Part shown: positions 1 through 64,000 of the stretch, in pieces
Position numbering within the stretch: position 1 is the first letter of the stretch
Layout of the letters: the number at the start of each line of letters is the position of its first letter
The notes under the pieces: model-generated
The model's database searches: none
Told to the model about the DNA's origin: nothing
The model's input: only the letters and a program-made list of their open reading frames with translations
Source: Escherichia coli
GTDB taxonomy: Bacteria > Pseudomonadota > Gammaproteobacteria > Enterobacterales > Enterobacteriaceae
Length of the DNA stretch: 64,000 bases
NCBI RefSeq assembly: GCF_046105845.1
Contig: NZ_CP151004.1
Reading direction: 5' to 3' (one strand)
Program-made: the position numbers and the translations under genes

Positions 1-17
1 CGGCAACGATGCCGACA

Positions 18-50
18 GCCTGATGCGACGCTGACCGCGTCTTATCAGGC
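18..50. repeat. REP (repetitive extragenic palindromic) element upstream of yjdN
   Basis: Imperfect palindrome gcctgatgcgacgctg...cgcgtcttatcaggc typical of E. coli REP units. Confidence 0.6.
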
Positions 51-115
51 TTCCCTCTCATCTGTATAAATTTCGAACTACACTTAACTGGCTTCTCTTA
101 ACTGAGGTCACCATC

Positions 116-559
116 ATGCCGTTAAGTCCCTACCTCTCTTTTGCCGGTAACTGTTCCGACGCGATTGCCTATTATCAACGTACGTTGGGCGCGGAACTGC
201 TCTATAAAATCAGCTTCGGCGAAATGCCGAAATCAGCGCAGGACAGCGCCGAGAACTGCCCTTCCGGAATGCAATTTCCCGATACCGCCATCGCTCATGC
301 CAATGTGCGCATTGCCGGAAGCGACATCATGATGAGCGATGCCATGCCGTCAGGAAAAGCCAGCTACTCCGGCTTTACGCTGGTGCTCGATTCGCAACAG
401 GTCGAAGAAGGAAAACGCTGGTTTGATAACCTTGCAGCTAACGGAAAAATCGAAATGGCCTGGCAGGAAACTTTCTGGGCGCATGGCTTTGGCAAAGTCA
501 CCGATAAATTTGGCGTACCGTGGATGATTAATGTCGTCAAACAACAACCAACGCAATAA
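116..559 (+). CDS. yjdN: YjdN/PhnB, glyoxalase-fold protein of unknown function
   Basis: ORF track 116..559 (147 aa); protein recognised; position immediately upstream of phnC. Confidence 0.85.
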   Translation: MPLSPYLSFAGNCSDAIAYYQRTLGAELLYKISFGEMPKSAQDSAENCPSGMQFPDTAIAHANVRIAGSDIMMSDAMPSGKASYSGFTLVLDSQQVEEGKRWFDNLAANGKIEMAWQETFWAHGFGKVTDKFGVPWMINVVKQQPTQ

Positions 560-614
560 CCCGCCGGGAGGCCCGCCCTCCCGCACTGTCATCGAATTCC
601 CGTTAACTCTTCAT

Positions 615-632
615 CTGTTAGTCACTTTTAGT
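615..632 (+). promoter_or_regulatory. Putative Pho box (PhoB site) of the phnC promoter, with -10 GATAAT at 648..653
   Basis: CTGTTAG-TCAC-TTTTAGT, two 7-nt direct repeats with 4-nt spacer, about 17 nt upstream of a GATAAT -10 and 60 nt upstream of phnC ATG; phn operon is a known Pho regulon member. Confidence 0.5.
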
Positions 633-691
633 TAACAAAATCGTCACGATAATCCGCCACGATGGAGCCACTTTTTTAGGGAGGCTGCATC

Positions 692-1480
692 ATGCAAACG
701 ATTATCCGTGTCGAGAAGCTCGCCAAAACCTTCAATCAGCATCAGGCGCTGCATGCGGTTGATCTGAACATTCATCACGGTGAAATGGTGGCTCTGCTTG
801 GGCCGTCCGGTTCCGGCAAATCCACCCTTTTACGTCATTTAAGCGGTTTGATTACCGGCGATAAATCTGCCGGTAGCCATATCGAGCTGCTGGGCCGCAC
901 AGTCCAGCGCGAAGGCCGCCTGGCCCGCGATATCCGCAAAAGCCGCGCCAACACCGGCTACATCTTCCAACAATTCAACCTGGTGAATCGCCTGAGCGTA
1001 CTGGAGAACGTGCTGATTGGCGCGCTCGGCAGCACGCCATTCTGGCGCACCTGTTTTAGTTGGTTCACCCGCGAGCAGAAACAGCGCGCGTTACAGGCGC
1101 TGACCCGTGTTGGCATGGTGCACTTTGCCCATCAGCGCGTTTCCACCCTCTCCGGCGGACAGCAGCAGCGTGTGGCAATTGCCCGTGCGCTGATGCAGCA
1201 GGCGAAGGTGATTCTGGCCGATGAACCCATCGCCTCGCTGGACCCGGAATCGGCGCGCATCGTGATGGACACCCTGCGCGACATTAACCAGAACGACGGC
1301 ATTACCGTGGTCGTCACGCTGCATCAGGTGGATTACGCCCTGCGCTACTGCGAACGCATCGTCGCCCTGCGCCAGGGGCACGTCTTCTACGACGGCAGCA
1401 GCCAACAGTTTGATAACGAACGTTTTGACCATCTCTACCGCAGCATCAACCGCGTCGAAGAAAACGCGAAAGCTGCCTGA
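692..1480 (+). CDS. phnC: Phosphonate ABC transporter ATP-binding protein PhnC
   Basis: ORF track 262 aa; Walker [13 protein letters not shown] signature LSGGQQQR; GGGAGG RBS upstream. Confidence 0.95.
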
Positions 1481-1504
1481 CATCCCCATCATTGAGGAAA
1501 ACGA

Positions 1505-2521
1505 ATGAACGCTAAGATAATTGCCTCGCTGGCCTTCACCAGCATGTTCAGCCTCAGCACCCTGTTAAGCCCGGCGCACGCCGAAGAGCAGGAAAAGGCG
1601 CTGAATTTCGGCATTATTTCAACGGAATCACAGCAAAACCTGAAACCGCAATGGACGCCGTTCTTGCAGGATATGGAGAAGAAGCTGGGCGTAAAGGTCA
1701 ACGCCTTCTTTGCCCCGGACTACGCGGGCATTATCCAGGGGATGCGCTTCAATAAAGTGGATATCGCCTGGTACGGCAATCTGTCGGCGATGGAAGCGGT
1801 GGATCGCGCCAACGGTCAGGTCTTCGCCCAGACGGTCGCGGCGGATGGATCGCCAGGTTACTGGAGCGTGTTGATCGTCAACAAAGACAGCCCGATCAAC
1901 AACCTGAACGATCTGCTGGCGAAGCGGAAAGATCTCACCTTCGGTAATGGCGATCCTAACTCCACCTCTGGCTTCCTCGTCCCCGGTTACTACGTCTTCG
2001 CCAAAAACAATATCTCCGCCAGCGACTTCAAGCGCACCGTCAATGCCGGGCATGAAACCAACGCGCTGGCCGTCGCCAACAAGCAGGTGGATGTGGCGAC
2101 CAACAACACCGAGAACCTCGACAAGCTGAAAACCTCCGCACCGGAGAAGCTCAAAGAGCTGAAAGTGATCTGGAAATCGCCGCTGATCCCAGGCGATCCG
2201 ATCGTCTGGCGCAAAAATCTGTCCGAAACCACCAAAGACAAGATCTACGACTTCTTTATGAATTACGGCAAAACCCCGGAAGAGAAAGCGGTGCTGGAAC
2301 GCCTGGGCTGGGCCCCGTTCCGCGCCTCCAGCGACCTGCAACTGGTGCCGATTCGCCAGCTAGCACTGTTTAAAGAGATGCAGGGCGTGAAAAGCAATAA
2401 AGGGCTGAATGAGCAGGACAAGCTGGCGAAAACCACCGCGATTCAGGCGCAGCTGGATGACCTGGACCGCCTGAACAACGCGTTAAGCGCGATGAGTTCG
2501 GTGAGTAAAGCGGTGCAGTAA
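1505..2521 (+). CDS. phnD: Phosphonate ABC transporter periplasmic binding protein PhnD
   Basis: ORF track 338 aa; signal peptide then binding-protein fold; operon context. Confidence 0.95.
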   Translation: MNAKIIASLAFTSMFSLSTLLSPAHAEEQEKALNFGIISTESQQNLKPQWTPFLQDMEKKLGVKVNAFFAPDYAGIIQGMRFNKVDIAWYGNLSAMEAVDRANGQVFAQTVAADGSPGYWSVLIVNKDSPINNLNDLLAKRKDLTFGNGDPNSTSGFLVPGYYVFAKNNISASDFKRTVNAGHETNALAVANKQVDVATNNTENLDKLKTSAPEKLKELKVIWKSPLIPGDPIVWRKNLSETTKDKIYDFFMNYGKTPEEKAVLERLGWAPFRASSDLQLVPIRQLALFKEMQGVKSNKGLNEQDKLAKTTAIQAQLDDLDRLNNALSAMSSVSKAVQ

Positions 2522-2525
2522 ATCG

Positions 2526-2611
2526 TAAGTCGGATAAGACGCCACGGCGTCGCATCCGACAATGTGCAGACGTTGATGCCGGATGCGGTGCAAGCACCTT
2601 ATCCGGCCTAC
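2526..2611. repeat. BIME: two REP elements between phnD and phnE
   Basis: gtcggataagacgcc...ggcgtcgcatccgac and gccggatgcgg...ccttatccggcctac palindromic units. Confidence 0.7.
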
Positions 2612-2626
2612 AGACCGGAGCCAAAC

Positions 2627-3406
2627 ATGCAAACCATCACCATCGCCCCACCCAAGCGCAGCTGGTTCTCGCTTCTGAGCTGGGCCATTGTACTCGCCGT
2701 GCTGGTCGTCTCGTGGCAGGGCGCGGAAATGGCCCCGCTCACGCTGATTAAAGACGGCGGCAACATGGCGACGTTCGCTGCCGACTTCTTCCCGCCCGAT
2801 TTCAGCCAGTGGCAGGATTACCTCACCGAAATGGCCGTCACGCTGCAAATCGCCGTCTGGGGCACCGCGCTGGCGGTGGTTCTCTCCATCCCCTTCGGCC
2901 TGATGAGCGCCGAAAACCTGGTGCCGTGGTGGGTTTACCAGCCCGTTCGCCGCCTGATGGACGCCTGCCGCGCCATTAACGAGATGGTCTTCGCCATGCT
3001 GTTCGTGGTCGCCGTCGGTCTCGGTCCGTTCGCTGGCGTACTGGCGCTGTTTATCCACACCACCGGCGTGCTCTCCAAACTGCTTTCCGAAGCGGTAGAA
3101 GCAATTGAACCCGGTCCGGTGGAAGGTATTCGCGCCACTGGTGCCAACAAGCTCGAAGAGATCCTCTACGGCGTGCTGCCGCAGGTGATGCCGCTGCTGA
3201 TCTCCTACTCCCTCTATCGCTTCGAATCCAACGTCCGTTCGGCCACCGTTGTTGGCATGGTCGGCGCTGGCGGGATCGGCGTCACCCTGTGGGAAGCGAT
3301 TCGCGGTTTCCAGTTCCAGCAAACCTGCGCCCTGATGGTGCTGATTATCGTCACGGTCAGCCTGCTGGATTTCCTCTCTCAACGGTTGCGTAAGCACTTT
3401 ATCTGA
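2627..3406 (+). CDS. phnE: Phosphonate ABC transporter permease PhnE (intact reading frame)
   Basis: ORF track 2564..3406; start re-assigned to ATG 2627 ([12 protein letters not shown]...) because the upstream extension lies in REP sequence; continuous to stop. Confidence 0.9.
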
Positions 3407-3426
3407 TAAGCGAGGCATTGATATCT

Positions 3427-4152
3427 ATGCACTTGTCTACACATCCGACCAGCTACCCAACACGCTATCAGGAGATAGCCGCAAAACTTGAGCAGGAGCT
3501 TCGTCAACACTACCGCTGCGGCGACTATCTTCCCGCCGAGCAGCAACTGGCGGCGCGCTTTGAGGTGAACCGCCACACCCTGCGCCGCGCCATCGACCAA
3601 CTGGTGGAAAAAGGCTGGGTACAGCGCCGTCAGGGCGTCGGCGTGCTGGTGCTGATGCGCCCGTTCGATTACCCGCTCAACGCCCAGGCGCGTTTTAGCC
3701 AGAACCTGCTGGATCAGGGCAGCCATCCCACCAGCGAAAAACTGCTGTCGGTGCTGCGCCCGGCCTCCGGTCACGTCGCTGACGCGCTGGGGATAACCGA
3801 GGGCGAGAACGTTATCCACCTGCGCACCCTGCGCCGGGTCAACGGCGTCGCGCTCTGTTTAATCGACCACTACTTTGCGGACCTCACCCTCTGGCCGACG
3901 CTGCAACGCTTCGACAGCGGCTCGCTGCACGATTTTCTGCGCGAGCAAACGGGGATTGCGCTGCGCCGCAGCCAGACGCGGATCAGCGCCCGCCGCGCCC
4001 AGGCCAAAGAGTGCCAGCGTCTTGAAATCCCGAATATGTCGCCGCTGCTGTGCGTGCGCACCCTTAACCACCGTGACGGTGAAAGCAGCCCGGCGGAGTA
4101 CTCCGTCAGCCTGACGCGCGCCGACATGATTGAATTCACTATGGAGCACTGA
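3427..4152 (+). CDS. phnF: GntR-family transcriptional regulator PhnF
   Basis: ORF track 3418..4152 begins with TTG; ATG at 3427 gives 241 aa MHLSTHPTSYP... Confidence 0.9.
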   Translation: MHLSTHPTSYPTRYQEIAAKLEQELRQHYRCGDYLPAEQQLAARFEVNRHTLRRAIDQLVEKGWVQRRQGVGVLVLMRPFDYPLNAQARFSQNLLDQGSHPTSEKLLSVLRPASGHVADALGITEGENVIHLRTLRRVNGVALCLIDHYFADLTLWPTLQRFDSGSLHDFLREQTGIALRRSQTRISARRAQAKECQRLEIPNMSPLLCVRTLNHRDGESSPAEYSVSLTRADMIEFTMEH

Positions 4153-4605
4153 ATGCACGCAGATACCGCGACCCGCCAGCACTGGATGTCCGTACTGGCA
4201 CACAGCCAACCGGCTGAACTGGCAGCCCGCCTGAAGGCGCTGAACATCACTGCCGACTATGAAGTAATCCGCGCCGCTGAAACCGGCCTGGTGCAGATTC
4301 AGGCGCGGATGGGTGGCACCGGCGAACGCTTTTTTGCTGGCGACGCCACGCTCACCCGCGCCACCGTACGCCTGACTGACGGCACGCTCGGCTACAGCTG
4401 GGTGCTGGGGCGCGACAAACAGCACGCCGAACGCTGCGCGCTGATTGACGCGCTGATGCAGCAAACCCGCCATTTTCAAAACTTATCAGAAACCCTTATT
4501 GCCCCGCTGGACGCTGACCGTATGGCACGCATTGCCGCACGCCAGGCCGAAGTGAACGCCAGCCGGGTCGACTTCTTTACGATGGTTCGCGGAGATAACG
4601 CATGA
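4153..4605 (+). CDS. phnG: C-P lyase complex subunit PhnG
   Basis: ORF track 150 aa; operon context. Confidence 0.95.
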
Positions 4606-5186
4606 CCCTGGAAACCGCTTTTATGCTTCCTGTGCAGGATGCCCAGCACAGTTTTCGTCGCCTGTTAAAGGCCATGAGCGAGCCGGGCGTGATTGTCGCC
4701 CTGCATCAGCTCAAACGCGGCTGGCAGCCGCTGAATATCGCCACCACCAGCGTGCTGCTGACGCTGGCCGATAACGACACGCCGGTGTGGCTTTCTGCGC
4801 CATTAAGTAACGATATCGTCAGCCAGAGCCTGCGTTTTCATACCAACGCGCCGCTGGTCAATCAGCCGGAACTGGCGACCTTCGCGGTAACGGATGAGGC
4901 GATTTCCAGCGAACAGCTTAACGCCCTTTCCAGCGGCACCGCTGTTGCGCCAGAAGCGGGCGCGACGCTGATTTTACAGGTCGTCAGCCTGAGCGGCGGG
5001 CGCATGCTGCGCCTTACTGGCGCGGGTATTGCCGAAGAACGAATGATCGCTCCGCAGCTGCCGGAGTGCATTCTGCACGAACTTACCGAGCGCCCGCACC
5101 CGTTCCCGCTCGGCATCGACCTGATCCTGACCTGCGGCGAGCGGCTGCTGGCTATCCCGCGAACCACTCATGTGGAGGTGTGCTGA
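4602..5186 (+). CDS. phnH: C-P lyase complex subunit PhnH
   Basis: ORF track 194 aa; ATGA overlap with phnG stop. Confidence 0.95.
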
Positions 5187-6250
5187 TGTACGTTGCCGTG
5201 AAAGGGGGCGAGAAGGCGATCGACGCCGCCCACGCCCTGCAAGAGAGCCGACGCCGGGGCAATACCGATTTGCCTGAACTGAGCGTCGCCCAGATTGAAC
5301 AGCAGCTTAATCTTGCAGTAGATCGCGTGATGACCGAAGGCGGCATTGCCGACCGCGAACTGGCGGCGCTGGCGCTGAAACAGGCCAGCGGCGATAACGT
5401 CGAAGCGATTTTCCTGCTACGCGCCTACCGCACCACGCTGGCGAAGCTGGCGGTAAGCGAGCCGCTCGACACCACGGAGATGCGTCTCGAACGGCGTATT
5501 TCAGCGGTTTATAAAGATATTCCCGGCGGCCAGCTGCTTGGCCCAACCTACGACTACACCCATCGCCTGCTCGATTTCACCCTGCTGGCAAACGGCGAAG
5601 CGCCGACGCTGACCACCGCCGACAGCGCACAACAGCCGTCGCCGCACGTTTTCAGCCTGCTGGCGCGTCAGGGGCTGGCGAAGTTTGAAGAAGATAGCGG
5701 CGCACAGCCGGACGACATCACCCGCACGCCGCCGGTTTACCCCTGCTCACGTTCTTCCCGTTTGCAGCAGCTCATGCGCGGAGACGAAGGCTATTTGCTG
5801 GCGCTGGCCTACTCCACCCAGCGTGGTTACGGACGCAATCATCCGTTCGCAGGCGAAATCCGCAGCGGCTATATCGACGTGTCGATTGTGCCGGAAGAGC
5901 TGGGATTTGCGGTGAACGTCGGCGAACTGCTGATGACCGAATGTGAAATGGTCAACGGTTTTATCGACCCACCGGATGAGCCGCCGCACTTCACGCGCGG
6001 CTACGGGCTGGTGTTCGGCATGAGCGAGCGCAAAGCGATGGCAATGGCGCTGGTTGACCGCGCTCTGCAAGCCCCGGAGTACGGCGAGCACGCGACAGGC
6101 CCGGCGCAGGATGAAGAGTTCGTGCTGGCGCATGCCGACAACGTCGAAGCCGCAGGCTTTGTCTCGCACCTTAAACTCCCGCACTACGTCGATTTCCAGG
6201 CCGAACTGGAGCTACTCAAACGTCTGCAACAGGAGCAGAACCATGGCTAA
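5186..6250 (+). CDS. phnI: C-P lyase complex subunit PhnI
   Basis: ORF track 5066..6250; start re-assigned to ATG 5186 ([13 protein letters not shown]...), 354 aa, overlapping phnH stop. Confidence 0.9.
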   Translation: MYVAVKGGEKAIDAAHALQESRRRGNTDLPELSVAQIEQQLNLAVDRVMTEGGIADRELAALALKQASGDNVEAIFLLRAYRTTLAKLAVSEPLDTTEMRLERRISAVYKDIPGGQLLGPTYDYTHRLLDFTLLANGEAPTLTTADSAQQPSPHVFSLLARQGLAKFEEDSGAQPDDITRTPPVYPCSRSSRLQQLMRGDEGYLLALAYSTQRGYGRNHPFAGEIRSGYIDVSIVPEELGFAVNVGELLMTECEMVNGFIDPPDEPPHFTRGYGLVFGMSERKAMAMALVDRALQAPEYGEHATGPAQDEEFVLAHADNVEAAGFVSHLKLPHYVDFQAELELLKRLQQEQNHG

Positions 6251-7088
6251 TCTGAGCGGCTACAACTTTGCTTACCTCGACGAGCAGACCAAACGCATGA
6301 TCCGCCGCGCCATCTTAAAAGCGGTAGCGATCCCCGGTTATCAGGTACCTTTTGGCGGGCGCGAGATGCCGATGCCGTACGGCTGGGGAACTGGTGGTAT
6401 CCAGCTTACCGCCAGCGTGATTGGCGAAAGCGACGTGTTGAAGGTGATTGACCAGGGCGCGGATGACACCACCAACGCCGTGTCGATTCGCAACTTCTTT
6501 AAGCGCGTGACCGGGGTAAACACCACTGAACGTACGGACGATGCGACGCTTATCCAGACGCGCCACCGCATCCCCGAAACGCCGCTGACCGAAGATCAGA
6601 TCATTATTTTCCAGGTGCCGATCCCGGAACCGCTGCGCTTTATCGAGCCGCGCGAAACGGAGACCCGCACTATGCACGCGCTGGAGGAGTACGGCGTGAT
6701 GCAGGTGAAACTGTATGAAGATATCGCCCGCTTCGGTCATATCGCCACCACTTATGCCTATCCGGTGAAGGTGAACGGGCGCTACGTGATGGACCCGTCG
6801 CCGATCCCGAAATTCGATAACCCGAAAATGAACATGATGCCCGCCCTGCAGCTGTTCGGCGCAGGGCGCGAGAAGCGCATCTATGCGGTGCCGCCGTTTA
6901 CCCGCGTGGAAAGTCTCGATTTCGACGATCACCCGTTCACCGTTCAGCAGTGGGATGAGCCATGCGCCATCTGCGGATCGACCCACAGCTATCTCGACGA
7001 AGTGGTGCTGGATGACGCCGGAAACCGCATGTTTGTCTGCTCCGATACCGATTATTGCCGCCAACAGAGCGAGGCAAAAAACCAATGA
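6243..7088 (+). CDS. phnJ: C-P lyase core subunit PhnJ
   Basis: ORF track 6054..7088; start re-assigned to ATG 6243 (MANLSGYNFAYLDEQ...), 281 aa; C-terminal Cys cluster. Confidence 0.9.
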   Translation: MANLSGYNFAYLDEQTKRMIRRAILKAVAIPGYQVPFGGREMPMPYGWGTGGIQLTASVIGESDVLKVIDQGADDTTNAVSIRNFFKRVTGVNTTERTDDATLIQTRHRIPETPLTEDQIIIFQVPIPEPLRFIEPRETETRTMHALEEYGVMQVKLYEDIARFGHIATTYAYPVKVNGRYVMDPSPIPKFDNPKMNMMPALQLFGAGREKRIYAVPPFTRVESLDFDDHPFTVQQWDEPCAICGSTHSYLDEVVLDDAGNRMFVCSDTDYCRQQSEAKNQ

Positions 7089-7843
7089 ATCAACCGTTAC
7101 TTTCGGTCAATAACCTGACCCACCTTTACGCGCCGGGCAAAGGCTTTAGCGATGTCTCTTTTGATTTATGGCCGGGGGAAGTGCTGGGCATCGTCGGGGA
7201 ATCCGGCTCCGGGAAGACCACGCTGCTGAAATCAATTTCCGCGCGTCTGACGCCGCAGCAAGGGGAGATTCACTATGAAAACCGTTCCCTCTATGGCATG
7301 AGCGAGGCCGACCGCCGTCGCCTGCTGCGCACCGAATGGGGCGTGGTGCATCAGCATCCACTCGACGGCCTGCGCCGCCAGGTGTCGGCAGGCGGCAATA
7401 TCGGCGAGCGGCTGATGGCGACCGGGGCGCGTCATTACGGCGATATTCGCGCCACCGCGCAGAAGTGGCTGGAAGAGGTGGAGATTCCCGCTAACCGGAT
7501 CGACGACCTGCCAACCACCTTTTCCGGCGGCATGCAGCAGCGTTTGCAGATTGCCCGCAACCTGGTGACGCATCCGAAGCTGGTGTTTATGGACGAACCA
7601 ACCGGCGGGCTGGATGTATCCGTACAGGCGCGCCTGCTCGACCTGCTGCGCGGCCTGGTGGTGGAGCTGAACCTGGCGGTAGTGATTGTTACCCACGATC
7701 TGGGCGTCGCCCGCCTGCTGGCGGACCGTTTGCTGGTGATGAAACAGGGGCAAGTGGTGGAGAGTGGGTTAACCGACCGCGTGCTCGACGACCCGCACCA
7801 CCCGTACACCCAGTTGCTGGTGTCATCGGTTTTGCAGAATTGA
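7085..7843 (+). CDS. phnK: C-P lyase accessory ATP-binding protein PhnK
   Basis: ORF track 7055..7843; ATG 7085 ([11 protein letters not shown]...), 252 aa; Walker [10 protein letters not shown]. Confidence 0.9.
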
Positions 7844-7847
7844 GCCA

Positions 7848-7934
7848 GTGCCGGATACGGCGTAAACGCCTTATCCGGCCGACAAATGCGCTCCCCGTAG
7901 GTCGGATAAGACGCGTCAGCGTCGCATCCGACAC
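7848..7934. repeat. BIME: two REP elements between phnK and phnL
   Basis: gtgccggatacggcgtaaacgccttatccggc and gtcggataagacgcgtcagcgtcgcatccgac palindromic units. Confidence 0.7.
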
Positions 7935-7953
7935 CCGAACCACGAGGCGAAAA

Positions 7954-8634
7954 ATGATTAACGTACAAAACGTCAGTAAAACCTTCATCCTGCACCAGCA
8001 AAACGGCGTGCGCCTGCCCGTCTTACAACGTGCCTCGCTCACCGTCAACGCAGGCGAATGCGTGGTGCTTCACGGCCACTCCGGCAGCGGAAAATCAACC
8101 CTGCTGCGCTCGCTGTACGCCAACTATCTGCCCGATGAAGGTCAAATCCAGATCAAACACGGTGATGAGTGGGTAGACCTGATCACCGCGCCAGCCCGCA
8201 AAGTGGTGGAGATCCGCAAAACCACCATCGGCTGGGTGAGCCAGTTTCTGCGCGTTATCCCGCGTATTTCGGCACTGGAAGTGGTGATGCAGCCGCTGCT
8301 CGATACCGGCGTACCGCGTGAAGCCTGCGCCGCTAAAGCCGCCCGATTACTGACGCGCCTGAACGTGCCTGAACGCCTGTGGCACCTGGCACCATCGACC
8401 TTCTCCGGCGGCGAACAGCAGCGCGTCAACATCGCCCGTGGCTTTATCGTCGACTATCCGATTCTGCTGCTGGATGAACCCACCGCCTCGCTGGACGCTA
8501 AAAACAGCGCCGCGGTGGTGGAACTAATTCGCGAAGCCAAAGCCCGCGGCGCGGCCATCGTCGGTATCTTCCATGACGAAGCCGTACGCAATGACGTCGC
8601 CGACCGCCTGCACCCGATGGGAGCCTCTTCATGA
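7954..8634 (+). CDS. phnL: C-P lyase accessory ATP-binding protein PhnL
   Basis: ORF track 7840..8634; ATG 7954 ([11 protein letters not shown]...), 226 aa; the upstream extension is REP sequence; Walker [10 protein letters not shown]. Confidence 0.9.
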
Positions 8635-9767
8635 TTATCAATAACGTCAAACTGGTGCTGGAAAATGAAGTGGTGCACGGTTCACTGGAAGTACAGGATG
8701 GCGAAATTCGGGCCTTTGCCGAAAGCCAGAGCCGCCAGCCGGAAGCGATGGACGGCGAAGGTGGCTGGCTACTGCCCGGACTGATTGAGCTGCATACCGA
8801 CAACCTCGATAAATTCTTCACCCCGCGCCCGAAAGTCGACTGGCCCGCCCATTCGGCGATGAGCAGCCACGACGCGCTGATGGTGGCAAGCGGCATCACC
8901 ACCGTACTGGACGCCGTGGCGATTGGTGATGTGCGCGACGGCGGCGATCGGCTGGAGAATCTGGAGAAGATGATCAACGCCATCGAAGAGACGCAGAAAC
9001 GCGGCGTCAACCGCGCCGAGCACCGCCTGCACCTGCGCTGCGAACTGCCGCACCACACCACGTTGCCGCTGTTTGAAAAACTGGTGCAGCGCGAACCGGT
9101 GACGCTGGTATCGCTGATGGACCACTCGCCAGGCCAGCGCCAGTTCGCCAATCGCGAGAAGTATCGCGAATATTATCAGGGCAAATATTCCCTCACCGAT
9201 GCGCAGATGCAGCAGTACGAAGAAGAGCAATTGGCGCTCGCCGCACGCTGGTCGCAGCCAAATCGCGAAACCATCGCCGCAATGTGCCGCGCGCGACACA
9301 TTGCCCTCGCCAGCCACGATGACGCCACGCACGCCCACGTTGCCGAATCTCACCAGCTTGGCAGCGTGATCGCCGAATTTCCCACCACGTTCGAAGCGGC
9401 AGAAGCCTCGCGCAAGCATGGCATGAACGTGCTGATGGGCGCGCCGAATATCGTGCGCGGCGGTTCGCACTCCGGCAACGTGGCGGCCAGTGAACTGGCG
9501 CAGCTTGGCCTGCTGGATATCCTCTCTTCCGACTACTACCCCGCCAGCCTGCTCGATGCGGCATTTCGCGTCGCCGATGACGAGAGCAACCGCTTTACGC
9601 TGCCGCAGGCGGTGAAGCTGGTGACTAAAAATCCGGCGCAGGCGCTTAATCTTCAGGATCGCGGAGTGATTGGCGAGGGCAAACGCGCCGACCTGGTGCT
9701 GGCGCATCGCAAGGGCAACCACATTCATATCGACCACGTCTGGCGTCAGGGTAAAAGGGTGTTCTGA
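8631..9767 (+). CDS. phnM: Amidohydrolase-family PhnM (ribosyl-phosphonate triphosphate diphosphohydrolase)
   Basis: ORF track 378 aa; operon context. Confidence 0.95.
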
Positions 9768-10324
9768 TGACGGGAAAACTGATTTGGTTAATGGGGGCCT
9801 CTGGCTCCGGAAAAGACAGTCTGTTGACGGAACTCCGCCAGCGGGAACAAACTCAGTTACTGGTGGCGCATCGCTACATCACGCGCGATGCCAGCGCCGG
9901 AAGCGAAAATCATATCGCCCTGAGCGAGCAGGAGTTTTTTACCCGCGCGGGGCAAAATCTGCTGGCCTTAAGCTGGCACGCCAACGGCCTGTATTATGGC
10001 ATCGGCGTCGAGATTGACCTCTGGCTGCACGCTGGATTTGACGTGGTGGTCAACGGCTCACGCGCCCATCTGCCGCAGGCGCGGGCGCGCTATCAATCGG
10101 CGCTGCTGCCCGTTTGTTTACAGGTTTCGCCAGAGATCCTGCGCCAGCGCCTGGAAAACCGTGGTCGTGAAAATGCCAGTGAAATTAACGCCCGACTAGC
10201 ACGCGCTGCCCGCTATACTCCTCAGGATTGTCTTACGCTCAATAATGACGGCAGCCTGCGCCAGTCGGTCGACACGCTGCTGACGCTGATTCATCAGAAG
10301 GAGAAAAACCATGCCTGCTTGTGA
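9767..10324 (+). CDS. phnN: Ribose 1,5-bisphosphate phosphokinase PhnN
   Basis: ORF track 185 aa; P-loop GASGSGKDS. Confidence 0.95.
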
Positions 10325-10745
10325 GCTTCGCCCGGCTACGCAGTACGACACCGACGCAGTTTACGCGCTGATTTGTGAGCTAAAACAGGCGGAGTTTGAC
10401 CACCATGCGTTTCGCGTGGGGTTTAACGCCAATCTGCGCGACCCGAACATGCGCTACCATTTGGCGCTGCTGGATGGCGAAGTTGTCGGCATGATCGGCC
10501 TGCATTTGCAGTTTCATCTGCATCATGTCAACTGGATCGGCGAAATTCAGGAACTGGTGGTGATGCCGCAGGCGCGCGGTCTGAACATCGGCAGTAAATT
10601 ACTGGCATGGGCAGAAGAAGAAGCCCGCCAGGCCGGGGCAGAAATGACCGAGCTTTCCACCAACGTCAAGCGCCACGACGCGCACCGTTTCTATCTGCGC
10701 GAAGGCTACGAGCAGAGCCACTTCCGCTTCACCAAGGCGCTGTAA
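10311..10745 (+). CDS. phnO: Aminoalkylphosphonate N-acetyltransferase PhnO (GNAT family)
   Basis: ORF track 144 aa; 14-nt overlap with phnN. Confidence 0.95.
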
Positions 10746-10746
10746 C

Positions 10747-11505
10747 ATGAGCCTGACCCTCACACTTACTGGCACTGGCGGCGCACAGGGCGTTCCCGCA
10801 TGGGGCTGTGAGTGCGCGGCCTGCGCCAGAGCGCGGCGCTCACCGCAGTATCGCCGCCAGCCATGCAGCGGCGTCGTGAAGTTTAACGACGCGATCACCC
10901 TGATCGACGCCGGGCTGCACGATCTCGCCGATCGCTGGTCGCCCGGATCGTTCCAGCAGTTTTTGCTGACGCACTACCATATGGATCACGTGCAGGGGCT
11001 GTTTCCGCTGCGCTGGGGCGTGGGCGATTCGATCCCGGTCTACGGCCCGCCGGATGAACAGGGCTGCGACGATCTGTTTAAACATCCGGGCCTGCTTGAT
11101 TTCAGCCACACGATGGAACCGTTTGTGGTGTTTGATTTGCAGGGGTTGCAGGTCACGCCCCTGCCGCTCAACCATTCGAAACTCACTTTCGGCTATCTAC
11201 TGGAAACGGCACATAACCGGGTGGCGTGGCTGTCTGACACCGCAGGCCTGCCGGAAAAAACGCTGAAATTTTTACGCAATAATCAGCCACAGGTAATGGT
11301 GATTGATTGCAGCCACCCACCGCGCGAGGATGCACCGCGTAATCACTGTGATTTAAACACCGTGCTGGCGCTGAATCAGGTTATCCGCTCGCCACGGGTG
11401 ATTCTGACCCATATCAGCCACCAGTTTGATGCGTGGCTGATGGAAAACGCACTGCCGTCGGGGTTTGAGGCGGGGTTTGATGGGATGGAGATTGGGGTGG
11501 AGTGA
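10747..11505 (+). CDS. phnP: Metallo-beta-lactamase-fold phosphodiesterase PhnP
   Basis: ORF track 252 aa; HxHxDH motif ([10 protein letters not shown]). Confidence 0.95.
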
Positions 11506-11539
11506 TGGGTGAGGGGCGATGCCTGCTCCATACCCAACA

Positions 11540-11869
11540 TCATCGCCCATACTCATCTTCCATTCTCCGCTCTTCATCCTCCAGTTGCCGACGCTCCTGA
11601 TCAAGCTGGCGTTGGCGATCGTCCAGCTGCCTGCGGCGATCTTCAAACTGGCGGCGGCGATCGTCATATTGTCTGCGCCGATCGTCGTTCACTTCACGCT
11701 GCCAGCCGTCGTCGTGCGAATCTTCATAGTCTCGCCCACGGTCAGGGTTATAAGCATCGTTAATCGCCTGCTGAATATTGCCAATGGTGTCGTCGATAAT
11801 ATCGGCCTGGGCCGGAACGGTAGACAGCGTGAGCAGGGTGAATAAAAGAAATAGCGGAAAGCGTTTCAT
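11540..11869 (-). CDS. yjdP: YjdP, secreted highly charged repeat protein
   Basis: ORF track 109 aa; N-terminal signal peptide MKRFPLFLLFTLLTLSTVPAQA; GAGG RBS 8 nt upstream; DDRRRQ-type repeats. Confidence 0.8.
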   Translation of the reverse strand: MKRFPLFLLFTLLTLSTVPAQADIIDDTIGNIQQAINDAYNPDRGRDYEDSHDDGWQREVNDDRRRQYDDRRRQFEDRRRQLDDRQRQLDQERRQLEDEERRMEDEYGR

Positions 11870-11937
11870 TAGCCAACCTCAAAAAGAAACTCTATCCACA
11901 TTAGTCATTACTCATCCATGCAAGTAGTGGATGAATC

Positions 11938-12255
11938 TCAATTTCTCCGCTGCTCTATTGCCGTAATCGCCTCCACGCGTTGTTGATGACGACCGCCTTC
12001 GTACTGCGCGCCCAGCCACGCATCCACAATCATTTTTGCCAGTTCGAGGCCAACCACTCGTGAACCAAAAGCCAGTGCAACTTCACTGGCGTAATGCGGA
12101 TAATCAGTGCGCTCTGACGACCTGGTTTCTTTATCAATCCCCTCACTCATTGACCATGAATAAAAGGCTGGCACAGCAACGCAGAATCCTGCGGTGCCAG
12201 CGACATGACCGCCCATTGCTCCGGTACGTTTTTTAAAAAGAAACATCGGTTGCAT
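11938..12255 (-). pseudogene. rpiB: rpiB remnant (ribose-5-phosphate isomerase B) with diverged N-terminus and internal in-frame deletion
   Basis: ORF track 105 aa; C-terminal 43 aa FGSRVVGLELAKMIVDAWLGAQYEGGRHQQRVEAITAIEQRRN and segment SSERTDYPHYAS match RpiB as remembered, but the catalytic middle segment and native N-terminus are absent. Confidence 0.7.
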
Positions 12256-12507
12256 TGATAAATTGTGCTCAGTATTTGCCGAAGTACAATATATATAATA
12301 AATATATAAAATACCTCATATTATTTGCAGAGATAATAAACTCGCGTACTTTTCCCTCTTCAGCACAAATGCCTAATAAAATGGCTCGCTCCGCTCACAC
12401 TTCCACTTATTAAAGTCGCAAATTCCCAATTATGATAACGCCAGCTTCAAATGACGTATTTTGCATGGACTACATATTTACGACATAAATGATAAATGGA
12501 GATTTAT

Positions 12508-14493
12508 ATGAATAACTCTCGGTTATTCCGTTTGAGCAGGATTGTTATTGCGTTAACTGCCGCCAGCGGCATGATGGTAAATACCGCTTACGCAACAGAT
12601 GAAGCGAAAGCCGCCACTCAATATACCCAACAGATTAATCAGAATTACGCCAAATCATTACCGTTTAGCGATCGTCAAGATTTTGACGATGCCCAGCGTG
12701 GATTTATCGCCCCGCTGCTGGATGAAGGTATTCTGCGTGATGCGAACGGTAAAGTTTACTACCGCGCAGACGATTACAAATTTGATATTAATGCCGCTGC
12801 GCCGGAAACCGTAAACCCCAGCCTGTGGCGTCAGTCGCAAATCAACGGTATTTCTGGCCTGTTCAAAGTCACCGATAAAATGTATCAGGTGCGCGGCCAG
12901 GATATCTCTAACATTACGTTCGTTGAGGGCGAGAAAGGCATTATTGTTATCGACCCGCTGGTGACGCCGCCTGCCGCAAAAGCCGCACTTGATCTTTACT
13001 TCCAGCATCGTCCGCAAAAACCGATTGTTGCTGTGATTTACACCCACAGCCACGCCGACCATTATGGCGGTGTGAAAGGCATTATCTCTGAAGCGGATGT
13101 TAAATCCGGCAAAGTGCAGGTGATCGCTCCGGCAGGCTTTATGGACGAAGCCATCAGCGAAAACGTGCTGGCGGGTAACATCATGAGCCGCCGTGCGCTC
13201 TACTCTTACGGTCTGTTACTGCCGCACAACGCGCAAGGCAATGTGGGCAACGGCCTGGGCGTGACGCTGGCAACGGGCGACCCGAGCATTATTGCACCGA
13301 CTAAAACTATCGTCAGAACTGGCGAGAAGATGATTATCGACGGCCTGGAATTTGACTTCCTGATGACTCCGGGTAGCGAAGCGCCAGCCGAAATGCACTT
13401 CTATATTCCGGCCCTGAAAGCCCTGTGTACCGCCGAGAACGCCACGCATACCCTGCACAACTTCTACACTCTGCGCGGCGCGAAAACCCGCGACACCAGC
13501 AAGTGGACCGAGTACCTGAACGAAACGCTGGATATGTGGGGTAACGACGCGGAAGTACTGTTTATGCCGCACACCTGGCCGGTCTGGGGCAATAAGCATA
13601 TCAATGATTATATTGGTAAATATCGCGATACTATCAAGTACATTCACGACCAGACCCTGCACCTGGCGAACCAGGGCTACACCATGAATGAAATCGGCGA
13701 CATGATTAAGCTGCCGCCTGCGCTTGCCAATAACTGGGCCAGCCGCGGCTATTACGGTTCTGTCAGCCACAACGCCCGCGCGGTGTATAACTTCTATCTT
13801 GGCTATTACGACGGTAACCCGGCTAACCTGCATCCGTATGGTCAGGTGGAGATGGGTAAACGTTACGTGCAGGCGCTGGGCGGTTCTGCCCGCGTTATTA
13901 ACCTGGCGAAAGAAGCGAACAAGCAAGGTGATTACCGCTGGTCGGCAGAACTGCTGAAACAGGTGATTGCCGCCAACCCGGGTGACCAGGTCGCGAAGAA
14001 TCTGCAAGCGAATAACTTTGAACAGCTGGGCTATCAGGCCGAGTCCGCCACCTGGCGCGGTTTCTACCTGACCGGCGCGAAAGAGCTGCGCGAAGGGGTG
14101 CATAAATTCAGCCACGGCACCACCGGTTCCCCGGACACCATTCGCGGAATGTCGGTCGAAATGCTGTTCGACTTTATGTCCGTTCGCCTCGATAGTGCGA
14201 AAGCCACGGGTAAAAATATCAGCCTGAACTTCAATATGAGCAACGGCGATAACCTCAACCTGACGCTGAACGATAGCGTGCTTAACTACCGTAAAACGCT
14301 GCAACCGCAAGCCGACGCCTCTTTCTACATCAGCCGTGAAGATCTGCATGCCGTGCTGACCGGACAAGCCAAATTGGCGGATCTGGTAAAAGCGAAGAAA
14401 GCCAAAATTATTGGCAATGGCGCGAAACTGGAAGAAATTATTGCCTGTCTGGATAATTTCGATTTGTGGGTGAATATCGTAACCCCAAATTAA
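12508..14493 (+). CDS. yjcS: YjcS, metallo-beta-lactamase-fold alkyl/aryl sulfatase
   Basis: ORF track 12496..14493; ATG 12508 gives 661 aa with signal peptide; HSHADH motif. Confidence 0.9.
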
Positions 14494-14503
14494 TGCCACT
14501 CAC

Positions 14504-14541
14504 TTTTGGGGGCGCTTAAGCCCCCAAAAGCATTTATTTTA
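14504..14541 (+). terminator. Rho-independent terminator after yjcS
   Basis: Hairpin ttttgggggcgcttaagcccccaaaa followed by T-rich tract, 11 nt after the stop. Confidence 0.7.
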
Positions 14542-14701
14542 AAAATACATACAACAAATTAATACATAAAATATATAAGTTATGAATGCGGTGGCTGAAT
14601 AAAGCTATTTTTATTCATCGAGAAAATAGCCATACTGACGCCTTCAATGGATATTGATATTCACTACAGATATTGTTCGCAGCAGACAGGATGTATTTAA
14701 T

Positions 14702-14977
14702 ATGCCAACAGTTCTCTCTCGCATGGCGATGCAACTCAAAAAAACAGCCTGGATAATTCCCGTCTTCATGGTTTCGGGATGCTCATTATCTCCGGCAATC
14801 CCGGTGATCGGCGCTTATTATCCCAGCTGGTTTTTCTGCGCCATTGCCAGCCTTATTTTGACGCTCATCACGAGGCGAATCATTCAGCGGACAAATATCA
14901 ATCTGGCATTTGTCGGAATTATTTATACCGCCCTTTTTGCTCTCTACGCCATGCTGTTCTGGCTGGCATTTTTCTAA
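14702..14977 (+). CDS. ytcA: YtcA small lipoprotein upstream of mdtN
   Basis: ORF track 14654..14977; ATG 14702 gives 91 aa with lipobox VSGC. Confidence 0.8.
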   Translation: MPTVLSRMAMQLKKTAWIIPVFMVSGCSLSPAIPVIGAYYPSWFFCAIASLILTLITRRIIQRTNINLAFVGIIYTALFALYAMLFWLAFF

Positions 14978-14995
14978 TCTATTTGAGACGCGCTC

Positions 14996-16027
14996 ATGGA
15001 AAGTACGCCGAAAAAAGCTCCTCGCAGTAAATTCCCTGCTCTGTTAGTGGTTGCGTTGGCGCTGGTTGCCCTTGTTTTCGTTATCTGGCGCGTAGACAGT
15101 GCGCCATCAACTAATGACGCTTACGCGTCAGCAGATACCATTGATGTGGTGCCGGAAGTCAGCGGTCGCATTGTAGAACTGGCGGTCACCGACAACCAGG
15201 CGGTGAAACAGGGCGATTTGCTGTTTCGCATCGACCCGCGCCCGTACGAAGCCAATCTGGCGAAAGCCGAAGCCTCCCTCGCGGCGCTGGATAAGCAAAT
15301 TATGCTCACCCAGCGTAGCGTTGACGCGCAACAGTTTGGTGCCGACTCGGTTAATGCCACGGTAGAAAAAGCCCGTGCCGCCGCGAAACAGGCCAGCGAT
15401 ACATTACGCCGTACCGAGCCGTTGCTAAAAGAAGGTTTTGTCTCAGCGGAAGACGTTGACCGTGCGAGGACCGCGCAGCGCGCCGCAGAAGCAGATCTTA
15501 ATGCCGTATTGTTACAGGCGCAGTCAGCCGCCAGCGCCGTCAGCGGCGTCGATGCATTAGTTGCCCAGCGTGCGGCAGTGGAAGCGGATATTGCGTTGAC
15601 CAAACTGCATCTGGAAATGGCGACCGTTCGCGCGCCGTTTGATGGCCGGGTCATTTCCCTCAAAACCTCCGTCGGGCAATTTGCTTCTGCCATGCGCCCA
15701 ATTTTTACCCTAATCGACACTCGTCACTGGTACGTGATCGCCAACTTCCGCGAAACCGATCTGAAAAATATTCGCTCAGGTACACCCGCAACGATTCGCC
15801 TGATGAGCGACAGCGGCAAAACCTTCGAGGGTAAAGTGGATTCGATTGGCTACGGCGTGCTACCGGATGACGGCGTTCTGGTGCTGGGCGGCCTGCCGAA
15901 AGTGTCTCGTTCTATTAACTGGGTCCGCGTTGCCCAGCGTTTTCCGGTCAAAATCATGGTTGATAAACCTGACCCGGAAATGTTCCGCATCGGCGCTTCT
16001 GCAGTCGCTAATCTTGAGCCGCAATAA
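14996..16027 (+). CDS. mdtN: Multidrug efflux membrane fusion protein MdtN
   Basis: ORF track 343 aa; HlyD-like periplasmic adaptor. Confidence 0.95.
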   Translation: MESTPKKAPRSKFPALLVVALALVALVFVIWRVDSAPSTNDAYASADTIDVVPEVSGRIVELAVTDNQAVKQGDLLFRIDPRPYEANLAKAEASLAALDKQIMLTQRSVDAQQFGADSVNATVEKARAAAKQASDTLRRTEPLLKEGFVSAEDVDRARTAQRAAEADLNAVLLQAQSAASAVSGVDALVAQRAAVEADIALTKLHLEMATVRAPFDGRVISLKTSVGQFASAMRPIFTLIDTRHWYVIANFRETDLKNIRSGTPATIRLMSDSGKTFEGKVDSIGYGVLPDDGVLVLGGLPKVSRSINWVRVAQRFPVKIMVDKPDPEMFRIGASAVANLEPQ

Positions 16028-18078
16028 TGAGCGCGCTCAACTCCCTGCCATTACCGGTGGTCAGGCTGCTGGCGTTCTTTCATGAAGAGTTAAGCGAGCG
16101 GCGACCAGGCCGTGTGCCGCAGACTATGCAACTCTGGGTAGGCTGCCTGCTGGTGATTCTGATCTCGATGACTTTTGAGATCCCTTTTGTGGCGTTATCA
16201 CTGGCAGTGCTGTTTTACGGTATTCAGTCGAACGCGTTTTACACCAAATTTGTGGCGATCTTGTTTGTGGTCGCCACGATGCTGGAAATCGCCAGCCTGT
16301 TTTTGATCTACAAATGGTCATATGGCGAACCGTTGATCCGATTGATCATTGCCGGACCGATCCTGATGGGCTGTATGTTTTTGATGCGCACCCATCGGCT
16401 GGGGCTGGTCTTTTTCGCCGTCGCCATTGTCGCTATTTACGGGCAAACCTTCCCCGCCATGCTCGACTATCCGGAAGTGGTCGTGCGCTTAACCCTGTGG
16501 TGTATCGTTGTTGGCCTCTATCCAACCTTGCTGATGACGTTAATCGGCGTGCTGTGGTTTCCCAGCCGCGCCATTACGCAAATGCATCAAGCGCTTAATG
16601 ATCGGCTTGATGATGCCATTAGTCACCTGACGGACAGCCTCGCACCGCTACCCGAAACGCGGATTGAAAGAGAGGCGCTGGCGCTGCAAAAACTCAATGT
16701 CTTTTGCCTCGCGGACGATGCCAACTGGCGAACTCAGAGCGCATGGTGGCAAAGCTGCGTGGCAACGGTAACCTACATTTACTCGACGCTGAATCGCTAC
16801 GATCCCACCTCTTTTGCTGATTCTCAGGCAATTATTGAATTTCGGCAAAAATTAGCCACAGAAATCAACAAACTGCAGCATGCCATTGCCGAAGGTCAGT
16901 GCTGGCAAAGCGACTGGCGGATCAGTGAAAGTGAAGCGATGGCGGCACGGGAATGTAACCTGGAGAATATCTGCCAGACGTTATTGCAACTGGGTCAGAT
17001 GGACCCGAATACGCCGCCAACGCCCGCCACCAAACCGCCATCAATGGTCGCCGACGCTTTTACCAATCCAGACTATATGCGCTACGCGGTAAAAACGCTG
17101 CTCGCCTGTTTGATCTGTTACACCTTCTACAGCGGCGTGGACTGGGAAGGCATTCACACCTGTATGCTGACCTGCGTGATCGTCGCTAACCCGAATGTTG
17201 GTTCGTCGTATCAGAAAATGGCGCTGCGTTTTGGCGGTGCCTTCTGCGGTGCAATTCTGGCGCTGTTATTCACGTTACTGGTCATGCCCTGGCTGGACAA
17301 TATTTTCGAATTGCTATTTGTGCTGGCACCGATTTTCCTGTTGGGCGCATGGATTGCCACCAGCTCTGAACGCTCTTCTTATATCGGCACACAGATGGTG
17401 GTCACCTTCGCGCTCGCCACGCTCGAAAACGTTTTTGGCCCGGTGTACGACCTGGTGGAAATTCGCGATCGCGCCCTGGGTATCATCATTGGTACCGTGG
17501 TGTCCGCGGTGATTTACACCTTTGTCTGGCCTGAAAGTGAAGCGCGCACACTGCCGCAAAAACTGGCTGGCGCGCTGGGTATGTTGAGTAAAGTAATGCG
17601 GATCCCACGCCAGCAGGAAGTCACAGCTCTGCGCACTTATTTGCAAATTCGTATAGGTCTGCATGCGGCGTTTAATGCCTGTGAAGAGATGTGCCAACGC
17701 GTGGCGCTGGAGCGTCAACTGGACAGCGAAGAACGCGCTTTACTGATTGAACGTTCGCAAACGGTTATTCGTCAGGGCCGCGATATTCTTCACGCCTGGG
17801 ATGCAACCTGGAACTCGGCGCAGGCGCTGGATAACGCACTACAGCCGGACAGAGCAGGTCAGTTTGCCGACGCACTGGAGAAATACGCCGCCGGTCTGGC
17901 AACCGCACTCAGCCGTTCTCCTCAAATAACGCTTGAAGAAACACCCGCCTCGCAGGCCATCCTGCCCACCTTATTAAAACAGGAGCAACACGTCTGCCAG
18001 CTTTTCGCCCGCTTGCCAGACTGGACAGCCCCGGCATTAACGCCCGCCACGGAACAGGCACAAGGAGCCACGCAATGA
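16027..18078 (+). CDS. mdtO: Multidrug efflux inner-membrane protein MdtO
   Basis: ORF track 683 aa; ATGA overlap with mdtN. Confidence 0.95.
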   Translation: MSALNSLPLPVVRLLAFFHEELSERRPGRVPQTMQLWVGCLLVILISMTFEIPFVALSLAVLFYGIQSNAFYTKFVAILFVVATMLEIASLFLIYKWSYGEPLIRLIIAGPILMGCMFLMRTHRLGLVFFAVAIVAIYGQTFPAMLDYPEVVVRLTLWCIVVGLYPTLLMTLIGVLWFPSRAITQMHQALNDRLDDAISHLTDSLAPLPETRIEREALALQKLNVFCLADDANWRTQSAWWQSCVATVTYIYSTLNRYDPTSFADSQAIIEFRQKLATEINKLQHAIAEGQCWQSDWRISESEAMAARECNLENICQTLLQLGQMDPNTPPTPATKPPSMVADAFTNPDYMRYAVKTLLACLICYTFYSGVDWEGIHTCMLTCVIVANPNVGSSYQKMALRFGGAFCGAILALLFTLLVMPWLDNIFELLFVLAPIFLLGAWIATSSERSSYIGTQMVVTFALATLENVFGPVYDLVEIRDRALGIIIGTVVSAVIYTFVWPESEARTLPQKLAGALGMLSKVMRIPRQQEVTALRTYLQIRIGLHAAFNACEEMCQRVALERQLDSEERALLIERSQTVIRQGRDILHAWDATWNSAQALDNALQPDRAGQFADALEKYAAGLATALSRSPQITLEETPASQAILPTLLKQEQHVCQLFARLPDWTAPALTPATEQAQGATQ

Positions 18079-19541
18079 TCAATCGTCAACTTTCACGTCT
18101 GCTGTTGTGCAGCATTCTCGGCAGCACGACGCTGATTTCCGGCTGTGCCCTGGTACGCAAGGATTCTGCGCCTCATCAACAGCTCAAACCTGAACAAATC
18201 AAACTGGCCGATGATATTCATCTTGCCAGCTCCGGCTGGCCGCAGGCGCAGTGGTGGAAACAACTCAATGACCCGCAGTTGGATGCCCTGATCCAACGGA
18301 CGCTAAGTGGTTCACACACCCTCGCCGAAGCGAAACTGCGGGAAGAAAAAGCGCAGTCCCAGGCCGATTTGTTAGATGCTGGTTCACAGTTGCAAGTGGC
18401 AGCGTTAGGGATGCTCAACCGCCAACGTGTCTCGGCGAACGGCTTTTTAAGCCCTTATGCGATGGATGCGCCCGCACTGGGGATGGACGGGCCGTACTAT
18501 ACGGAAGCCACAGTCGGTTTGTTTGCCGGATTGGATCTCGATTTGTGGGGTGTGCATCGCTCAGCGGTTGCCGCTGCCATTGGCGCGCATAATGCCGCGC
18601 TGGCAGAAACCGCAGCAGTAGAGCTATCGCTGACCACGGGCGTAGCGCAGCTTTATTACAGTATGCAGGCCAGCTATCAGATGCTCGATCTGTTAGAACA
18701 AACTCGCGATGTGATTGATTACGCGGTAAAAGCGCACCAGAGTAAAGTGGCGCACGGTCTGGAAGCGCAAGTGCCTTTCCACGGCGCGCGGGCACAGATT
18801 CTGGCGGTCGATAAACAAATTGCTGCCGTTAAAGGGCAAATCTCCGAAACGCGAGAATCTCTGCGCGCATTGATTGGCGCGGGAGCCAGCGATATGCCGG
18901 AGATCAGACCGGTGGCATTACCGCAAGTCCAGACCGGCATTCCGGCGACACTCTCTTATGAGTTGCTCGCCAGACGCCCGGATCTGCAAGCCATGCGCTG
19001 GTATGTTCAGGCGTCATTAGATCAGGTGGATTCCGCGCGGGCGCTGTTCTATCCGAGCTTTGATATCAAAGCGTTTTTCGGCCTGGATTCTATCCACCTG
19101 GATACCTTATTCAAAAAAACCAGTCGCCAGTTCAACTTTATCCCAGGTCTGAAATTGCCGCTGTTTGACGGTGGACGGTTGAATGCCAATCTCGAAGGCA
19201 CTCGCGCCGCCAGCAACATGATGATTGAACGTTACAACCAGTCAGTGCTGAATGCGGTGCGCGACGTTGCCGTCAACGGCACGCGTCTGCAAACGCTCAA
19301 CGACGAGCGAGAGATGCAGGCTGAACGCGTAGAAGCAACGCGCTTCACCCAGCGCGCTGCCGAGGCCGCCTATCAACGCGGCTTAACCAGCCGCTTACAG
19401 GCCACCGAAGCCCGGTTGCCAGTGCTTGCCGAGGAGATGTCATTACTGATGCTGGACAGCCGCCGGGTGATCCAAAGCATTCAGTTGATGAAATCGCTGG
19501 GCGGCGGGTATCAGGCAAGTCCCGTCGTCGAGAAAAAATAA
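18075..19541 (+). CDS. mdtP: Multidrug efflux outer-membrane channel MdtP
   Basis: ORF track 488 aa; lipobox ISGC; overlaps mdtO stop. Confidence 0.95.
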   Translation: MINRQLSRLLLCSILGSTTLISGCALVRKDSAPHQQLKPEQIKLADDIHLASSGWPQAQWWKQLNDPQLDALIQRTLSGSHTLAEAKLREEKAQSQADLLDAGSQLQVAALGMLNRQRVSANGFLSPYAMDAPALGMDGPYYTEATVGLFAGLDLDLWGVHRSAVAAAIGAHNAALAETAAVELSLTTGVAQLYYSMQASYQMLDLLEQTRDVIDYAVKAHQSKVAHGLEAQVPFHGARAQILAVDKQIAAVKGQISETRESLRALIGAGASDMPEIRPVALPQVQTGIPATLSYELLARRPDLQAMRWYVQASLDQVDSARALFYPSFDIKAFFGLDSIHLDTLFKKTSRQFNFIPGLKLPLFDGGRLNANLEGTRAASNMMIERYNQSVLNAVRDVAVNGTRLQTLNDEREMQAERVEATRFTQRAAEAAYQRGLTSRLQATEARLPVLAEEMSLLMLDSRRVIQSIQLMKSLGGGYQASPVVEKK

Positions 19542-19671
19542 AATGTCTGCCGCGTGATGGCTGTCACGCGGTATTTCGTTTCGTCACGTCAAAACTGACG
19601 ACAGCCTGTTTTTCGTCAGAGTTTTGAATAAATAGTGCCCGTAATATCAGGGAATGACCCCAAATAAAATG

Positions 19672-19687
19672 TGGCATAAAAGATGCA
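19672..19687 (+). promoter_or_regulatory. Sigma-54 (-24/-12) promoter of fdhF
   Basis: TGGCATAAAAGATGCA: GG and GC spaced as in the TGGCAC-N5-TTGCA consensus, about 50 nt upstream of fdhF ATG. Confidence 0.75.
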
Positions 19688-19738
19688 TACTGTAGTCGAG
19701 AGCGCGTATGCGTGATTTGATTAACTGGAGCGAGACCG

Positions 19739-21886
19739 ATGAAAAAAGTCGTCACGGTTTGCCCCTATTGCGCATCAGGTTGCAAAATCAACCTGGTCGT
19801 CGATAACGGCAAAATCGTCCGGGCGGAGGCAGCGCAGGGGAAAACCAACCAGGGTACCCTGTGTCTGAAGGGTTATTATGGCTGGGACTTCATTAACGAT
19901 ACCCAGATCCTGACCCCGCGCCTGAAAACCCCCATGATCCGTCGCCAGCGTGGCGGCAAACTCGAACCTGTTTCCTGGGATGAGGCACTGAATTACGTTG
20001 CCGAGCGCCTGAGCGCCATCAAAGAGAAGTACGGTCCGGATGCCATCCAGACGACCGGCTCCTCGCGTGGTACGGGTAACGAAACCAACTATGTAATGCA
20101 AAAATTTGCGCGCGCCGTTATTGGTACCAATAACGTTGACTGCTGCGCTCGTGTCTGACACGGCCCATCGGTTGCAGGTCTGCACCAATCGGTCGGTAAT
20201 GGCGCAATGAGCAATGCTATTAACGAAATTGATAATACCGATTTAGTGTTCGTTTTCGGGTACAACCCGGCGGATTCCCACCCAATCGTGGCGAACCACG
20301 TAATTAACGCTAAACGTAACGGGGCGAAAATTATCGTCTGCGATCCGCGCAAAATTGAAACCGCGCGCATTGCTGACATGCACATTGCACTGAAAAACGG
20401 CTCGAACATCGCGCTGTTGAATGCGATGGGTCATGTCATTATTGAAGAAAACCTGTACGACAAAGCGTTCGTCGCTTCCCGTACAGAAGGCTTTGAAGAG
20501 TATCGTAAAATCGTTGAAGGCTACACGCCGGAGTCGGTTGAAGATATCACCGGCGTCAGCGCCAGTGAGATTCGTCAGGCGGCGCGGATGTATGCCCAGG
20601 CGAAAAGCGCCGCCATCCTGTGGGGCATGGGTGTAACCCAGTTCTACCAGGGCGTGGAAACCGTGCGTTCTCTGACCAGCCTCGCGATGCTGACTGGTAA
20701 CCTCGGTAAGCCGCATGCGGGTGTAAACCCGGTTCGTGGTCAGAACAACGTGCAGGGTGCCTGCGATATGGGCGCGCTGCCGGATACGTATCCGGGATAC
20801 CAGTACGTAAAAGATCCGGCTAACCGCGAGAAATTCGCCAAAGCCTGGGGCGTGGAAAGCCTGCCTGCTCATACCGGTTATCGCATCAGCGAGCTGCCGC
20901 ACCGCGCAGCGCATGGCGAAGTGCGTGCCGCGTACATTATGGGCGAAGATCCGCTGCAAACTGACGCGGAGCTGTCGGCAGTACGTAAAGCCTTTGAAGA
21001 TCTGGAACTGGTTATCGTTCAGGACATCTTTATGACCAAAACCGCGTCGGCGGCGGATGTTATTTTACCGTCAACGTCGTGGGGCGAGCATGAAGGCGTG
21101 TTTACTGCGGCTGACCGTGGCTTCCAGCGTTTCTTCAAAGCAGTTGAACCGAAATGGGATCTGAAAACGGACTGGCAAATCATCAGTGAAATCGCCACCC
21201 GTATGGGTTATCCGATGCACTACAACAACACCCAGGAGATCTGGGATGAGTTGCGTCATCTGTGCCCGGATTTCTACGGTGCGACTTACGAGAAAATGGG
21301 CGAACTGGGCTTCATTCAGTGGCCTTGCCGCGATACTTCAGATGCCGATCAGGGGACTTCTTATCTGTTTAAAGAGAAGTTTGATACCCCGAACGGTCTG
21401 GCGCAGTTCTTCACCTGCGACTGGGTAGCGCCAATCGACAAACTCACCGACGAATATCCGATGGTACTGTCAACGGTGCGTGAAGTTGGTCACTACTCTT
21501 GCCGTTCGATGACCGGTAACTGTGCGGCACTGGCGGCGCTGGCTGATGAACCTGGCTACGCACAAATCAATACCGAAGACGCCAAACGTCTGGGTATTGA
21601 AGATGAGGCATTGGTTTGGGTGCACTCGCGTAAAGGCAAAATTATCACCCGTGCGCAGGTCAGCGATCGCCCGAACAAAGGGGCGATTTACATGACCTAC
21701 CAGTGGTGGATTGGTGCCTGTAACGAGCTGGTTACCGAAAACTTAAGCCCGATTACGAAAACGCCGGAATACAAATACTGCGCCGTGCGCGTCGAGCCGA
21801 TCGCCGATCAGCGCGCCGCCGAGCAGTACGTGATTGACGAGTACAACAAGTTGAAAACTCGCCTGCGCGAAGCGGCACTGGCGTAA
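19739..21886 (+). CDS. fdhF: Formate dehydrogenase H (selenoprotein); in-frame UGA at 20156..20158 read as selenocysteine
   Basis: ORF track pieces 19739..20158 and 20207..21886 are in one frame separated by TGA; combined 715 aa; CxxCxxGC 4Fe-4S motif at N-terminus; ...CARV-U-HGPSVAG context. Confidence 0.95.
20156..20204 (+). promoter_or_regulatory. SECIS element (SelB-binding mRNA hairpin) directly 3' of the fdhF UGA
   Basis: UGA followed by cacggcccatcggttgcaggtctgcaccaatcggtcggtaatggcg, which can fold as a stem-loop. Confidence 0.85.
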
Positions 21887-21900
21887 TACAGTCCTTTCTA

Positions 21901-21928
21901 CAGCCTCCTTTCGGAGGCTGTTTTTTTA
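21901..21928 (+). terminator. Rho-independent terminator after fdhF
   Basis: cagcctcc-tttc-ggaggctg hairpin followed by TTTTTTT, 15 nt after the stop. Confidence 0.85.
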
Positions 21929-21979
21929 TCCATTCGAACTCTTTATACTGGTTACTCCCTACCCAATCGTATTATCAAA

Positions 21980-22669
21980 ATGAAAAAAATTATCGCATTG
22001 ATGTTGTTTTTAACATTCTTTGCCCACGCGAACGACTCCGAGCCTGGCAGCCAGTATTTAAAGGCAGCAGAGGCCGGGGACCGACGCGCACAATATTTTC
22101 TTGCCGACAGCTGGTTTAGCTCCGGCGATTTGAGCAAAGCCGAATATTGGGCACAGAAAGCCGCCGACAGCGGTGATGCTGATGCCTGCGCGCTGTTAGC
22201 GCAGATCAAAATCACCAATCCGGTCAGTCTGGACTATCCACAAGCAAAAGTTCTTGCAGAGAAAGCAGCGCAAGCGGGCAGTAAAGAAGGTGAAGTAACG
22301 CTGGCGCATATTCTGGTAAATACTCAAGCGGGTAAACCGGATTATCCAAAGGCGATTTCGCTGTTAGAAAACGCTTCGGAAGATCTGGAGAACGACTCTG
22401 CCGTCGATGCCCAAATGCTGCTTGGTTTGATTTACGCCAACGGCGTGGGCATTAAGGCCGACGATGACAAGGCAACCTGGTATTTCAAACGCAGCTCTGC
22501 GATTTCCCGAACCGGTTATTCCGAGTACTGGGCGGGAATGATGTTCTTAAACGGTGAAGAAGGTTTTATCGAGAAGAACAAGCAAAAGGCGCTGCACTGG
22601 TTGAATCTGAGCTGTATGGAAGGGTTTGATACCGGGTGTGAAGAGTTTGAAAAATTAACTAACGGTTAA
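21980..22669 (+). CDS. yjcO: YjcO, Sel1-repeat periplasmic protein
   Basis: ORF track 229 aa; signal peptide; Sel1/TPR-like repeats. Confidence 0.9.
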   Translation: MKKIIALMLFLTFFAHANDSEPGSQYLKAAEAGDRRAQYFLADSWFSSGDLSKAEYWAQKAADSGDADACALLAQIKITNPVSLDYPQAKVLAEKAAQAGSKEGEVTLAHILVNTQAGKPDYPKAISLLENASEDLENDSAVDAQMLLGLIYANGVGIKADDDKATWYFKRSSAISRTGYSEYWAGMMFLNGEEGFIEKNKQKALHWLNLSCMEGFDTGCEEFEKLTNG

Positions 22670-22670
22670 G

Positions 22671-22710
22671 GTAGGCCTGATAAGACGCGGCAAGCGTCGC
22701 ATCAGGCATC
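22671..22710. repeat. REP element between yjcO and gltP
   Basis: gcctgataagacgcggcaagcgtcgcatcaggc palindromic unit. Confidence 0.7.
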
Positions 22711-22747
22711 CACACATTGCCGGGTGGATATCCCCGGCAATCTTCAA

Positions 22748-24061
22748 TTATTGATCCGCAGTTTTATCAAATTTGCCCAGCACTTCGCGCTCATAAGCCA
22801 GCGCTTTCTTACGGTCAAATTTGTGTTCCCACTTGGCAATCACCAGCACCGCCAGCGCATTACCCACCACGTTCAGCGCAGTACGCGCCATGTCGAGGAT
22901 ACGGTCAACACCGGCAATAAACGCCAGACCTTCCAGCGGGATCCCTACGCTGCCCAGCGTTGCCAGCAACACCACAAACGACACGCCCGGCACGCCAGCA
23001 ATCCCTTTCGAGGTCACCATCAGCGTCAGCACCAGAATGATTTCCTGCCAGATGGACAGGTCAATGCCATACAACTGCGCGATGAAAATAGCGGCAATAC
23101 TTTGATACAGCGTCGAACCATCAAGGTTAAAAGAGTAACCGGTCGGCACCACGAAACTGGTGATCGACGCCGGTGCACCGTAGGCTTCCATCTTCTCAAT
23201 AATTCGCGGCAACACGCTTTCAGAGCTTGCAGTGGAGTACGCCAGAATCAGCTCATCTTTCAGAATACGAATCAGGATCCAGACGCTTAACCCGCACAGG
23301 CGCGCCACAATTCCCAGCACTACCAGCGCGAAGAACAGAATGGCGAAATGCACCAGCAGCACCAGTTTCGCCAGTGGCCACAGAGACGAGAAACCAAAGT
23401 TAGCCACCGTCACCGCAATCAGCGCAAACACACCCACCGGTGCATAACGCATCACCATGTGAGTCACTTTAAACATGGTTTCAGAGATGGAGCGGAACAC
23501 GGTCACCAGCGGTTCACGATGCGTCGCGGGCAGGGAGGAAAGCCCCAGACCAAACAGCACCGAGAAGAAGATGATCGGCAGCATTTCGCCTTTCGCCATC
23601 GACGCCACAATGTTCGTCGGCACCAGCGACAAAATCGTGCCCATAATGCCGTGGGAACTGCTTTGTACCGCTTCCGTAGTGCTCTGATATTTCGAGATAT
23701 CGACGGTCGCCAGCTGCGACATATCCACCCCGGCACCGGGCTGGAAGACGTTCGCCAGAGTGATCCCCAAAATGATGGCGACGGTGGTGATCACCTCGAA
23801 GTAAATAATGGTTTTCGCGCCAATACGCCCGAGCTGTTTGGCATCACCAACACCCGCGATACCCACCACCAGCGTGGAGATCACAATCGGCACAACAATC
23901 ATTTTGATCAGATGGATGAAGATATCACCCGCCGGAGAGAGCAAATTGACGACCAGCCAGTCGCGGCTGTCGCTATGGTAGTGCAGGTAGCTTCCCAGGA
24001 GAATGCCCAGCACCATAGCAAACAGAATCTGCCAGGCCAGGCTGAATTTTATATTTTTCAT
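22748..24061 (-). CDS. gltP: Glutamate/aspartate:proton symporter GltP
   Basis: ORF track 437 aa; DAACS-family membrane transporter. Confidence 0.95.
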   Translation of the reverse strand: MKNIKFSLAWQILFAMVLGILLGSYLHYHSDSRDWLVVNLLSPAGDIFIHLIKMIVVPIVISTLVVGIAGVGDAKQLGRIGAKTIIYFEVITTVAIILGITLANVFQPGAGVDMSQLATVDISKYQSTTEAVQSSSHGIMGTILSLVPTNIVASMAKGEMLPIIFFSVLFGLGLSSLPATHREPLVTVFRSISETMFKVTHMVMRYAPVGVFALIAVTVANFGFSSLWPLAKLVLLVHFAILFFALVVLGIVARLCGLSVWILIRILKDELILAYSTASSESVLPRIIEKMEAYGAPASITSFVVPTGYSFNLDGSTLYQSIAAIFIAQLYGIDLSIWQEIILVLTLMVTSKGIAGVPGVSFVVLLATLGSVGIPLEGLAFIAGVDRILDMARTALNVVGNALAVLVIAKWEHKFDRKKALAYEREVLGKFDKTADQ

Positions 24062-24402
24062 CAGAATAACTTCCTCAATGGAGCGCCGTTCCCCGTTCAG
24101 AAACGCGAGAACGTGACATACTGCCAGGGCATGAATTGTGTTGCGTTGGTTTGTAGATTTTTTTAACGCTTATGATCAGTATCATTTGCGCGGTATGTTG
24201 CGCAACCCTTTAACAACAGAGCTTTTCGCTGCATTAATGCATAATAACGCGAGTTTATGGCAGGATTAATGAATAACCATTTGTTATGGAAAGATTTTTA
24301 TTTGTTTAATTTGCAATAATACTGATTGGTGATTATTTTTGGCATATGTTCATTCGATTATTTTTTATGCAGCTCAATAACATAATCTTCATCACCAGAT
24401 GA

Positions 24403-24999
24403 TTAATCCGATCTCCGCTGCAACAGTTTCGCCATATTAATCGACTCGACCAGCTGTGTCCGGTTGATCCGGGGTGAGTTGAGATCCATCACTTTTTGCC
24501 ATAGTTCGATGGCTTGCGCATAATTCGCCTGCATAAACGCATCGGAAGCCAGCAGCATCAGAGCGGTGATTTCGTTAGAGTCCAGCGCGAGGGCTTTGTC
24601 GATCATTGCGCGAGTCTGGGCGGTCATATGCTGGCTGGCCTGGTAATAAAGCACCGTCGCCAGCGCCGCATACAGTTCAGCGTTCTCACCACGTAGTTGC
24701 AACGCCTGACGGTACGCCAGCAGCGAATTGCTGTAATCGTTTTGCCACAGATAATACTCGCCCAGTAACGCCCATTGTTCGCTGTTTTGTGGATTAGCGC
24801 GGATTTTATCCTGCAATGCCTGAAGCTGCGCTTCCGGGGTTTGCTGGCTGGCAAACTGATGTAGCGGATCGCGCTGACGCTGATACTCCGCACGTACCGC
24901 CTGCCATTTTGGACTTAACAGATAACTGCCGACACAGAGAAATACCATCAAAATCGTGAGTGTTGTCAGCATTTTCACCGGTATTTGAGGCTGTTTCAT
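24403..24999 (-). CDS. nrfG: NrfG, TPR protein for haem attachment to NrfA
   Basis: ORF track 24403..25065; ATG 24999 ([11 protein letters not shown]...) gives 198 aa, overlapping nrfF stop. Confidence 0.85.
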
Positions 25000-25379
25000 C
25001 GCTTCGCCCTCACTCGCCAGAGGATCAGTATCATCAGCAGTAACAACACCACTGGCAGCGCCCACAACACCAGAGTCTGACCGGTTAACGGTGGGTTATA
25101 GCGAACAAAATCTCCGTAGCGTTCGGTCATCCAGCCAATTATTTCGACTTCACTTTTCCCCTCCGCCACCATGCTGTAAACCTGATGGCGCATACTGACT
25201 GCCACCGGCGCATTGGATTCCAGTAAGTTCTGATTCTGGCACTGCGGGCAGCGTAACTGGCTGGCAATATTTAACGCCTGTTCCTGTTGTTGCGGATTGG
25301 CGAATTGCCAGGTGTCTACAACCTGAGCGCGCGCAAAACAGGTAAATAACAGCAGTAGCATGAGAAGCCCTTTATTCAT
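24996..25379 (-). CDS. nrfF: NrfF, cytochrome c haem lyase subunit
   Basis: ORF track 127 aa; CPQC thiol-redox motif. Confidence 0.9.
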
Positions 25380-27030
25380 CGCGCTTCCTCCCCCGCCATC
25401 CGCTTAACAATGCGCCCGCAATCATCAACAATCCTCCCCCCCAGATCCAGCGCACACCGCATTGTACATACAAACGAAAAGCGTAACGATCCGGCCCAGT
25501 TTTCTCCCCCATGACCGCATACCAGTCATGGATGCCGTTCCAGCGAATTGACGGTTCCATCATTTGCTGACGGCGTGCTTCGTAAAAACGCCGCTCCGGC
25601 GTCAGTTCACCAATACGTTGCTGATGGTCAAACAGTGCCACTATCGCTTTTTCGCTGGTGTAATTGCCTCTGGCTTGCAGATCGAGGCGCTCAAAACGGA
25701 AGGTGTATCCTGCCAGCGTCACCTGCTGACCCGGCTGTAAATTCAGGCTGATCTCCTGACGGCTGACGCTGGAGACCACGATCCCCGCGGCAAATAACAG
25801 CACGCCCGCATGCGCCAGCAGCGCCGGAAGCTGCACGCGTTTGCCAGAGACAAACGTCGCCAGCACAATCACCACCAGCATCAACAGACCAAACGGTAAC
25901 GTCGCGCGGTTAAAATACGGCGCGCCAACGGAGAGGCGTCCCCAGCCCAGCAGGCCGTAAATCATCGGATAAAGCGTTCCCACCAGCACGATCAGTAGCA
26001 CTGCGCAAAACAGCAACAGCGTAGCGAGGATTAACATTTCCCGCGATAACCCCGAAAAACGCACCGCCGGGCCACCGTCCCGCGCTCGCCAGCCATACAG
26101 AGCCAGAGACGCAAGGCTAATCAGTGCAAACAGGCTGAACAACGGCACGGCGCGGACGTTATCCAGCGCGAACGCATGAACCGAAACCAGAATGCCAGAA
26201 CGGACAATTAAGGTACCCAGCAGCGACAGCATCAGAGTGACTATCGCCAGTAACAGCGACCAGTGGCGGAAAATCCCCCGCTGGCGTGTCAGGGACAAAC
26301 TGTGCAGCAGTGCAGTGGCAGAAAGCCAGGGTAATAAAGAGGCGTTTTCCACCGGGTCCCAGAACCACCAGCCGCCCCAGCCCAGTTCGCAATAGGCCCA
26401 CCAGGAACCGAGGATGATCCCCGCCGTTAATGCCCCCCAGCCTGGTAGTGCCCAGCGCCAGCAAATTCGGGCGCAGGCACCATCAAACTCGCTGCGCAGT
26501 AAACTCGCCAGCGCCACGCTCGCCGCCACCATCAAACCGCCATAGCCGAGATAAAGCAGCGGCGGATGGAAGATAAGACCGGGATGTTGCAGCATCGGAT
26601 TGAGATCGCGGCCTTCGATTGCTGGTGGAAATATCCGCACGAAGGGATCGGACCACAGCACCACAAACAGTAGCAGTGCGGCAAGCATGAGAGATAAAAC
26701 GGCTAGCGTCAGCGGAAATAGCGGATCGGTTTGCTGCCGATAATGCCAGGCAAACAGCGCGCTCCAGGCGGAAAGCAGCAGCACCCAAAGCAACAGCGAA
26801 CCTTCATGACCACCCCATACCGCCGCCAGTTTGAGTTCCCACGACAGCAGGCTGTAGCTATGTTGGGCGACATAAATGACCGAGAAATCGCTGATGAGAA
26901 AACAATACGTCAGTACGCCAAAGGCGAGCAGCAGGAGCGCGAACTGCGCCAGAATGCCGATGCAAGTGAGTCGCATCATGGCAGGCCAGCGCAACCGCAC
27001 TCCCGCGAAGGCCGTCAACGGGGTCAACAC
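25372..27030 (-). CDS. nrfE: NrfE, CcmF-like haem lyase
   Basis: ORF track 25372..27054 begins with TTG; GTG at 27030 gives 552 aa as I remember for NrfE; start uncertain. Confidence 0.8.
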   Translation of the reverse strand: MLTPLTAFAGVRLRWPAMMRLTCIGILAQFALLLLAFGVLTYCFLISDFSVIYVAQHSYSLLSWELKLAAVWGGHEGSLLLWVLLLSAWSALFAWHYRQQTDPLFPLTLAVLSLMLAALLLFVVLWSDPFVRIFPPAIEGRDLNPMLQHPGLIFHPPLLYLGYGGLMVAASVALASLLRSEFDGACARICWRWALPGWGALTAGIILGSWWAYCELGWGGWWFWDPVENASLLPWLSATALLHSLSLTRQRGIFRHWSLLLAIVTLMLSLLGTLIVRSGILVSVHAFALDNVRAVPLFSLFALISLASLALYGWRARDGGPAVRFSGLSREMLILATLLLFCAVLLIVLVGTLYPMIYGLLGWGRLSVGAPYFNRATLPFGLLMLVVIVLATFVSGKRVQLPALLAHAGVLLFAAGIVVSSVSRQEISLNLQPGQQVTLAGYTFRFERLDLQARGNYTSEKAIVALFDHQQRIGELTPERRFYEARRQQMMEPSIRWNGIHDWYAVMGEKTGPDRYAFRLYVQCGVRWIWGGGLLMIAGALLSGWRGRKRDE

Positions 27031-27109
27031 GTTGACCCCGAGACTTAACAACAACGCCAGAAAACCGACTTCAGGAAGGAATACGTCCAGAAACCACCTC
27101 TGTTCTGGC

Positions 27110-28066
27110 TTACGCCACCGTTAACTGCCCGGCGTAGAGAATGAAAAAACGCAGCATCAACACGCCGACCAGGCTGGCCCCACACGCCGCCAGCACAGCA
27201 GGAATGCCGGAACTGCGATTGACCCACGGTTTGAGCAACATTGGCACAATCAGCCCCAGCCCGGCGACACCAAGCCAGAACCACCACGTCCAGAAACCGC
27301 CGCCCAATGCCGCCACCAGCGCACGCACTTTACCGTCATCGCCCAGGGCCAGTCCGACAAAAAACGCCACCAGCAGGAAGATTTCGCCCCATACCACAGG
27401 GATCTCCATACGGTGTACAAAGTGCGCTTCCGTGGAATGCGGGTTACTGCGTTGGCGTATCGCCATGGCGATCAGCGCCACCGCCGCACCGGACGAGATG
27501 CCGGAGAAGAGGAACAACACCGGCAGGATCGGGTTATTGAGGAACGGATACGATTTCAGCGCCGATAGCAGAAAGCCGGTATAAGCCCCCAGCAGCACCG
27601 CCAGCACCAGCATCAATGTTTCCAGTCCGCGATGAACGGGCGTCAGCAGGCTCAGAACCTTTTGCACGCTCCCCAGCTTCGGCAACCAGCGTTGTTGCAG
27701 GGCAAGCAAATCATGTTCAAAGATTTTCGCCAGCCATAGCAACAGCACCACCATGTAGAGCTGAAACAGCATCACCCCCATCGACATCACCGAGGTAAAA
27801 CTGTAGTGGAACATCAGCTTCCAGAAGGTCCACGGTCTTGTCAGGTGGAAGACGAGGATCAACAGACCGAGGATCACCGCGCCCGGCCCGACAATCAGCG
27901 TGGTGCGCAGCAACGTGCTGTCTGCACCGCCCGCCTGCGGGTAGAAGCGACGTAACAGCACGGCCAGTGTCACCAGACCGGCAGAAATACCAATCAAAAA
28001 CAGGTAGATGGCAATCGGCCAGTCCCACACCAGCGATTCAAAATGAAATGCGGAAGTCTGCGTCAT
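27110..28066 (-). CDS. nrfD: NrfD, membrane quinol dehydrogenase subunit
   Basis: ORF track 318 aa; polytopic membrane protein. Confidence 0.95.
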   Translation of the reverse strand: MTQTSAFHFESLVWDWPIAIYLFLIGISAGLVTLAVLLRRFYPQAGGADSTLLRTTLIVGPGAVILGLLILVFHLTRPWTFWKLMFHYSFTSVMSMGVMLFQLYMVVLLLWLAKIFEHDLLALQQRWLPKLGSVQKVLSLLTPVHRGLETLMLVLAVLLGAYTGFLLSALKSYPFLNNPILPVLFLFSGISSGAAVALIAMAIRQRSNPHSTEAHFVHRMEIPVVWGEIFLLVAFFVGLALGDDGKVRALVAALGGGFWTWWFWLGVAGLGLIVPMLLKPWVNRSSGIPAVLAACGASLVGVLMLRFFILYAGQLTVA

Positions 28067-28734
28067 TGGCTCACCTCCCCGTATTTAAACGGTACGCGGT
28101 ACAGCTTCGGTTTGGTTCCCAGCGCCAGCTTGTAGCGGTAAGTGGGCTTCTGGCGCAGCAGTTGCGAAATCTCACTGTTGGGATCGTCCAGATTGCCAAA
28201 CGTCAGCGCCTTCGTCGGGCAAGCCTCAACGCACGCGGGCAGCTTACCGGCCTGCAAATTGGTCTTACGGCAGAAATCGCATTTGTCCGCTGTCTTCGTG
28301 ACCGGATGGATAAAGCGCACGCGGTACGGACAGGCGGCGATGCAGTACTGACAACCGACGCAGAGATCCGGATTTACATCGACAATCCCACTGGCAGCAT
28401 CGCGAAAAGACGCACCGGTCGGGCAGACGTCAACGCACGGCGCATGATCGCAGTGCTGGCAAGACTTACGGAAGAAGCGATATTTCACATCAGGAAATTC
28501 GCCCTGCGGCTCGCTACGAATAATCGTCAGGCGCGAGACACCTTCCGGCACCTTGTTCACTTCCCGACAAGCATCCATACAGGCGGTACAGCCGATACAT
28601 AACGACTCGTCATGCACCATGCCGTAACGCACCCCATTGATATTCAACGTTTTCGCCACCACGCGCCCTGCGGTGCCGCTGACGGCTGCCAGCACGCCGA
28701 CGCCGGTGAGAAACTGGCGACGTGACCAGGTCAT
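28063..28734 (-). CDS. nrfC: NrfC, 4Fe-4S ferredoxin-type subunit
   Basis: ORF track 223 aa; several CxxCxxCxxxCP motifs; Tat-like signal RRQFLTG. Confidence 0.95.
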
Positions 28735-29297
28735 GGCTGCTCCTTAAGCAACGGAACAGACGCCGGGTTAAAGTTCGGATTGGTACGCTGATCGCTGTGG
28801 CAATCGACGCAAATCTTAATCCGTCCTTTGTCACTTAACGTCTGCATCGTATCTTGCTGTGGATGCAGGGAATGGCAGCTGGCGCACGCCACTTTGGTTA
28901 CGTGGACATCGTGTGGCCAGAACGCTTTTTGCAACTGTTCCGGCAAATGGCAGGACATACAGACGCTGTTCTGCTCTCCAACCTTGTACATCGGCTCGTT
29001 AAAGCGCATCACATCTTTCACCCCTTCGCGGTGTTGCGGTGATGGCTGGCCGTGACAGTTGGTGCAGGTGACCGGCAGTTTGTTATTCGGGTTGATAACG
29101 GAAGCATGTTTGCCATGCATACCTTCGGTATCTGGCTTATGACAGTCCAGACAGGCGGCATCCGGGTTACGCTGCTGGGTAACTTCGTAGCGATCACCAG
29201 ATGCCTGCGCCGCAGGGGTAGCGGTAATTCCGTTCAGGCTCCACAACAGGCCCGACGCCAGCACCCCGGCAGTTAATAACGAACGTAATACGCTCAT
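28731..29297 (-). CDS. nrfB: NrfB, pentahaem cytochrome c
   Basis: ORF track 28731..29303 begins with GTG; ATG 29297 gives 188 aa; multiple CxxCH motifs. Confidence 0.9.
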
Positions 29298-29341
29298 ATT
29301 CACTCCATTGTGTTTTCCGCCCCTTGCGAGGCGGAACGGGG

Positions 29342-30820
<1,479 letters not shown>

Positions 30821-30905
30821 TTATTGTTTTTCACGACAGTAACCGCACCTACACTGTCATGACATTGCTCGCCCCTATGTGTAACAAATAACCACACTGT
30901 GAATG

Positions 30906-30919
30906 TTGTCTTTAATCAA
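30906..30919 (-). promoter_or_regulatory. Putative FNR site of the nrfA promoter
   Basis: Minus-strand TTGAT-TAAA-GACAA resembles TTGAT-N4-ATCAA, about 130 nt upstream of nrfA ATG. Confidence 0.45.
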
Positions 30920-31170
30920 TTGTAAGTGCATGTAAAATACCACTTTAGAGTTAGTCAGTATCTTCCTCTTTTTCAACAGCATGCATAACTGCATGTTCCT
31001 CAAAGAATTAATCAACTTTTGTTGCTGACCTTCAAAAATTACCCTGCCGTTTATTTGCACAATTCTACTTTTGCGTGATCTGTCGCCCAAATACTAAACA
31101 AAACTGCCAATACCCCTACATTTAACGCTTATGCCACATATTATTAACATCCTACAAGGAGAACAAAAGC

Positions 31171-33129
31171 ATGAGTCAAATTCACAAACACACCATTCCT
31201 GCCAACATCGCAGACCGTTGCCTGATAAACCCTCAGCAGTACGAGGCGATGTATCAACAATCTATTAACGCACCAGATACCTTCTGGGGCGAACAGGGAA
31301 AAATTCTCGACTGGATCAAACCTTACCAGAAGGTGAAAAACACCTCCTTTGCCCCCGGTAATGTGTCCATTAAATGGTACGAGGACGGCACGCTGAATCT
31401 GGCGGCAAACTGCCTTGACCGCCATCTGCAAGAAAACGGCGATCGTACCGCCATCATCTGGGAAGGCGACGACGCCAGCCAGAGCAAACATATCAGCTAT
31501 AAAGAGCTGCACCGCGACGTCTGCCGCTTCGCCAATACCCTGCTTGGGCTGGGCATTAAAAAAGGTGACGTGGTGGCGATTTATATGCCGATGGTACCGG
31601 AAGCTGCGGTTGCGATGCTGGCCTGCGCCCGTATTGGCGCAGTGCATTCGGTAATTTTCGGCGGCTTCTCGCCGGAAGCCGTTGCCGGACGCATTATCGA
31701 TTCTAACTCACGACTGGTGATCACTTCCGACGAAGGTGTGCGTGCCGGGCGTAGTATTCCGCTGAAGAAAAACGTTGATGACGCGCTGAAAAACCCGAAC
31801 GTCACCAGCATTGAACATGTGGTGGTACTGAAGCGTACTGGCGGGAAAATTGACTGGCAGGAAGGGCGCGATCTGTGGTGGCACGACCTGATTGAGCAAG
31901 CCAGCGATCAGCACCAGGCGGAAGAGATGAACGCCGAAGATCCGCTGTTTATTCTCTATACCTCCGGTTCTACCGGTAAGCCGAAAGGTGTGCTGCACAC
32001 TACCGGCGGTTATCTGGTGTATGCGGCGCTGACCTTTAAATATATCTTTGATTATCATCCGGGCGATATCTACTGGTGCACCGCTGATGTGGGTTGGGTT
32101 ACCGGACACAGTTATTTGCTGTACGGCCCGTTGGCCTGCGGCGCGACCACGCTGATGTTTGAAGGCGTACCGAACTGGCCGACGCCTGCCCGTATGGCGC
32201 AGGTGGTGGACAAGCATCAGGTCAATATTCTCTATACCGCGCCCACGGCGATTCGCGCGCTGATGGCGGAAGGCGATAAAGCGATTGAAGGCACCGACCG
32301 TTCGTCACTGCGCATTCTCGGTTCCGTGGGCGAGCCAATTAACCCGGAAGCGTGGGAGTGGTACTGGAAAAAAATCGGTAATGAGAAATGCCCGGTGGTC
32401 GACACCTGGTGGCAGACCGAAACTGGCGGTTTCATGATCACGCCGCTGCCTGGCGCTACCGAGCTAAAAGCCGGTTCGGCAACACGTCCGTTCTTCGGCG
32501 TGCAACCGGCGCTGGTCGATAACGAAGGTAACCCGCTGGAAGGCGCTACCGAAGGCAGTCTGGTGATCACCGACTCCTGGCCGGGTCAGGCGCGTACGCT
32601 GTTTGGCGATCACGAACGTTTTGAGCAGACCTACTTCTCCACCTTCAAAAATATGTATTTCAGCGGCGACGGCGCGCGTCGCGATGAAGATGGCTATTAC
32701 TGGATCACCGGGCGCGTGGACGACGTGCTGAACGTCTCGGGTCACCGTCTGGGAACGGCGGAGATTGAGTCGGCGCTGGTGGCGCATCCGAAAATCGCCG
32801 AAGCCGCTGTCGTCGGTATTCCGCACAATATTAAAGGTCAGGCGATCTACGCCTACGTCACGCTTAATCATGGGGAGGAACCGTCACCAGAACTGTACGC
32901 AGAAGTCCGCAACTGGGTGCGTAAAGAGATTGGCCCGCTGGCGACGCCAGACGTGCTGCACTGGACCGACTCCCTGCCTAAAACCCGCTCCGGCAAAATT
33001 ATGCGCCGTATTCTGCGCAAAATTGCGGCGGGCGATACCAGCAACCTGGGCGATACCTCGACGCTTGCCGATCCTGGCGTAGTCGAGAAGCTGCTTGAAG
33101 AGAAGCAGGCTATCGCGATGCCATCGTAA
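31171..33129 (+). CDS. acs: Acetyl-CoA synthetase
   Basis: ORF track 652 aa; AMP-binding motif [11 protein letters not shown]. Confidence 0.95.
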
Positions 33130-33138
33130 CCCACAATT

Positions 33139-33173
33139 GCCGGATGCGGCGGATAACGCCTTATCCGGTCTAC
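33139..33173. repeat. REP element between acs and yjcH
   Basis: gccggatgcggcggataacgccttatccggtctac palindromic unit. Confidence 0.7.
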
Positions 33174-33355
33174 ACGCCCCTTTCTTTATAGTGGGAAAGG
33201 GCAAATATAAAAATTCCCCTAAGTATTTCGCGTTGCAGGAAGGAAGCAAGCGAGCATCTCCCCAGGAGCATAGAAAACTATGTGACTGGGGGAGGCGAGT
33301 GCGGCTGACGAACCTGCGGCGTGAAAGACGACGGGGAACCTCTGGAGAATCTGTG

Positions 33356-35316
<1,961 letters not shown>

Positions 35317-44696: not shown

Positions 44697-47519
44697 ATGG
44701 ATAAGATCGAAGTTCGGGGCGCCCGCACCCATAATCTCAAAAACATCAACCTCGTTATCCCCCGCGACAAGCTCATTGTCGTGACCGGGCTTTCGGGTTC
44801 TGGCAAATCCTCGCTCGCTTTCGACACCTTATATGCCGAAGGGCAGCGCCGTTACGTTGAATCCCTTTCCGCCTACGCGCGGCAGTTTCTGTCACTGATG
44901 GAAAAGCCGGACGTCGACCATATTGAGGGGCTTTCTCCTGCCATCTCGATTGAGCAGAAATCGACGTCTCATAACCCGCGTTCTACGGTGGGGACAATCA
45001 CCGAAATCCACGACTATTTGCGTTTGTTGTTCGCCCGCGTTGGCGAGCCGCGCTGTCCGGACCACGACGTCCCGCTGGCGGCGCAAACCGTCAGCCAGAT
45101 GGTGGATAACGTGCTGTCGCAGCCGGAAGGCAAGCGCCTGATGCTGCTCGCGCCAATCATTAAAGAGCGCAAAGGCGAACACACCAAAACGCTGGAGAAC
45201 CTGGCAAGTCAGGGTTACATCCGTGCTCGTATTGATGGCGAAGTCTGCGATCTTTCCGATCCGCCGAAACTGGAACTGCAAAAGAAACATACCATTGAAG
45301 TGGTGGTTGATCGCTTCAAGGTGCGTGATGATCTTACCCAACGTCTTGCCGAGTCGTTTGAAACCGCGCTGGAGCTTTCCGGTGGTACCGCGGTAGTTGC
45401 GGATATGGACGACCCGAAAGCGGAAGAGCTGCTGTTCTCCGCCAACTTCGCCTGCCCAATTTGCGGCTACAGTATGCGCGAGCTGGAACCGCGCCTGTTT
45501 TCGTTTAACAACCCGGCGGGGGCCTGCCCAACCTGTGACGGCCTTGGCGTGCAGCAATATTTCGATCCTGACCGCGTGATCCAGAATCCGGAACTGTCGC
45601 TGGCTGGCGGTGCGATCCGAGGCTGGGATCGCCGCAACTTCTATTACTTCCAGATGCTGAAATCGCTGGCAGATCACTATAAGTTCGACGTCGAAGCGCC
45701 ATGGGGCAGCCTGAGCGCGAACGTGCATAAAGTGGTGTTGTACGGTTCTGGCAAAGAAAACATTGAATTCAAATACATGAACGATCGTGGCGATACCTCC
45801 ATTCGTCGTCATCCGTTCGAAGGCGTGCTGCACAATATGGAGCGCCGTTATAAAGAGACGGAATCCAGTGCGGTACGTGAAGAATTAGCCAAGTTTATCA
45901 GCAATCGCCCGTGCGCCAGCTGCGAAGGAACCCGTCTGCGTCGGGAAGCGCGCCATGTGTATGTCGAGAATACGCCGCTGCCTGCTATCTCCGACATGAG
46001 CATCGGTCATGCGATGGAATTCTTCAACAATCTCAAACTCGCAGGTCAGCGAGCGAAGATTGCGGAAAAAATTCTTAAAGAGATTGGCGATCGCCTGAAA
46101 TTCCTCGTTAACGTCGGCCTGAATTACCTGACACTTTCCCGCTCGGCAGAGACACTTTCTGGCGGTGAAGCCCAGCGTATCCGTCTGGCGAGCCAGATTG
46201 GTGCGGGCCTGGTTGGCGTTATGTACGTGCTGGACGAGCCGTCTATCGGCCTGCACCAGCGCGATAACGAGCGCCTGTTGGGTACGCTTATCCATCTGCG
46301 CGATCTCGGTAATACCGTGATTGTGGTGGAGCACGACGAAGACGCGATTCGCGCCGCTGACCATGTGATCGACATTGGTCCTGGTGCGGGTGTTCACGGC
46401 GGTGAAGTGGTTGCGGAAGGTCCACTGGAAGCGATTATGGCGGTGCCGGAGTCGTTGACCGGGCAGTACATGAGCGGTAAACGCAAGATTGAAGTGCCGA
46501 AGAAACGCGTTCCGGCGAATCCGGAAAAAGTGCTGAAGCTGACAGGCGCACGCGGTAATAACCTGAAAGACGTGACGCTGACGCTGCCAGTCGGTCTGTT
46601 TACCTGCATCACAGGGGTTTCAGGTTCCGGTAAATCGACACTGATTAACGACACACTGTTCCCGATTGCCCAACGCCAGTTGAATGGGGCGACCATCGCC
46701 GAACCGGCACCGTATCGCGATATTCAGGGGCTGGAGCATTTCGATAAAGTGATCGATATCGACCAAAGCCCAATTGGTCGTACTCCGCGTTCTAACCCAG
46801 CGACCTATACCGGCGTGTTTACGCCTGTGCGCGAACTGTTTGCGGGCGTACCGGAATCCCGTGCGCGCGGCTATACGCCGGGACGTTTCAGCTTTAACGT
46901 CCGTGGCGGGCGCTGCGAAGCCTGTCAGGGCGACGGCGTGATCAAAGTGGAGATGCACTTCCTGCCGGATATCTACGTGCCGTGCGACCAGTGCAAAGGT
47001 AAACGCTATAACCGCGAAACGCTGGAAATTAAGTACAAAGGCAAAACCATCCACGAAGTGCTGGATATGACCATCGAAGAGGCGCGTGAGTTCTTTGATG
47101 CGGTGCCAGCTCTGGCGCGTAAGCTGCAAACGTTGATGGACGTTGGCCTGACGTACATTCGCCTCGGGCAGTCCGCAACCACGCTTTCTGGTGGTGAAGC
47201 CCAGCGCGTGAAGCTGGCACGTGAGCTGTCAAAACGCGGCACCGGGCAGACACTGTATATTCTCGACGAGCCGACCACCGGTCTGCACTTCGCCGATATT
47301 CAGCAACTGCTCGACGTACTGCATAAACTGCGCGATCAGGGCAACACCATTGTGGTGATTGAACACAATCTCGACGTGATCAAAACCGCTGACTGGATTG
47401 TCGACCTGGGACCGGAAGGCGGCAGTGGCGGCGGCGAGATCCTCGTCTCCGGTACGCCAGAAACTGTCGCGGAGTGCGAAGCTTCGCATACGGCACGCTT
47501 CCTCAAGCCGATGCTGTAA
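44697..47519 (+). CDS. uvrA: Excinuclease ABC subunit UvrA
   Basis: ORF track 940 aa; two ABC modules with Walker A motifs and zinc-finger Cys clusters. Confidence 0.97.
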
Positions 47520-47524
47520 TCGTT

Positions 47525-47552
47525 AAGGCCGCTTTCCGAGCGGCCTTCTTCT
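47525..47552. terminator. Hairpin terminator between convergent uvrA and yjbR, possibly bidirectional
   Basis: aaggccgc-tttccga-gcggcctt hairpin followed by a T-rich tract, 6 nt after uvrA stop. Confidence 0.7.
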
Positions 47553-47553
47553 T

Positions 47554-47910
47554 TCAGAGTTGCACCAGCAATTTTCGTTTTTCTTCCGGCAGCAAATTCA
47601 CCGCCTGCTGATAAGACGCATCCACCAGATAATAGATTTGCGAATCTGGCAGCGAACCGTCGAGATACACGGTGCTCCAGTGCGCTTTATTCAGATGGCG
47701 GCTTGGACGCACATCGCTGTGCTGCTGACGTAGCAGCTCCGCCAGCTCCGGGCTGGTTTTCAGCGAAACCGCCGGGCGATTTTCTACTTCTTTCACCATC
47801 GCAAACAGTACATCTTCCACTTTGATCTGCGTCGCTTTCCAGTCGTTATGCACGCTCTGTTCTGCACCTGGTTTTGCCATGCAATATTGTAGCAACTCCG
47901 AAATGGTCAT
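47554..47910 (-). CDS. yjbR: YjbR, uncharacterised protein
   Basis: ORF track 118 aa. Confidence 0.85.
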   Translation of the reverse strand: MTISELLQYCMAKPGAEQSVHNDWKATQIKVEDVLFAMVKEVENRPAVSLKTSPELAELLRQQHSDVRPSRHLNKAHWSTVYLDGSLPDSQIYYLVDASYQQAVNLLPEEKRKLLVQL

Positions 47911-47913
47911 TTT

Positions 47914-48330
47914 TTACTCCCCTTGTAGTGTCGCGATGATGCGACGCGATCCGCCGTGGATGCGATGTTCCCCCAGCCAGATGCCTTGCCAGGTGCCGGT
48001 CTGAATACGCCCTTTATGCACCGGCAATACAAGCGATGTTCCCAGTATTGAGGATTTGATATGAGAAGGCATATCGTCTGCTCCCTCATAGTCATGCTCA
48101 TAATTTCCGTTATCGGGAACGGTGCGGAGGAAAAAACGCTCCATGTCGTGGCGTACGGTGGGATCGCAGTTCTCATTAAGTGTCAGAGAGGCGGAGGTAT
48201 GTTGCAGCAACAGATGCAGTAAACCGATGTTAACGCGCGGCATATCAGCCAGCTGATTCAAAATTTCATCCGTTACCAGATGAAATCCACGAGATTTGGC
48301 GCTAAGCGTGAGCGTCTTTTGATACCACAT
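47914..48330 (-). CDS. yjbQ: YjbQ (UPF0047 family) protein
   Basis: ORF track 138 aa. Confidence 0.85.
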
Positions 48331-48440
48331 GTGCTGCTCCTTGATAAAACTCTCTTAATCAGTTTGCAGCAAGACAGCGAAAGGATAAAGGTGTGATTAA
48401 AAAAACAGCATTCGGGAGAGTGTCACGCTCTCCCGCTCTG

Positions 48441-49433
<993 letters not shown>

Positions 49434-49555
49434 TTAATAAACTTAATGATACAGCATTACAAAAACAATCGAAGTTTATAAAGATGATTTCTGATTGACC
49501 AGCCCCCTACCCTACAATGGTGACTAATTTTATTACTCCCGAAGGAGATGATGAT

Positions 49556-50041
49556 ATGAATATATCAAATGTGAATAGCAACAACACGACATCTTTACCT
49601 GTAGAGCTAGATACACTAAATAACAAAGGTATCTCTTATGCCAAAGATCTCTTTTTATATATAGAAACACAGTTAAAAATTGCAAAAGATTTTTGTAGAC
49701 CTGGAGAAGAAGTATCAAGTTCTATTGCAAGTACAGTTTTTCACGCATTTATTGATTTAGTTAACAAAATCATGGGTAAGAAAGATTGTATGTATATTTG
49801 CACGCTTTGCTGTTTTGCCGAGGAGGTTAAAGGTGATTATTCTCATTACAGGACCTTTTTATTTGATATTGGTAATCAATATAAGGTTAAACTTACACAA
49901 AGCGGAAAAAAAGAGTTCTCTTTAACTTTAGAATTTAACGATACTATAATTGAATCTCAGATAGTCACAGGCAATAAGGCAAAGCATATTCTTGAGGATA
50001 TAGAAAAATTCTATCGTAACAAACCCGATACTTATTATTAA
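49556..50041 (+). CDS. AT-rich hypothetical protein (161 aa) in the aphA-tyrB interval
   Basis: ORF track 49517..50041; ATG 49556 preferred because of an AGGAG RBS 8 nt upstream; low GC, Asn/Lys/Ile-rich, no recognisable motif. Confidence 0.5.
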   Translation: MNISNVNSNNTTSLPVELDTLNNKGISYAKDLFLYIETQLKIAKDFCRPGEEVSSSIASTVFHAFIDLVNKIMGKKDCMYICTLCCFAEEVKGDYSHYRTFLFDIGNQYKVKLTQSGKKEFSLTLEFNDTIIESQIVTGNKAKHILEDIEKFYRNKPDTYY

Positions 50042-50262
50042 ATTTAATAATGGTTAGATGTGCAAAAATTATTATTCCACACGGTAAAACAGGGAAAAGT
50101 ACTCCAGAACATTGGGATAAACTTAACAAGTTAGAACTAACAACGTTTTATTACCTCTCACGTAGAACGATGGCATCAAAAAAATCATCTATAAAGCAAG
50201 AGTGAAAGCGACGACAGTTTAATTTCACTGCAGGCTGGATAACTCCAGCCTGCTTTCCTGCA

Positions 50263-51456
50263 TTACATCACCGCAGCAAACGCCTTTGCCACACGTTGTA
50301 CATTTGCCGTATTTAACCCGGCGACACACATGCGACCGCTGGCGATGAGATAGACACCAAATTCTTCACGTAGTCGGTCAACCTGAGCGGCACTTAAACC
50401 GGTATAACTGAACATACCGCGCTGATTAAGCAGATAATCGAAATTGCGTTCTGGTATCTCTGTGCTCAATACCTTCACCAGTTCCTGACGCATCGCCAGA
50501 ATGCGAGTACGCATCTCTTCTACTTCCGCCAGCCAGCTGGCTTTCAATGCCTCGTCATTCAGCACCGCAGCCACCACCTGCGCACCAAAATTCGGCGGGC
50601 TGGAGTAGTTGCGGCGAACTGTTGCTTTCAATTGCCCCAGTACGCGGCCTGCGGCTTCGGCATCTTCACACAGAACAGAAAGTCCGCCGACGCGCTCGCC
50701 GTAAAGGGAGAAAATTTTCGAGAACGAATTGCTCACCAGAGCGGGTAATCCAGCGCTGGCAATGGCGCGAATGGCGTAGGCATCCTCTTCCATACCGGCA
50801 CCAAATCCTTGATAGGCAATATCAAGGAATGGGATAAGCTCGCGGGCTTTGAGAATTTCAATCACCGCATCCCACTGGTTATTAGTGAGATCGGCACCCG
50901 TTGGGTTGTGGCAACATGGATGCAGCAACACAATACTGCGGGCAGGTAATGTTTTCAGCGTCGCCAACAGGTCATTAAAGCGCACGCCGTTAGTCGCTTC
51001 GTCATACCAGGGGTAAGTACTTACTTCGAATCCAGCCCCGGCGAATATTGCTACGTGGTTTTCCCAGGTAGGATCGCTGACCCAGACGCCTGATTCCGGG
51101 AAGTAGCGTTTCAGGAAATCCGCGCCCACTTTCAATGCCCCTGAGCCGCCAAGGGTTTGAATGGTTGCTACGCGCTGTTGTTGCAGTACCGGATGGTCCG
51201 CACCAAACAGCAGCGGCGCAATGGCATGGCGATAGCTATTAAGCCCTTCCATCGGTAAATAAAGCGAAGCGCCATGAGGCTGCGCATTCAGGCGCGCTTC
51301 CGCCTCCGCCACGGCTTTCAGTTGTGGAATAATTCCGTCTTCGTTGTAGTACAGACCGATACTTAAATTCACTTTGTCGCTGCGAGGGTCTTCTTTGAAA
51401 CGCTCCATAAGCGTAAGAATCGGGTCGCCAGCGTAGGCGTCAACTTTTTGAAACAC
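50263..51456 (-). CDS. tyrB: Aromatic-amino-acid aminotransferase TyrB
   Basis: ORF track 50263..51498; GTG at 51456 ([14 protein letters not shown]...) gives 397 aa; SFSKIF PLP-lysine motif. Confidence 0.9.
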
Positions 51457-51650
51457 GCGATGGTTCTCCAGGTTTACGGGCAGGTGGTTAAACCACAATA
51501 AACCGGAAGAAGGCGAAGATCGAGTGGATGTTCAGGGGCGAACGGCAATTAGCAACAGAGTGAGACTCATGACAAACGTACATCCGCCAGAGGCACGGCC
51601 TTCACAAGAGCATGAAAGAATATCAACTTATTGAATTGGTAGGATTTTAT

Positions 51651-51686
51651 TGGCCGGATAAGGCATTCACGCCGCATCCGGCACAA
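51651..51686. repeat. REP element downstream of alr
   Basis: gccggataaggcattcacgccgcatccggc palindromic unit. Confidence 0.7.
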
Positions 51687-51708
51687 ACAATCAAATATTA
51701 CAGAACGA

Positions 51709-52788
51709 TTAATCCACGTATTTCATCGCGACCCTTGAAGTCAGGCGCGTAATAAGTTCGTAAGCGCTCACTTTTGTCATTTCAGCGATACGTTCTACGG
51801 GCAAACCTTCGCCCCATAAAATGACCGGGTCCCCGGCTTTGTCCTGCGCCTGTGGACCTAAATCTACGCAGATCATATCCATCGCCACGCGCCCGACAAT
51901 CGGCACTTCACGACCGTTCACCAGCACTGGCGTACCGGACGGCGCGGCGCGCGGATAACCATCGCCATAGCCCATCGCGACTACGCCAAGGCGAGTATCA
52001 CGTTCGCTTACCCAGGTTCCACCATAACCGACAGGCTCTCCGGCTTTATGCTCACGCACGGCAATCAGGCTGGAGGTTAGTGACATCACTGGCTGACAGC
52101 CAAAATCGGCACCGGTGGAGCGATCTTCCAGCGGCGAGACGCCATAAAGAATGATGCCCGGGCGCACCCAGTCAAAATGCGACTGTGGCCACAGCAGAAT
52201 GCCACCCGACGCGGCAATGGAACGTTGACCTGGTTTGCCTTCACAAAAGGTATTAAAGATAGCGAGTTGTTTCTCGGTTGCGCCACATTTTGGTTCATCC
52301 GCGCGCGCAAAATGGCTGACGATATTCACCGGCTGACGAACGTTTTTGCACTGGGTCAGGCGATGATAAAACGTCTCAGCCTGTTCCGGCCTTACGCCCA
52401 GACGGTGCATACCGGTATCGAGTTTCATCCAGACGGTAACCGGCTCGTCCAGGCTGGCCTCTTCCAGCGCAGCAAGCTGTTCTTCGTTATGCACGGCGGT
52501 ATGAAAATGTTGCGCAGAAATCGTCGGTAGATCTCTGGCATCAAAAAAGCCTTCGAGTAACAGTACAGGTTTGGTGATTCCCCCCGCACGCAGTCGCAGA
52601 GCTTCTTCGAGACGGGCTACGCCAAAGGCGTCAGCATCGGGGAGCGTTCGCGCGGTCTCAAGAAGACCGTGACCATAAGCGTTCGCTTTCACCACCGCAA
52701 CCATTTTACTGGCAGGTGCCAGTTCACGAAGACGTTGCAGGTTGTGTCGCAGAGCGCGGCGGTTAATCACAACAGTTGCCGCTTGCAT
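51709..52788 (-). CDS. alr: Alanine racemase (biosynthetic)
   Basis: ORF track 359 aa; PLP-lysine motif [10 protein letters not shown]. Confidence 0.95.
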
Positions 52789-52840
52789 TTGTGTTCCTTG
52801 ATAAGTGTTTGCTTTAATTACCTAATTCATAAAATAATTA

Positions 52841-54256
52841 TTATTCGTCGTCGTACTGCGGCCCCGCATAGTTGTCGAAGCGCGACCATTGACCGTTAAA
52901 GGTCAGGCGTACCGTCCCGATTGGGCCGTTACGTTGTTTACCGATAATAATTTCCGCGATGCCTTTTAAATCACTGTTTTCGTGATACACCTCATCACGA
53001 TAGATAAACATGATCAAGTCCGCATCCTGCTCGATAGAGCCAGATTCACGCAGGTCGGAGTTGACCGGGCGTTTGTCGGCACGTTGTTCCAGAGAACGGT
53101 TCAACTGGGACAGCGCCACCACCGGCACGTTCAGTTCTTTCGCCAGTGCTTTCAGCGAGCGGGAGATTTCTGCAATTTCCAGCGTACGGTTATCGGAAAG
53201 CGCCGGTACGCGCATCAGTTGCAGGTAGTCGATCATGATAAGCCCGATGCCGCCGTGTTCACGGGCAATACGGCGCGCGCGGGAACGCACTTCCGTTGGC
53301 GTCAGGCCGGAGGAATCATCGATATAGATATTACGTTTTTCGAGCAAAATACCCATGGTGCCGGAAATACGCGCCCAGTCTTCATCATCGAGCTGCCCGG
53401 TACGGATTTTAGTCTGGTCAACACGTGACAGCGACGCCAGAGAACGCATCATAATCTGTTCTGATGGCATCTCCAGCGAGAAGATAAGTACCGGTTTATC
53501 CTGCAACATCGCCGCGTTTTCGACGAGGTTCATCGCAAATGTTGTTTTACCCATCGACGGACGCGCGGCGACGATAATCAAATCCGACGGCTGCAAGCCA
53601 GCGGTTTTTTTGTTGAGATCGTCATAACCGGTGTTTACCCCGGTAACGCCATCGTGTGGCTGCTGAAACAACTGCTCAATACGCGCCACCGTGGCGTCGA
53701 GCACATCAGCGATGTTCTTCGGCCCTTCGTCTTTGTTTGCACGACTTTCGGCAATTTTAAAGACGCGGGATTCAGCCAGGTCCAGCAGATCTTCGCTGGT
53801 GCGCCCCTGCGGATCAAAACCGGCTTCGGCAATCTCATTCGCAACCGAAATCATCTCGCGAACAACGGCACGTTCACGCACGATGTCAGCATAGGCACTG
53901 ATGTTCGCCGCACTTGGCGTATTTTTTGACAGTTCTGCCAGATAAGCGAAACCACCGACGCTATCGAGTTGCCCCTGGCGTTCCAGCGATTCCGCAAGGG
54001 TAATCAGATCGATAGGACTACCGCTTTCCTGCAAACGCGCCATTTCAGTAAAGATATGACGGTGTGGGCGGGTGTAAAAATCGTCTGCCACCACACGCTC
54101 GGCTACATCATCCCAGCGTTCGTTATCCAGCATTAAACCGCCCAACACCGACTGCTCCGCTTCGATCGAGTGCGGAGGCACTTTCAGCCCGGCAACTTGT
54201 GGATCGCGTTCGCGGGGTTCAGCCTGCTGTTTGTTGAAGGGTTTATTTCCTGCCAT
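52841..54256 (-). CDS. dnaB: Replicative DNA helicase DnaB
   Basis: ORF track 471 aa; Walker A AARPSMGKT. Confidence 0.97.
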   Translation of the reverse strand: MAGNKPFNKQQAEPRERDPQVAGLKVPPHSIEAEQSVLGGLMLDNERWDDVAERVVADDFYTRPHRHIFTEMARLQESGSPIDLITLAESLERQGQLDSVGGFAYLAELSKNTPSAANISAYADIVRERAVVREMISVANEIAEAGFDPQGRTSEDLLDLAESRVFKIAESRANKDEGPKNIADVLDATVARIEQLFQQPHDGVTGVNTGYDDLNKKTAGLQPSDLIIVAARPSMGKTTFAMNLVENAAMLQDKPVLIFSLEMPSEQIMMRSLASLSRVDQTKIRTGQLDDEDWARISGTMGILLEKRNIYIDDSSGLTPTEVRSRARRIAREHGGIGLIMIDYLQLMRVPALSDNRTLEIAEISRSLKALAKELNVPVVALSQLNRSLEQRADKRPVNSDLRESGSIEQDADLIMFIYRDEVYHENSDLKGIAEIIIGKQRNGPIGTVRLTFNGQWSRFDNYAGPQYDDE

Positions 54257-54338
54257 AGTGAATGGAGTTACCGAGATAAAGAATGGGTCGAAACTTTACC
54301 ATATGAAGCAGACCCTGACGATACGTTCTGGAGGACAC

Positions 54339-55322
54339 ATGGCAACACGAATTGAATTTCACAAGCACGGTGGCCCGGAAGTACTTCAAGCCGTAGAGTT
54401 CACTCCTGCCGATCCGGCGGAGAATGAAATCCAGGTCGAAAATAAAGCCATCGGCATCAATTTTATCGACACGTATATCCGCAGCGGCCTTTACCCACCG
54501 CCATCGCTACCCAGCGGATTAGGTACCGAAGCGGCAGGCATCGTGAGTAAAGTCGGCAGTGGTGTAAAGCATATTAAGGCAGGCGATCGCGTAGTCTATG
54601 CGCAGTCGGCGTTAGGCGCTTACAGCTCTGTGCATAACGTTAATGCGGATAAAGCGGCGATTCTGCCTGCGGCAATTTCTTTTGAGCAAGCTGCAGCATC
54701 CTTCCTGAAAGGCTTAACGGTTTATTATCTGCTGCGTAAAACCTATGAAATTAAACCTGATGAGCAGTTCCTGTTCCACGCAGCGGCTGGCGGCGTTGGC
54801 TTAATTGCCTGCCAGTGGGCAAAAGCCCTTGGGGCGAAACTTATCGGCACCGTGGGAACCGCGCAAAAAGCGCAGAGTGCGCTAAAAGCGGGCGCATGGC
54901 AGGTTATTAACTATCGCGAAGAGAATCTGGTCGAGCGGTTAAAAGAGATCACCGGTGGCAAGAAAGTGAGCGTGGTGTACGATTCCGTGGGCAGAGACAC
55001 CTGGGAGCGGTCGCTGGATTGCCTGCAACGCCGCGGCTTAATGGTCAGTTTTGGCAACTCATCAGGTGCGGTTACCGGTGTGAACTTAGGCATTCTCAAT
55101 CAGAAAGGCTCGTTGTATGTGACACGCCCTTCCCTGCAAGGCTATATCACCACGCGGGAGGAATTAACCGAGGCCAGTAATGAACTGTTCTCTTTGATTG
55201 CCAGCGGTGTGATTAAGGTCGATGTCGCCGAGCAGCAGAAATATCCGCTTAAGGATGCACAGCGTGCACATGAGATTCTGGAAAGCCGGGCGACGCAAGG
55301 TTCCAGCCTGTTGATTCCATAA
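54339..55322 (+). CDS. qorA: NADPH:quinone oxidoreductase QorA
   Basis: ORF track 54231..55322; ATG 54339 (MATRIEFHKHGGPEVL...) gives 327 aa; AAGGVG nucleotide-binding motif. Confidence 0.9.
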   Translation: MATRIEFHKHGGPEVLQAVEFTPADPAENEIQVENKAIGINFIDTYIRSGLYPPPSLPSGLGTEAAGIVSKVGSGVKHIKAGDRVVYAQSALGAYSSVHNVNADKAAILPAAISFEQAAASFLKGLTVYYLLRKTYEIKPDEQFLFHAAAGGVGLIACQWAKALGAKLIGTVGTAQKAQSALKAGAWQVINYREENLVERLKEITGGKKVSVVYDSVGRDTWERSLDCLQRRGLMVSFGNSSGAVTGVNLGILNQKGSLYVTRPSLQGYITTREELTEASNELFSLIASGVIKVDVAEQQKYPLKDAQRAHEILESRATQGSSLLIP

Positions 55323-55329
55323 AAGAAAT

Positions 55330-55361
55330 AGGGCTTCCACCTGGGAAGCCCTTTCTTTTTA
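55330..55361 (+). terminator. Rho-independent terminator after qorA
   Basis: agggcttcc-acct-gggaagccct hairpin followed by TTCTTTTT. Confidence 0.85.
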
Positions 55362-55487
55362 TAGTTCGGCTGTATGTAGGGTACAGCACGATGAATCTGT
55401 TAGAGGCGCAATAGTGACAGATTTGATTATCAATTCCTATTTTGTTCTAAGGATAAAACCTTAGGTTGTGATCATCCGCACAATACA

Positions 55488-55730
55488 TTAGTAACGCCAG
55501 CGGTCATAACGCTGATATTTCGGCACTTTTGGTGCTTTAATCGCCTTAATAACCCACACCACCGCAACTGCCAGTAGTAACCACGGCAGCAACTTAATCA
55601 TCAATGCCAGCATACCGCCGAGGAACATAATGGCCGTCGCCACAACCAGCGCGGCGATAATGCCCAGCAACGAAACGCCGGTGACCATCAGCATGACAAA
55701 AAAGCCAATCACAAAAAGTAGTTCCAGCAT
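55488..55730 (-). CDS. pspG: Phage shock protein G
   Basis: ORF track 55488..55940; ATG 55730 (MLELLFVIGFF...) gives 80 aa; GGGAGAG RBS. Confidence 0.85.
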   Translation of the reverse strand: MLELLFVIGFFVMLMVTGVSLLGIIAALVVATAIMFLGGMLALMIKLLPWLLLAVAVVWVIKAIKAPKVPKYQRYDRWRY

Positions 55731-55760
55731 GATGCTCTCCCAAATATGAAATCTCTTGCT

Positions 55761-55781
55761 GGCATTACAAGAATCATGCCA
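55761..55781 (-). promoter_or_regulatory. Putative sigma-54 promoter of pspG
   Basis: Minus-strand TGGCATGATTCTTGTA resembles TGGCAC-N5-TTGCA with one -12 mismatch, about 30 nt upstream of pspG ATG. Confidence 0.45.
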
Positions 55782-55863
55782 AAAATAATCTATTGATTTA
55801 ACAGCAAAACGCCCCGCGACGGTGCGCAGGGCGTGGTGAATTTGACTACTTTTTGGTGAAAAG

Positions 55864-56856
55864 TTAACGCTTATCTGCCACCAGTTTGAGCGCGTGTTCC
55901 AGCACGTTAATGTCAGCACCCGCTTTATGGGCATTTTCACTTAAATAACGCCGCCACTGCCGCGCGCCAGGAATACCCTGGAACAAGCCCAACATATGCC
56001 GGGTAATATGGCCGAGATACGTCCCCTGGCTGAGTTCACGCTCAATGTACGGATACATGGCGCGCACTACCGCCACCGGATCGGCATCGGTATCCGAGGA
56101 ACCAAAGATCTCTCGGTCTACCGCCGCCAGAATACCCGGATTCTGATACGCTTCGCGCCCGACCATCACGCCATCCATATGTTGCAAATGCGCTTTAGCC
56201 TCTTCCAGCGACTTGATACCACCGTTAATCGACATTGTCAGATGCGGAAAGTCACGCTTCAGTTGATACACACGCGGATAATCGAGCGGCGGGATTTCAC
56301 GGTTTTCTTTCGGGCTTAACCCCGAAAGCCAGGCTTTACGTGCGTGGATGATGAACATCTCACACTCGCCTTTGCCGGAAACGGTGTTGATGAAATCGCA
56401 GAGAAATTCATAGCTGTCCTGGTCGTCGATGCCAATACGCGTTTTCACCGTCACCGGAATCGACACCACATCGCGCATCGCTTTCACGCAGTCGGCAACC
56501 AGCTGCGCATTACCCATCAGACACGCCCCAAACATGCCGTTCTGCACCCGGTCAGACGGGCAGCCGACATTCAGGTTGATCTCATCATATCCGCGCGCTT
56601 CTGCCAGCTTCGCACACTGCGCCAGCGCCGCCGGATCGCTACCGCCGAGTTGCAACGCTACCGGATGTTCTTCTTCACTGTACGCCAGATAATCACCTTT
56701 ACCGTGAATAATCGCCCCTGTGGTCACCATTTCGGTATACAGCAACGTATTGCGGGAAAGCAGACGCAAGAAATAGCGGCAATGTCTGTCCGTCCAGTCG
56801 AGCATTGGTGCAACGCTAAACCGACCACTCCAGTGAACGTCAGTTTTTTCAGGCAT
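55864..56856 (-). CDS. dusA: tRNA-dihydrouridine(20/20a) synthase DusA
   Basis: ORF track 55864..56907 begins with TTG; ATG 56856 (MPEKTDVHW...) gives 330 aa; ATG 56901 is an alternative start. Confidence 0.85.
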
Positions 56857-57189
56857 TGCGCTGGTTTGGTTGATTTTTTGCATTTCAGAATTACCGTGCA
56901 TTTTCAAATGTAGAGATTATTTTATCGATATATCATGGGGTTATGTTATTCAGCATCACAGTTCAGGAGGCTCAATAGCGGGGTACTATACCATAACAAC
57001 AGGAAGCGCCTGTCTCATTGCAAAAGAAAATTGAGATCCTCTCAAGGCATGAAGCTCTCACGAAGTGAAGATATAATCTTATTAGATGTTAGCGTTGTGA
57101 AAAGCAATGATAAACAATTCAGCTTCGACGATAAATAAAAAATCACACATAAACCATGCTGATATATCTCGCGGCGAATAGTATTGATA

Positions 57190-57224
57190 GATAAAAAAGA
57201 ACCCAATCATTGTTGAGTTCTTTT
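57190..57224 (-). terminator. Rho-independent terminator after the 318-aa yjbL/yjbM-like ORF
   Basis: Minus-strand hairpin aagaactcaacaatgattgggttctt followed by TTTTTTAT, about 40 nt after the stop. Confidence 0.6.
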
Positions 57225-57261
57225 ATATAATGCCTTCCATACCATCGAAGAACTTCACATA

Positions 57262-64000: not shown

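Follow-up and report, generated by a model that had tools for sequence, protein, structure and literature searches.

A BIME inside the phn operon of Escherichia coli and the hairpins found at the phnD-phnE junction of Enterobacteriaceae

The REP family has its founding example in intercistronic REPs that follow genes for binding proteins. In malE-REP-malF of E. coli and hisJ-REP-hisQ of Salmonella, a binding-protein gene, a REP pair and the gene of a membrane component of an ABC importer succeed one another within one operon, and the mechanism proposed is a barrier to 3' exonucleases leading to an excess of binding protein, an effect that is said to have been measured by deletion of the REPs (by Higgins in 1982 and Newbury in 1987). 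The phnD-phnE junction of the E. coli phn operon, described here, has the same layout and could work by the same mechanism; it differs from these two systems in that the ATPase gene phnC lies upstream together with phnD, in that eleven further genes lie downstream, and in that its effect is one that we infer.

REP325 (naRNA1-6), situated in yjdM-yjdN about 2.5 kb upstream of the phn element, is likewise set between two co-directional genes of one operon. It combines a Y REP and a Z2 REP, head to head around a short linker, and its Rfam model matches the phn element over the full length. With respect to transcription, Y and Z2 come in opposite orders in the two elements, the linkers differ (with a 4-nt insertion in the alignment), and REP325 forms a tandem array of six units in K-12 and a single unit in the strain studied here, whereas the phn BIME is single. 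For REP325, upstream stabilisation and downstream attenuation have both been shown experimentally, the downstream gene of yjdMN being lowered about 10-fold in a partly Rho-dependent manner (bioRxiv 10.64898/2026.03.23.713779), whereas for the phn element such an effect would be a prediction. In the same study, 146 tandem gene pairs separated by REPs had a median log-transformed ratio of upstream to downstream expression of 0.96, against -0.09 for the controls. In reviews, REP hairpins are credited both with attenuation and with blocking ribonucleolytic decay (PMC12306157), so that the general premise of the preliminary description of this locus, namely that REPs inside operons can stabilise upstream and attenuate downstream expression, is documented.

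Two other types of elements have to be considered for this junction. According to Liang, Rudd and Deutscher (2015), as they are cited in PMC12306157, REPs lying less than 16 nt from a stop codon reduce the translation of the upstream gene; the first REP of the phn pair obeys the same distance rule, and the effect predicted for phnD by analogy with that citation, a lower amount of upstream protein, goes in the direction opposite to that of the stabiliser model. The BoxC element, also known as PIT or TMECO (PMC4666352), fills the same spacer in part of the E. coli population (1,506 out of 5,426 complete genomes) as well as in many Enterobacter, Leclercia, Kluyvera and Buttiauxella. Like the BIME it gives a strong hairpin just after phnD, but its sequence family is unrelated.

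The REP pair of the phnD-phnE spacer and the start of phnE

The window (the whole stretch of 64,000 nucleotides of E. coli DNA that was analysed) contains the co-directional row of genes phnC to phnP, within which the following features were located around the phnD-phnE junction:

1505-2521, + strand: phnD, gene of the periplasmic phosphonate-binding protein (from the list of open reading frames and the RefSeq annotation of the 100% identical NZ_AP022087.1)
2519-2521: TAA stop codon of phnD
2522-2626: phnD-phnE spacer, 105 bp
2525-2561, + strand: REP1, Z2-like, an inverted repeat that aligns to the second hairpin of Rfam naRNA4
2529-2543 and 2546-2560: arms of the REP1 stem, preceded by GTAA at 2525-2528
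2562-2576, + strand: head-to-head linker, ATGTGCAGACGTTGA, 15 nt
2577-2611, + strand: REP2, Y type, inverted, reading TGCCGGATGCGGTGC AA GCACCTTATCCGGC CTAC, an inverted repeat that aligns to the first naRNA4 hairpin on the minus strand
2578-2591 and 2594-2607: arms of the REP2 stem, followed by CTAC at 2608-2611
2564-2626, + strand: artefact of the mechanical reading frame, 21 codons that prolong phnE upstream into REP2 and the linker
2617-2620, + strand: Shine-Dalgarno sequence of phnE, GGAG, 6 nt before ATG 2627 and outside both hairpins
2627-3406, + strand: phnE, permease gene, 259 aa (also named phnE in the RefSeq annotation of the identical genome)

The stretch 2525-2611 corresponds to a single BIME unit that belongs to the REP family of E. 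coli and is made of a Z2-like REP and a Y REP placed head to head on both sides of a short linker. The preliminary description had proposed a BIME of two REP units at 2526-2611, which is right to within one base, and the identification is borne out by the two inverted palindromes, the folding, the copy number and the naRNA4 match. The stem of REP1 is formed by GTCGGATAAGACGCC and GGCGTCGCATCCGAC (plus strand); REP1 and REP2 are mutually inverted, both have an internal AA/GC mismatch, and their stem arms are 86-87% complementary. Folding of the RNA from 2510 to 2640 gave -48.2 kcal/mol (z = -3.3, none of 200 shuffles being as stable), with a centroid structure consisting of two separate hairpins, both of which are also present in the minimum free energy (MFE) structure. 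The REP core pattern GGATGCG-N4-20-CTTATCC was encountered 5 times in the window for 0.04 expected by chance, and the 93-bp element was found by blastn, which undercounts it, at a median of at least 27 places per E. coli genome. The Rfam model RF02564 (naRNA4), whose source is the 77-nt Y-linker-Z2 unit of REP325 (PMC4550694), covers 2528-2608 at full length on the minus strand with 64.6 bits for a gathering score of 59.5; on the plus strand, which is sense to phn, the score of 49.8 bits is below this threshold. The match reflects the Y-linker-Z2 architecture of the BIME and is no evidence for an RNA gene.

E. coli REPs are defined by a GTAG at the foot of the stem and by a two-base mismatch inside it (PMC3333891). 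In the window, the CTAC at 2608-2611 of REP2 reads GTAG on the opposite strand, the foot of REP1 is GTAA (GTAG in MG1655, O157 and RCAD0514), and the two-base mismatch is present in both hairpins. With about 35-40 bp each, both units are imperfect palindromes that can adopt a stem-loop structure, and the element is of the dispersed, extragenic and multicopy kind, sitting between coding sequences. Every defining feature of the E. coli REPs that we examined is present. The head-to-head arrangement, the 15-nt linker and the combination of y and z2 REPs are moreover features of BIME-2; tandem multiple copies, which are usual for BIME-2 without being strictly required, were found neither here nor in any of the sampled E. 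coli BIME alleles, all of which have a single unit. As for the distance rule of stop-proximal REPs, 3 nt separate the phnD stop codon from the GTAA of REP1 and 7 nt separate it from the stem. Reading of the linker sequence revealed no IHF-type consensus.

Other identities of the spacer were tried and rejected. An intrinsic terminator does not fit, since there is no U tract and no terminator-like site in 2400-2700, REP2 being followed by AGACCGGAGCC. No promoter-like site was found in the spacer by a consensus scan of 400-3000, which discards an internal promoter. The spacer of the window is not a BoxC / PIT / TMECO element either, the triplex-type motif CCCTCTCCC..GGGAGAGGG..GGGTGAGGG being absent from it. 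The Pho-box pattern performed no better than chance, and no occurrence with at most 3 mismatches was found near phnC.

The position inside the operon and not at its end, also put forward earlier, agrees both with the co-directional phnC-P row and with RNA-seq data of K-12 under phosphate starvation, where all 14 phn genes were assembled as one transcript (PMC3734233). The phn BIME therefore lies between co-directional genes transcribed as one unit, as in malE-malF, hisJ-hisQ and yjdM-yjdN. The finding itself is already known in the sense that the element type is known and that this allele, which is also that of K-12 MG1655, has been in the sequence record for decades through this strain. The MG1655 record, in the copy used here, has no repeat features whatever, including at phnK-phnL, so that the missing REP annotation there carries no meaning. 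The RepRanger supplements have no phn entries, and nothing specific was found in the literature on phnD/phnE together with REP.

On the basis of sequence comparison, the start of phnE is placed at ATG 2627 (not 2628). PhnE homology, as detected by tblastn in 77 other species, begins at residue 1 or 2 of the protein starting at this ATG and never reaches upstream. In all the E. coli BoxC alleles, the phnE ATG is preceded at a distance of 5 codons by an in-frame TAA, and many other species have an in-frame stop 1-8 codons upstream, without any alternative start. The GGAG lies 6 nt before ATG 2627, the motif ACGGAGCC(A/T)AA at the phnE Shine-Dalgarno sequence is conserved across genera, and PGAP uses the start equivalent to 2627 in 7/7 E. 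coli genomes whose annotation was fetched. The mechanical open reading frame 2564-3406 opens at the GTG of the linker (2564) and runs through REP2, and the start of phnE1 in the MG1655 record NC_000913.3 (4323281) corresponds to window position 2576, 17 codons upstream of the conserved start, where an ATG opens on the last base of the linker. It could be argued from this open frame and from the MG1655 annotation that translation begins at GTG 2564 or ATG 2576 and that part of the BIME encodes an N-terminal extension of PhnE, but the homology limits, the in-frame stops, the Shine-Dalgarno site and the PGAP starts led us to reject such a coding extension, to which we give practically no credit. 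The preliminary description had held the extension to be an artefact, and the same evidence, above all the homology and the stops of the BoxC alleles, sides with it. The MG1655 start seems to be a legacy error of annotation. In K-12, phnE1 should be made to start at ATG 2627, to which the extensions made by ORF callers should also be moved, the phnD-phnE gap being read as a REP pair with no coding sequence.

The phnE gene of the window is intact and is devoid of the 8-bp insertion of K-12. At the site corresponding to approximately 3037-3052 of the window, MG1655 phnE contains an extra 8-bp copy, GCTGGCGT, which is the known cryptic or phase-variable allele of K-12.

The phnD-phnE spacer in other strains and genera

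The stretch 2300-2900 of the window is 100% identical to strain WP4-S18-ESBL-07 and finds matches in 5,395 of the 5,426 complete E. coli genomes. Across these 5,426 genomes the spacer is dimorphic and contains either the BIME or the unrelated BoxC/PIT repeat, with the following counts, which depend on megablast coverage thresholds:

BIME-type spacer: 3,873/5,426 genomes (71%)
BoxC-type spacer, all forms: 1,506/5,426 genomes
Long inverted BoxC pair, 124-125 bp: 360 of the 1,506 BoxC genomes (7% of all)
Collapsed BoxC hairpin: 21% of genomes

In the BoxC strains, as seen in the spacers of genomes matching in two pieces, all the DNA that extends from the phnD stop almost to the Shine-Dalgarno sequence is replaced by CCCTCTCCCTTGAGGGAGAGGGTTAGGGTGAGGGG. 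This sequence is the BoxC / PIT / TMECO intrastrand-triplex motif and, save for its last base, equals entry 2 in Table 1 of PMC4666352. In the other BoxC alleles sampled, what is left after collapse is a simple hairpin of 61-67 bp, CCCTCTCCC-loop-GGGAGAGGG. The spacer alleles seen in E. coli therefore comprise a 105-bp BIME, an 89-bp BIME in which the loop of REP1 is deleted, and BoxC forms of 61, 67, 124 and 125 bp. In the literature available, no report was found of an alternation of BIME and BoxC at one intercistronic site in the E. coli population.

In E. coli, the gene ends that border the spacer (3' for phnD, 5' for phnE) are themselves unusually diverse. Over the 601 bp of 2300-2900, an identity of 99% or more to the window is reached by only 7 E. 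coli records out of about 5,400, the majority of the records lying at 95-99%.

The junction was then compared between genera. The PhnD scan of species-representative genomes yielded 80 loci, and the set that was folded consisted of the window and 77 Enterobacteriaceae species. In this set, 76/78 phnD-phnE spacers fold at -19 kcal/mol or better, and 75/78 have z < -2 relative to mononucleotide shuffles (30 per spacer). The first paired base is at most 15 nt from the phnD stop in 76/78 species, these distances being read from MFE structures and therefore crude. At the same loci the median spacer is 105 nt for phnD-phnE, phnC-phnD and phnE-phnF having medians of 24 and 20 nt, respectively, and only two genomes have a short spacer (22-23 nt) devoid of hairpin.

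The sequences that provide these hairpins differ from one genus to the other. Species-specific REP-type palindromes are found in Citrobacter, Salmonella arizonae and diarizonae, Cedecea, Dryocola and some Kluyvera, Buttiauxella and Enterobacter, and several of these spacers share the head-to-head layout of E. coli. Other Enterobacter, Kluyvera and Buttiauxella contain BoxC, sometimes tandemly expanded, as do the sampled Leclercia, Lelliottia, Yokenella, Huaxiibacter and Pseudocitrobacter. A unique, non-repeat hairpin is found in three Atlantibacter species, Enterobacillus and strain B14, and a unique hairpin also follows phnD in two Vibrio. A clear U tract after the hairpin was seen neither in the E. 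coli BIME nor in Atlantibacter, Enterobacillus and the two Vibrio. RNAalifold, applied to the BIME spacers of E. coli, Salmonella and Citrobacter, gave an alternative pairing between the REPs and no compensatory changes. However, since the REPs evolve in concert within a genome, covariation cannot separate an RNA function from constraints acting at the DNA level, and for the same reason the conservation of the palindromes says little on selection at the RNA level; the argument rests on unrelated sequences giving the same structure.

These data are in agreement, tentatively, with the hypothesis that the site just after phnD could be a selected "hairpin slot", from Vibrio to Escherichia, filled interchangeably by REP/BIME, BoxC/PIT or unique stem-loops; this is possible, though we would hold it with some reserve. 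We found no report, in the literature available, of a hairpin kept after phnD across genera whatever its source. If the hypothesis is true, BoxC elements might replace REPs functionally in stabilising or attenuating RNA between cistrons, and the E. coli population would be a ready-made allelic series at one site. To our knowledge, the function of BoxC has been unknown since the 1990s. One site that keeps a hairpin across genera while the sequence forming it is exchanged, and that holds either a BIME or a BoxC element according to the E. coli strain, is a clean natural system, and it opens the questions of whether such repeats are kept for RNA structure and whether differences of repeats between strains tune phosphonate uptake without any change in promoter or protein.

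Several minor observations were made on these loci. Tandem expansions occur in the phnD-phnE spacer elsewhere (loci L028, at 3518-3796, L077, L009, L051 and L084 of the scan): the spacer of Pseudenterobacter timonensis contains four copies of a unit of about 45 nt, that of Buttiauxella izardii has repeated BoxC half-units, and in Pseudocitrobacter faecalis the BoxC pair is duplicated. The PhnD of Pseudocitrobacter faecalis (L009) and P. vendiensis (L010) is 99% identical to the E. coli protein, and the spacer of P. vendiensis is identical to the 61-bp E. coli BoxC allele, a likeness which suggests either a recent transfer of the phn region with E. coli or mislabelled assemblies. The 80 loci retained from the scan include no Escherichia species. 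In Kluyvera intermedia (L058), the frame opened at the start of the phnD match stops about 700 nt before the end of the phnD homology, suggesting an internal stop or a frameshift in phnD of this assembly.

Possible effect on the phn message and competing explanations

By analogy with the described systems, the BIME probably acts as a decay barrier and partial attenuator that favours phnCD over the downstream genes. Following the deposition of a BIME unit in the intercistronic spacer after phnD, transcription from the phnC promoter would generate two stable stem-loops in the phn mRNA, beginning 7 nt after the phnD stop and ending 9 nt before the phnE Shine-Dalgarno sequence. With no U tract, most polymerases would read through. 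The hairpins would then block 3'-to-5' exonucleolytic decay, allowing the phnCD segment to outlive the downstream message, and they may partly attenuate the read-through, possibly with the aid of Rho. As a net effect, the ATPase and above all the periplasmic binding protein would exceed the permease, PhnF and the C-P lyase enzymes in the amounts of both mRNA and protein. The BIME would thus give a plausible reason for an excess of binding protein and ATPase over the permease and the C-P lyase enzymes.

Since K-12 gives a single 14-gene transcript, the BIME is no full stop. In K-12, whose phn operon has the same BIME allele as the window, coverage declines along the operon under phosphate starvation; in the comparison of a delta-phoB mutant with the wild type under phosphate limitation, a PhoB-dependent signal that could be tested was obtained for phnC and phnD alone (log2 fold change of -3.2 and -2.05, respectively), and phnE to phnH were given without adjusted p-value, all these K-12 numbers being weak because of low induction. 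In DESeq2, a missing adjusted p-value means that the counts are too low for the test. Against a decay barrier, REP effects have been reported as highly context dependent, with no general lengthening of half-lives (bioRxiv 10.64898/2026.03.23.713779), and PIT/BoxC elements have no reported terminator or promoter activity (PMC4666352). The dimorphism within E. coli and the free turnover of repeats across genera also count against it, as they are what would be expected of a permissive landing site for selfish palindromes.

This last point is the basis of the main competing explanation, in which the element would be a neutral passenger, namely a palindromic repeat of the selfish or hitch-hiking kind, lodged in a tolerant non-coding gap (of which the operon has few) and having no meaningful effect on phn expression, the hairpins recurring through insertion, conversion and collapse. 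The extensive turnover of alleles within E. coli, with two lengths of BIME and four of BoxC, and the presence of different elements and tandem expansions according to the genus speak in its favour, as do the description of BoxC sites as hot spots of intergenic change, where collapse to simple hairpins is a known mutational pattern (PMC4666352), and the proposal that TnpA-REP targets existing REP/BIME sites (PMC3333891). However, a purely passive insertion does not account well for the strong unique hairpin after phnD in the lineages that have no repeat there (the three Atlantibacter, Enterobacillus, strain B14 and the two Vibrio), for the rarity of hairpin-free spacers (2/78), or for the other spacers of the phn operon, which stayed at about 20 nt; moreover, the adjacent REP325 has measured effects on its own operon. 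We consequently regard a neutral passenger as rather doubtful, while giving it more weight than the remaining explanations. One of these, which is compatible with a stabiliser role, is that ribosomes terminating on phnD stall at REP1 and that the mRNA is cleaved, so that the output of PhnD falls. The short distances from the stop codon to REP1 (3 nt) and to its stem (7 nt), together with the first paired base within 15 nt of the stop in 76/78 species, fit this proposal, but such MFE-based distances are crude and more binding protein than permease is normally required, so that a lowering of PhnD runs counter to what would be expected; we judge it unlikely.

A role at the level of the DNA or of the nucleoid, and not of the phn mRNA, seems very improbable. 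The element would in that case be a BIME-2-type site for gyrase, a HU or cruciform site, or the source of a nucleoid-associated RNA similar to naRNA4. Gyrase cleavage at BIME-2 is found in the literature and was counted in favour of this role, as was the Rfam naRNA4 match above the gathering score; in addition, naRNA4 and REP325 have been proposed to condense the nucleoid with HU (PMC4550694). But the match above threshold is antisense to the operon, the transcribed strand scoring 49.8 bits (<59.5), and it corresponds to the shared Y-linker-Z2 architecture and not to a demonstrated RNA gene. The phn element is also a single unit and not a tandem array, and, according to more recent data, REP325/naRNA4 does not compact the nucleoid and contacts between REPs are not seen (bioRxiv 10.64898/2026.03.23.713779). 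The decay barrier with partial attenuation is therefore the reading that we retain as probable for the phn BIME.

Other repeats and RNA motifs of the window

A second BIME is present inside the phn operon at 7850-7934, between phnK (which ends at 7843) and phnL (ATG 7955). It associates a Y REP (tgccggatacggcgtaaacgccttatccggccgac) and a Z2-like REP, tail to tail, and is below the Rfam naRNA4 threshold; at a coverage of at least 80%, this allele was found in 4,840/5,426 E. coli genomes. The window itself starts (1-50) inside the REP325-type unit of yjdM-yjdN, whose Z2 hairpin GCCTGATGCGACGC..GCGTCTTATCAGGC lies at about 18-50. The yjdM-yjdN gap measures 159 bp, with one Y-linker-Z2 unit, in the 100% identical genome, and 657 bp, with reportedly six units, in MG1655. 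Taken together, the REP325-type unit and the phnD-phnE and phnK-phnL elements make three BIMEs inside operons within 8 kb.

After phnP, only a BoxC/TMECO remnant (GGGTGAGGGG) was found at 11505-11520, and the corresponding position of MG1655 (4,314,285-4,314,320) has a full BoxC/TMECO motif (PMC4666352). Elsewhere in the window, single Y-type REP units are located at 33139-33173 (+) and 51653-51682 (-). Two further Rfam families were detected above their gathering scores, namely the selenocysteine insertion element SECIS_2 at 20151-20205 (+), with 87 bits, and the Hfq-binding sRNA sraL at 40502-40642 (+), with 153 bits.

Follow-up and report, generated by a model that had tools for sequence, protein, structure and literature searches.

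In-frame two-unit phnE in a complete phn operon of Escherichia coli: very probably the normal wild-type state at an accidental mutational hotspot

The phn operon and its phnE gene

The stretch of DNA analysed here (64,000 nucleotides from E. coli, referred to as the window) carries the genes from phnC to phnP close to its beginning. The block from phnF to phnP (3427..11505) comprises the regulator, the C-P lyase pathway and accessory genes, and it is preceded by the genes of the PhnCDE phosphonate ABC transporter. The features of the locus are the following:

615..636, plus strand: element of the phnC promoter, likely a Pho box, CTGTTAGTCAC TTTTAGTTAAC, located by alignment with K-12
692..1480, plus strand: phnC (ATPase), identical to the gene of strain E300010, no internal stops
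1505..2521, plus strand: phnD (periplasmic binding protein), identical to the gene of E300010, no internal stops
2627..3406, plus strand: phnE, encoding the 259-aa permease component of the PhnCDE phosphonate ABC transporter, from the ORF and its translation
3427..4152, plus strand: phnF, open, annotated length
4153..4605, plus strand: phnG, open, annotated length
4602..5186, plus strand: phnH, open, annotated length
5186..6250, plus strand: phnI, open, annotated length
6243..7088, plus strand: phnJ, open, annotated length
7085..7843, plus strand: phnK, open, annotated length
7954..8634, plus strand: phnL, open, annotated length
8631..9767, plus strand: phnM, open, annotated length
9767..10324, plus strand: phnN, open, annotated length
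10311..10745, plus strand: phnO, open, annotated length
10747..11505, plus strand: phnP, open, annotated length

The 14 genes from phnC to phnP are all open, without internal stops, and they have the lengths found in E300010, a close relative, from which they differ by 0-17 nt per gene. There are no differences from phnC to phnI, 7 in phnL and 17 in phnP, a distribution that suggests a recombination mosaic inside the operon. Further downstream (11.5-36 kb), no complete genome matches by more than 98.7%.

The frame of phnE runs open from the ATG at 2627 to the TGA at 3406, with the motif GGAG located 5 nt upstream of the start codon. The encoded protein scores 311.3 bits against the NCBIfam equivalog profile TIGR01097, above the curated cutoff of 216.7, and its residues 16-258 correspond to positions 8-251 of the 252 positions of the profile; this score, together with the adjoining phnC, phnD and phnF-phnP genes, identifies it as PhnE. 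At the DNA level the gene is 100% identical to the annotated phnE of E300010 (protein WP_001193496.1), and, among 5,426 complete genomes of E. coli, 5,394 matched phnE with identities of 94-100%. Compared with K-12, 27 sites differ along the 780 nt, mostly silent. Compared with E. coli B REL606, the classical Phn+ reference, there are 22 nucleotide differences, all but one silent, and the proteins are identical in 258 of 259 residues; the single substitution, I21V, looks harmless.

In the earlier note on this DNA, phnE had been read as uninterrupted between 2627 and 3406 and the locus had been considered to be in the functional state. The former is what the open ORF of 259 aa gives, and the latter is well supported, as far as can be judged from sequence, by the TIGR01097 score, the near identity to PhnE from E. 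coli B and the open genes from phnC to phnP. Transport of phosphonates by this permease would be expected, given that it is nearly identical to its counterpart in E. coli B, a Phn+ strain.

Upstream of phnC, three bases are not those of K-12. Position 631 (A in K-12, G here) is among these and lies in the latter half of the likely Pho box; this half reads TTTTAATTAAC in K-12 and TTTTAGTTAAC in the window, a one-base difference that looks harmless. The segment 615..636 is presumably the Pho box reportedly described in Makino 1991 and in the work of Wanner. PhnCDE is also able to take up phosphate (PMC6469041).

Two of the intergenic spacers of the operon contain a pair of REP palindromes (BIME-like), namely the phnD-phnE spacer (2525-2611), which differs from K-12 at 3 bases, and the phnK-phnL spacer (7850-7932). 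The Rfam family naRNA4 (RF02564) matches the first of these spacers at 2528-2608, on the minus strand, with 64.6 bits.

The repeat tract of phnE and the K-12 frameshift site

Within phnE, two near-identical units of 8 bp follow each other at 3032-3047, in the context ...ggtccgttc GCTGGCGT ACTGGCGC tgtttatcc.... The elements of this tract are:

3032..3039, plus strand: 8-bp unit 1, GCTGGCGT, codons A136 and G137 plus the first two bases of V138; identical to the repeated unit of K-12
3040..3047, plus strand: 8-bp unit 2, ACTGGCGC; K-12, E. coli B and the majority of other E. coli have GCTGGCGC here (alignments)
3040..3040, plus strand: silent change GTG>GTA at the third position of Val138, which interrupts the repeat (alignments)

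The unit boundaries given here (3032-3039 and 3040-3047) follow the literature. The earlier note had placed them one base further on (ctggcgta at 3033-3040 and ctggcgct at 3041-3048), and the two imperfect 8-mers that it quoted agree exactly with the sequence at 3033-3048. The tract codes for A-G-V-L-A-L, in a membrane segment located upstream of the EAA coupling loop. The change of GTG to GTA at 3040 is silent, since G-type alleles (L007 and L009) share the protein accession WP_001193496.1 with the A-type allele; with it, the period-8 homology is CTGGCG (6 nt) instead of GCTGGCG (7 nt).

A four-way alignment places the extra 8 bp of K-12 MG1655 exactly at this tract, immediately adjoining 3032: the K-12 sequence is GTTC GCTGGCGT GCTGGCGT GCTGGCGC TG, that of the window GTTC GCTGGCGT ACTGGCGC TG. 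Being homologous to the point of insertion in K-12, the tandem GCTGGCGT from about nt 406 of the ORF onward belongs to the slippage site. According to the translation, the additional unit shifts the K-12 frame after residue 140 and leads to a stop at about codon 190, in the stretch that holds the EAA coupling loop in the intact PhnE; in RefSeq, the phnE gene of K-12 MG1655 is a frameshifted pseudogene of 788 bp. The number of units sets the state of the gene: with two units the frame is kept, and the alleles with three (K-12, Res13), four or seven units are annotated as frameshifted.

According to the literature, this 8-bp duplication makes K-12 cryptic for phosphonate use, and slippage removes it again in the Phn+ derivatives (PMC3463581; PMC4759930; PMC6469041). 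In a revertant that was sequenced, 5'-GCTGGCGT had been lost at positions 407-414 of the ORF (PMC6469041). The belief expressed in the earlier note that the extra unit of K-12 sits at this site is thus confirmed by the alignment, by the frameshift annotation of RefSeq and by the published revertant, and alignment to the alleles of both reference strains gives three units in K-12, two in E. coli B and two in the window; a K-12 frameshift located elsewhere is excluded by the alignment. The primary publications are Makino et al. 1991 (PMID 1840580) and Iqbal et al. 2004 (PMID 15342581). The functional phnE allele of E. coli B, phn(EcoB), was reportedly described by Makino et al. in 1991, in a work that reportedly described the phnE frameshift of K-12 as well. 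A 'reversible phase variation' of K-12 phnE was reportedly proposed by Iqbal et al. in 2004, with Phn+ variants said to appear at above 1e-2 and with an off allele that was reportedly called unique to K-12. The frameshift of K-12 and its reversion by slippage are therefore already known (1991, 2004), and what the window contains is the common wild type.

Like phn(EcoB) from E. coli B, the allele of the window has two 8-bp units at ORF nt 406-421, an intact frame of 259 aa and the same operon of 14 genes. Unlike E. coli B (GCTGGCGT GCTGGCGC), its second unit starts with A in place of G, and the two units match in 6/8 positions instead of 7/8. With phn(EcoK0) from K-12 it has in common the gene, the site and the unit GCTGGCGT, and it corresponds to the state that K-12 reaches after losing one unit. 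However, K-12 carries three perfect units and is frameshifted, whereas the window carries two imperfect units and remains in frame.

The homology available for misalignment at an offset of one unit is 15 nt in the three units of K-12, 7 nt in the canonical two units and 6 nt (CTGGCG) in the two units of the window. Period-8 matches of at least 6 nt occur 12 times in the 64-kb window, and at least one of them appears in 21% of the dinucleotide-preserving shuffles of phnE. Tandem Repeats Finder, applied to 2600-3450, did not report the phnE tract and detected only an unrelated period of 12 nt at 3177-3201. A repeat of this kind is not in excess of chance expectation and is statistically unremarkable. 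As the statistics of the repeat are so weak, the meaning of the tract comes entirely from its positional homology to the K-12 hotspot.

Unit number among complete E. coli genomes

The distribution of the alleles was determined by megablast in 5,426 complete E. coli genomes, using short exact queries, each of which by design has a 28-mer in common with the intended allele and with no other. Since an exact 28-mer is needed and the flanks are polymorphic, about 890 of the 5,394 genomes with phnE, which have other flank haplotypes, stay unclassified in this census. The canonical two-unit tract was found in 2,259 genomes with the flanks CCGTTC...TGTTTATCCA and in another 516 with other flanks. The two-unit A-variant of the window, detected with an exact 32-mer containing the A, is present in 408 of the 5,426 genomes, and a second, independent silent interruption (GCTGGTGT, also with two units and of the O157:H7 type) is present in 309. 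In O157:H7 LSU61 this second interruption is a GGC>GGT change in unit 1, which gives GCTGGTGT GCTGGCGC and leaves 5 nt of contiguous offset homology. Two units are the normal wild-type state of E. coli and not a special 'on' phase.

Three perfect units were found in 1,012 of the 5,426 genomes (about 19%), and 999 of these alleles are at least 99% identical to the K-12 allele and form one haplotype; the other 13 fall below 99%. Multiple origins of the three-unit allele were considered and set aside, as the data point to essentially one haplotype. The SNP that separates K-12 from an otherwise identical natural haplotype is carried by only 359 genomes, so that, among those with the off allele, roughly 650 are not K-12. 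These carriers come from pig, chicken and poultry, human, dog, water (including seawater) and other sources. The off allele is found mostly outside K-12, and this natural spread is at odds with the view, reportedly held by Iqbal et al. in 2004, that it is restricted to K-12.

Unit number does vary in other alleles. The two-unit form on the three-unit haplotype is limited to 5 records from about three lineages, including one MG1655 derivative, which are probably 3>2 revertants. Four units were found in one genome, SW07163, isolated from wastewater in Galapagos (L013, NZ_CM129852.1, 1-796); its gene has 796 bp and is frameshifted, and it lies exactly on the natural three-unit haplotype, which indicates a further +8 step from three units. 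Seven units (6x GCTGGCGT plus GCTGGCGC) were also found in a single genome, OkiPb01713, from bovine faeces (L011, NZ_AP042682.1, locus 586-680). Its phnE has 820 bp and is annotated as frameshifted, and its haplotype, 22 SNPs away from the K-12 type, is unrelated to it, which points to an independent expansion. A further gene annotated as 'frameshifted', the 775-bp phnE of BS-01, was left aside because its scattered indels are typical of assembly error.

All the changes of unit number seen in this census sit on uninterrupted GCTGGCGT tracts. A three-unit derivative of the A-variant was found in 0 of the 5,426 genomes with a query that assumes slippage in the CTGGCG register, and a one-unit allele was likewise found in 0 of 5,426 with a query that assumes the flanks CCGTTC...CTGTTTATCC. 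Unit number is stably inherited over evolutionary time and does not flicker, because 999 of the 1,012 three-unit alleles belong to one haplotype on which only 5 two-unit records are found.

Interpretation of the tract and other features of the window

It can be concluded with high confidence that the window carries a normal in-frame, two-unit phnE within a complete phnCDEFGHIJKLMNOP operon, and that the tract is an accidental mutational hotspot and not a maintained switch. The presence of two near-identical 8-bp units at 3032-3047 would be an accident of codon choice. In the K-12 lineage, a third unit was gained at this site by replication slippage, with the consequent loss of the frame and of the permease, so that K-12 uses phosphonates only cryptically. 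The two-unit allele keeps its frame, and phosphonates would be imported and used upon induction of the Pho regulon. A slippage event of +8 bp or -8 bp would also switch off phnE in the window, which is possible in principle.

The frequency of misalignment mutagenesis climbs steeply with the length of the homology. Given this dependence, a homology of 6 nt should make the window tract a poorer slippage substrate: slippage would be rarer than in most E. coli, since no more than 6 bp of offset homology remain after the silent GTG>GTA change, and it would be far rarer than the 3>2 reversion of K-12, which has 15 bp. This expected reduction derives from the general effect of homology length and not from data on the allele itself. 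Related to this, the 0 expansions among the 408 A-variant genomes lack statistical power, as only about two independent expansions from two units are visible among roughly 2,800 or more pure-tract genomes; with so few expansions anywhere, zero among 408 is expected either way, and the census shows no difference in rate.

The synonymous sites of the tract probably drift freely between lineages. Two silent interruptions have been fixed independently (about 13% of genomes), which argues that no selection keeps the repeat perfect. In the simple-sequence contingency loci of Haemophilus, Neisseria and Campylobacter, which vary in phase through the number of their repeats and switch at about 1e-2 to 1e-5, the tracts are long and perfect, and their repeat character is conserved. 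The phnE tract resembles them in principle, in that the unit length of a coding repeat is not divisible by three and slipped-strand mispairing within it toggles the frame. Unlike those loci, phnE has two imperfect units in place of a long perfect tract conserved among strains, the perfection of the repeat is not conserved between lineages (interruptions in 408 + 309 genomes) and the number of units is stably inherited.

An extension of the hotspot reading, which is possible but for the moment tentative and rather doubtful, is that the purity of the tract, besides the number of units, decides which E. coli lineages can silence phnE. The lineages with GTA (408 genomes) or with the O157-type GGT (309) might then be effectively locked on, and the pure tracts might be expandable to three, four or seven units. 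The off state, with its roughly 650 carriers other than K-12, is far from specific to K-12.

It is quite improbable that the tract of the window is a true phase-variation switch, by which phnE-off cells (three units) and phnE-on cells (two units) arise at high frequency. Natural genomes do show two, three, four and seven units, and the 5 probable revertants on the three-unit haplotype, from about three lineages, are what such a switch would leave. However, the window has only two imperfect units whose 6 nt of homology are matched by chance 12 times along its length, neither an expanded nor a contracted form of its allele was found among the 5,426 genomes, the three-unit alleles belong almost entirely (999/1,012) to a haplotype with so few two-unit records, and silent interruptions have been fixed in large lineages, which is unexpected under selection for switching. 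In principle, the capacity for on/off switching that the earlier note ascribed to this repeat is plausible; for the allele of the window it finds little support and was probably overstated, in view of the 6-nt homology and of the 0 length variants for 408 genomes.

A selective origin of the G>A change at 3040, as an anti-slippage 'lock' by which this lineage would hold phnE permanently on, is hardly credible: every expansion seen (three, four and seven units) lies on uninterrupted GCTGGCGT tracts, there are 0 three-unit derivatives for the 408 A-interrupted genomes (in a search that covered, of the two interrupted tracts, the A-variant) and one G:C pair fewer in the misaligned intermediate should lower slippage, but the comparison is powerless with about two independent expansions from two units anywhere, the loss of homology is of one base only (from 7 nt to 6 nt) and, with 27 mostly silent differences from K-12 in 780 nt, one difference in 16 nt is close to what neutral drift would produce.

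The practical value of these results lies in annotation: the source strain should be scored as competent for phosphonate utilisation. Besides, the three-unit off allele, present in about 19% of the complete genomes and stable on one haplotype, is relevant to the use of phnE as an example of phase variation. Its natural spread, as well as the four-unit and seven-unit alleles, may merit a separate look.

Some other features of the window can be mentioned. At 12076-12283, about 208 nt replace the 6.8-kb alsRBACEK operon together with the greater part of rpiB, which in REL606 are located between yjdP and yjcS; at this als-rpiB site, the close relative E300010 has an annotated 318-nt remnant of the RpiB family. 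The Hfq-binding sRNA sraL was detected at 40502-40642 (153 bits) and a SECIS element of the fdhF type at 20151-20205 (87 bits), both of them ordinary features of E. coli.

Follow-up and report, generated by a model that had tools for sequence, protein, structure and literature searches.

Coupled translation of overlapping genes has been measured in E. coli gene pairs that are the closest described counterparts of the phn operon. Four of five native overlapping pairs were coupled, and removal of the Shine-Dalgarno (SD) motif lowered the coupling; bioBF was the one pair without it (PMC6728339). Coupling drops steeply with distance, and spacings of -8 to +10 nt are taken as coupling-competent (PMC10666635). 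Longer overlaps, like the -14 of phnN/O, gave poor coupling in published synthetic tests. Short-distance E. coli pairs are also 4.5-fold enriched for complex subunits (PMC10666635), and PhnG, PhnH, PhnI, PhnJ and PhnK co-purify as one complex from plasmid pHO575 encoding phnGHIJK (PMC9947105). The phn spacings themselves have already been published: the E. coli distances from F/G through N/O are tabulated with the same numbers as we report below, with the G/H, H/I, I/J and J/K pairs labelled complex subunits and PhnM, PhnN, PhnO and PhnP labelled "not complex", and the cross-species medians are -1 for PhnG/H, -1 for H/I, -4 for I/J, -4 for J/K and -4 for L/M, with an n column of 133 to 233 (PMC10666635 supplement). 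The overlapping phn junctions are real, ordinary and already known.

The experimentally coupled E. coli pairs (PMC6728339; PMC10666635) resemble the phn core in that they likewise have spacings of -4, -1 or -8, carry the SD inside the upstream gene and encode subunits of one complex. However, coupling is a measured property of those pairs and a putative one of the phn pairs, and phnN/O, at -14, lies outside the -8 to +10 class. Among the papers covered by full-text search, no report of phn-specific translational coupling was found.

The window is the whole stretch of 64,000 nucleotides that was analyzed. The E. coli phnCDEFGHIJKLMNOP operon occupies its first 11.5 kb, with 14 co-linear genes from phnC to phnP on one strand; this operon is not expressed when phosphate is plentiful. 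By megablast, at least 80% query coverage was found in 5,386 E. coli genomes. Gene coordinates come from E300010, the closest genome (99.7% identical), by transfer of its RefSeq annotation. In the window sequence, every gene was then examined for three features: an ATG at the start, one stop only, at the end, and a length that is a multiple of three. With annotation transferred from E300010 and K-12, the ORFs are intact throughout. PhnG, H, K, L, M, N, O and P all score above their NCBIfam equivalog cut-offs, and PhnI and PhnJ match PDB 4xb6 and 7z15 from end to end. The features are as follows.

phnC, 692-1480, plus strand: transporter/regulator part of the same operon
phnD, 1505-2521, plus strand: transporter/regulator part of the same operon
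phnE, 2627-3406, plus strand: transporter/regulator part of the same operon, intact
phnF, 3427-4152, plus strand: transporter/regulator part of the same operon
phnG, 4153-4605, plus strand: C-P lyase core subunit, TIGR03293 at 177.5 bits against a cut-off of 89
phnH, 4602-5186, plus strand: above NCBIfam equivalog cut-off, SD GGAG within the phnG 3' end
phnI, 5186-6250, plus strand: 354 aa, PF05861 at 514 bits, SD GGAGG
phnJ, 6243-7088, plus strand: 281 aa, PF06007 at 501 bits, SD AGGAG
phnK, 7085-7843, plus strand: NCBIfam TIGR02323, SD GAGG
phnK-phnL spacer, 7844-7953, no strand assigned: 110 nt, two inverted REP palindromes, BIME-type
phnL, 7954-8634, plus strand: NCBIfam TIGR02324, own SD GAGG in the spacer, accessible start
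phnM, 8631-9767, plus strand: above NCBIfam equivalog cut-off
phnN, 9767-10324, plus strand: above NCBIfam equivalog cut-off
phnO, 10311-10745, plus strand: NF007530 aligned over 1-144 of 144, SD AAGGAG
phnP, 10747-11505, plus strand: above NCBIfam equivalog cut-off, SD AAGG

Junction spacing, defined as the start of the next gene minus the end of the previous gene minus 1, takes the following values.

phnC/D: gap of +24
phnD/E: gap of +105
phnE/F: gap of +20
phnF/G, 4150-4155: gap of 0, TGAATG, stop abutting start
phnG/H, 4602-4605: -4, ATGA, phnH ATG over phnG TGA
phnH/I, 5184-5188: -1, TGATG, one base common to phnH TGA and phnI ATG
phnI/J, 6243-6250: -8, ATGGCTAA, phnJ start 8 nt inside phnI
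phnJ/K, 7085-7088: -4, ATGA, phnK ATG over phnJ TGA
phnK/L: gap of +110
phnL/M, 8631-8634: -4, ATGA, phnM ATG over phnL TGA
phnM/N, 9765-9769: -1, TGATG, one base common to phnM TGA and phnN ATG
phnN/O, 10311-10324: -14, phnO start 14 nt inside phnN
phnO/P, 10743-10749: +1, TAAcATG, phnP start 1 nt past phnO TAA

Of the ten junctions between phnF and phnP, nine are tight, i.e., the downstream start lies on, just inside or beside the upstream stop. Every overlap or abutment listed in the earlier note (G/H, H/I, I/J, J/K, L/M, M/N, N/O and O/P) was found in the sequence, and the span it gave, 4602-10749, runs exactly from the phnH ATG to the phnP ATG; F/G and K/L were missing from its list. Across the operon, 8 of 13 junctions fall within -8 to +6, compared with 24% of E. 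coli co-directional pairs (707/2,987; PMC10666635), which gives a binomial P of 0.004 over all 13 junctions and of 0.0009 when only the nine from G to P are counted. Against an assumed within-operon baseline of 35-45%, P for the 8 of 13 junctions is 0.05-0.18. The run of tight junctions is real and enriched, though only modestly so against this baseline, and it is unexceptional for an operon.

A mechanical ORF list gives longer versions of phnI (5066-6250, 394 aa vs 354) and phnJ (6054-7088, 344 aa vs 281), as well as of phnK (from 7055) and phnL (from 7840), the last two of which had not been mentioned earlier. The additions to phnI and phnJ are as follows.

phnI ORF extension, 5066-5185, plus strand: 40 codons from a GTG at 5066, inside phnH, spurious
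phnJ ORF extension, 6054-6242, plus strand: 63 codons from a TTG at 6054, inside phnI, spurious

If these longer ORFs were real, PhnI and PhnJ, and also PhnK and PhnL, would at least partly be made from upstream in-frame GTG or TTG codons, and the sole support for this is that the frames are open in the window. However, variable sites in the extensions follow the upstream gene, with 7 of 9 in the phnI extension on phnH third positions and 16 of 17 in the phnJ extension on third positions of phnI (second positions when read in the frame of the extension). The phnI extension has an in-frame stop in three strains, the phnL extension has one in a single strain, and K-12 and O157 lack the TTG at 6054. 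No SD motif was found at the extended starts, with an SD energy of +1.1 for the phnI extension. Family profiles and structures likewise begin at the annotated starts: position 1 of PF05861 aligns to the annotated PhnI Met, where PDB chains 4xb6_C and 7z15_C also start; PF06007 begins at annotated PhnJ residue 6, with the deposited PDB chains starting at the annotated Met; and position 1 falls at annotated PhnK residue 3 for TIGR02323 and at the annotated PhnL Met for TIGR02324. Additionally, the PhnI motif MYVAVKGGE begins at Met1 in seven lineages, and the PhnI N-terminus is resolved in cryo-EM, where its free amino group coordinates Zn. The operon holds 18 open off-frame runs that are 73 codons or longer. 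The possibility that the longer ORFs are used is therefore effectively refuted and has next to no probability, and the phnI, phnJ, phnK and phnL extensions are artefacts.

The earlier note had called the extensions spurious, which agrees with these results, and had attributed them to the overlaps, which does not suffice for their length. The long extensions arise because the operon has a G+C content of 59.7%, so that off-frame stops are rare, at one per 22-29 codons. The annotated phn starts are confirmed, and longest-ORF calls for phnI, phnJ, phnK and phnL are to be disregarded. A phnL start at TTG 7840, which would turn K/L into a TTGA overlap and leave the chain unbroken, was considered and rejected: the stretch crosses the K/L spacer and is the REP pair, it holds an in-frame stop in strain 95-3322 and no SD, and the PhnL profile runs from the annotated Met.

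The same spacing from F/G to O/P is present in curated K-12, NC_000913.3 (0, -4, -1, -8, -4, +110, -4, -1, -14, +1), and the geometry is identical in seven E. coli genomes that are 93.6-99.7% identical to the window. The K-12 phn operon (b4106-b4092) has the same 14 genes in the same order at about 95% nucleotide identity to the window. However, phnE is intact in the window, whereas its frame is shifted in K-12 by an additional 8-bp GCTGGCGT copy. In the six annotated plasmid-borne phn operons examined (Oceanisphaera, Shinella, Paracoccus, Thermus, a Dysgonomonadaceae plasmid and a Klebsiella plasmid), G/H, H/I, I/J and J/K lie at -20 to +4. The exact overlap varies among these operons, and GGAG-type motifs lie upstream.

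The annotated starts are all ATG, and in every gene the SD of the annotated start surpasses those of the other in-frame candidates. The SDs of the tightly packed genes sit in the last codons of the upstream gene, and at eight of the nine tight junctions the SD duplex energy is -5.5 to -10.6 kcal/mol against an operon background mean of -2.2. The strongest internal SD is GGAGG of phnI (-10.6 kcal/mol), that of phnO, AAGGAG, is also strong (-8.8 kcal/mol), and the weakest is AAGG of phnP (-3.2 kcal/mol). Third positions of the upstream gene within -18 to +2 of the nine tight starts vary at 6 of 66 sites compared with 25.8% operon-wide (P about 0.0006), in a comparison of eight related strains and 66 sites only. 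This low variation indicates selection on the embedded initiation regions.

Predicted local accessibility of the downstream starts is average to high, from the 27th to the 96th percentile. Of two general models for coupling, one holds that it works via RNA unfolding (PMC12548453), and here this would mean that buried downstream ribosome binding sites are opened only by ribosomes on the upstream gene. Predicted accessibility is slightly below average at the starts of phnI (27th percentile) and phnN (44th percentile), which would fit such a model. However, predicted unpaired probability at -15 to +5 is not low: relative to the operon background, five of the nine tight junctions reach the 72nd percentile or higher, and no sequestration of ribosome binding sites was seen in the predicted local unpaired probabilities at these nine junctions. 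In the native E. coli pairs tested, constructs limited to the segment from -99 to +30 nt at the junction were also enough for coupling, which argues against long-range structure (PMC6728339). We therefore consider RNA unfolding a very improbable basis for coupling in this operon.

With respect to the published spacing range of -8 to +10 nt, F/G, G/H, H/I, I/J, J/K, L/M, M/N and O/P lie inside it, and N/O (-14) and K/L (+110) lie outside. At the tight junctions the SD lies inside the upstream gene, with phnP being the weak case. The earlier note held that the overlaps imply translational coupling across the C-P lyase genes. In its favor, the geometry is of the class that couples in E. coli and is conserved across phyla for the complex subunits, but "imply" is too strong given that each start has an SD of its own at a site predicted to be accessible and that N/O is outside the coupling range. 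Coupling across the phn genes is plausible and can reasonably be inferred from these data, most strongly for the PhnGHIJ(K) complex.

Our preferred explanation, which we regard as fairly probable, is termination-reinitiation at the tight phn junctions, mattering most for the G to K complex, with the tight spacing of the separate enzymes reflecting compaction. The C-P lyase genes are carried on one polycistronic mRNA, and a ribosome ending at an upstream stop would not yet have left this mRNA when it meets the next SD and AUG, where it could reinitiate. Reinitiation would link the outputs of adjacent cistrons, and this linkage would weigh most within the single complex formed by PhnG, H, I, J and K, in which G, H, I and J are each present twice. 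At L/M, M/N, N/O and O/P, where the products are separate enzymes, the tight spacing is probably operon compaction; coupling may be weaker or incidental there, with de novo initiation at the genes' own SDs contributing. We infer this dependence of downstream on upstream translation from junction geometry.

Alternatively, the overlaps might be a neutral by-product of compaction and of the easy origin of NTGA and TGATG arrangements, with the phn cistrons translated independently. Since every downstream gene comes with an SD of its own and a start predicted to be accessible, independent initiation is also possible. The junctions of PhnM, PhnN, PhnO and PhnP are as tight as the others even though these proteins are labelled "not complex" (PMC10666635 supplement), a -4 overlap arises easily in evolution, which may by itself make it common (PMC12548453), bioBF overlaps without being coupled (PMC6728339), and the excess of tight junctions over the within-operon baseline is only modest. 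However, the tightness of G/H/I/J/K is kept across three phyla even though the exact overlap shifts, which argues for maintenance and against accident, and both the coupling of most native overlapping pairs (PMC6728339) and the enrichment of complex subunits among short-distance pairs (PMC10666635) point the same way. We consider neutral overlap a less likely explanation than reinitiation, but one with an appreciable chance of being correct. The phn overlaps agree with the general tendency of genes for subunits of one complex to overlap, and have little significance beyond correct annotation.

The K/L spacer is the sole break in the G to P chain of tight junctions. It contains an inverted pair of palindromes at about 7850-7883 and 7897-7933, the first of which fits the REP consensus with three mismatches, compared with zero matches expected by chance. 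The spacer folds at -48.4 kcal/mol (z -4.8) with two predicted hairpins, and the 110-nt sequence occurs at a median of at least 40 places per genome, in 5,425 of 5,426 E. coli genomes. The version of NC_000913.3 used here lists no REP features, and the REP call rests on the consensus, folding and copy-number tests. The D/E spacer also holds an inverted REP pair, with a score of 64.6 bits for the REP-derived family Rfam RF02564 against a gathering score of 59.5 and a fold z of -4.0. Both spacers, with two inverted palindromes of about 35 nt, resemble the malE-malF type of REP/BIME element in E. coli intercistronic spacers, and the K/L element likewise shows the dispersal of such elements in its at least 40 copies per genome. 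In other annotated phn operons the K/L spacing is +3 to +11, except for one of -1 and one of +64 (Shinella). The REP pair is absent from this junction in the five of these six operons other than that of Shinella.

In the reinitiation model, the chain would be interrupted once, at phnK/phnL, by the inserted REP hairpin pair, and therefore phnL would have to initiate independently. The pair might also be more than a passive insertion, acting as a functional uncoupler that sets the PhnGHIJK:PhnLMNOP ratio. Such an uncoupler would break the reinitiation chain and form a hairpin beginning 6-7 nt past the phnK stop. It could act by protecting mRNA 3' ends, by stalling ribosomes where phnK translation ends, or in both ways. 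We regard this role as unlikely.

Downstream of the operon, the als genes are missing in the window's strain, unlike in K-12. A scan of the operon gave 2 promoter-like sites compared with 4.1 expected from shuffled controls, none of them at junctions, and 19 terminator-like matches compared with 12.0 ± 3.8 expected. Ahead of phnC, CTGTTAGTCACTTTTAGTTAACAAAATCGTCAC at about 615-647 resembles the phnC pho box and is a candidate for a PhoB-dependent promoter element.

The phosphonate operon phnCDEFGHIJKLMNOP occupies positions 692-11505 of the window. Gene coordinates were carried over from the RefSeq annotation of strain E300010, the top match (99.7%) to a 7.5-kb query over the overlapping genes, and were then verified in the window sequence, where all 14 phn genes have an ATG start, a length divisible by three and a single, terminal stop. 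At least 80% of the query length is covered in 5,386 of 5,426 complete E. coli genomes, and identity to K-12 is about 95%.

Distances between adjacent phn genes, computed from the window sequence (next start minus previous end minus 1; negative values are overlaps)
phnC/phnD: +24 nt
phnD/phnE: +105 nt
phnE/phnF: +20 nt
phnF/phnG: 0 nt (abutting)
phnG/phnH: -4 nt
phnH/phnI: -1 nt
phnI/phnJ: -8 nt
phnJ/phnK: -4 nt
phnK/phnL: +110 nt
phnL/phnM: -4 nt
phnM/phnN: -1 nt
phnN/phnO: -14 nt
phnO/phnP: +1 nt

All junctions that an earlier note had named as overlapping or abutting match its description, and its interval, 4602-10749, begins at the phnH ATG and ends at the phnP ATG; the abutting F/G junction was missing from its list. 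Annotation of the curated K-12 reference (NC_000913.3) shows the same geometry, as does that of seven further E. coli genomes whose phnG-P segments share 93.6-99.7% identity with the window.

Among co-directional E. coli gene pairs, 707 of 2,987 (24%) are spaced at -8 to +6 nt (PMC10666635). Compared with this proportion, tight spacing is overrepresented both in the whole operon (8/13 junctions, binomial P 0.004) and from phnG to phnP (7/9, binomial P 0.0009), while the excess of 8/13 over a within-operon baseline of 35-45%, which was assumed rather than measured, is modest (P 0.05-0.18). Although genuine and enriched, the run of tight junctions is unremarkable for an operon. The overlaps are also already known, and have already been read in the same way. 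In their supplement, Huber et al. (2023) list the K-12 distances from F/G to N/O as 0, -4, -1, -8, -4, 110, -4, -1 and -14, mark G/H, H/I, I/J and J/K as complex subunits, and report median spacings across species (n column, 133 to 233) of -1 for PhnG/H and H/I and -4 for PhnI/J, J/K and L/M (PMC10666635). Given these published distances, flags and medians, the overlap observation is not new.

In operons from Oceanisphaera, Shinella, Paracoccus, Thermus, a Dysgonomonadaceae plasmid and a Klebsiella plasmid, the G/H, H/I, I/J and J/K junctions all lie at -20 to +4 nt, but the exact overlaps differ. The Dysgonomonadaceae plasmid (Bacteroidota) carries a phnGHIJKL cluster at 5000-9300 with GGAG-type Shine-Dalgarno (SD) motifs at its junctions; Bacteroidota rarely use SD sequences. 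Its flanking gene layout is similar to that of the Klebsiella plasmid cluster, a likeness that suggests horizontal transfer.

The mechanical ORF list does contain the extended phnI (5066-6250) and phnJ (6054-7088) that the earlier note considered spurious, and it also lengthens phnK (from 7055) and phnL (from 7840), which the note did not mention. Five lines of evidence refute these extended starts and establish the annotated starts as the true ones, so that the extensions are demonstrably spurious. First, among eight aligned E. coli sequences, 16 of 17 variable sites in the phnJ extension (6054-6242) are third positions in the phnI frame and second positions in the extension frame, and 7 of 9 in the phnI extension (5066-5185) are third positions in the phnH frame. 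The phnI extension has an in-frame stop in three of these strains and the phnL extension a stop in one, and the TTG at 6054 is absent in K-12 and O157. Second, none of the four extended starts has an SD match (+1.1, -2.2, +0.3 and -2.4 kcal/mol), while in every gene the best SD among in-frame candidate starts belongs to the annotated ATG (-5.5 to -10.6 kcal/mol, the weakest being phnP at -3.2; background mean -2.2). Third, position 1 of the Pfam PhnI profile falls on the annotated Met1, the Pfam PhnJ profile starts at annotated residue 6, the NCBIfam PhnL and PhnK profiles start at the annotated Met and residue 3, respectively, and deposited PDB chains have the same first residues as the annotated starts. 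Fourth, the PhnI N-terminus MYV(A/P/T)V(K/R)GGE stands right at Met1 in annotated operons of six other lineages from three phyla, with one additional residue (MGYV) in Thermus. Fifth, in cryo-EM of the C-P lyase complex expressed from phnGHIJK-containing plasmids, Zn coordination is completed by the free amino group at the PhnI N-terminus (PMC9947105), which is consistent with the annotated start but not with a protein extended by 40 residues.

The proposal that the overlaps explain the extensions holds only in part. Overlaps are a precondition, since the extensions arise because true starts sit inside the upstream coding sequence or at its end, but extension length is explained by base composition. 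Off-frame stops are scarce (one per 22-29 codons) because the operon has 59.7% G+C, compared with 52.6% for the whole window, and the operon contains 18 off-frame stretches of 73 codons or more that stay open. The operon is also unusually diverse within E. coli, with about 10% of sites variable among 8 strains and K-12 only 95% identical; its high G+C and diversity may reflect foreign origin or frequent recombination.

At every tight junction, the final codons of the upstream gene include a motif of the GGAG or GAGG type. Around the nine tight starts (-18 to +2), 6 of 66 third-codon positions of the upstream gene vary, against 25.8% operon-wide (P about 0.0006). This comparison, made on only eight related strains, suggests that the embedded initiation regions are under constraint. 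The geometry fits a class with demonstrated termination-reinitiation in E. coli: four of five native overlapping pairs were coupled, mostly in an SD-dependent manner, and bioBF was not (PMC6728339). Coupling is nearly gone beyond about 20-40 nt spacing (PMC10666635; PMC12548453). Subunits of heteromeric complexes are 4.5-fold enriched among such tight E. coli pairs (PMC10666635), and the core that binds PhnK and PhnL contains two copies each of PhnG, H, I and J (PMC9947105). By analogy, reinitiation would couple translation of the core genes at their tight junctions; we regard this as the likeliest function there and as fairly probable, which leaves the coupling interpretation of the earlier note plausible.

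It is possible that each phn gene instead initiates independently at its own SD. The start regions have average to high predicted local accessibility (27th-96th percentile of operon background), which gives no support for buried ribosome-binding sites at the tight junctions that need upstream ribosomes to open. Our literature search found no direct coupling experiment on phn. Coupling by reinitiation is less certain than for the core genes at L/M, M/N and O/P, whose products are separate enzymes. At N/O it is doubtful, because -14 is beyond the efficient range and coupling drops as overlap grows in synthetic tests (PMC12548453).

The 110-nt phnK-phnL spacer (7844-7953) is the only long gap within phnG-P. 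It contains two inverted REP palindromes in a BIME-like arrangement; the REP consensus matches 7850-7883 with 3 mismatches (0 expected by chance), and the element recurs in essentially every E. coli genome, at 40 or more sites in each. Since the spacer is a REP pair and other operons are mostly tight at K/L (five at -1 to +11 nt, Shinella at +64), the chain of tight junctions in E. coli is broken here by repeat insertion. phnL has its own SD and a start predicted to be accessible. The predicted fold of the spacer has two strong hairpins (-48.4 kcal/mol, z -4.8), the first stem beginning 6-7 nt past the phnK stop, and these may affect phnK translation or mRNA stability. The 105-nt phnD-phnE spacer (2522-2626) is of the same kind: it also contains an inverted REP pair, its predicted fold has z -4.0, and it has one Rfam match:
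2528-2608, minus strand, naRNA4 (RF02564), 64.6 bits (gathering score 59.5)

Further strain differences were seen along the operon. phnE is intact in the window, while K-12 has one extra copy of the 8-bp repeat GCTGGCGT at about 3031, the frameshift known to render phnE cryptic in that strain. In an O157:H7 strain, phnO is frameshifted by a 1-nt insertion immediately past the N/O overlap (aligned to window position ~10326), and in strain A37 the 12-bp tandem repeat CGGGGTTTGAGG near the phnP 3' end (~11458) is expanded by 24 bp. Just past the phnP stop (11505/11506), E300010 and K-12 carry a repeat-like insert of ~124 nt with CCCTCTCCC...GGGAGAGGG motifs, which is missing in the window and MLI121. 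At the position equivalent to 11506-12500, K-12 has alsRBACEK and O157 another insert, whereas the window, E300010 and MLI121 lack alsRBACEK. Downstream of yjdP, a truncated rpiB-like ORF (105 aa, 11938-12255, minus strand) lies directly next to yjcS. Two Rfam matches lie elsewhere in the window:
20151-20205, bacterial SECIS element (RF01988), 87 bits
40502-40642, sRNA sraL (RF01408), 153 bits

Follow-up and report, generated by a model that had tools for sequence, protein, structure and literature searches.

A pair of Z2 and Y REP units between phnK and phnL in the phn operon of Escherichia coli

The genes phnK and phnL of the Escherichia coli phn operon are separated by two facing REP units, one of type Z2 and one of type Y, which together are best described, on the basis of their sequence, as a single BIME-2-type unit. 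This pair can be read directly in the junction, while its likely consequences for the phn mRNA, through the hairpins that the two units would form, are derived by analogy with better-studied REPs; we give this joint explanation a probability of about 0.8. The element itself is of an ordinary, already known kind, i.e., the commonest palindromic repeat of E. coli, and its main features are collected in Table 1, where positions refer to the window (the whole stretch of 64,000 nucleotides that was analysed).

Table 1. Features of the phnK–phnL junction (positions in the window).
Feature	Positions	Strand	Details
phnK (C-P lyase ABC ATPase)	7085–7843	+	TIGR02323, 410.7 bits (cutoff 302.85); translation starts MNQPLL
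phnK stop codon, TGA	7841–7843	+	From the sequence
Spurious in-frame 38-codon extension of phnL	7840–7953	+	TTG at 7840, overlapping the phnK stop; reads through the BIME; Arg-rich
Untranslated phnK–phnL gap	7844–7953		110 nt, between the phnK TGA and the phnL ATG (7954–7956)
Spacer GCCAGT	7844–7849	+	6 nt, from the phnK stop codon to the foot of the first REP stem; from sequence and fold
Z2-type REP, GCCGGATACGGCGTAAACGCCTTATCCGGCCGAC	7850–7883	-	34 nt; on the + strand, an inverted REP (tail to head)
Linker, AAATGCGCTCCCC	7884–7896	+	13 nt; short, head-to-head, S-type length
Y-type REP, GTAGGTCGGATAAGACGCGTCAGCGTCGCATCCGAC	7897–7932	+	36 nt; 0 mismatches to the degenerate Y/Z pattern
Tail and phnL ribosome-binding region	7933–7953	+	ACCCGAACCAC, then GAGG (7944–7947), then CGAAAA
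phnL (C-P lyase ABC ATPase)	7954–8634	+	TIGR02324, 370.5 bits; 226 aa; ATG at 7954
phnM	start 8631		Follows phnL

The K-12 RefSeq annotation maps onto the window with an offset of -298 and agrees with ours on both phnK and phnL; the gap is equivalent to 4317896–4318005 of MG1655. The original prediction, made from the letters alone, had an untranslated gap of 110 nt at this junction, which is exactly what the stop codon ending at 7843 and the ATG at 7954 delimit, and it had placed the repeat at 7848–7934, within 2 nt of the actual element at both ends. Its description of the operon as otherwise tightly coupled holds only in part: from phnF to phnP, all junctions of the K-12 annotation overlap or leave a gap of at most 1 nt, but phnC–phnD (24 nt), phnD–phnE (105 nt) and phnE–phnF (20 nt) do not follow this rule. 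The 401-nt stretch around the BIME is 100% identical to the corresponding DNA of E. coli strain WP4-S18-ESBL-07 and 94–99% identical to that of thousands of genomes.

That the gap holds a pair of REPs, as had been proposed, is borne out by matches to the REP consensus, by the palindromes, by the copy number and by a comparison with the array REP325. The Z2 unit departs at 2 positions from the Z-type REP consensus, and neither REP pattern was met by chance (0.00 matches in 100 dinucleotide-preserving shuffles of the window). Both units are imperfect palindromes, with arms that are 93% (7850–7883) and 86% (7897–7932) complementary, and the lengths of 34 and 36 nt fall within the 30–40 nt expected of a REP. 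When used alone as a query, the 110-nt gap finds at least 40 matches in each genome across 5,409 E. coli records, which is the dispersed, high-copy behaviour of REPs, and the whole element is extragenic, beginning 6 nt 3' of the phnK stop, again a typical REP location. Finally, the two units face each other head to head (CGAC-13 nt-GTAG), which is the arrangement of a BIME. Far from the phn operon, the minus strand carries a further Z-type REP (51649–51682), which departs from the consensus at 3 positions.

The most informative comparison is with REP325, a 12-unit array of alternating Z2 and Y units located between yjdM and yjdN, just upstream of the phn operon. Both elements are extragenic, lie between tandem genes and are transcribed with them, and both associate Z2 and Y units head to head across a short linker. 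Read as its reverse complement, the Z2 unit has 2 differences from those of REP325 (GTAGGCCGGATAAGGCGTTTACGCCGCATCCGGC), one of them in the head, which is GTCG instead of GTAG in the present strain (CGAC on the + strand, where K-12 and 8 other aligned strains have CTAC). The Y unit has an intact GTAG head (7897–7900) at the expected place, 5' of the stem foot, the same inner stem as the Y units of REP325 and their AA/GC internal mismatch, while its outer stem is a compensated variant, GTCGGAT/ATCCGAC replacing GCCTGAT/ATCAGGC; a 37-nt sequence at this unit has exact copies (100% identity) at other places in E. coli genomes. The Y unit possesses both features that have been described as needed for binding by TnpA-REP, the REP-associated transposase, namely the GTAG head and the AA/GC mismatch of the stem, the latter having been mutated in that study (PMC3333891). 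In contrast to REP325, there is a single unit instead of 12, the linker has 13 nt instead of 17 and another sequence, and the order of Z2 and Y relative to transcription is reversed. Thus, compared unit by unit with REP325, the composition (Z2 + Y) is that of a BIME-2, but the tandem repetition characteristic of multi-copy BIME-2 elements is absent, only one pair being found here and in all 10 aligned strains.

The linker AAATGCGCTCCCC resembles the S linker of REP325 only loosely. Since the 39-mer formed by head, linker and head has a median of 4 matches per E. coli genome, we regard it as a family variant of the linker. The same recurrence rules out another idea, suggested by the letters AATGCGC...TCCCC in the alternative allele described below, namely that the linker is an ancestral phn spacer caught between two independent REP insertions. 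A BIME-1 (Z1 + Y, with a long L linker carrying an IHF site) was likewise rejected, the linker having only 13 nt and no AT-rich L motif. As for RNA families, the sole Rfam match is RF02564 (naRNA4), a two-hairpin RNA from REP325 and the sole model that Rfam has for a REP pair, which aligns end to end with 7849–7933 (model positions 1–77 of 77, E = 2e-5); with scores of 39.0 and 40.9 bits against a gathering threshold of 59.5, the element does not belong to this family by the Rfam criterion. The role of naRNA4 in nucleoid compaction is itself contested (bioRxiv 10.64898/2026.03.23.713779).

This BIME would be the second of the operon, the first having been predicted between phnD and phnE. Two REPs are indeed found there, at 2525–2560 and 2577–2610, in a gap of 105 nt (2522–2626): the former is a Y-variant with a GTAA head instead of GTAG, and the latter is of Z-type. 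The pair is listed as REP324 of MG1655 in a supplementary table of a 2026 preprint. The two elements share the operon, a Y-variant paired with a Z unit and a gap of about 105 nt, and the Y-variant of REP324 (GTAAGTCGGATAAGACGC...GCGTCGCATCCGAC) is nearly that of 7897–7932. They differ in that the units of REP324 are tail to tail, separated by a linker of 16 nt, with the first unit only 3 nt after the phnD stop. The gene that follows, phnE (2627–3406), is an intact ORF of 259 codons here, while K-12 records mark it as frameshifted or as a pseudogene; because phnE is intact, the present operon should function in phosphonate uptake.

Knowledge of REPs and BIMEs goes back to the 1980s, and about 355 REP elements are annotated in MG1655. 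The phnK–phnL BIME is very probably already catalogued, perhaps as REP323 if one goes by the numbering (REP324 being the phnD–phnE pair). A literature search for REP323 returned nothing relevant, another search found, within the library consulted, no paper naming phnK, phnL and REP together, and the copy of RefSeq record NC_000913.3 that was consulted lists no REP features, REP325 included.

At the RNA level, the region 7835–7960 is predicted to fold into two hairpins with an energy of -49.1 kcal/mol, against -33.4 ± 3.5 in shuffled sequences (z = -4.5; 0 of 200 shuffles as good). The Z2 stem pairs 7850–7857 with 7872–7879 and 7859–7862 with 7867–7870 on either side of a C7858/T7871 mismatch, while the Y stem pairs 7901–7907 with 7926–7932 and 7910–7914 with 7919–7923 on either side of an internal loop, AA (7908–7909)/GC (7924–7925). 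Each stem therefore has 12 pairs and the mismatch or bulge expected of a REP. All 24 pairs are retained in 10 strains, in which the covariation check found just two changes, both one-sided (G-U to A-U and G-C to G-U). Over these ten non-independent strains, 7 of the 110 gap positions are variable, compared with 26 of the 95 third-codon positions in the 287 nt of coding flanks (Fisher p = 5e-5), which makes the gap about 4-fold less variable. Three of the seven variable sites are in the 6-nt spacer, and the others fall in a loop, in the head tetranucleotide and at two stem positions that are still paired; the region 7933–7953 does not vary at all and is unpaired in the centroid fold. In this small and non-independent sample, the low variability is consistent with a constraint on the hairpins; such a constraint, or else the homogenisation of REP copies, could explain it without any function at phn.

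The occurrence of the element across strains, which the original prediction had designated as the way to check it, was surveyed with the two coding flanks alone as a query. Both flanks were found in 5,387 of 5,426 complete E. coli genomes, and about 90% of these have the BIME. More precisely, the BIME-form query is covered to 80% or more in 4,841 genomes, a count that appears to include two genomes (among them strain RMDEC465, which covers 96%) with a 167-nt gap holding three REPs and an AT-rich 34-nt linker. The other 546 genomes (about 10%) have a 176-nt gap with a different G/C-rich palindromic repeat (CCCCTCACCCC...GGGAGAGGGTTAGGGTGAGGGG), so that the allele counts sum exactly to the 5,387 genomes with both flanks. 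No empty junction was found among the latter, the flanks matching as two separated pieces in 39 of the 39 complete rows sampled, and a synthetic query representing an empty junction never matched in one piece at the 40 evenly sampled ranks. The junction is therefore polymorphic in content within E. coli. The alternative 176-nt repeat is itself dispersed (median of 17 places per genome) and is probably BoxC, judging from its motif and from a copy number compatible with the 22–32 copies published.

Two assemblies show unusual forms of the junction. In strain RMDEC465, the gap (445–611 of the locus) is chimeric: a Z2 unit of the E. coli type and a Y-type unit are followed by an AT-rich linker of 34 nt, which resembles that of BIME-1, and by a REP identical to the one of Citrobacter werkmanii. 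PhnL begins there with MIRVEN, unlike the E. coli type, and these features point to a recombination breakpoint within the repeat or close to it. In a contig labelled Pseudocitrobacter faecalis DSM 27453, PhnK and PhnL are 99% identical to those of E. coli and the gap reaches 298 nt (1203–1500), with four tandem BoxC-like units, which is a case of copy-number variation of the alternative allele and suggests either E. coli-like DNA in the assembly or a recent transfer.

Beyond E. coli, a PhnL scan with one genome per species yielded 80 loci, from which the junction gaps of 78 other species were obtained. The phnK–phnL gap has a median of 26 nt, with overlaps in 5 of the 78 species, while the medians are -1 for phnJ–phnK and -4 for phnL–phnM in the same species, so that, of these three junctions, phnK–phnL is usually the only one without an overlap. 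Bare junctions of 7–9 nt, which follow a pattern of stop, GAGG and ATG, occur in Leclercia (TAA-GAGGCGAAC-ATG), Citrobacter (TAA-GAGGCCAAC-ATG in Citrobacter sp. FP75) and Enterobacter (TGA-GGCCAAC-ATG in one of them), GAGGCGAAC-ATG coming directly after the phnK stop in both Leclercia and Citrobacter sp. FP75. The GAGGCGAAAA-ATG of E. coli is the same ribosome-binding stretch as in these bare relatives, which places the repeat between the stop codon and the Shine-Dalgarno sequence; since the bare junction consists of the stop, GAGGCGAAC and the ATG, about 100 of the 110 nt can be ascribed to the repeat.

The same slot, between the phnK stop and the phnL Shine-Dalgarno sequence, is taken by repeats of other sequence families elsewhere, i.e., by the BoxC-type repeat and by genus-specific REPs. 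The latter come as a single unit in Kluyvera, enterobacterium RIT691 and E. cloacae, as two head-to-head units in Citrobacter werkmanii and Pluralibacter, and as three units in Enterobacter asburiae; they are also found in Cedecea. In two Pseudomonas species, pairs of Pseudomonas-type REPs (GTAGGAGCGGCTTCAGCCGCGAA...) lie at the junction (1397–1491 and 1376–1491 of their loci), while in the other Pseudomonas of the set the gap ranges from -4 to 38 nt. Among the alphaproteobacteria, Pelagibacterium and two Devosia species have gaps of 197–253 nt (loci 1291–1500, 1248–1500 and 1304–1500) with very long palindromes of CCCCTCCCC/GGGGAGGGG motifs, which resemble the BoxC-like motif of E. coli and fold at -99 to -128 kcal/mol. 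The simplest reading of this accumulation is that repeats gather at phnK–phnL because, alone among the three junctions, this one can take an insertion that leaves coding sequences and overlaps intact.

How could the BIME affect the expression of the operon? It would be transcribed within the polycistronic phnC–P mRNA and form two stable hairpins. By analogy with other REPs, these would block 3'-to-5' exonucleases and partly attenuate read-through, so that phnC–K would be favoured over phnL–P. Such effects have been documented for intercistronic REPs of the malE–malF type, which act as mRNA stabilisers and partial terminators and to which the phnK–phnL element may be likened, even though the effects are context-dependent elsewhere. 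REPs are reported to protect upstream mRNA and to act as partial Rho-dependent terminators, REP325 doing both; furthermore, tandem gene pairs with a REP in between show a higher ratio of upstream to downstream expression, although some REPs placed after a reporter gene have no effect (bioRxiv 10.64898/2026.03.23.713779). Regarding translation, the work of Liang, Rudd and Deutscher (2015), according to the summary in PMC12306157, found that REPs reduce that of the upstream gene only at distances under 16 nt from its stop; since the first stem lies 6 nt past the phnK stop, termination at phnK might be hindered and the output of PhnK lowered, with ribosome stalling and tmRNA tagging of PhnK as the expected signs. 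As for phnL, it would be translated from its own GAGG rather than by coupling to phnK, the site being unpaired in the centroid fold. Altogether, we would expect a modest bias towards the upstream genes, combined with an independent initiation of phnL, and the differential expression of the accessory ATPases that had been proposed is plausible on the same analogy.

Published data set bounds on these effects. RNA-seq coverage falls along the phn operon under phosphate starvation, a condition in which the full 14-gene transcript is observed, and a phnGHIJK sub-transcript was detected in another, non-inducing condition (PMC3734233). Since phosphate starvation yields a single transcript of all 14 genes, attenuation would be partial at most. 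Moreover, PhnK and PhnL attach to the core complex of the lyase in the form of a double dimer (PMC9947105), hence there is no evident need for an unequal dosage of the two proteins. Likewise, since about 10% of E. coli genomes carry another repeat and several genera carry none, this specific element must be dispensable for C-P lyase function. Immediately past the BIME, the beginning of phnL (7930–8050) is C-rich and G-poor (GC skew of -0.23 to -0.32), a composition that is associated with Rho loading sites and may be relevant to a partial Rho-dependent attenuation, although this region is translated.

At the other extreme, the BIME could be a selfish or neutral filler of a permissive junction that changes neither phn expression nor growth on phosphonates to any measurable extent. 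This possibility, which we deem unlikely without being negligible, would agree with the polymorphism of the junction in E. coli (BIME, BoxC-like repeat or three REPs), with its bare form in several related genera, with the inertness of some REPs behind reporter genes and with the full-length transcript obtained under induction. However, it sits uneasily with the observation that all 5,387 E. coli genomes fall into three repeat-bearing forms, as well as with the reduced variability of the gap and the conservation of every stem pair, and two hairpins of this stability, so close to a stop, would hardly go unnoticed by ribosomes and exonucleases. Part of this evidence also bears on a stronger proposal, in which the junction would be not just permissive but selected to carry a stable hairpin, the balance between PhnK and PhnL–P being tuned by ribosome stalling or by segmental mRNA stability. 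Several observations point in that direction: in every E. coli genome with both flanks, the junction holds a repeat of one of three unrelated architectures, genus-specific REPs are present at this place in six or more further genera (Pseudomonas among them), and the BIME varies less than nearby synonymous sites. If true, this would mean that a conserved regulatory need is met by interchangeable repeats; we nevertheless find it doubtful, and less likely than the permissive junction.

A role at the DNA level, rather than the mRNA effects that we favour, appears improbable. According to this hypothesis, the BIME would be a site of gyrase binding and cleavage, easing the supercoiling of a long and strongly induced operon, with the Y unit as the preferred cut site. 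The Z2 + Y composition of the element is compatible with it, given that gyrase cleavage sites are over-represented in BIME-2 elements, with Y preferred over Z2, but cleavage is limited to some BIME-2 elements, chiefly arrays with several copies, as at sucC–sucB (PMC6379681), and the phnK–phnL junction holds a single unit. Besides, the existence of the BoxC-like allele and of bare junctions implies that such a role is not required.

Still less credible is an operon boundary, i.e., a gap with an intrinsic terminator for phnC–K and/or a promoter for phnL–P that would define two transcription units. While the hairpins are G+C-rich and the phnGHIJK sub-transcript of the non-inducing condition could be taken as a sign of such a boundary, a search for sigma-70-like promoters in 7400–8400 found none, and the gap holds no intrinsic terminator, the REP hairpins being followed by CGACAAAT and ACCCGAAC, without any T-run. 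The sole terminator-like match (7806–7823) is inside phnK and within the expectation from shuffles, and transcription as a single 14-gene unit under phosphate starvation (PMC3734233) speaks against a boundary as well.

One last feature of the junction concerns annotation. The mechanical ORF at 7840–8634 starts with a TTG and has 264 aa, compared with 226 aa for the actual PhnL, and the original prediction rightly attributed this N-terminal extension to the repeat. That the extension might nonetheless be coding can be dismissed, despite a frame open from the TTG at 7840, because the TIGR02324 model (positions 1–218 aligned to residues 1–218 of PhnL), the orthologues of about 80 other species and the RefSeq annotation of all the strains fetched start at the Met of 7954 or its equivalent, because the extension is a translated REP whose frame is closed by a stop 16 codons upstream of the phnL ATG in the BoxC-like allele, because other genera have only 7–9 nt at the junction, and because a GAGG precedes the ATG at 7954 by 6 nt. 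On the opposite strand, RefSeq (PGAP) records for strain TH9F11 a 91-aa "hypothetical protein" across the BIME (96–371 of the record, minus strand, equivalent to about 7798–8073 of the window), a label also found in two further matches; this is very likely a spurious call made by the repeat.

The practical value of these results thus lies in annotation, since the BIME wrongly lengthens the phnL ORF by 38 codons and gives rise, in some RefSeq genomes, to a spurious protein on the minus strand. Even though their value as a discovery is low, the phnK–phnL junction, with its bare forms, its genus-specific REPs and its three alleles in E. coli, amounts to a small and clean natural experiment on the role of intercistronic REPs, in an operon that can be induced at will by phosphate starvation.

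Follow-up and report, generated by a model that had tools for sequence, protein, structure and literature searches.

yjdP of Escherichia coli, a conserved minus-strand gene for a predicted exported protein of charged heptad repeats, and the non-coding frame opposite to it

Within a 64,000-nucleotide stretch of Escherichia coli DNA (the window), the minus-strand reading frame that converges on phnP is a real, conserved protein-coding gene, yjdP, and is translated from that strand; we put the probability of this at roughly 0.92, and hold the joint claim of gene identity, coding strand and architecture with comparably high confidence. The long plus-strand frame lying over it is a non-coding shadow of the Asp, Glu, Arg and Gln codons of yjdP. 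Both the gene and its repeat character are already catalogued. Coordinates of all features are compiled in Table 1.

Table 1. Features in and around yjdP, in window coordinates
Feature	Coordinates	Strand	Basis
yjdP CDS, 109 codons plus stop	11540..11869	minus	ORF list, NF041443, dN/dS
Sec signal peptide of signal peptidase I type, residues 1-22, MKR / FPLFLLFTLLTLSTV / PAQA	11804..11869	minus	sequence
Three degenerate 9-bp units, LFT-LLT-LST, in h-region	11819..11845	minus	alignments
Mature N-terminus DIIDDTIGNIQQAINDAY, residues 23-40, amphipathic, Ile/Ala at 3-4 spacing	11750..11803	minus	alignment, AlphaFold2
Acidic low-complexity linker, residues 41-61	11687..11749	minus	gappy alignment columns, AlphaFold2
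Six 21-bp units, heptads DDRRRQY DDRRRQF EDRRRQL DDRQRQL DQERRQL EDEERRM, residues 62-103	11561..11686	minus	Tandem Repeats Finder, unit comparison
C-terminal partial unit EDEYGR, residues 104-109	11543..11560	minus	ORF list, alignment
Shine-Dalgarno-like GAGG, 7 nt before ATG	11877..11880	minus	sequence
Conserved motif AATTGAGATTCATCCACTAC, 55-74 nt before ATG, candidate regulator site	11924..11943	minus	19-species alignment
Antisense shadow ORF, 108 aa, not a gene	11519..11845	plus	ORF list, resampling, orthologues, dN/dS
Stem-loop across the 34-bp gap between the phnP and yjdP stop codons	11482..11566	both strands folded	RNA folding

Results and Discussion

Gene identity and genomic context

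The open reading frame list reproduced both frames of the preliminary description at their exact coordinates, one of 109 residues on the minus strand and one of 108 residues on the plus strand. The minus-strand translation begins MKRFPLFLLFTLLTLSTVPAQADIID and closes with the heptads and the partial unit listed in Table 1, and the charged D/E/R/Q array that had been described as following a signal peptide is present in it. Residues 1–103 of this product match all of the NCBIfam model NF041443, "DDRRRQL repeat protein YjdP" (profile positions 1–101 of 101), with 147.7 bits and E = 9.9e-44; the model is an equivalog with a curated cutoff of 90 bits. A 330-bp CDS identical in position is annotated by RefSeq in the E. 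coli records examined, including a K-12 derivative, and over the complete E. coli genomes RefSeq gives yjdP at this place in 5,404 of 5,426. The Pfam family PF28054 'YjdP' appears in the precomputed annotation of near-identical (98%) homologues, and our own Pfam-A scan, in which PF28054 was apparently absent from the scanned copy, returned only sub-threshold coiled-coil noise. Weak NCBIfam matches to the FlbB collar protein, RNase Y and HmpF were rejected as compositional, being matches between charged helices, and the same applies to the names 'Skp family chaperone', 'RNase H-like nuclease' and 'membrane protein involved in colicin uptake' found among the source records. No relative at E ≤ 0.01 was found when the PDB sequences were searched with a 38-sequence YjdP profile, and a literature search returned papers that mention yjdP but none that studies the protein.

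Compared with its K-12 counterpart, the protein has the same length (109 residues), is 98% identical, with H52 and N61 in place of Arg and Ser, and is encoded at the same position convergent with phnP. The surroundings differ in two respects, since a repetitive element of about 112 bp that lies between phnP and yjdP in K-12 is absent from the window, and yjdP here adjoins a truncated rpiB; nothing essential distinguishes the gene itself from that of K-12. On the plus strand the order phnN-phnO-phnP precedes yjdP, with phnP at 10747..11505, so that the convergent genes end at 11505 and 11540, the position expected of an orthologue. The 5'-truncated rpiB remnant (11938..12255, minus strand) is a 105-residue frame that retains only the C-terminus of RpiB and abuts yjcS, which runs along the plus strand from 12496.

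Window positions 11938–12495 lack the als (allose) operon and the 5' portion of rpiB, and this arrangement with an rpiB remnant is common to 1,577 of 5,404 E. coli genomes; rpiB-alsR is intact in K-12. In EHEC the OI167 island with a hybrid kinase occupies this place, with a breakpoint within the yjdP signal-peptide codons. The spacer between the convergent stop codons (11506–11539) measures 34 bp in the window and 146 bp in K-12, the additional K-12 element being a G-quadruplex/hairpin element in the list of PMC5100583. The stem-loop that spans this spacer folds with −40.8 kcal/mol (z = −3.0) on the plus strand and −29.1 kcal/mol (z = −1.8) on the minus strand; it has no U-tract, and a terminator scan between phnP and yjdP called none.

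A 1-kb query around yjdP matched 5,404 of 5,426 complete E. coli genomes with 90–98% identity. The best complete-genome match reached 98.8% for yjdP and 98.2% for the 1-kb region, with none at or above 99% for yjdP, which seems to place the source strain slightly apart from the complete genomes sampled. An IS1 insertion interrupts yjdP in E. coli strain FLI21, so the gene is dispensable in at least some isolates; a second E. coli strain carries IS1 within the matched 1-kb region.

Beyond E. coli, a scan of one genome per species returned 47 yjdP loci, all of them in Enterobacteriaceae (Escherichia, Citrobacter, Klebsiella/Raoultella, Kosakonia, Kluyvera, Pluralibacter and some Enterobacter), and a profile search of 1.84 billion representative sequences gave only 79 matches at E ≤ 0.001; the matches to which a name could be given come from Buttiauxella, Cronobacter and Entomohabitans. 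The distant relatives share the YjdP layout, and a few metagenomic proteins likewise have a signal peptide, amphipathic segment, linker and heptads, the latter of the form ...QQRQLD.xRRQL.... Large eukaryote-like multi-repeat proteins were rejected as relatives, as they match the heptads only and the match is compositional. The gene is convergent with phnP in about 40 of the 47 species, and different genes stand upstream of it (among them rpiB, a hybrid histidine kinase and yjcS). The stop codons of phnP and yjdP abut in several species, so read-through from phn, an operon induced by Pho, would be antisense to yjdP. For Citrobacter koseri only residues 19–61 of YjdP were matched and no intact reading frame was recovered between rpiB and phnP; judging from the sequence, yjdP may be a pseudogene there.

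Coding strand

The minus strand, favoured in the preliminary description on the grounds of its signal peptide and ribosome-binding site, is the coding one. Against 12 orthologues of Escherichia and Citrobacter that align without gaps, window yjdP shows 718 differences, of which 481 lie at third positions of minus-strand codons, and Nei-Gojobori dN/dS was 0.05–0.24 in the minus-strand frame vs 1.1–2.4 in the codon-aligned plus-strand frame. The GAGG preceding the yjdP ATG fits the proposed ribosome-binding site, and GAG at this position is conserved in an upstream alignment of 19 species.

The plus-strand frame is real in the sense that it is open for 108 codons and rich in Leu, Ile, Val, Ala and Pro, in keeping with the long, hydrophobic antisense ORF first noted, but its length is unremarkable against chance and it is not conserved as a reading frame. 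It lies in the codon-aligned antisense register, in which stops arise only from sense TTA, CTA and TCA codons. YjdP has 9 Leu and 2 Ser residues, and the stop-making codons of Leu 6 and Leu 9 close the antisense frame. Elsewhere the frame is both hydrophobic and free of stops because D/E/R/Q codons are being read backwards: GAY yields Ile or Val, GAR Leu or Phe, CGN Ala, Ser, Pro or Thr and CAG Leu, none of them a stop. Of 20,000 synonymous recodings of YjdP, drawn according to the window's own codon usage, 38% left the antisense frame open over 101 codons or more, and 34% of 110-codon segments taken from long reading frames in the window were equally open in antisense. Across the 47 species the antisense frame is often open, and it is cut to 41–67 codons in several Citrobacter, Kluyvera and Enterobacter. 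Its product had no family match in the NCBIfam or Pfam-A scans.

It had also been anticipated that gene callers could pick either strand, and the K-12 version of the antisense frame does sit among deposited proteins, in a cluster of 36 members (e.g. 'hypothetical protein EcHS_A4332'). From its position directly after phnP we take this frame to be very probably the old 'phnQ', although literature searches on 'phnQ' and 'b4487' returned almost only unrelated papers and no record giving it that name. It resembles retired frames of the 'phnQ' or shadow type in its codon-aligned antisense register, in the pairing of a hydrophobic pseudo-product with a hydrophilic sense product and in its occasional annotation as a hypothetical protein. 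One could therefore ask whether the plus-strand frame is the true gene and yjdP the artefact. The ATG of the plus-strand frame lies 14 nt past the phnP stop with a GAGG-like sequence 4 nt upstream, some deposited genomes call it a hypothetical protein, and the phn cluster was in its original description counted as seventeen genes, phnA to phnQ (PMC4746698). This is nevertheless extremely improbable: the substitution pattern in practice refutes it, orthologues break the frame, such openness is expected in about a third or more of comparable cases (34–38%), and it is the opposite frame that matches a curated equivalog. Translation of both strands as a genuine overlapping antisense pair, for which the openness of the antisense frame over at least 100 codons in many orthologues might be cited, has in our view next to no chance of being correct either, as that openness follows from amino-acid composition alone, the antisense product gives no sign of purifying selection and the frame is interrupted in several species. 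Translation of yjdP from the minus strand is thus the reading retained.

Export signal

The signal peptide recognized in the preliminary description is of canonical Sec type. Such a signal is marked by a positive n-region, a hydrophobic h-region of 7–15 residues, small side chains at positions −3 and −1, and the lack of both a lipobox Cys and a twin-arginine motif; YjdP has the positive n-region, an h-region of 15 residues, A-x-A at −3/−1, and neither a Cys/lipobox nor a twin-arginine motif. The cleavage-site context A-x-A followed by DIIDD is conserved in 45 orthologues and is kept across genera in the alignments. These sequence features lead us to infer export of YjdP through the Sec pathway, with cleavage behind Ala 22.

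The most variable repeat of yjdP within E. coli is a 9-bp unit in this signal peptide and not the heptad array. In the window the h-region holds three degenerate 9-bp units, and at the same site other E. coli carry an in-frame 9-bp VNTR, TTCACGCTG (Phe-Thr-Leu), in 3–10 copies. The VNTR alleles retrieved were 339, 348, 357, 366 and 393 bp long; the perfect arrays of 3–10 units give proteins of 112, 115, 118, 121 and 130 residues with signal peptides of up to 43 residues. The perfect arrays belong to one E. coli lineage, with identical mature proteins and the same PhnP allele, and an expanded allele was present in about 10 of 100 evenly sampled complete genomes. As the array grows from 3 to 10 units, the hydrophobic core is extended from some 15 to some 36 residues. 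A cleavable signal peptide might thereby turn into an anchor that stays uncut in the inner membrane, so that strains would toggle between a rod soluble in the periplasm and one tethered to the membrane, with heptad insertions and deletions tuning its length; this combined proposal is a long shot. If true, it would amount to variation of localisation and length by repeat slippage, as opposed to on/off phase variation.

Mature protein

The mature protein of 87 residues contains 19 Asp, 19 Arg, 10 Gln and 9 Glu and no Lys, with a pI of 4.6, a net charge of about −9 and a GRAVY of −2.3. Its first segment, residues 23–40, is the most conserved block of the 38-sequence alignment; it is almost invariant across orthologues as DIIDD(A/T)IGNIQQAINDAY (also given as DIIDDAIGNIQQAI) and spaces its hydrophobic residues by 3–4 positions. 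The linker that follows varies between genera in both length and sequence. The heptads, six to seven in number, have the form (D/E)(D/Q)(R/E)(R/Q)R Q (L/F/Y/M).

An AlphaFold2 model computed from the 38-sequence alignment (mean pLDDT 73, pTM 0.37, low confidence outside the long helix) contains a single continuous helix from residue 54 to 108, with pLDDT 90–98 over approximately residues 61–100, in addition to a helix at 21–40 of low confidence and a stretch without regular structure at 41–53 (pLDDT about 50). The prediction thus places the heptads in a single uninterrupted helix some 55 residues long, salt-bridged at i/i+3 and i/i+4. Opposite-charge pairs at these spacings number 36 vs 21.1 ± 3.4 in shuffled sequences, a value reached in none of 5,000 shuffles, and like-charge pairs number 4 vs 20.2 expected. 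Conservation across genera extends to the heptad a position (Y68, F75, L82, L89, L96 and M103) and to the Gln before it. At d the residues are polar or charged, with Arg towards the N-terminus and Glu towards the C-terminus (R, R, R, E, E), unlike a canonical coiled coil, which has hydrophobic residues at both a and d.

Charged single alpha-helices of the CSAH or ER/K type are exemplified by the lever extensions of myosin-6 and myosin-10 and by caldesmon. YjdP resembles them in its period-7 blocks of acidic and basic residues, in its dense i/i+3 and i/i+4 salt bridges, with the excess of opposite-charge pairs that marks this class, and in its long, isolated predicted helix. It differs from them in using Asp and Arg without lysine where they use Glu and Lys, in conserving one hydrophobic residue every seven positions, so that a hydrophobic seam is present, and in being a free-standing, predicted exported bacterial protein instead of a linker inside a larger one. 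The heptad region could on this basis be a monomeric ER/K-like helix that serves as a spacer only, with no surface for interaction or oligomerisation. The extreme enrichment of salt bridges with depletion of like-charge pairs, the straight isolated helix of the AlphaFold2 model and the restriction of the common length variants to whole heptads all fit such a spacer; the hydrophobic residue of each heptad and its preceding Gln, unneeded in a pure spacer, are however conserved across genera, and YjdP has neither a second globular domain nor an anchor for a spacer to connect. We regard the spacer-only explanation as unlikely, if far from negligible. Combining a salt-bridge signature with a hydrophobic stripe, the region conforms neither to a classical coiled coil nor to a helix that is purely a spacer. 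The charge per unit along the helix runs +1, +1, +1, 0, 0, −2, −2, a gradient which, to speculate, would suit antiparallel self-association.

Repeat length variation

Tandem Repeats Finder reports a 21-bp period at 11601–11686 (3.1–3.5 copies, 75–78% matches) as well as a 42-bp period, so that the imperfect tandem DNA repeats of the preliminary description are real, if degenerate. Identity between 21-bp units is 13–18 of 21 positions among the first four and 7–12 of 21 for the last two, and a repeat search that relies on exact seeds missed the array because its units are too degenerate. Exact direct repeats of 9–10 bp are shared between units at offsets of 21 and 42 bp, namely GATCGCCGC (9 bp) and GACGATCGCC.

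Repeat number was compared across strains, as had been proposed, and alleles of 95, 102, 109 and 123 residues were found, the 123-residue form being that of E. albertii with a 14-residue duplication. The 102-residue forms comprise at least five different one-heptad deletions, and the commonest of them is an exact 21-bp deletion whose flanking units share the 9-bp direct repeat GATCGCCGC; it was found in about 18 of 5,405 complete-genome records at 95% identity or above, and is listed in 2,561 blocks of a large assembly index. The expectation that the array could expand or contract therefore stands to the extent that whole-heptad alleles exist, but they are rare in complete E. coli genomes. Changes in heptad number come about when 21 or 42 bp are lost or duplicated between the 9–10-bp direct repeats, and they disturb neither the reading frame nor the phase of the helix. 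Each of the four C-terminal heptads is recognizably retained from Escherichia through to Kluyvera, Kosakonia and Cronobacter, which argues that the array is old and that each unit is constrained, as opposed to rapidly homogenising.

Since two tandem repeats in yjdP are polymorphic between strains, the gene might be taken for a contingency locus in which copy number switches expression on and off. The 21-bp and 9-bp units are however both multiples of three, every variant seen is in frame with no frame-shifting allele among them, the heptad units are just 75–78% alike, and inactivation of yjdP was seen only through IS1 insertion. A switch of this kind is accordingly most improbable, and in-frame variation of length is the reading that we keep.

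Upstream region

The 5' leader of yjdP is unstructured (z = +1.95). Farther upstream a 20-nt block, AATTGAGATTC(C/A)TCC(G/A)CTAC (also given as AATTGAGATTCC), is conserved in all 19 aligned species, irrespective of which gene lies upstream. In the window this motif contains the stop codon of the rpiB remnant. A scan for sigma-70 promoters upstream of yjdP found no consensus promoter.

The RcsB box has been given as TN(G/A)GAN4TC(T/C)NA (PMC7913699). The window 14-mer TGAGATTCATCCAC matches 7 of its 8 specified positions, which is not significant as one-mismatch matches are expected by chance, and the corresponding 14-mer of the aligned species, TGAGATTC(A/C)TCC(A/G)C, also matches 7 of 8, with C for the last A in all species. 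The strict pattern had no match at the yjdP motif and one unrelated match in the window, which is at chance level. In RNA-seq data, yjdP mRNA rose 9.5- and 10.6-fold with a LolCDE inhibitor, in a table dominated by genes of the Rcs, Cpx and RpoS responses (osmB, bdm, wca, spy, cpxP, ivy, mliC and osmY) (PMC5105897). A table in PMC5217608 counts yjdP with the repressed genes and gives it an internal ChIP peak; this entry, whose regulator could not be read from the text, was left out of the argument. yjdP is possibly under Rcs control.

Possible function and significance

We propose, tentatively and at well under even odds, that YjdP leaves the cytoplasm by the Sec route and works in the periplasm as a stress-induced polyampholyte rod, binding itself or a partner in the manner of small stress proteins such as Spy and CpxP. 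After export and removal of the signal peptide, the heptad helix would form a rigid, strongly charged rod in the periplasm; the rod would bind itself or a partner through its hydrophobic stripe and the invariant N-terminal segment, and YjdP would act as an envelope-stress polyampholyte or a chaperone-like protein. The stress-protein role is drawn from co-induction in a single data set. YjdP resembles Spy, CpxP and ZraP in being small, predicted to be Sec-exported and all-helical, and LolCDE inhibition raises yjdP along with spy and cpxP. It differs from these proteins in being a tandem-repeat polyampholyte, where they form a helical cradle, and had no Pfam or NCBIfam match to the LTXXQ/CpxP-type family at E ≤ 1.

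The main value of the yjdP region is for annotation, and current understanding is unchanged by it. It shows cleanly how the gene of a highly charged repeat protein, read in reverse complement, yields a long hydrophobic frame, one that has misled gene callers. yjdP is at the same time a core E. coli gene, present in all but 22 of 5,426 complete genomes and raised about 10-fold by envelope stress, and its architecture, natural length variants and conserved upstream motif are cheap starting points for its characterisation.

Follow-up and report, generated by a model that had tools for sequence, protein, structure and literature searches.

The locus considered here lies between yjdP and yjcS in a 64-kb stretch of Escherichia coli DNA, referred to below as the window. 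In K-12 MG1655 the interval between these genes spans 7,270 bp and holds rpiB followed by alsR-alsB-alsA-alsC-alsE-alsK (b4084–b4090); in the window it spans 638 bp, all of which can be accounted for. The rearranged DNA is called the scar, a term that anticipates the interpretation we favour. The features are as follows, with window coordinates and K-12 rpiB numbering.

11540–11869, minus strand: yjdP, a 109-aa ORF, the intact left flank of the scar
11870–11937: yjdP–rpiB spacer, 68 bp, unchanged
11938–12255, minus strand: 105-aa chimeric ORF, the one ORF of appreciable length between the two genes
11938–12075, minus strand: rpiB 3′ fragment, nt 313–450, residues 105–149 and the stop codon (blastn against K-12)
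12070–12075, minus strand: proposed junction of a 159-bp in-frame deletion, one copy of CTGGCT (AGCCAG on the plus strand)
12076–12145, minus strand: rpiB 5′ fragment, nt ~84–153 of a block spanning 84–163, encoding IDKETRSSERTDYPHYASEVA
12146–12152: proposed junction of a large deletion (~6.55 kb) from rpiB codon ~26–28 to the end of alsK, a few filler or unassignable bases
12153–12205, plus strand: remnant of the alsK 3′ end, with last codon CCA (12153–12155), stop codon TGA (12156–12158) and hairpin
12167–12178 and 12190–12201: stem arms of the hairpin after the alsK stop codon (inverted repeat I6)
12206–12283: 78-bp segment private to the scar, carrying the ATG of the 105-aa ORF (12253–12255)
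12284–12507, plus strand: AT-rich yjcS upstream region, conserved, outside the scar
12508–14493, plus strand: yjcS (alkyl sulfatase), the intact right flank

Both flanking genes are readily recognised. In tblastn comparisons with K-12, YjdP is 98% identical and YjcS 98.6% identical over 661 aa, and RefSeq gives the label yjdP to the left-flank gene in every scar-type genome fetched. The spacer next to yjdP falls within a 569-bp block that matches K-12 at 98.2% identity. The original prediction held that the D-allose operon, about 7 kb in K-12, is missing here and that only about 630 bp remain; the measured lengths bear this out, with 6.5 kb of als genes absent from the window and no comparably short interval of about 0.6 kb in K-12.

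Alignment with K-12 places the retained rpiB pieces in collinear order and in the same orientation. Read from the yjdP side, the scar consists of rpiB nt 313–450, the 159-bp in-frame deletion, rpiB nt ~84–163, a short filler, the alsK stop codon with 52 bp of downstream hairpin, and 78 bp of scar-only DNA, after which the yjcS upstream region begins. The 3′ fragment differs from K-12 at a single position in 138 bp. In K-12, the missing 159 bp are flanked by two copies of the 6-bp sequence CTGGCT (Leu-Ala), at ...GCACTGGCT and ...GTGCTGGCT, and the join, which had been guessed to fall at the similar sequences VALA and VLA, coincides with this direct repeat. The 5′ fragment is more diverged, with 8 differences in 70 bp as against 1 in 138 (Fisher p = 0.002), but the match of window 12066–12145 to K-12 rpiB is secure (88.8% identity, blastn E = 1e-24). 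Matches of rpiB from other genera to the window end at 12145–12148. At the ~6.55-kb junction, alignment with K-12 revealed a few filler bases and no recognisable microhomology; short direct repeats are present at the 159-bp deletion and not recognisable at the large one. No IS element, inverted-repeat ends, integrase or tRNA was found at the junction. Excision mediated by an IS element or an integrase was considered and rejected, there being no such element at the junction, and the 151-bp junction region, which occurs once per genome, not being a repeated element.

Across the large junction the sequence continues into the end of alsK. The hairpin piece aligns over 52 bp, at 79% identity, with the bases directly downstream of alsK in K-12, and the local alignment score of 49 compares with a shuffle maximum of 26. 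The hairpin folds in both alleles, the stem having changed on both sides (K-12 GTTGGCAC/GTGCCAAC, window GCTGGCAC/GTGCCAGC). Binding of RpoN holoenzyme and NtrC to the K-12 yjcS/alsK spacer in vitro has been reported (PMC8743547). A candidate sigma-54 promoter in the hairpin (TGGCAC...) was discarded on inspection, its GG–GC spacing being one base below consensus. A search of Rfam for an RNA gene in the interval returned only a noise-level match, outside the interval.

The original prediction had also drawn attention to an AT-rich stretch of 240 bp before yjcS. The low G+C content is real, at 33% for 12256–12495 against 52.6% for the whole window, and 29–38% in the yjcS upstream region (12284–12507). 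From 12284 onwards, however, this is ordinary yjcS upstream DNA that lies outside the scar: identity is 94% both with K-12, starting at 12284, and with O157:H7, starting at 12288, and B2 strains have the region too.

Between the hairpin and this conserved region lies the 78-bp segment, which is absent from K-12, from two B2 als+ strains and from O157. In blastn searches of complete E. coli genomes, a 151-bp junction query matched 1,575 genomes at a single site each, with at least 80% coverage in 1,569, and all 40 of the rows sampled were scar-type. A 'distant' blastn search of the complete E. coli genomes found no copy of the 78-bp segment outside scar genomes. With 7-base words, blastn gave no significant match in the als region, the O157 island or 80 loci of other genera, and Smith–Waterman alignment with shuffles on candidate regions produced no source; the yjcS-proximal end, which by eye resembles an O157 intergenic region, was not significant by the latter method. 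A weak similarity to rpiB nt 34–50 is not accepted as its origin. A model of simple deletion does not account for these 78 bp.

That similarity is nevertheless the starting point for an alternative in which one complex multi-junction rearrangement, for example by replication template switching, takes the place of sequential deletions. On this view the 78 bp would derive from the 5′ part of rpiB, since decayed, and a copy of the alsK hairpin would have been placed in the middle of rpiB. The motif GTTTCTTTTTAAAAAAC in the 78 bp resembles rpiB nt 34–50, a match equalled by 1 of 300 shuffles and whose next-best target is the rpiB gene of the closest relative, while GGTCATGTCG, at the boundary between the 78 bp and the hairpin, agrees with rpiB nt 25–34 at 9 of 10 positions and has TGTCG in common with the K-12 hairpin flank. 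Moreover, the rpiB-like blocks are spaced by 85 nt instead of 36, the excess approximating the size of the hairpin piece. These matches are, however, short and A+T-rich, and when the target is widened they lose significance (score 23, shuffle maximum 30). The two motifs also stand in the wrong relative order to be jointly collinear with rpiB, and the 159-bp deletion bears the clean signature of independent slippage. We consider a single complex rearrangement unlikely, and retain sequential deletions as the preferred reading.

The direction of the change is indicated by other genera. A scan of species-level genomes with PhnP as the query, in which all the genera returned lay outside Escherichia, found the order phnP-yjdP-rpiB-alsRBACEK at 18 loci in at least six genera, including Citrobacter amalonaticus, Klebsiella, Raoultella, Cedecea, Lelliottia and Huaxiibacter, among others. 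Since this order is kept in other enterobacterial genera, the presence of als is taken to be ancestral and the state of the window to be a loss. Compared with K-12, in which rpiB-alsRBACEK occupies the same slot, the flanks are collinear and the rpiB and alsK pieces stand in K-12 order and orientation around a missing interior; gone are ~6.55 kb (alsR to alsK and the 5′ end of rpiB with its promoter) and 159 bp of rpiB, and the window has the 78-bp segment in addition. The converse, that the short interval is ancestral and that K-12-type strains gained rpiB-alsRBACEK by insertion, is barely credible. Its attraction is that yjdP adjoins yjcS, with no als genes, in Pseudocitrobacter and Kluyvera georgiana, and that the slot is a hotspot which houses another island in O157:H7. 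The rpiB pieces, alsK stop codon and hairpin in the window are, however, leftovers of the cluster, chance similarity being excluded by the E-value for the 5′ part of rpiB (1e-24) and the hairpin score (49 against 26), and many genera have the complete cluster at this position. Neither the Pseudocitrobacter nor the Kluyvera loci matched 11870–12510 significantly, and because no rpiB remnant was detected in them we regard them as separate cases.

In O157:H7 the yjdP–yjcS slot is filled by a D-lyxose/D-mannose isomerase sugar island, ~9.4 kb of unrelated genes (hybrid sensor kinase, ABC transporter, isomerase, aldolase, kinase and response regulator) without any rpiB or als remnant. DNA shared with the window resumes at 12288, at most 4 bp from the point at which K-12 resumes. 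In strain EC291, the same locus carries an IS1-bounded deletion.

The scar is widespread. It was found, at 80% coverage or more, in 1,568 of 5,426 complete E. coli genomes (~29%), and the junctions are the same in 042, W, 1190, 2013C-4974, 2013C-4225, CFSAN061770 and PE164. An assembly or sequencing artefact can be dismissed outright, the same junctions having been obtained in 1,568 independently finished genomes. The best match to the scar of the window among the complete genomes is 98.4%, from which it follows that the window's own strain is outside this collection. The loss had been proposed to mark a strain-level difference; the loss is real, but it is far from private to one strain. The scar haplotype now occurs in several phylogroups; its copies vary by ~2% among themselves and differ from als+ alleles at fixed positions. 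The polymorphism is common and old, and at the level of gene content it is already known: alsBACEK is absent from E. coli W, a lack to which its reported inability to catabolise allose is attributed (PMC3032704), and has been reported missing from PCN033, a group D strain that clusters with 042 (PMC4578781). E. coli W (phylogroup B1) carries the scar described here.

The 105-aa ORF was expected to end with the RpiB C-terminus and to contain SSERTDYPHYAS, and the ORF list and BLASTP bear out both points. In the BLASTP alignment with K-12 RpiB, ORF residues 38–62 correspond to RpiB 29–53 and residues 63–105 to RpiB 107–149, with a single gap of 53 residues; the central segment is missing, as had been claimed, and there is no full-length match to intact RpiB. 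The N-terminus, described beforehand as unrelated, indeed lacks RpiB homology over its first ~37 residues, which are translated from the former intergenic hairpin and the filler segment. Set against the intact RpiB structures from E. coli (1NN4 and 2VVR), residues 107–149 are identical to the C-terminal 43 residues of the ORF and residues 29–53 are similar to ORF 38–62, whereas residues 1–28 and 54–106 have no counterpart.

Asp9 and His10 (GxDHxG) form the N-terminal substrate- and phosphate-binding motif of RpiB. Both are lost from the ORF, and the deletion of residues 54–106 removes Cys66, Thr68, His99 and Asn100 as well. In EcRpiB, Cys66 is the catalytic base and the H99N substitution lowers kcat 26-fold (PMC4783025). 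The Pfam family PF02502 (~138 model positions, ~145–150 aa) is far from covered: ORF residues 61–97 match positions 102–138, the last 37 of the model, at E = 6e-9, and ORF 38–61 align with positions 26–49 at E = 1.6, leaving 37 residues with a significant match. RefSeq nevertheless names the product 'RpiB/LacA/LacB family sugar-phosphate isomerase'. The same scar, junctions and annotated 105-aa product are found in 042 (WP_001183290.1) and in W, 2013C-4974 and 2013C-4225 (WP_001183287.1), whose 318-bp ORFs differ from that of the window by point differences only, at 2–5 residues.

These losses weigh heavily against the ORF being a functional, if shortened, RpiB/LacA/LacB family protein or a novel small protein based on the C-terminal helices of RpiB. 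Such a function might be suggested by the persistence of the reading frame, which is uninterrupted in each of the seven alleles compared, has a main 90% protein cluster of 912 members, and is kept open in most database copies, where PGAP/RefSeq treats it as a CDS and not as a pseudogene. The pattern of substitution is less encouraging. The pN/pS ratio of the ORF is 0.44, compared with 0.06 for yjdP and 0.09 for yjcS; phnP was left out as a control because its values were implausible, probably through a coordinate or indel problem. Among the seven alleles, 11 of 17 segregating sites in the ORF are non-synonymous, a proportion that fits neutrality (binomial p = 0.20) and is incompatible with constraint like that on the neighbours (p = 8e-5). 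Weak constraint could still be present, the ratio being below 1 and based on 17 sites only. The database versions include frameshifted, truncated and further-deleted variants, with independent frameshifts and secondary deletions.

Signals for expression are similarly wanting. The sequence before the ATG at 12255 contains no Shine–Dalgarno motif, no promoter-like site was found for the ORF, and the alsR–rpiB regulatory spacer has been lost together with the promoter and operator region of rpiB. Within the ORF the coding strand contains two hairpins, and a T-run follows each of them. On this evidence a functional product is very improbable, and the ORF, judged from its sequence, is most likely a non-functional pseudogene remnant and not an enzyme.

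One database entry, a 158-aa protein designated P0002, combines the scar N-terminus with an intact centre and, if real, would show the order of the deletions. Its sole source is one metagenome contig of 2.8x coverage (NODE_1799 of ERZ507965), whose end lies 15 bp ahead of the ORF, and it is absent from the complete genomes. Scar-like sequence gives way to B2-like sequence inside a 24-nt tract that is identical in both alleles, and P0002 is a probable assembly chimera.

Every element named in the original prediction is present where it had been placed, and its interpretation as a deletion scar is supported by the collinear rpiB pieces and by the retention of the alsK stop codon with its hairpin. 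We conclude with high confidence that the interval is a scar, produced when the rpiB-alsRBACEK D-allose cluster was lost, and that the ORF is a dead remnant. At least two events are visible in the scar. A large deletion of ~6.55 kb would have run from rpiB codon ~26–28 through alsR, alsB, alsA, alsC and alsE and taken alsK too, save its last codon and stop; we infer illegitimate recombination, since there is no recognisable microhomology at the junction. A small in-frame deletion of 159 bp inside rpiB, between the two copies of CTGGCT, may have arisen by slippage or a microhomology-mediated process, as these repeats suggest. The order of the deletions, like their mechanisms, is something we infer. 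The ORF would then have come about by accident: its reading frame opens at an ATG within the 78-bp segment, crosses what was once the alsK hairpin and goes on into the two rpiB pieces, both of them in frame. The scar probably arose once. A more elaborate proposal is that the slot is an old, selectively maintained three-state polymorphism (als, lyxose-type island or scar), that the scar persisted and spread across phylogroups by recombination, and that the ORF, in which a de novo N-terminus derived from an intergenic hairpin is joined to RpiB C-terminal helices, is perhaps expressed as a new small protein; we think this most improbable.

The expected consequence is the absence of D-allose transport and catabolism and of the allose-inducible ribose-5-phosphate isomerase B. 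The source strain would be unable to use D-allose, would depend on RpiA alone and would have lost the AlsE-dependent route for D-allulose. The absence of RpiB is seen at this locus within the 64-kb window, and a second als or rpiB copy could be present elsewhere in the source genome. More than 1,500 complete genomes carry the RefSeq product name 'RpiB/LacA/LacB family sugar-phosphate isomerase' for what is most likely a dead remnant, and metabolic reconstructions could be misled by it. The locus neatly illustrates a slot for sugar catabolism that varies within E. coli; it is of little practical value and raises no new question.

The phnM-phnN-phnO-phnP genes lie on the plus strand of the window, and the interval between yjdP and yjcS measures 638 bp, as against 7,270 bp in K-12 MG1655, where, as the original prediction had it, the interval contains rpiB together with alsR, alsB, alsA, alsC, alsE and alsK. 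Sensitive blastn searches and pairwise alignments against K-12 allowed the interval and its flanks to be subdivided.

Features of the yjdP-yjcS interval (window positions)
11507-12075: yjdP, a 68-bp spacer and rpiB nt 313-450; 98.2% identical to K-12, the rpiB part with 1 difference in 138 bp
11540-11869, minus: yjdP
11938-12255, minus: 105-aa ORF
12070-12075: single CTGGCT copy, junction of a missing 159 bp
12076-12145: rpiB nt about 84-153; 8 differences from K-12 in 70 bp
12146-12152: a few unassignable bases, no K-12 identity
12153-12205: last alsK codon and TGA stop, then the K-12 post-alsK hairpin; 79% identical over 52 bp
12206-12283: 78-bp private segment, no K-12 identity
12284 onward: AT-rich yjcS upstream region, 94% identical to K-12 and common to O157:H7 from 12288
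12508-14493, plus: yjcS

The alsK-end and hairpin piece aligned with a score of 49, against a maximum of 26 for shuffled sequences, and the hairpin folds in both the K-12 and the scar alleles, with one stem pair altered on both sides. In K-12, the CTGGCT hexamer flanks both ends of the stretch corresponding to the missing 159 bp, which marks this deletion as in-frame with 6-bp direct repeats at its ends. The larger deletion takes out some 6.55 kb, starting at rpiB codon about 26-28 and reaching the penultimate alsK codon. The AT-rich 240 bp before yjcS, which had been tied to the scar, are mostly conserved regulatory DNA, since they are common to K-12 and O157:H7; in vitro binding of RpoN holoenzyme and NtrC to the K-12 yjcS upstream spacer has been reported (PMC8743547).

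The 78-bp segment was not found in K-12, two B2 als+ strains or O157:H7, and neither blastn against the K-12 als region, the loci of other genera and the complete E. coli genomes nor shuffle-tested alignments revealed a source. A 17-nt stretch within it shows a weak likeness to rpiB nt 34-50 (equalled by 1 of 300 shuffles), as does GGTCATGTCG to rpiB nt 25-34; their relative order is wrong for joint collinearity with rpiB. Were they real, the scar would be the product of a multi-junction rearrangement and not of a clean deletion.

With PhnP as the query anchor, we collected 80 loci from other Enterobacteriaceae, none of them from Escherichia. rpiB-alsRBACEK lies on the phnP/yjdP side in 18 of these, from Citrobacter amalonaticus, Klebsiella, Raoultella, Cedecea, Lelliottia, Huaxiibacter and several Enterobacter-named isolates; 16 have the full phnP-yjdP-rpiB-alsRBACEK order, yjdP being undetected in L038 and L067, and one locus, that of Klebsiella grimontii (L043), runs on into yjcS. 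In combination with the remains of rpiB and alsK in the window, these loci make loss the only reasonable direction of change, in support of the original reading of the interval as an als/rpiB deletion. In three Pseudocitrobacter loci (L009-L011), yjdP abuts yjcS and the rpiB remnant is absent. Their identity to the window is 94-96% for PhnP (matching 10747-11502), 63-65% for YjdP and 80-81% for YjcS, a disparity that suggests that phn genes were recently exchanged between Escherichia and Pseudocitrobacter.

The 105-aa ORF runs in frame from an ATG within the 78-bp segment through the former alsK hairpin and both rpiB pieces. BLASTP against K-12 RpiB, the sequence of which was verified against the K-12 record, aligned ORF residues 38-62 with RpiB 29-53 and residues 63-105 with RpiB 107-149, the two blocks around one 53-residue gap agreeing with the earlier description. 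The ORF is without Asp9, His10 and RpiB residues 54-106, including Cys66, Thr68, His99 and Asn100; in E. coli RpiB, Cys66 is the catalytic base and the H99N substitution cuts kcat 26-fold (PMC4783025). The Pfam match is limited to the last 37 residues. Reading of the window sequence revealed no Shine-Dalgarno motif upstream of the ATG, a separate analysis gave no promoter-like site, and the alsR-rpiB control region is deleted. The coding strand contains two internal hairpins, each followed by a T-run. One was made by the 159-bp deletion, which puts TTTTGGTT right after a pre-existing 7-bp stem, GCCAGTG/CACTGGC (12071-12090, minus), so that a terminator-like site now lies within the remnant ORF.

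Across the seven alleles compared, the ORF has 17 segregating sites, 11 of them non-synonymous, and pN/pS is 0.44, compared with 0.06 for yjdP and 0.09 for yjcS; the non-synonymous fraction fits neutrality (p = 0.20) but not neighbour-like constraint (p = 8e-5). Frameshifted, truncated and further-deleted versions are present in databases. In the complete genome of the scar-type strain BS-04 (L094 2283-2771), a secondary deletion takes part of the hairpin and the 78-bp segment and reaches the AT-rich region. What is left is a 99-aa ORF whose N-terminus differs, which shows ongoing erosion of the remnant. The product that RefSeq names 'RpiB/LacA/LacB family sugar-phosphate isomerase' is most likely a dead remnant and the name misleading. 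A 158-aa ORF in which a scar-type N-terminus is fused with the intact centre and C-terminus of RpiB was encountered on one metagenome contig (L008 1-500, ERZ507965 NODE_1799) of 2.8x coverage, the end of which lies 15 bp before the ORF; the changeover between scar-like and B2-like sequence falls inside a 24-nt tract identical in both alleles. This form is in none of the complete E. coli genomes, and we regard it as a probable chimera.

The scar state, defined as coverage of at least 80% of the scar, was found in 1,568 of 5,426 complete E. coli genomes, and a 151-bp junction query reached at least 80% coverage in 1,569. Some rpiB sequence, intact or remnant, is present in 4,979; subtracting the scar genomes leaves about 3,400 taken as als+, an estimate by difference and not a genome-by-genome assessment of rpiB/als intactness, and about 450 (5,426 minus 4,979) have neither. 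Among the strains with the scar are 042 and E. coli W. W belongs to phylogroup B1, and PCN033, a group D strain clustering with 042, is reported to be without alsBACEK (PMC4578781), so the scar is not confined to one phylogroup. The junctions, identical in all scar alleles examined, argue for a single origin. Synonymous diversity is lower in the scar ORF (0.037) than in the flanking genes (0.09-0.14). The 5' rpiB fragment differs from K-12 far more than the 3' fragment (8/70 versus 1/138 bp; Fisher p = 0.002), and we infer that yjdP-side DNA up to the 159-bp junction may still recombine with als+ alleles, whereas the scar-private part would be unable to do so and would retain its accumulated differences.

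The locus varies in other ways. O157:H7, of the class with neither scar nor rpiB, has in place of als a 9.4-kb island (L003 12428-21578 in F6294; L007 12428-22315 in OkiPb01695) encoding a hybrid sensor kinase, a sugar ABC transporter, a D-lyxose/D-mannose isomerase, a ketose-bisphosphate aldolase, a kinase and a response regulator; common DNA resumes at most 4 bp from the K-12 boundary (window 12284-12288). The OkiPb01695 island is of the F6294 type with an added GNAT acetyltransferase, and phnO of F6294 is frameshifted (L003 10758-11193). In EC291 (L004 11288-12051), an IS1 copy sits immediately upstream of yjcS and is flanked on the opposite side by yjdM. The entire phn operon is gone, along with yjdP and the als region; this is an independent IS-bounded deletion. 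An approximately 111-bp G+C-rich palindromic repeat (CCCCTCACCCC...GGGGAGAGGG...) lies between yjdP and phnP in K-12 (L001 14232-14342), W and some scar-type strains and is absent from the window (11506-11539), 042 and strain 1190, which have a 34-bp spacer only, a second indel polymorphism that does not follow scar state. In 1162invT2, a 27-bp in-frame repeat expansion near the 5' end of yjdP (L006 about 9300-9364) lengthens the gene from 330 to 357 bp. In APEC IMT5155, alsC has an internal stop (L005 13730-14710), so an als+ map is no guarantee of function.

E. coli W, which has the same scar as the window, was shown to be unable to catabolise allose, a defect ascribed to its lack of alsBACEK (PMC3032704). 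With the PCN033 report, this means that variable presence of the als operon was already known. The fine structure of the scar, of which the papers found gave no description, adds little to that presence/absence polymorphism. The scar is a common, old gene-content polymorphism, already recognised.

Follow-up and report, generated by a model that had tools for sequence, protein, structure and literature searches.

Background

The fdhF gene encodes formate dehydrogenase H, and the fdhF promoter with its upstream activating sequence (UAS) is a classic model of formate-responsive sigma-54 transcription. Deletion analysis by Birkmann and Bock in 1989 reportedly placed the fdhF UAS around -110, and direct footprints of FhlA on fdhF are said to have been obtained by Schlensog in 1994 and by Leonhartsberger in 2000. 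Control of fdhF by FhlA and formate is described in recent reviews and studies (PMC11841067; PMC11291172), and it is established knowledge that bacterial enhancer-binding proteins act through DNA looping and ATP hydrolysis (see also PMC4987338). A sigma-54 ChIP-seq peak of E. coli, OS41, is listed with the motif GTGGCATAAAAGATGCA and a FAT (fold above threshold) of 41 (Bonocora et al., PMC4591121); the fdhF promoter at this peak is flagged as experimentally confirmed in EcoCyc (PMC4591121 Table 1), and its transcription start site (TSS) is predicted 19 nt away from the centre of the motif, which leaves 41 nt to the fdhF start (PMC4591121). The Salmonella counterpart, TGGCATAAAACATGCATA, is bound in sigma-54 ChIP-chip, and fdhF is FhlA-dependent there (PMC3844500), while gSELEX with the RpoN holoenzyme gave a peak in the fdhF/mdtP spacer (PMC8743547). 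Two descriptions of the FhlA site are available, viz., a matrix of 14 positions built from 13 sites with the form TGWC-RAWRA-TGWCA (TGWC-N5-TGWCA; PMC7658346), and a 16-bp consensus, CATTTCGTACGAAATG, which PMC4987338 credits to Leonhartsberger et al. 2000. The fdhF promoter and UAS are already in use as a formate biosensor part (PMC6540204).

Here we compare the mdtP-fdhF intergenic region of an E. coli chromosome from a non-K-12 strain with these systems. All positions refer to the window, i.e. the whole 64,000-nucleotide (64-kb) stretch of DNA that was analysed. Based on sequence and comparative evidence, we are highly confident that 19563-19687 constitutes the native fdhF control region, comprising a sigma-54 promoter and an enhancer to which FhlA is predicted to bind.

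Results and discussion

The mdtP-fdhF locus

The intergenic region spans 197 bp (19542-19738), and the RefSeq annotation has mdtP and fdhF on its two sides, with the mdtP stop codon ending at 19541. The regulated gene is as follows.

19739-21886, plus strand: fdhF coding sequence (formate dehydrogenase H), beginning with ATG; evidence from translation, RefSeq annotation, an in-frame UGA and the Rfam SECIS_2 model

The in-frame UGA selenocysteine codon is codon 140 (20156-58), and a SECIS_2 element scoring 87 bits (Rfam) at 20151-20205 is placed directly after this UGA in the manner of a classic bacterial SECIS. The naming of this open reading frame as fdhF in the first-pass annotation, made from the DNA letters without database searches, thus agrees with the UGA at codon 140, the SECIS_2 element and RefSeq alike. 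An Rfam search of the intergenic region for known RNA elements gave this SECIS, inside fdhF, as its sole match.

The stretch 19400-19900 is identical (100%) to many complete E. coli genomes, CFSAN018748 among them, and is matched in 5419/5426 complete genomes. A regulatory stretch of 156 nt is at least 99% identical in 5297/5420 E. coli records, and three records fall in the 90-95% band. Over 19485-19760, two substitutions separate K-12 from the window: a spacer base, 19663 (A to C), and a position in the coding end of mdtP. The half-sites, sigma-54 element, leader and ATG described below are all shared without change. Since K-12 differs by a single base that lies outside all of these elements, published work on K-12 should apply to the window.

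The sigma-54 promoter

The promoter features are listed below.

19672-19687, plus strand: sigma-54 -24/-12 element TGGCATAAAAGATGCA; evidence from the RpoN matrix, ChIP-seq peak OS41, the Salmonella counterpart and orthologous loci
19698, plus strand: predicted transcription start, placed by the 19-nt rule of PMC4591121

The GG and GC doublets of TGGCATAAAAGATGCA are found at 19673-74 and 19685-86, in the 12-nt register of the consensus (TGGCAC-N5-TTGCW), and the 3' end of the element lies 52 nt before the fdhF ATG at 19739. Using the 186-site RpoN matrix (PMC7658346), the element scores 13.6 bits and ranks fourth of about 128,000 window positions. The loose pattern TGGCA-N7-TGCA is not rare by itself, with two occurrences found in the 64-kb window against 1.1 expected. 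The ChIP-seq motif of OS41 is identical to the window element. An earlier reading of a good -24/-12 element about 50 nt before the fdhF ATG is therefore well founded in register, distance, matrix score and identity to the ChIP-seq motif. No sigma-70-like promoter was found in 19300-19900. We conclude that 19672-87 is the sigma-54 promoter of fdhF, its occupancy in vivo being taken from the literature.

Mapping the rule of PMC4591121 onto the window places the motif centre at 19679 and the TSS at 19698, exactly 41 nt before the ATG at 19739. The predicted fdhF leader is accordingly 41 nt long, and a Shine-Dalgarno GGAG is present at 19727-30.

Other high matches to the RpoN matrix are found elsewhere in the window. 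One of the top matches, TGGCATGATTCTTGTA at 55766-55781 (minus strand; 13.5 bits), is the known pspG sigma-54 promoter motif (OS40, PMC4591121). Three sites, at 935-950 (minus strand), 17984-17999 (minus strand, inside mdtO) and 28151-28166 (plus strand), score 13.9-15.6 bits, above the fdhF promoter. The name mdtO is absent from the text of the Bonocora ChIP-seq study (PMC4591121), and the three sites probably match by chance or are weak intragenic sites that have not been listed.

An array of half-sites upstream of the promoter

Upstream of the sigma-54 element, the intergenic region contains an array of related half-sites, the first of which lies in a terminator hairpin.

19548-19573, plus strand: mdtP intrinsic terminator hairpin followed by a T-rich tail (TTTCGTTTCG); evidence from a terminator scan and RNA folding
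19563-19567, plus strand: distal half-site GTCAC, 18 nt upstream of the first TCGTCA; identity 0.83 over 22 other genera
19581-19586, plus strand: TCGTCA, direct copy 1, abutting the dyad; identity 0.83 across genera
19587-19600, no strand assigned: perfect dyad CGTCA-AAAC-TGACG (CGTCAAAACTGACG), the predicted core enhancer site; evidence from a pattern unique in the window, the FhlA matrix and conservation
19608-19618, plus strand: TTTTTCGTCA, direct copy 2 of TCGTCA (19613-18) with a conserved T-run; contains a TTTCGT consensus half-site at 19611-16

Exact copies of TCGTCA are present on the plus strand at 19581-86 and 19613-18, and the reverse complement TGACGA at 19596-601, giving two direct copies and one inverted copy. 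The dyad is formed by CGTCA (19587-91), which abuts the first hexamer, and by the inverted copy TGACGA (19596-19601), which it overlaps; its pattern, CGWCA-N4-TGWCG, is unique in the 64-kb window. Copy 2 is followed by a degenerate partner, TTTTGA, at 19622-27, which reads TGAC in several genera. The first-pass annotation had described several direct and inverted copies of TCGTCA/TGACGA at this place. The copies are real and occur in both orientations, though three exact copies are rather fewer than "several"; the range given for them, about 60 to 110 nt upstream, is a near fit, with the hexamers lying 54-91 nt and GTCAC 109 nt upstream of TGGCA. The overlapping CGTCA at 19587-91, the distal GTCAC at 19563-67 and the mdtP terminator hairpin at 19548-19573 had been missed.

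The TCGTCA hexamer is common, occurring in 51 copies in the 64-kb window, and single copies of it are hence uninformative. This abundance, together with an unremarkable FhlA matrix score, would be in keeping with a hexamer cluster that arose by chance, with the real UAS lying elsewhere in the intergenic region. However, the 64 kb hold no other triple of TCGTCA/TGACGA within 38 bp, about 0.018 being expected at the observed density, and first-order Markov simulations gave such a triple in 0/150 runs. The best-conserved non-coding bases also fall within the cluster, whereas elsewhere upstream of the promoter the 197-bp intergenic region shows little conservation save for two blocks at 19640-48 and 19655-62. 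We regard a chance origin of the cluster as exceedingly improbable.

Conservation across fdhF loci

To place the array in a comparative setting, 80 fdhF loci were fetched at one genome per species, of which 78 had usable upstream sequence. A footprint alignment of 156 nt ending at the sigma-54 element was made from 66 unique sequences, and also with one sequence per genus. The identities below take the window as reference and cover 22 other genera.

19542-62, upstream flank: identity 0.31
19563-67, GTCAC: identity 0.83
19568-80, stretch between half-sites: identity 0.27
19581-86, TCGTCA (elsewhere mostly TCGACA): identity 0.83
19587-91, CGTCA: identity 0.97
19592-95, 4-nt dyad spacer: identity 0.45
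19596-601, TGACGA: identity 0.97
19613-18, TCGTCA: identity 0.88
19619-39, spacer DNA: identity 0.44
19640-48, CGTAATATC: identity 0.77
19649-71, spacer DNA: identity 0.50
19672-87, sigma-54 element: identity 0.86

The hexamers are the best-conserved non-coding bases across the 22 genera. In Enterobacter, Klebsiella, Kosakonia and others, the distal GTCAC keeps its 18-nt offset, and it is predicted to bind FhlA. Copy 1 reads TCGACA in most other genera, 19584 (T/A) being its sole variable position, and the CTGTTTT ahead of copy 2 has an identity of 0.8-0.9 across genera.

TGGCA-N7-TGC is present within 330 nt upstream of the start codon in 65/78 enterobacterial fdhF loci, and the dyad in 64/78, where its arms are CGTCA/TGACG in 56 of the 64 and its spacer occurs in 10 different sequences. 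Both the sigma-54 element and the dyad are present in 63 loci and neither in 12, with the promoter only in two and the dyad only in one, although neither these co-occurrence counts nor those of conservation are independent of phylogeny. The distance from the start of the dyad to TGGCA is 85 bp in 41 of the 63 loci, 86 bp in 12, 87-88 bp in four and 73-78 bp in six; in the window it is 85 bp.

The loci with neither element (for example, our loci L048, L072 and L075) carry fdhF-like genes with 80-92% protein identity, and for three of the 12, which are second copies, the same genome has a further locus bearing both elements. Presumably, these 12 are either paralogues with a different mode of control or operon-internal genes, and would perhaps make poor negative controls.

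The location of the array directly downstream of mdtP raises the question of whether its inverted repeats are RNA or terminator structure at the end of the mdtP transcript, with the hexamer cluster as a by-product. The hairpin at 19548-19573 is a strong one (-19.6 kcal/mol, z = -4.7, with 0/200 shuffles folding as well) and includes GTCAC, and CGTCAAAACTGACG could itself form a 5-bp stem. Against this, the arms of the dyad are invariant, with no covariation, while its loop or spacer varies freely; thus, the dyad appears to be a protein-binding site rather than an RNA stem. The hexamers are also kept in genera that have entirely different sequence where E. coli has its terminator, and it is the sigma-54 promoter, rather than the upstream gene, to which they keep a fixed distance. 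Besides, so short a stem (5 bp, with a loop of 4 nt) would have no obvious role behind a proper terminator. Taken together, a purely RNA-based origin of the repeats is extremely unlikely. As the 3' arm of the hairpin contains the distal GTCAC, the terminator and the fdhF enhancer overlap in E. coli.

Probable assignment of the array to FhlA

Locally, the 13-site FhlA matrix matches best at the dyad, with 8.06 bits and rank 117 of about 128,000 window positions. The matrix discriminates weakly, and its top matches in the window lie outside the fdhF region; being too weak a detector, it is given no role as main evidence here. The 16-bp FhlA consensus is matched in the region at no more than 9/16 positions over its full length, a level met by 0.6% of window positions. 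Its half-site, TTTCGT, is present in three copies (at 19574, 19579 and 19611), of which that at 19574-79 is not conserved outside Escherichia. The overlap of the hexamers with both published FhlA descriptions is thus at the level of half-sites, where it has little discriminating power alone.

A comparison with the other FhlA-dependent regions is more informative. In MG1655 (NC_000913.3), a YGWCR-N4-YGWCR unit is present in the half-site cluster upstream of hydN (CGTCACTAGTGTCG), hyfA (CGACACGGGTGTCG) and hyc/hyp (CGACATCATCGACA). The sharing of YGWCA/TGWCR half-sites with these regions suggests that the TCGTCA hexamer is an FhlA half-site plus one base. Relative to the predicted TSS at 19698, copy 1 and the dyad (19581-19601) extend from -117 to -97, which fits the reported position of the UAS around -110. 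The proposal that the TCGTCA repeats are the FhlA UAS is therefore supported by their conservation, by their co-occurrence with the sigma-54 promoter, by the fixed distance of 85-86 bp, by the overlap with the FhlA matrix and half-site, and by the units shared with hydN, hyfA and hyc/hyp.

The repeats might nevertheless bind, mainly or additionally, another regulator, the most plausible being HyfR, an FhlA paralogue with a related DNA-binding domain, followed by NarL/NarP or ModE. A dyad of this kind is also present upstream of hyfA, so that sites could be common to several FhlA-like proteins; cross-binding by HyfR would, however, add to FhlA binding and not replace it. The consensus sequences of the NarL heptamer (TACYYMT) and of the ModE operator are unlike the TCGTCA motif, which counts against NarL and ModE as readers of the repeats. 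It is true that PMC2636881 lists repression of fdhF by NarL and secondary activation of the regulon by ModE. Yet the repeat motif is common to all four FhlA-dependent regions and overlaps both published FhlA descriptions, and the position of the repeats at a fixed distance from a sigma-54 promoter is the enhancer geometry of an enhancer-binding protein. We consider another regulator very unlikely, and FhlA remains the preferred ligand of the array.

The spacer between enhancer and promoter

Two blocks stand out in the DNA between the enhancer and the promoter.

19640-19648, no strand assigned: conserved spacer block CGTAATATC, at about -58 to -50; identity 0.77 against 0.44-0.50 for neighbouring spacer DNA (22 genera)
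19655-19662, no strand assigned: second conserved spacer block ATGACCCC, which is ATACCCAC in most other genera

IHF is a weak candidate for the reader of the conserved spacer block: the fit of TATCAGGGAATGA to WATCAR-N4-TTR, with a single mismatch, is confined to E. coli, and other genera do not keep the TTR part. We also note that ATACCCAC resembles the NarL heptamer at 6/7 positions. In E. coli clone D i2 (our locus L086; NC_017651.1), a 10-bp tandem duplication, TTTTGAATAA, is present between the UAS and the promoter (at window position 19621/19622), bringing their distance to 95 bp. Along with the class of loci at 73-78 bp, this duplication hints that the spacing of UAS and promoter may change in whole helical turns.

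The fdhF region may even exceed its two textbook elements, with the blocks CGTAATATC and ATGACCCC/ATACCCAC serving as the site of an additional factor, such as a protein that bends DNA or a modulator of the NarL or ModE type, and with the distance limited to whole helical turns (85-88, 73-78 and 95 bp). We put this forward as a speculation that we ourselves consider unlikely.

A plausible mechanism of formate-responsive activation

The arrangement of these elements allows us to propose a scheme for the control of fdhF. RNA polymerase with sigma-54 would occupy TGGCAT-N6-TGCA (19672-87) as a closed complex unable to initiate by itself. The enhancer, some 80 bp further upstream, would be made of half-sites of the (T)CG(T/A)CA type, viz., the dyad (19587-600), the direct copies at 19581-86 and 19613-18, and the distal GTCAC (19563-67), and FhlA oligomers would assemble on this array between 19563 and 19620. 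During fermentation, formate accumulating in the cytoplasm would activate the ATPase of FhlA. The bound oligomer would then loop out the spacer of roughly 80 bp and remodel the closed complex into an open one, from which transcription would proceed from about 19698 via the 41-nt leader. That fdhF depends on FhlA and formate, and that sigma-54 binds in vivo, is taken from the published studies; the particular half-sites contacted by FhlA, its oligomeric state, the geometry of the loop and the exact TSS are predictions of the scheme.

Comparison with known systems

A sigma-54 promoter with an FhlA enhancer upstream of fdhF is an already known system at a known locus, and, this being a classic model, the present assignment has little import beyond annotation. 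The comparison does sharpen the picture, with four to five half-sites, a dyad that is independent of its spacer sequence, and a promoter distance of 85-86 bp under selection. It also flags the two conserved spacer blocks, and the comparative data could guide the design of minimal promoters for biosensors.

The closest system is the E. coli K-12 fdhF promoter and UAS (EcoCyc fdhFp), which is the same locus as that of the window, with no functional differences. The enhancers of hycA/hypA, hydN-hypF and hyfA are similar to that of fdhF in having three to six YGWCA/TGWCR half-sites about 80-130 bp upstream of the sigma-54 element. They differ in detail: fdhF has a perfect CGTCA/TGACG inverted repeat with extra direct copies, whereas in the hyc/hyp unit, CGACA-TCAT-CGACA, the repeat is direct. 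IHF has been reported at hyc and hyp; it is not listed for fdhF (PMC2636881), the spacer of which has conserved GC-containing blocks instead. Among more distant systems, those of the NtrC class (for example, glnAp2 with its NtrC sites) share with fdhF a -24/-12 promoter, the lack of a -35/-10 promoter and a set of several activator sites some 100 bp upstream. However, FhlA at fdhF is controlled by a ligand, formate, and NtrC by phosphorylation, and the sequence of the fdhF sites differs from the NtrC consensus.

Follow-up and report, generated by a model that had tools for sequence, protein, structure and literature searches.

In-frame UGA and adjoining SECIS hairpin of Escherichia coli fdhF: a known selenocysteine recoding site with constraint on RNA shape as well as on protein code

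We analyzed a 64-kb stretch of Escherichia coli DNA (64,000 nucleotides, referred to here as the window) in which the fdhF reading frame contains a TGA at codon 140. This UGA is almost certainly decoded as selenocysteine (Sec), and not as a stop, by way of the SECIS element adjacent to it, and none of our results contradicted Sec decoding of the codon. The feature is already known: the codon is a textbook case of selenocysteine in E. coli fdhF, and the recoding hairpin of that gene is known as well. The gene and the codon are placed as follows.

19739 to 21886, plus strand: fdhF coding sequence, specifying the 715-residue selenoprotein formate dehydrogenase H (FDH-H), assigned from the single frame, identity to PDB chains, the TIGR01591 match and RefSeq.
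20156 to 20158, plus strand: UGA codon 140, recoded as the active-site residue Sec140, assigned by alignment with solved FDH-H chains.

The fdhF frame (19739-21886) is 716 codons long and contains no stop other than codon 140 and the terminal one. Around the TGA at 20156-20158, the plus strand reads GCT CGT GTC TGA CAC GGC CCA TCG GTT GCA GGT CTG CAC, and it continues after that last CAC with CAA TCG GTC GGT AAT GGC GCA ATG. A mechanical list of open reading frames (ORFs) cuts the gene at this TGA, as the preliminary description of this DNA had observed, into one piece at 19739..20158 (139 amino acids, ATG start) and another at 20207..21886 (559 amino acids). That description had also held that the two pieces share a frame, and they do: both offsets are multiples of three [(20156 − 19739)%3 = 0 and (20207 − 19739)%3 = 0], and the TGA is the sole internal stop. 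The second piece begins with an in-frame ATG at 20207, which is Met157 of FdhF. Its presence would permit a reading as two genes, one for a 139-amino-acid N-terminal Fe-S protein and one for a 559-amino-acid protein starting at that ATG, but this arrangement is improbable to the point of being virtually nil. In all orthologues the protein sequence of the 16 codons from TGA to ATG (HGPSVAGLHQSVGNGA) is conserved, and these codons form part of a single solved chain; the NCBIfam equivalog TIGR01591 (“formate dehydrogenase subunit alpha”) matches without a break, with residues 6-685 lying on profile positions 1-672 of 672 (1089 bits, against a cutoff of 666.25).

Joined across the UGA, the product has the 715 amino acids that had been predicted for it, and when aligned to FdhF it proved 100% identical. 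All 715 residues agree with the PDB chains named “FORMATE DEHYDROGENASE H” (1AA6, 1FDI, 1FDO, 2IV2 and 7Z0T, the last being a solved structure of the same FDH-H chain), so there is no protein-level difference. Residue 140 of those chains is the nonstandard residue X (Sec), and it is aligned to the UGA. The residue aligned to UGA140 is Cys in 7QV7_S (CARLCH), 7BKB_D (CARICH) and 9WXB_B (CARVCH), and it is X in 9T1S_L (CARLXH). Since other formate dehydrogenases carry Cys or X here, the UGA falls on the catalytic Sec/Cys position. The translation also contains, at its N-terminal end, a four-cysteine [4Fe-4S] motif (C8-x2-C11-x3-C15 plus C42), which is identical in the solved chain. In the 1AA6 and 1FDO structures, Sec140 is the selenium ligand of the Mo-bis-MGD cofactor in FDH-H.

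The gene is nearly universal in the species: of 5426 complete E. coli genomes, 5419 contained a match to the 2.4-kb fdhF region, and 5411 of 5420 E. coli records carried the 55-mer that makes up the SECIS element, TGA included, at 99% identity or more. The nearest complete genome differed from the window at 8 bases across fdhF, none of them inside the SECIS element and all 8 synonymous, which indicates purifying selection on the whole fdhF frame. RefSeq already annotates a single 2148-nt fdhF coding sequence here, between mdtP and yjcO, in agreement with the earlier call for one selenoprotein coding sequence; a single fdhF coding sequence is likewise given by RefSeq for strain A10, where the coordinates are collinear, and some records name the product [quoted passage not shown] These data bear on the possibility that fdhF is a pseudogene in this genome, with the TGA being a premature nonsense mutation and only a 139-amino-acid fragment being made. 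Such a reading would accord with the two pieces in the mechanical ORF list and with the normal use of TGA as a stop. It is nevertheless exceedingly unlikely, given that the TGA-containing 55-mer is conserved in nearly all E. coli records, that the 559 codons past the TGA are 100% identical as protein to the crystallized enzyme, that every DNA difference from the nearest genome is synonymous, and that Sec occupies position 140 in solved structures. The warning in the preliminary description that the split could be mistaken for a pseudogene was well placed, as conservation within E. coli and among orthologues and the solved Sec-containing enzyme all attest.

Three nested features describe the RNA element that adjoins the codon (nucleotides numbered with the U of UGA as nucleotide 1).

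20151 to 20205, plus strand: full SECIS element, Rfam SECIS_2 (RF01988), located by cmscan, model positions 1-55.
20156 to 20198, plus strand: classical fdhF SECIS hairpin of about 40 nt, nucleotides 1-43, from the MFE fold.
20170 to 20186, plus strand: minimal 17-nt apical stem-loop GGUUGCAGGUCUGCACC, nucleotides 15-31, the putative SelB-binding part, from sequence and fold.

We searched Rfam release 15 with cmscan and obtained a match to SECIS_2 (RF01988) that scored 87.1 bits (gathering score, 70) and covered positions 1-55 of 55 without truncation (E = 4.6e-20 for the local search and 1.8e-17 for a search of all 64 kb of the window). It was the sole SECIS-family match above the gathering score in the 64 kb, and it departed from the SECIS_2 consensus only at two lower-case (variable) positions. 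Because the model was presumably built from enterobacterial fdhF, the high score largely reflects sequence identity and is not independent evidence. At the same site SECIS_3 (RF01989) scored 35.8 bits, below its gathering score of 63; apart from SECIS_2 and this overlap, no Rfam family matched the element on either strand, and none other than SECIS_2 reached its gathering score there. The RF01988 score, along with Sec140 in the PDB chains, bears out the earlier identification of this locus as the classic FDH-H recoding site. The extent originally given for the element, 20156-20204, ends one base short of the SECIS_2 model end at 20205.

The MFE folds of 20150-20210 and of 20156-20198 both consist of the pairs of the SECIS_2 consensus structure, so that the comparison with the known fdhF SECIS that had been suggested for 20150..20210 came out in agreement. 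For 20156-20198 the MFE structure is ..((.(((((.((.(((.(((....)))))).)).))))))). at −14.9 kcal/mol (z = −1.28, with 18 of 200 shuffles as stable); the folding energy for 20150-20210 is −21.2 kcal/mol (z = −0.92, with 36 of 200 shuffles as stable). A stable hairpin directly after the UGA had been anticipated: the fold is there and matches SECIS_2, but its stability is no better than that of shuffled sequences. Since neither z value is significant, we did not use hairpin stability as evidence. The hairpin is nonetheless established beyond chance by the covariance-model match, by synonymous constraint and by pairing in the named structure.

Between the UGA and the apical stem-loop lies a spacer of 11 nt (20159-20169, nucleotides 4-14, spacer and lower stem). 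The apical loop is GGUC, formed by G22-G23-U24-C25 at 20177-20180 (G23 at 20178, U24 at 20179), and one of the two U's at 20172-20173 (U17 and U18) is unpaired in the MFE fold. An outer 5-bp helix in the SECIS_2 model pairs GUGUC at 20151-20155 with GGCGC at 20201-20205 and thereby spans the UGA. The hairpin nucleotides also encode residues 141-155 (HGPSVAGLHQSVGNG). Published work describes the fdhF SECIS as a 40-nt hairpin with a 17-nt upper stem-loop 11 nt from the UGA, and U17, G23 and U24 as critical for SelB (PMC8659212). The element in the window shares the UGA, the 11 nt and then GGUUGCAGGUCUGCACC with its GGUC loop and bulged U; it is the same in everything compared as the E. coli fdhF SECIS (RF01988), the founding bacterial SECIS, and it is that element.

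To look beyond E. coli, we scanned one genome per species (GTDB) with a DNA pattern back-translated from C-A-R-V-UGA-H-G, which fixes only nucleotides 1-8 of the element. The scan returned 120 loci, and a filter on the translated context (*HGP[ST]V) left 81 in the FdhF reading frame, from Enterobacterales, Pasteurellales and two Coriobacteriales. About a third of the 120 were chance matches in a non-FdhF frame (for example, in Nocardiopsis and Planctomycetota) and were dropped. The TGA was present in 81 of 81 fdhF orthologue loci, a figure that the search pattern itself demanded; its occurrence at the same codon in these loci, which come from many genera, also counts against a pseudogene.

Synonymous codon use was analyzed in 78 distinct 330-nt orthologue sequences from Enterobacterales and Pasteurellales. 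Normalized synonymous-codon entropy was 0.25 in codons +1 to +15, compared with 0.70 in the flanks (Mann-Whitney test, P value = 5.9e-6). Among these distinct orthologues, Ala+6 was GCA in 74 of 74, Gly+7 was GGT in 78 of 78, and Leu+8 was CTG in 78 of 78, and the 56 that keep His+9 all use CAC, while elsewhere in the alignment the codons for Gly, Leu and Ala draw on 3 to 5 synonyms. Nucleotide identity of the orthologues to the window sequence was 93.5% in the SECIS element versus 79.3% in the flanks. These results show that selection acts on the shape of the RNA in addition to the encoded protein.

Conservation of synonymous positions over 20156-20205 might in principle reflect some other element overlapping the gene, for example an antisense RNA or ORF or a promoter within fdhF. 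Two minus-strand mechanical ORFs do cover part of the region (19775..20188, 137 amino acids with a TTG start, and 20089..20409, 106 amino acids). We consider this explanation to be of negligible probability. The constraint is limited to about 15 codons right after the UGA and does not extend along the antisense ORFs, the conserved bases fall where the SECIS model has its base pairs or its loop, SECIS_2 is the one Rfam family at threshold, and no sigma-70-like promoter was found in 19500-22100.

In the 55-column alignment, 90.5% of cells were paired in the named structure, versus 22-47% when the 3' partners were slid by 1 to 3 columns. The outer helix was paired in 97.6% of cells (42 distinct orthologue sequences). 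Three pairs showed change on both sides, and two of them, G15-C31 and U18-A29, are named apical pairs: G15-C31 became U15-A31 in 8 distinct sequences of Pasteurellales, and U18-A29 became A18-U29 in 8 distinct sequences, also of Pasteurellales. The 5' side keeps its amino acids (Ser TCG to TCT and Val GTT to GTA); the changes on the 3' side alter the protein (His to Leu and Gln to Lys). These compensatory changes belong mostly to one clade, the Pasteurellales, and so represent roughly a single evolutionary event for each pair. The number of pairs altered on both sides was not above that in column shuffles (365 of 500), and in shuffle tests of this kind kinship alone can let related sequences outdo shuffles without any structure.

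The codon and pairing data also bear on whether the UGA is simply read by a near-cognate Trp or Cys tRNA without the Sec machinery, the hairpin being irrelevant or serving only to slow the ribosome. Low-level UGA suppression without a SECIS exists in E. coli, and the free energy of the hairpin is unremarkable, both of which would suit this explanation. We judge it very improbable indeed, however, because GCA-GGT-CTG is frozen in 78 distinct sequences (74 keeping Ala+6), because two covarying pairs are not expected of an irrelevant sequence, and because published work shows that decoding requires SelB, tRNA(Sec) and the SECIS, and Sec is seen in solved structures. FdhF activity is reported to be lost when selB or selC is deleted.

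Covariation further distinguishes between two registers of the bulge. The register of the Rfam model and the MFE fold, in which U18 is bulged, left 10 distinct sequences unpaired at columns 22-34 and was rejected. The published register, in which U17 (20172) is bulged and U18 pairs with A29, turns 8 of those 10 into compensatory A-U pairs. Given that the change from U18-A29 to A18-U29 fits only the U17-bulge register, the published register is preferred; covariation thus gives an independent reason to favor a bulge at U17, as published, over one at U18 that is thermodynamically equivalent. An unbulged variant of the element occurs in Morganellaceae, Hafnia and Edwardsiella.

The outer helix brackets the UGA and must therefore be open when codon 140 is being decoded by the ribosome. 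Its third positions vary almost only between C and U, such that a G-C or G-U pair is retained, and GGC155 occurs in 75 of 78 orthologue sequences. The helix may be just a by-product of codon choice. Selection for a second role, for instance in the balance between recoding and termination by release factor 2 (RF2) or in the protection of untranslated mRNA, is an unlikely alternative, though one to which we attach some small weight.

The mechanism by which this site would be read can be assembled from published work. The stem-loop immediately 3' of the UGA is described together with a requirement for tRNA(Sec), SelA, SelD and SelB in Sec insertion, and recoding is put at 30-40% in vivo, in competition with RF2 (PMC4513850). 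In SelB, domains I-III are EF-Tu-like, and the last two C-terminal winged-helix motifs, WH3/WH4, contact the SECIS, according to a study in which fdhF was the native reporter (bioRxiv 10.1101/2025.02.04.636165). On this basis, the C-terminal winged-helix domain of SelB would bind the apical stem-loop as the ribosome nears UGA140, with SelB carrying GTP and Sec-tRNA(Sec) (anticodon UCA). On reaching codon 140, the ribosome would melt the lower stem, and the apical stem-loop, 11 nt downstream, would hold SelB-GTP-Sec-tRNA(Sec) at the A site. The tethered ternary complex would then compete with RF2, Sec would be inserted, and translation would proceed through the hairpin. The resulting Sec140 would provide the selenium that ligates the molybdenum cofactor of FDH-H, the formate-oxidizing subunit of the formate hydrogenlyase complex. 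Published experiments have established SelB binding and selenium-dependent readthrough for exactly this sequence. The genes selA, selB, selC and selD are not in the 64-kb window, and no tRNA genes were found in it; in E. coli K-12 the sel genes are located at other places on the chromosome.

Beyond the fdhF element itself, the closest known systems are the SECIS elements of fdnG and fdoG. These follow a common principle, in which a gene for the catalytic subunit of a formate dehydrogenase carries an in-frame UGA and, still within the coding sequence, a SelB-binding hairpin after it; FdnG (PDB 1KQF) matches the region around Sec140 (E = 1.8e-16). They differ from fdhF in having another SECIS sequence family and in encoding periplasmic, Tat-exported enzymes of about 1015 amino acids. 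Eukaryotic and archaeal SECIS elements (for example, SECIS_1) also rely on a structure in the mRNA, together with a dedicated elongation factor, to recode UGA as Sec. They are kink-turn-type structures in untranslated regions and, by way of other proteins, act over a distance, whereas the fdhF hairpin lies inside the ORF and directly adjoins the UGA. No match to the eukaryotic or archaeal SECIS families was reported at E values up to 10.

Signals flanking fdhF give its expression context, and the gene appears to be monocistronic. Three sites were noted.

19548 to 19573: terminator-like hairpin after mdtP.
19672 to 19687, plus strand: sigma-54-type −24/−12 promoter-like site TGGCATAAAAGATGCA (TGGCAT-N5-ATGCA), with one mismatch to TGGCAY-N5-TTGCW.
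21900 to 21921, plus strand: intrinsic-terminator-like hairpin and T-run, 14 nt past the fdhF stop codon, assigned from sequence.

The last of these has a 9-bp stem, 6 of whose pairs are G-C, and then TTTTTTT. Matches to the sigma-54 pattern with one mismatch were not above chance in the window (7 found versus 6.5 expected). Transcription of fdhF starts from a promoter dependent on sigma-54 and FhlA, and the sigma-54-type site upstream of the gene agrees with that regulation; the site belongs to the expression context and is not a recoding signal.

Bacterial selenocysteine recoding has its founding example in this element, so the finding adds nothing new for biology. Its practical meaning lies in clean annotation: ORF callers for which TGA is always a stop would give fdhF as two fragments or as a pseudogene, while the right annotation is one coding sequence, 19739..21886, with a translation exception at 20156..20158, as public RefSeq records already have it. 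The comparative check, in turn, provides a didactic example of how an RNA structure constrains synonymous sites within a gene.

fdhF, the gene for the selenoprotein formate dehydrogenase H (19739-21886, +), was 99.7% identical to its collinear counterpart in the E. coli comparison genome strain A10, and all 8 differences were synonymous. For the 10-kb block enclosing the gene (12284-22709), identity to the same strain was 98.4%; comparison of 19600-22000 with this block shows stronger conservation of fdhF than of the sequence around it. Among the complete E. coli genomes of the collection, none carried a 100% identical copy of the 2.4 kb at 19600-22000. Three sequence features lie around the gene:

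19548-19573, +, terminator-like hairpin with a T-run, after mdtP
19672-19687, +, sigma-54-type -24/-12 site TGGCATAAAAGATGCA, found as a pattern, with the fdhF ATG about 52 nt further downstream
21900-21921, +, terminator-like hairpin with a T-run, after fdhF

The sigma-54-type pattern by itself was not above chance within the window, and no sigma-70-like promoter was found anywhere in 19500-22100. Because terminator-like hairpins lie on both sides of the gene, the sequence suggests that fdhF is a monocistronic unit.

At 12075-12284, the window lacks about 6.8 kb present in strain A10, whose gene order is K-12-like. The missing segment comprises the 5' part of rpiB together with alsR-alsB-alsA-alsC-alsE-alsK, and the rpiB remnant, which adjoins yjdP, directly abuts the upstream region of yjcS. 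Of the 5426 complete E. coli genomes, 1569 (strain 042 among them) share this rpiB/yjcS junction, scored as present where 80% or more of a 651-bp probe was covered; the junction is thus a common lineage polymorphism. The window also differed from strain A10 in the length of three intergenic regions, the first of which retains a REP-like palindrome, GCCTGATAAGACGCGGCAAGCGTCGCATCAGGC (about 22675-22707), and two further RNA families were identified:

22671-22709, yjcO-gltP spacer, about 226 bp shorter in the window
33158-33338, acs-yjcH spacer, about 245 bp shorter in the window
40621-40644, ghxP-soxR region, about 650 bp shorter in the window
40502-40642, +, sraL (RyjA) Hfq-binding sRNA in the ghxP-soxR interval, 153.3 bits (gathering score 39)
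2528-2608, -, naRNA4 (nucleoid-associated ncRNA 4, CssrE; REP-type repeat family), Rfam, 64.6 bits (gathering score 59.5)

Finally, we looked at the SECIS, the UGA-recoding hairpin (nt 1 is the U of the UGA), at loci from a DNA-pattern scan of one genome per species. In the genomes of Pluralibacter gergoviae (L030, L031) and Cedecea neteri (L060, L061), fdhF is present as a pair of UGA-containing paralogues, and every copy has a SECIS of its own. At the Pasteurellaceae fdhF loci L019:10484-10526, L065, L070 and L087, Thr (ACA) replaces Ala at the sixth codon after the UGA; the G19-C28 pair becomes an A-C mismatch, and the predicted fold is weak (-6.0 kcal/mol, z = +1.1). The two Coriobacteriales loci, L051 and L115, keep only the GGUCUG core.

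In E. coli, the bulged U17 is a reported SelB contact. The fdhF SECIS of Morganella, Proteus, Providencia, Edwardsiella, and Hafnia has G, not C, at nt 30 (peptide ...GLQRS...; L037:1355-1397, L028, L034, L036, L039, L077, L084, L088, L090, L108, L112, L121), and the predicted apical stem is an unbroken 6-bp helix, GUUGCA/UGCAGC, without the bulged U. This bulge-free predicted stem in GLQRS-type fdhF indicates that the U17 bulge may not be universal or that SelB may differ in these five genera.

Follow-up and report, generated by a model that had tools for sequence, protein, structure and literature searches.

The sigma-54, PspF-dependent promoter of pspG in Escherichia coli: layout of the control region and its conservation across Enterobacterales

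Genomic Setting of the pspG Locus

The stretch of DNA analyzed here, called the window throughout, comprises 64,000 nucleotides of an Escherichia coli genome. According to the list of open reading frames, the genes around the site lie in the order dnaB (minus strand), qorA (plus strand), pspG (minus strand), and dusA (minus strand). In matching E. coli genomes, RefSeq gives the names dusA and pspG to the two genes which flank the spacer under study. Their coordinates are as follows.

55488..55730, minus strand: pspG coding sequence, an open reading frame of 80 amino acids plus stop with its ATG at 55730; named pspG by RefSeq in the matching E. coli stretch
55864..56901, minus strand: dusA coding sequence, the upstream neighbour, with its stop codon at 55866..55864; the dusA terminator lies within the pspG control region

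Read on the minus strand up to the pspG start codon, the spacer between dusA and pspG is CTTTTCACCAAAAAGTAGTCAAATTCACCACGCCCTGCGCACCGTCGCGGGGCGTTTTGCTGTTAAATCAATAGATTATTTTTGGCATGATTCTTGTAATGCCAGCAAGAGATTTCATATTTGGGAGAGCATC-ATG. When 561 bases around the site were compared with E. coli K-12 MG1655, eight substitutions were detected, all of them outside the interval from the dusA stop to the pspG start. The differences are confined to a few substitutions in dusA, in pspG, and in the region 3′ of pspG, while the spacer is 100% identical. Because of this identity, results published for K-12 apply to the present sequence base for base.

The pspG gene has long been known as an effector in the phage-shock response to membrane stress. 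Its control by sigma-54, PspF, and IHF was published in 2004 and has been confirmed genome-wide since. The gene (yjbO/pspG) is reportedly driven by the sigma-54 polymerase and activated by PspF and IHF, and PspA is said to regulate it negatively.

Some features were also noticed on the other side of pspG. Two bases just past its stop codon differ from K-12. A hairpin at 55330..55352 is a two-way terminator common to pspG and the convergent qorA. It is included in the small RNA PspH, which is annotated in K-12 in the pspG 3′ UTR (about 55321..55431 in window coordinates, minus strand) and is a sponge of the small RNA Spf (PMC5145812). A scan of 55200..56000 against Rfam gave nothing meaningful, only sub-threshold matches on the pspG/qorA terminator.

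Core Promoter and Leader

The elements nearest to the pspG start are these.

55782..55766, minus strand: sigma-54 core promoter TTGGCATGATTCTTGTA (17-mer), recognized by sequence, K-12 identity, and conservation
55755 ± 2, minus strand: predicted transcription start, from the geometry of the -12 element
55740..55735, minus strand: Shine-Dalgarno sequence GGAGAG of pspG; the species alignment keeps a GGGAGAG block here with a mean column identity of 0.77

An initial annotation of this DNA had pointed to a sigma-54-type element upstream of pspG, and this observation is confirmed: the 16-mer TGGCATGATTCTTGTA occupies 55781..55766 on the minus strand, and the 17-mer listed above is the same sequence with an extra T at its 5′ end. 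The GG of the -24 element (55780-55779) is intact and the spacing between the two elements is exact, but the -13/-12 pair at 55768-55767 reads GT and not the consensus GC. The annotation had counted one deviation only, in the -12 element. This count is right if the consensus is written with TGGCAY; against TGGCAC-N5-TTGCW, however, the site has two mismatches, namely a T for the final C of the -24 hexamer, a very common variant, and a T for C at -12.

The element stands upstream of pspG and points at the gene start. A published rule places the transcription start 19 nt from the motif centre, and the distance from start to gene given for K-12 pspG is 25 (PMC4591121). The start predicted here, 55755, lies 12 nt downstream of the -12 T and 19 nt from the motif centre, and the leader between it and the pspG ATG at 55730 would be 25 nt long.

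Published work on K-12 bears on this sequence directly. The 17-mer is identical to the motif TTGGCATGATTCTTGTA of OS40, a sigma-54 ChIP-seq site which was assigned to pspG (promoter pspGp; FAT 15, PSSM 10.7) and is marked in EcoCyc as confirmed by experiment (Bonocora et al. 2015, PMC4591121); the agreement with K-12 holds base for base through the whole control region, including the 25-nt distance from start to ATG. In the same study, overexpression of sigma-54 induced pspG, one of only five such genes to respond in this way (PMC4591121). The RpoN holoenzyme was bound in the spacer between dusA and pspG in a gSELEX study, and the pspG site of Salmonella LT2, TGGCATGATTTTTGTA, was enriched 39-fold in ChIP-chip. 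PspF binds the upstream activating sequences (UAS) of both the pspA and the pspG promoters, pspG having one UAS and about 20-fold induction (Mehta et al. 2013). In vitro, sigma-54 together with PspF1-275 gives open complexes at the pspG promoter, whose -24/-12 elements were described as common with pspA. For the identical sequence, papers thus document occupancy by sigma-54, binding of PspF, and activity in vitro, and the interpretation of the element as a sigma-54, PspF-dependent promoter of pspG, already offered in the initial annotation, is supported.

Conservation of the Core Promoter

How much of this case can be carried by the motif itself? In the whole window, TGGCAC-N5-TTGCW with up to two mismatches has 32 matches against 43.1 ± 6.5 in shuffled sequences. 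There is no enrichment, and the pspG site is not closer to the sigma-54 consensus than chance would allow. As the bare motif is not above chance, the motif count was not used as evidence; at the same time sigma-54 sites are short, and the lack of enrichment is therefore no argument against function. The case for the promoter rests on the position of the element in the spacer, pointing at pspG, on identity to K-12, on conservation, and on the published data.

A scan with the PspG protein, one genome per species, gave 80 loci from Escherichia, Citrobacter, Salmonella, Enterobacter, Klebsiella, and Kluyvera to Yersinia, Rahnella, Biostraticola, and Brenneria. In 79 of them dusA lies upstream of pspG in the same orientation; the one other locus is too short for a decision. 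The sigma-54 core upstream of pspG is likewise kept in 79/80 orthologous loci. In 79 of the 80 species, with Escherichia at one end of the range and Yersinia and Brenneria at the other, it follows the pattern TGGCAYG-N4-TTG(non-C)A, and it has the form TGGCAYG-N4-TTGTA in 74 loci.

The unusual -12 base is part of what is kept. At the position corresponding to 55767 (minus strand) the base is other than C in 79/80 species (T in 75, A or G in 4), and the consensus GC at -12 was found among the 80 loci in Salmonella diarizonae (L030) only. The variants of the -12 region are TTGCT in one locus and TTGAA or TTGGA in four. For pspA promoters, the unusual GT across species has already been remarked on (Huvet et al. 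2011, PMC3041696).

In an alignment of 44 species the sigma-54 element has a mean column identity of 0.89, whereas the columns from -11 to +1 and those of the leader have only 0.38-0.41. An element kept at 0.89 beside columns that drift in this way points to selection acting on the element itself. This comparison bears on the possibility that the element is a chance motif and that a sigma-70 promoter in the spacer drives pspG. The chance-level number of consensus matches is in line with such an explanation. However, a search for a sigma-70-like promoter on the minus strand over 55300..56100 found none, and for this reason the explanation was dropped; the retention of the motif in about 80 species while its surroundings drift, and the ChIP-seq, gSELEX, and in vitro publications, which all indicate sigma-54, also speak against it. 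We consider that it has next to no chance of being right.

The dusA Terminator

Between dusA and the core promoter lies one more structure.

55799..55834, minus strand: intrinsic terminator of dusA, a hairpin at 55834..55809 followed by TTTGCTGTTA; about -79..-44 relative to the predicted pspG start

The terminator scan describes the hairpin, which follows the dusA stop codon, as a 10-bp stem with 8 G-C pairs and a 6-nt loop, and the RNA fold of the terminator has -21.5 kcal/mol. Across the alignment nine of the ten stem pairs change on both sides, and the observed values were reached by 0 of 500 shuffles; 91% of alignment cells are paired in the stem, against 40-48% when the partner is slid. 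Pairing which is kept while the sequence of the stem changes indicates a real RNA structure, and together with the T tract this identifies the Rho-independent terminator of dusA.

The terminator sits between the enhancer and the IHF site, both described below, and so inside the enhancer-promoter loop of pspG. The same nesting is seen from Escherichia out to Yersinia and Rahnella. The PspF half-site nearest to the promoter (ACCA-CGCCC) is overlapped by the 5′ arm of the hairpin. The simplest role that can be proposed for the terminator is to shield the pspG promoter from dusA read-through.

It may be asked whether pspG is expressed mainly by read-through from dusA, with the sigma-54 site poised and mostly silent. 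The two genes are adjacent and on the same strand in 79 of the 80 loci, the T tract of the terminator is interrupted (TTTTGCTGTT), and many sigma-54 sites of E. coli are transcriptionally inactive (PMC4591121). Against this, a strong covarying hairpin has been kept between dusA and pspG, and with a terminator so conserved, read-through is unlikely to supply most of the pspG transcript. The published 20-fold induction of pspG is PspF-dependent, and pspG goes up on overexpression of sigma-54. Taken with the evidence on both sides, expression mainly by read-through appears highly improbable, and the reading of the element as an active sigma-54 promoter is kept below.

A more elaborate idea is that the nested terminator represents functional coupling beyond compact packing and that, in addition, the conserved non-C base at -12 sets the basal leak of Psp promoters. 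If it were true, PspF occupancy or loop geometry could be adjusted when dusA transcription crosses the enhancer or when the G+C-rich inverted repeat is extruded. We regard this idea as improbable.

A separate observation concerns the octamer TTGCTGTT, common to pspG (55802..55809, minus strand) and K-12 pspA (about 963..970 of locus L002), in both of which it has the enhancer on one side and the IHF site on the other. It makes up the best ungapped diagonal between the two regions, and the pspG copy forms the end of the dusA terminator. Its occurrence in both is probably a coincidence.

IHF Site and PspF Enhancer Block

The remaining predicted elements of the control region have borders drawn from the sequence.

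55786..55798, minus strand: predicted IHF site of pspG, AATCAATAGATTA, a perfect match to the IHF consensus WATCAANNNNTTR; about -43..-31
55833..55862, minus strand: predicted PspF enhancer (UAS) block of pspG, TTTTCACCAAAAAGTAGTCAAATTCACCAC; about -107..-78, proposed from conservation and a pspA-like layout

The initial annotation had given the whole of 55790..55860 to enhancer sites for PspF. This can be retained for the block at 55833..55862, which is of PspF type, but not for the rest, which consists of the dusA terminator with its T tract and the IHF site.

The putative IHF site lies between the enhancer and the core promoter, and its CA and TA core columns are invariant in the 44 aligned species. 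The IHF consensus occurs eight times in the window, against 2.5 expected. The closeness of the site to the core promoter (-43..-31) was counted against the reading of the region as an IHF-assisted PspF promoter, but the layout of pspA is similar, with an IHF-like site at about -45..-33.

Within the enhancer block the half-sites are arranged as ACCA-N5-TAGT-N7-ACCA, and TTCACCA occurs twice, at a distance of 20 bp. The block is found once in the window, where chance would give 0 occurrences. The 12 columns which make up the half-sites show conservation in 90% or more of the 44 species, and the TAGT (55848-55845) and a CCA (55836-55834) among them are invariant. At the conserved columns pspA has the same base in 10 of 12 cases, against 7 of 20 for the rest of the columns (Fisher p = 0.01). 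A plain comparison of the two upstream regions is less telling. The best ungapped 30-nt match between pspG and pspA has 18/30 identities, a value reached by 31 of 300 shuffles and hence not significant, and for this reason plain identity was not used as evidence. The pspA-derived pattern TTCGCYAM-N12-TTCGCYAM, allowing up to two mismatches, has the pspG block as its sole match in the window; with 0.56 matches expected by chance, this is suggestive and has weight only through the place where the match lands. In position, at -107..-78, the block falls at about the 80-130 bp upstream where a UAS for PspF is looked for, and it aligns with the UAS region of pspA.

Could the block at 55833..55862 be something other than a PspF enhancer? 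It might belong to the 3′ end and terminator of dusA or be a site for another factor, PspF then binding elsewhere, for example inside dusA. The block does adjoin the dusA stop codon and overlap the 5′ arm of the terminator, and its similarity to pspA is modest. Since dusA is upstream in 79/80 loci, conservation of the enhancer is inseparable from the dusA neighbourhood. On the other side, the block can still be aligned in Yersinia, Rahnella, and Brenneria, where the 3′ coding end of dusA no longer aligns; the spacing of its half-sites is that of the pspA UAS region; its conserved columns are those it has in common with pspA; and it stands at the usual distance of an enhancer. Such an alternative is in our opinion unlikely, and the block is treated further as the predicted enhancer.

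Comparison with Other Sigma-54 Promoters

The pspA promoter of E. coli resembles the pspG promoter in layout. Its core, TTGGCACGCAAATTGTA, has the same unusual GT at -12, and both promoters answer to the activator PspF. The region upstream of pspA reads AAATTCGCCAC-TTGT-TAGT-GTAATTCGCTAAC, that is CCA-N5-TAGT-N7-GCTA (GCCA at the first half-site), which is the same layout as in pspG; the enhancer repeats are 20 bp apart in both, being AATTC in pspA and TTCACCA in pspG. The two promoters differ in other respects. The pspA enhancer, placed in the spacer between the divergent pspF and pspA, has the further effect of repressing pspF. According to the literature, pspA has two UAS and about 100-fold induction, in contrast to the single UAS and about 20-fold induction of pspG (Mehta et al. 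2013). Finally, the terminator of an upstream gene within the enhancer-promoter loop is a feature of pspG and not of pspA.

The window contains another sigma-54 promoter, and the pspG element is rightly described as the second.

19671..19687, plus strand: sigma-54 promoter of fdhF, GTGGCATAAAAGATGCA, identical to K-12 ChIP-seq site OS41; the fdhF ATG is at 19739

The open reading frame downstream of it starts MKKVVTVCPYCASGCK. As in pspG, the promoter of fdhF is of the -24/-12 type, coincides with a ChIP-seq site, and is confirmed in EcoCyc, but it has the consensus GC at -12, its activator is FhlA, and its signal is formate and anaerobiosis.

Proposed Mechanism and Significance

The data taken together indicate, with a probability of about 0.96, that the element is the known promoter of pspG controlled by sigma-54, PspF, and IHF, a member of the phage-shock (PspF) regulon. 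In the mechanism proposed, sigma-54 RNA polymerase would sit on the -24/-12 element (55782..55766) as a closed complex which is unable to start alone. The AAA+ activator PspF would bind the enhancer some 80-107 bp upstream (55833..55862), and a bend made by IHF at 55786..55798 would bring it into contact with sigma-54. Hydrolysis of ATP by PspF would then open the promoter, with transcription from near 55755. Without membrane stress PspA would keep PspF inactive; stress, such as mislocalisation of secretins, would free PspF, and pspG would be induced together with pspABCDE. The dusA terminator, placed between the enhancer and the IHF site, would block read-through from dusA.

The pspG promoter is already known and is an ordinary feature of E. 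coli. Two points alone can be called mildly new. The non-consensus base at -12 is strictly conserved in pspG promoters, and a terminator is nested within the enhancer loop. The significance beyond correct annotation is small. The locus is nonetheless a useful positive control, as a true sigma-54 promoter recognized from sequence alone, and a base-level map of the pspG control region is now available, in which the enhancer, the IHF site, the core, and the -12 T are kept across Enterobacterales.

Variation among Lineages

Several loci depart from the common arrangement. In place of TTTGGCATG, Citrobacter werkmanii NBRC 105721 (L027, about 1440..1460) has TTTGTCATG as its -24 element, with the essential GG broken; this could be decay of the promoter or a sequencing error.

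In Salmonella enterica subsp. arizonae (L018) and diarizonae (L030) the promoter lies 84-85 nt before the ATG, compared with about 51. The pspG leader of these two (about 1477..1500) contains a palindromic, REP-like insert, GACCCGGTAAGCGC..GCCGGGCA.

The representatives of Yersinia, Biostraticola, Rahnella, and Brenneria (L078-L081 and L083) have approximately 10-12 bp more than Enterobacteriaceae between the IHF site and the -24 element. This is about one helical turn, so that the face of the helix would be kept. Their leaders are also far longer: 75-206 nt separate the promoter from the ATG.
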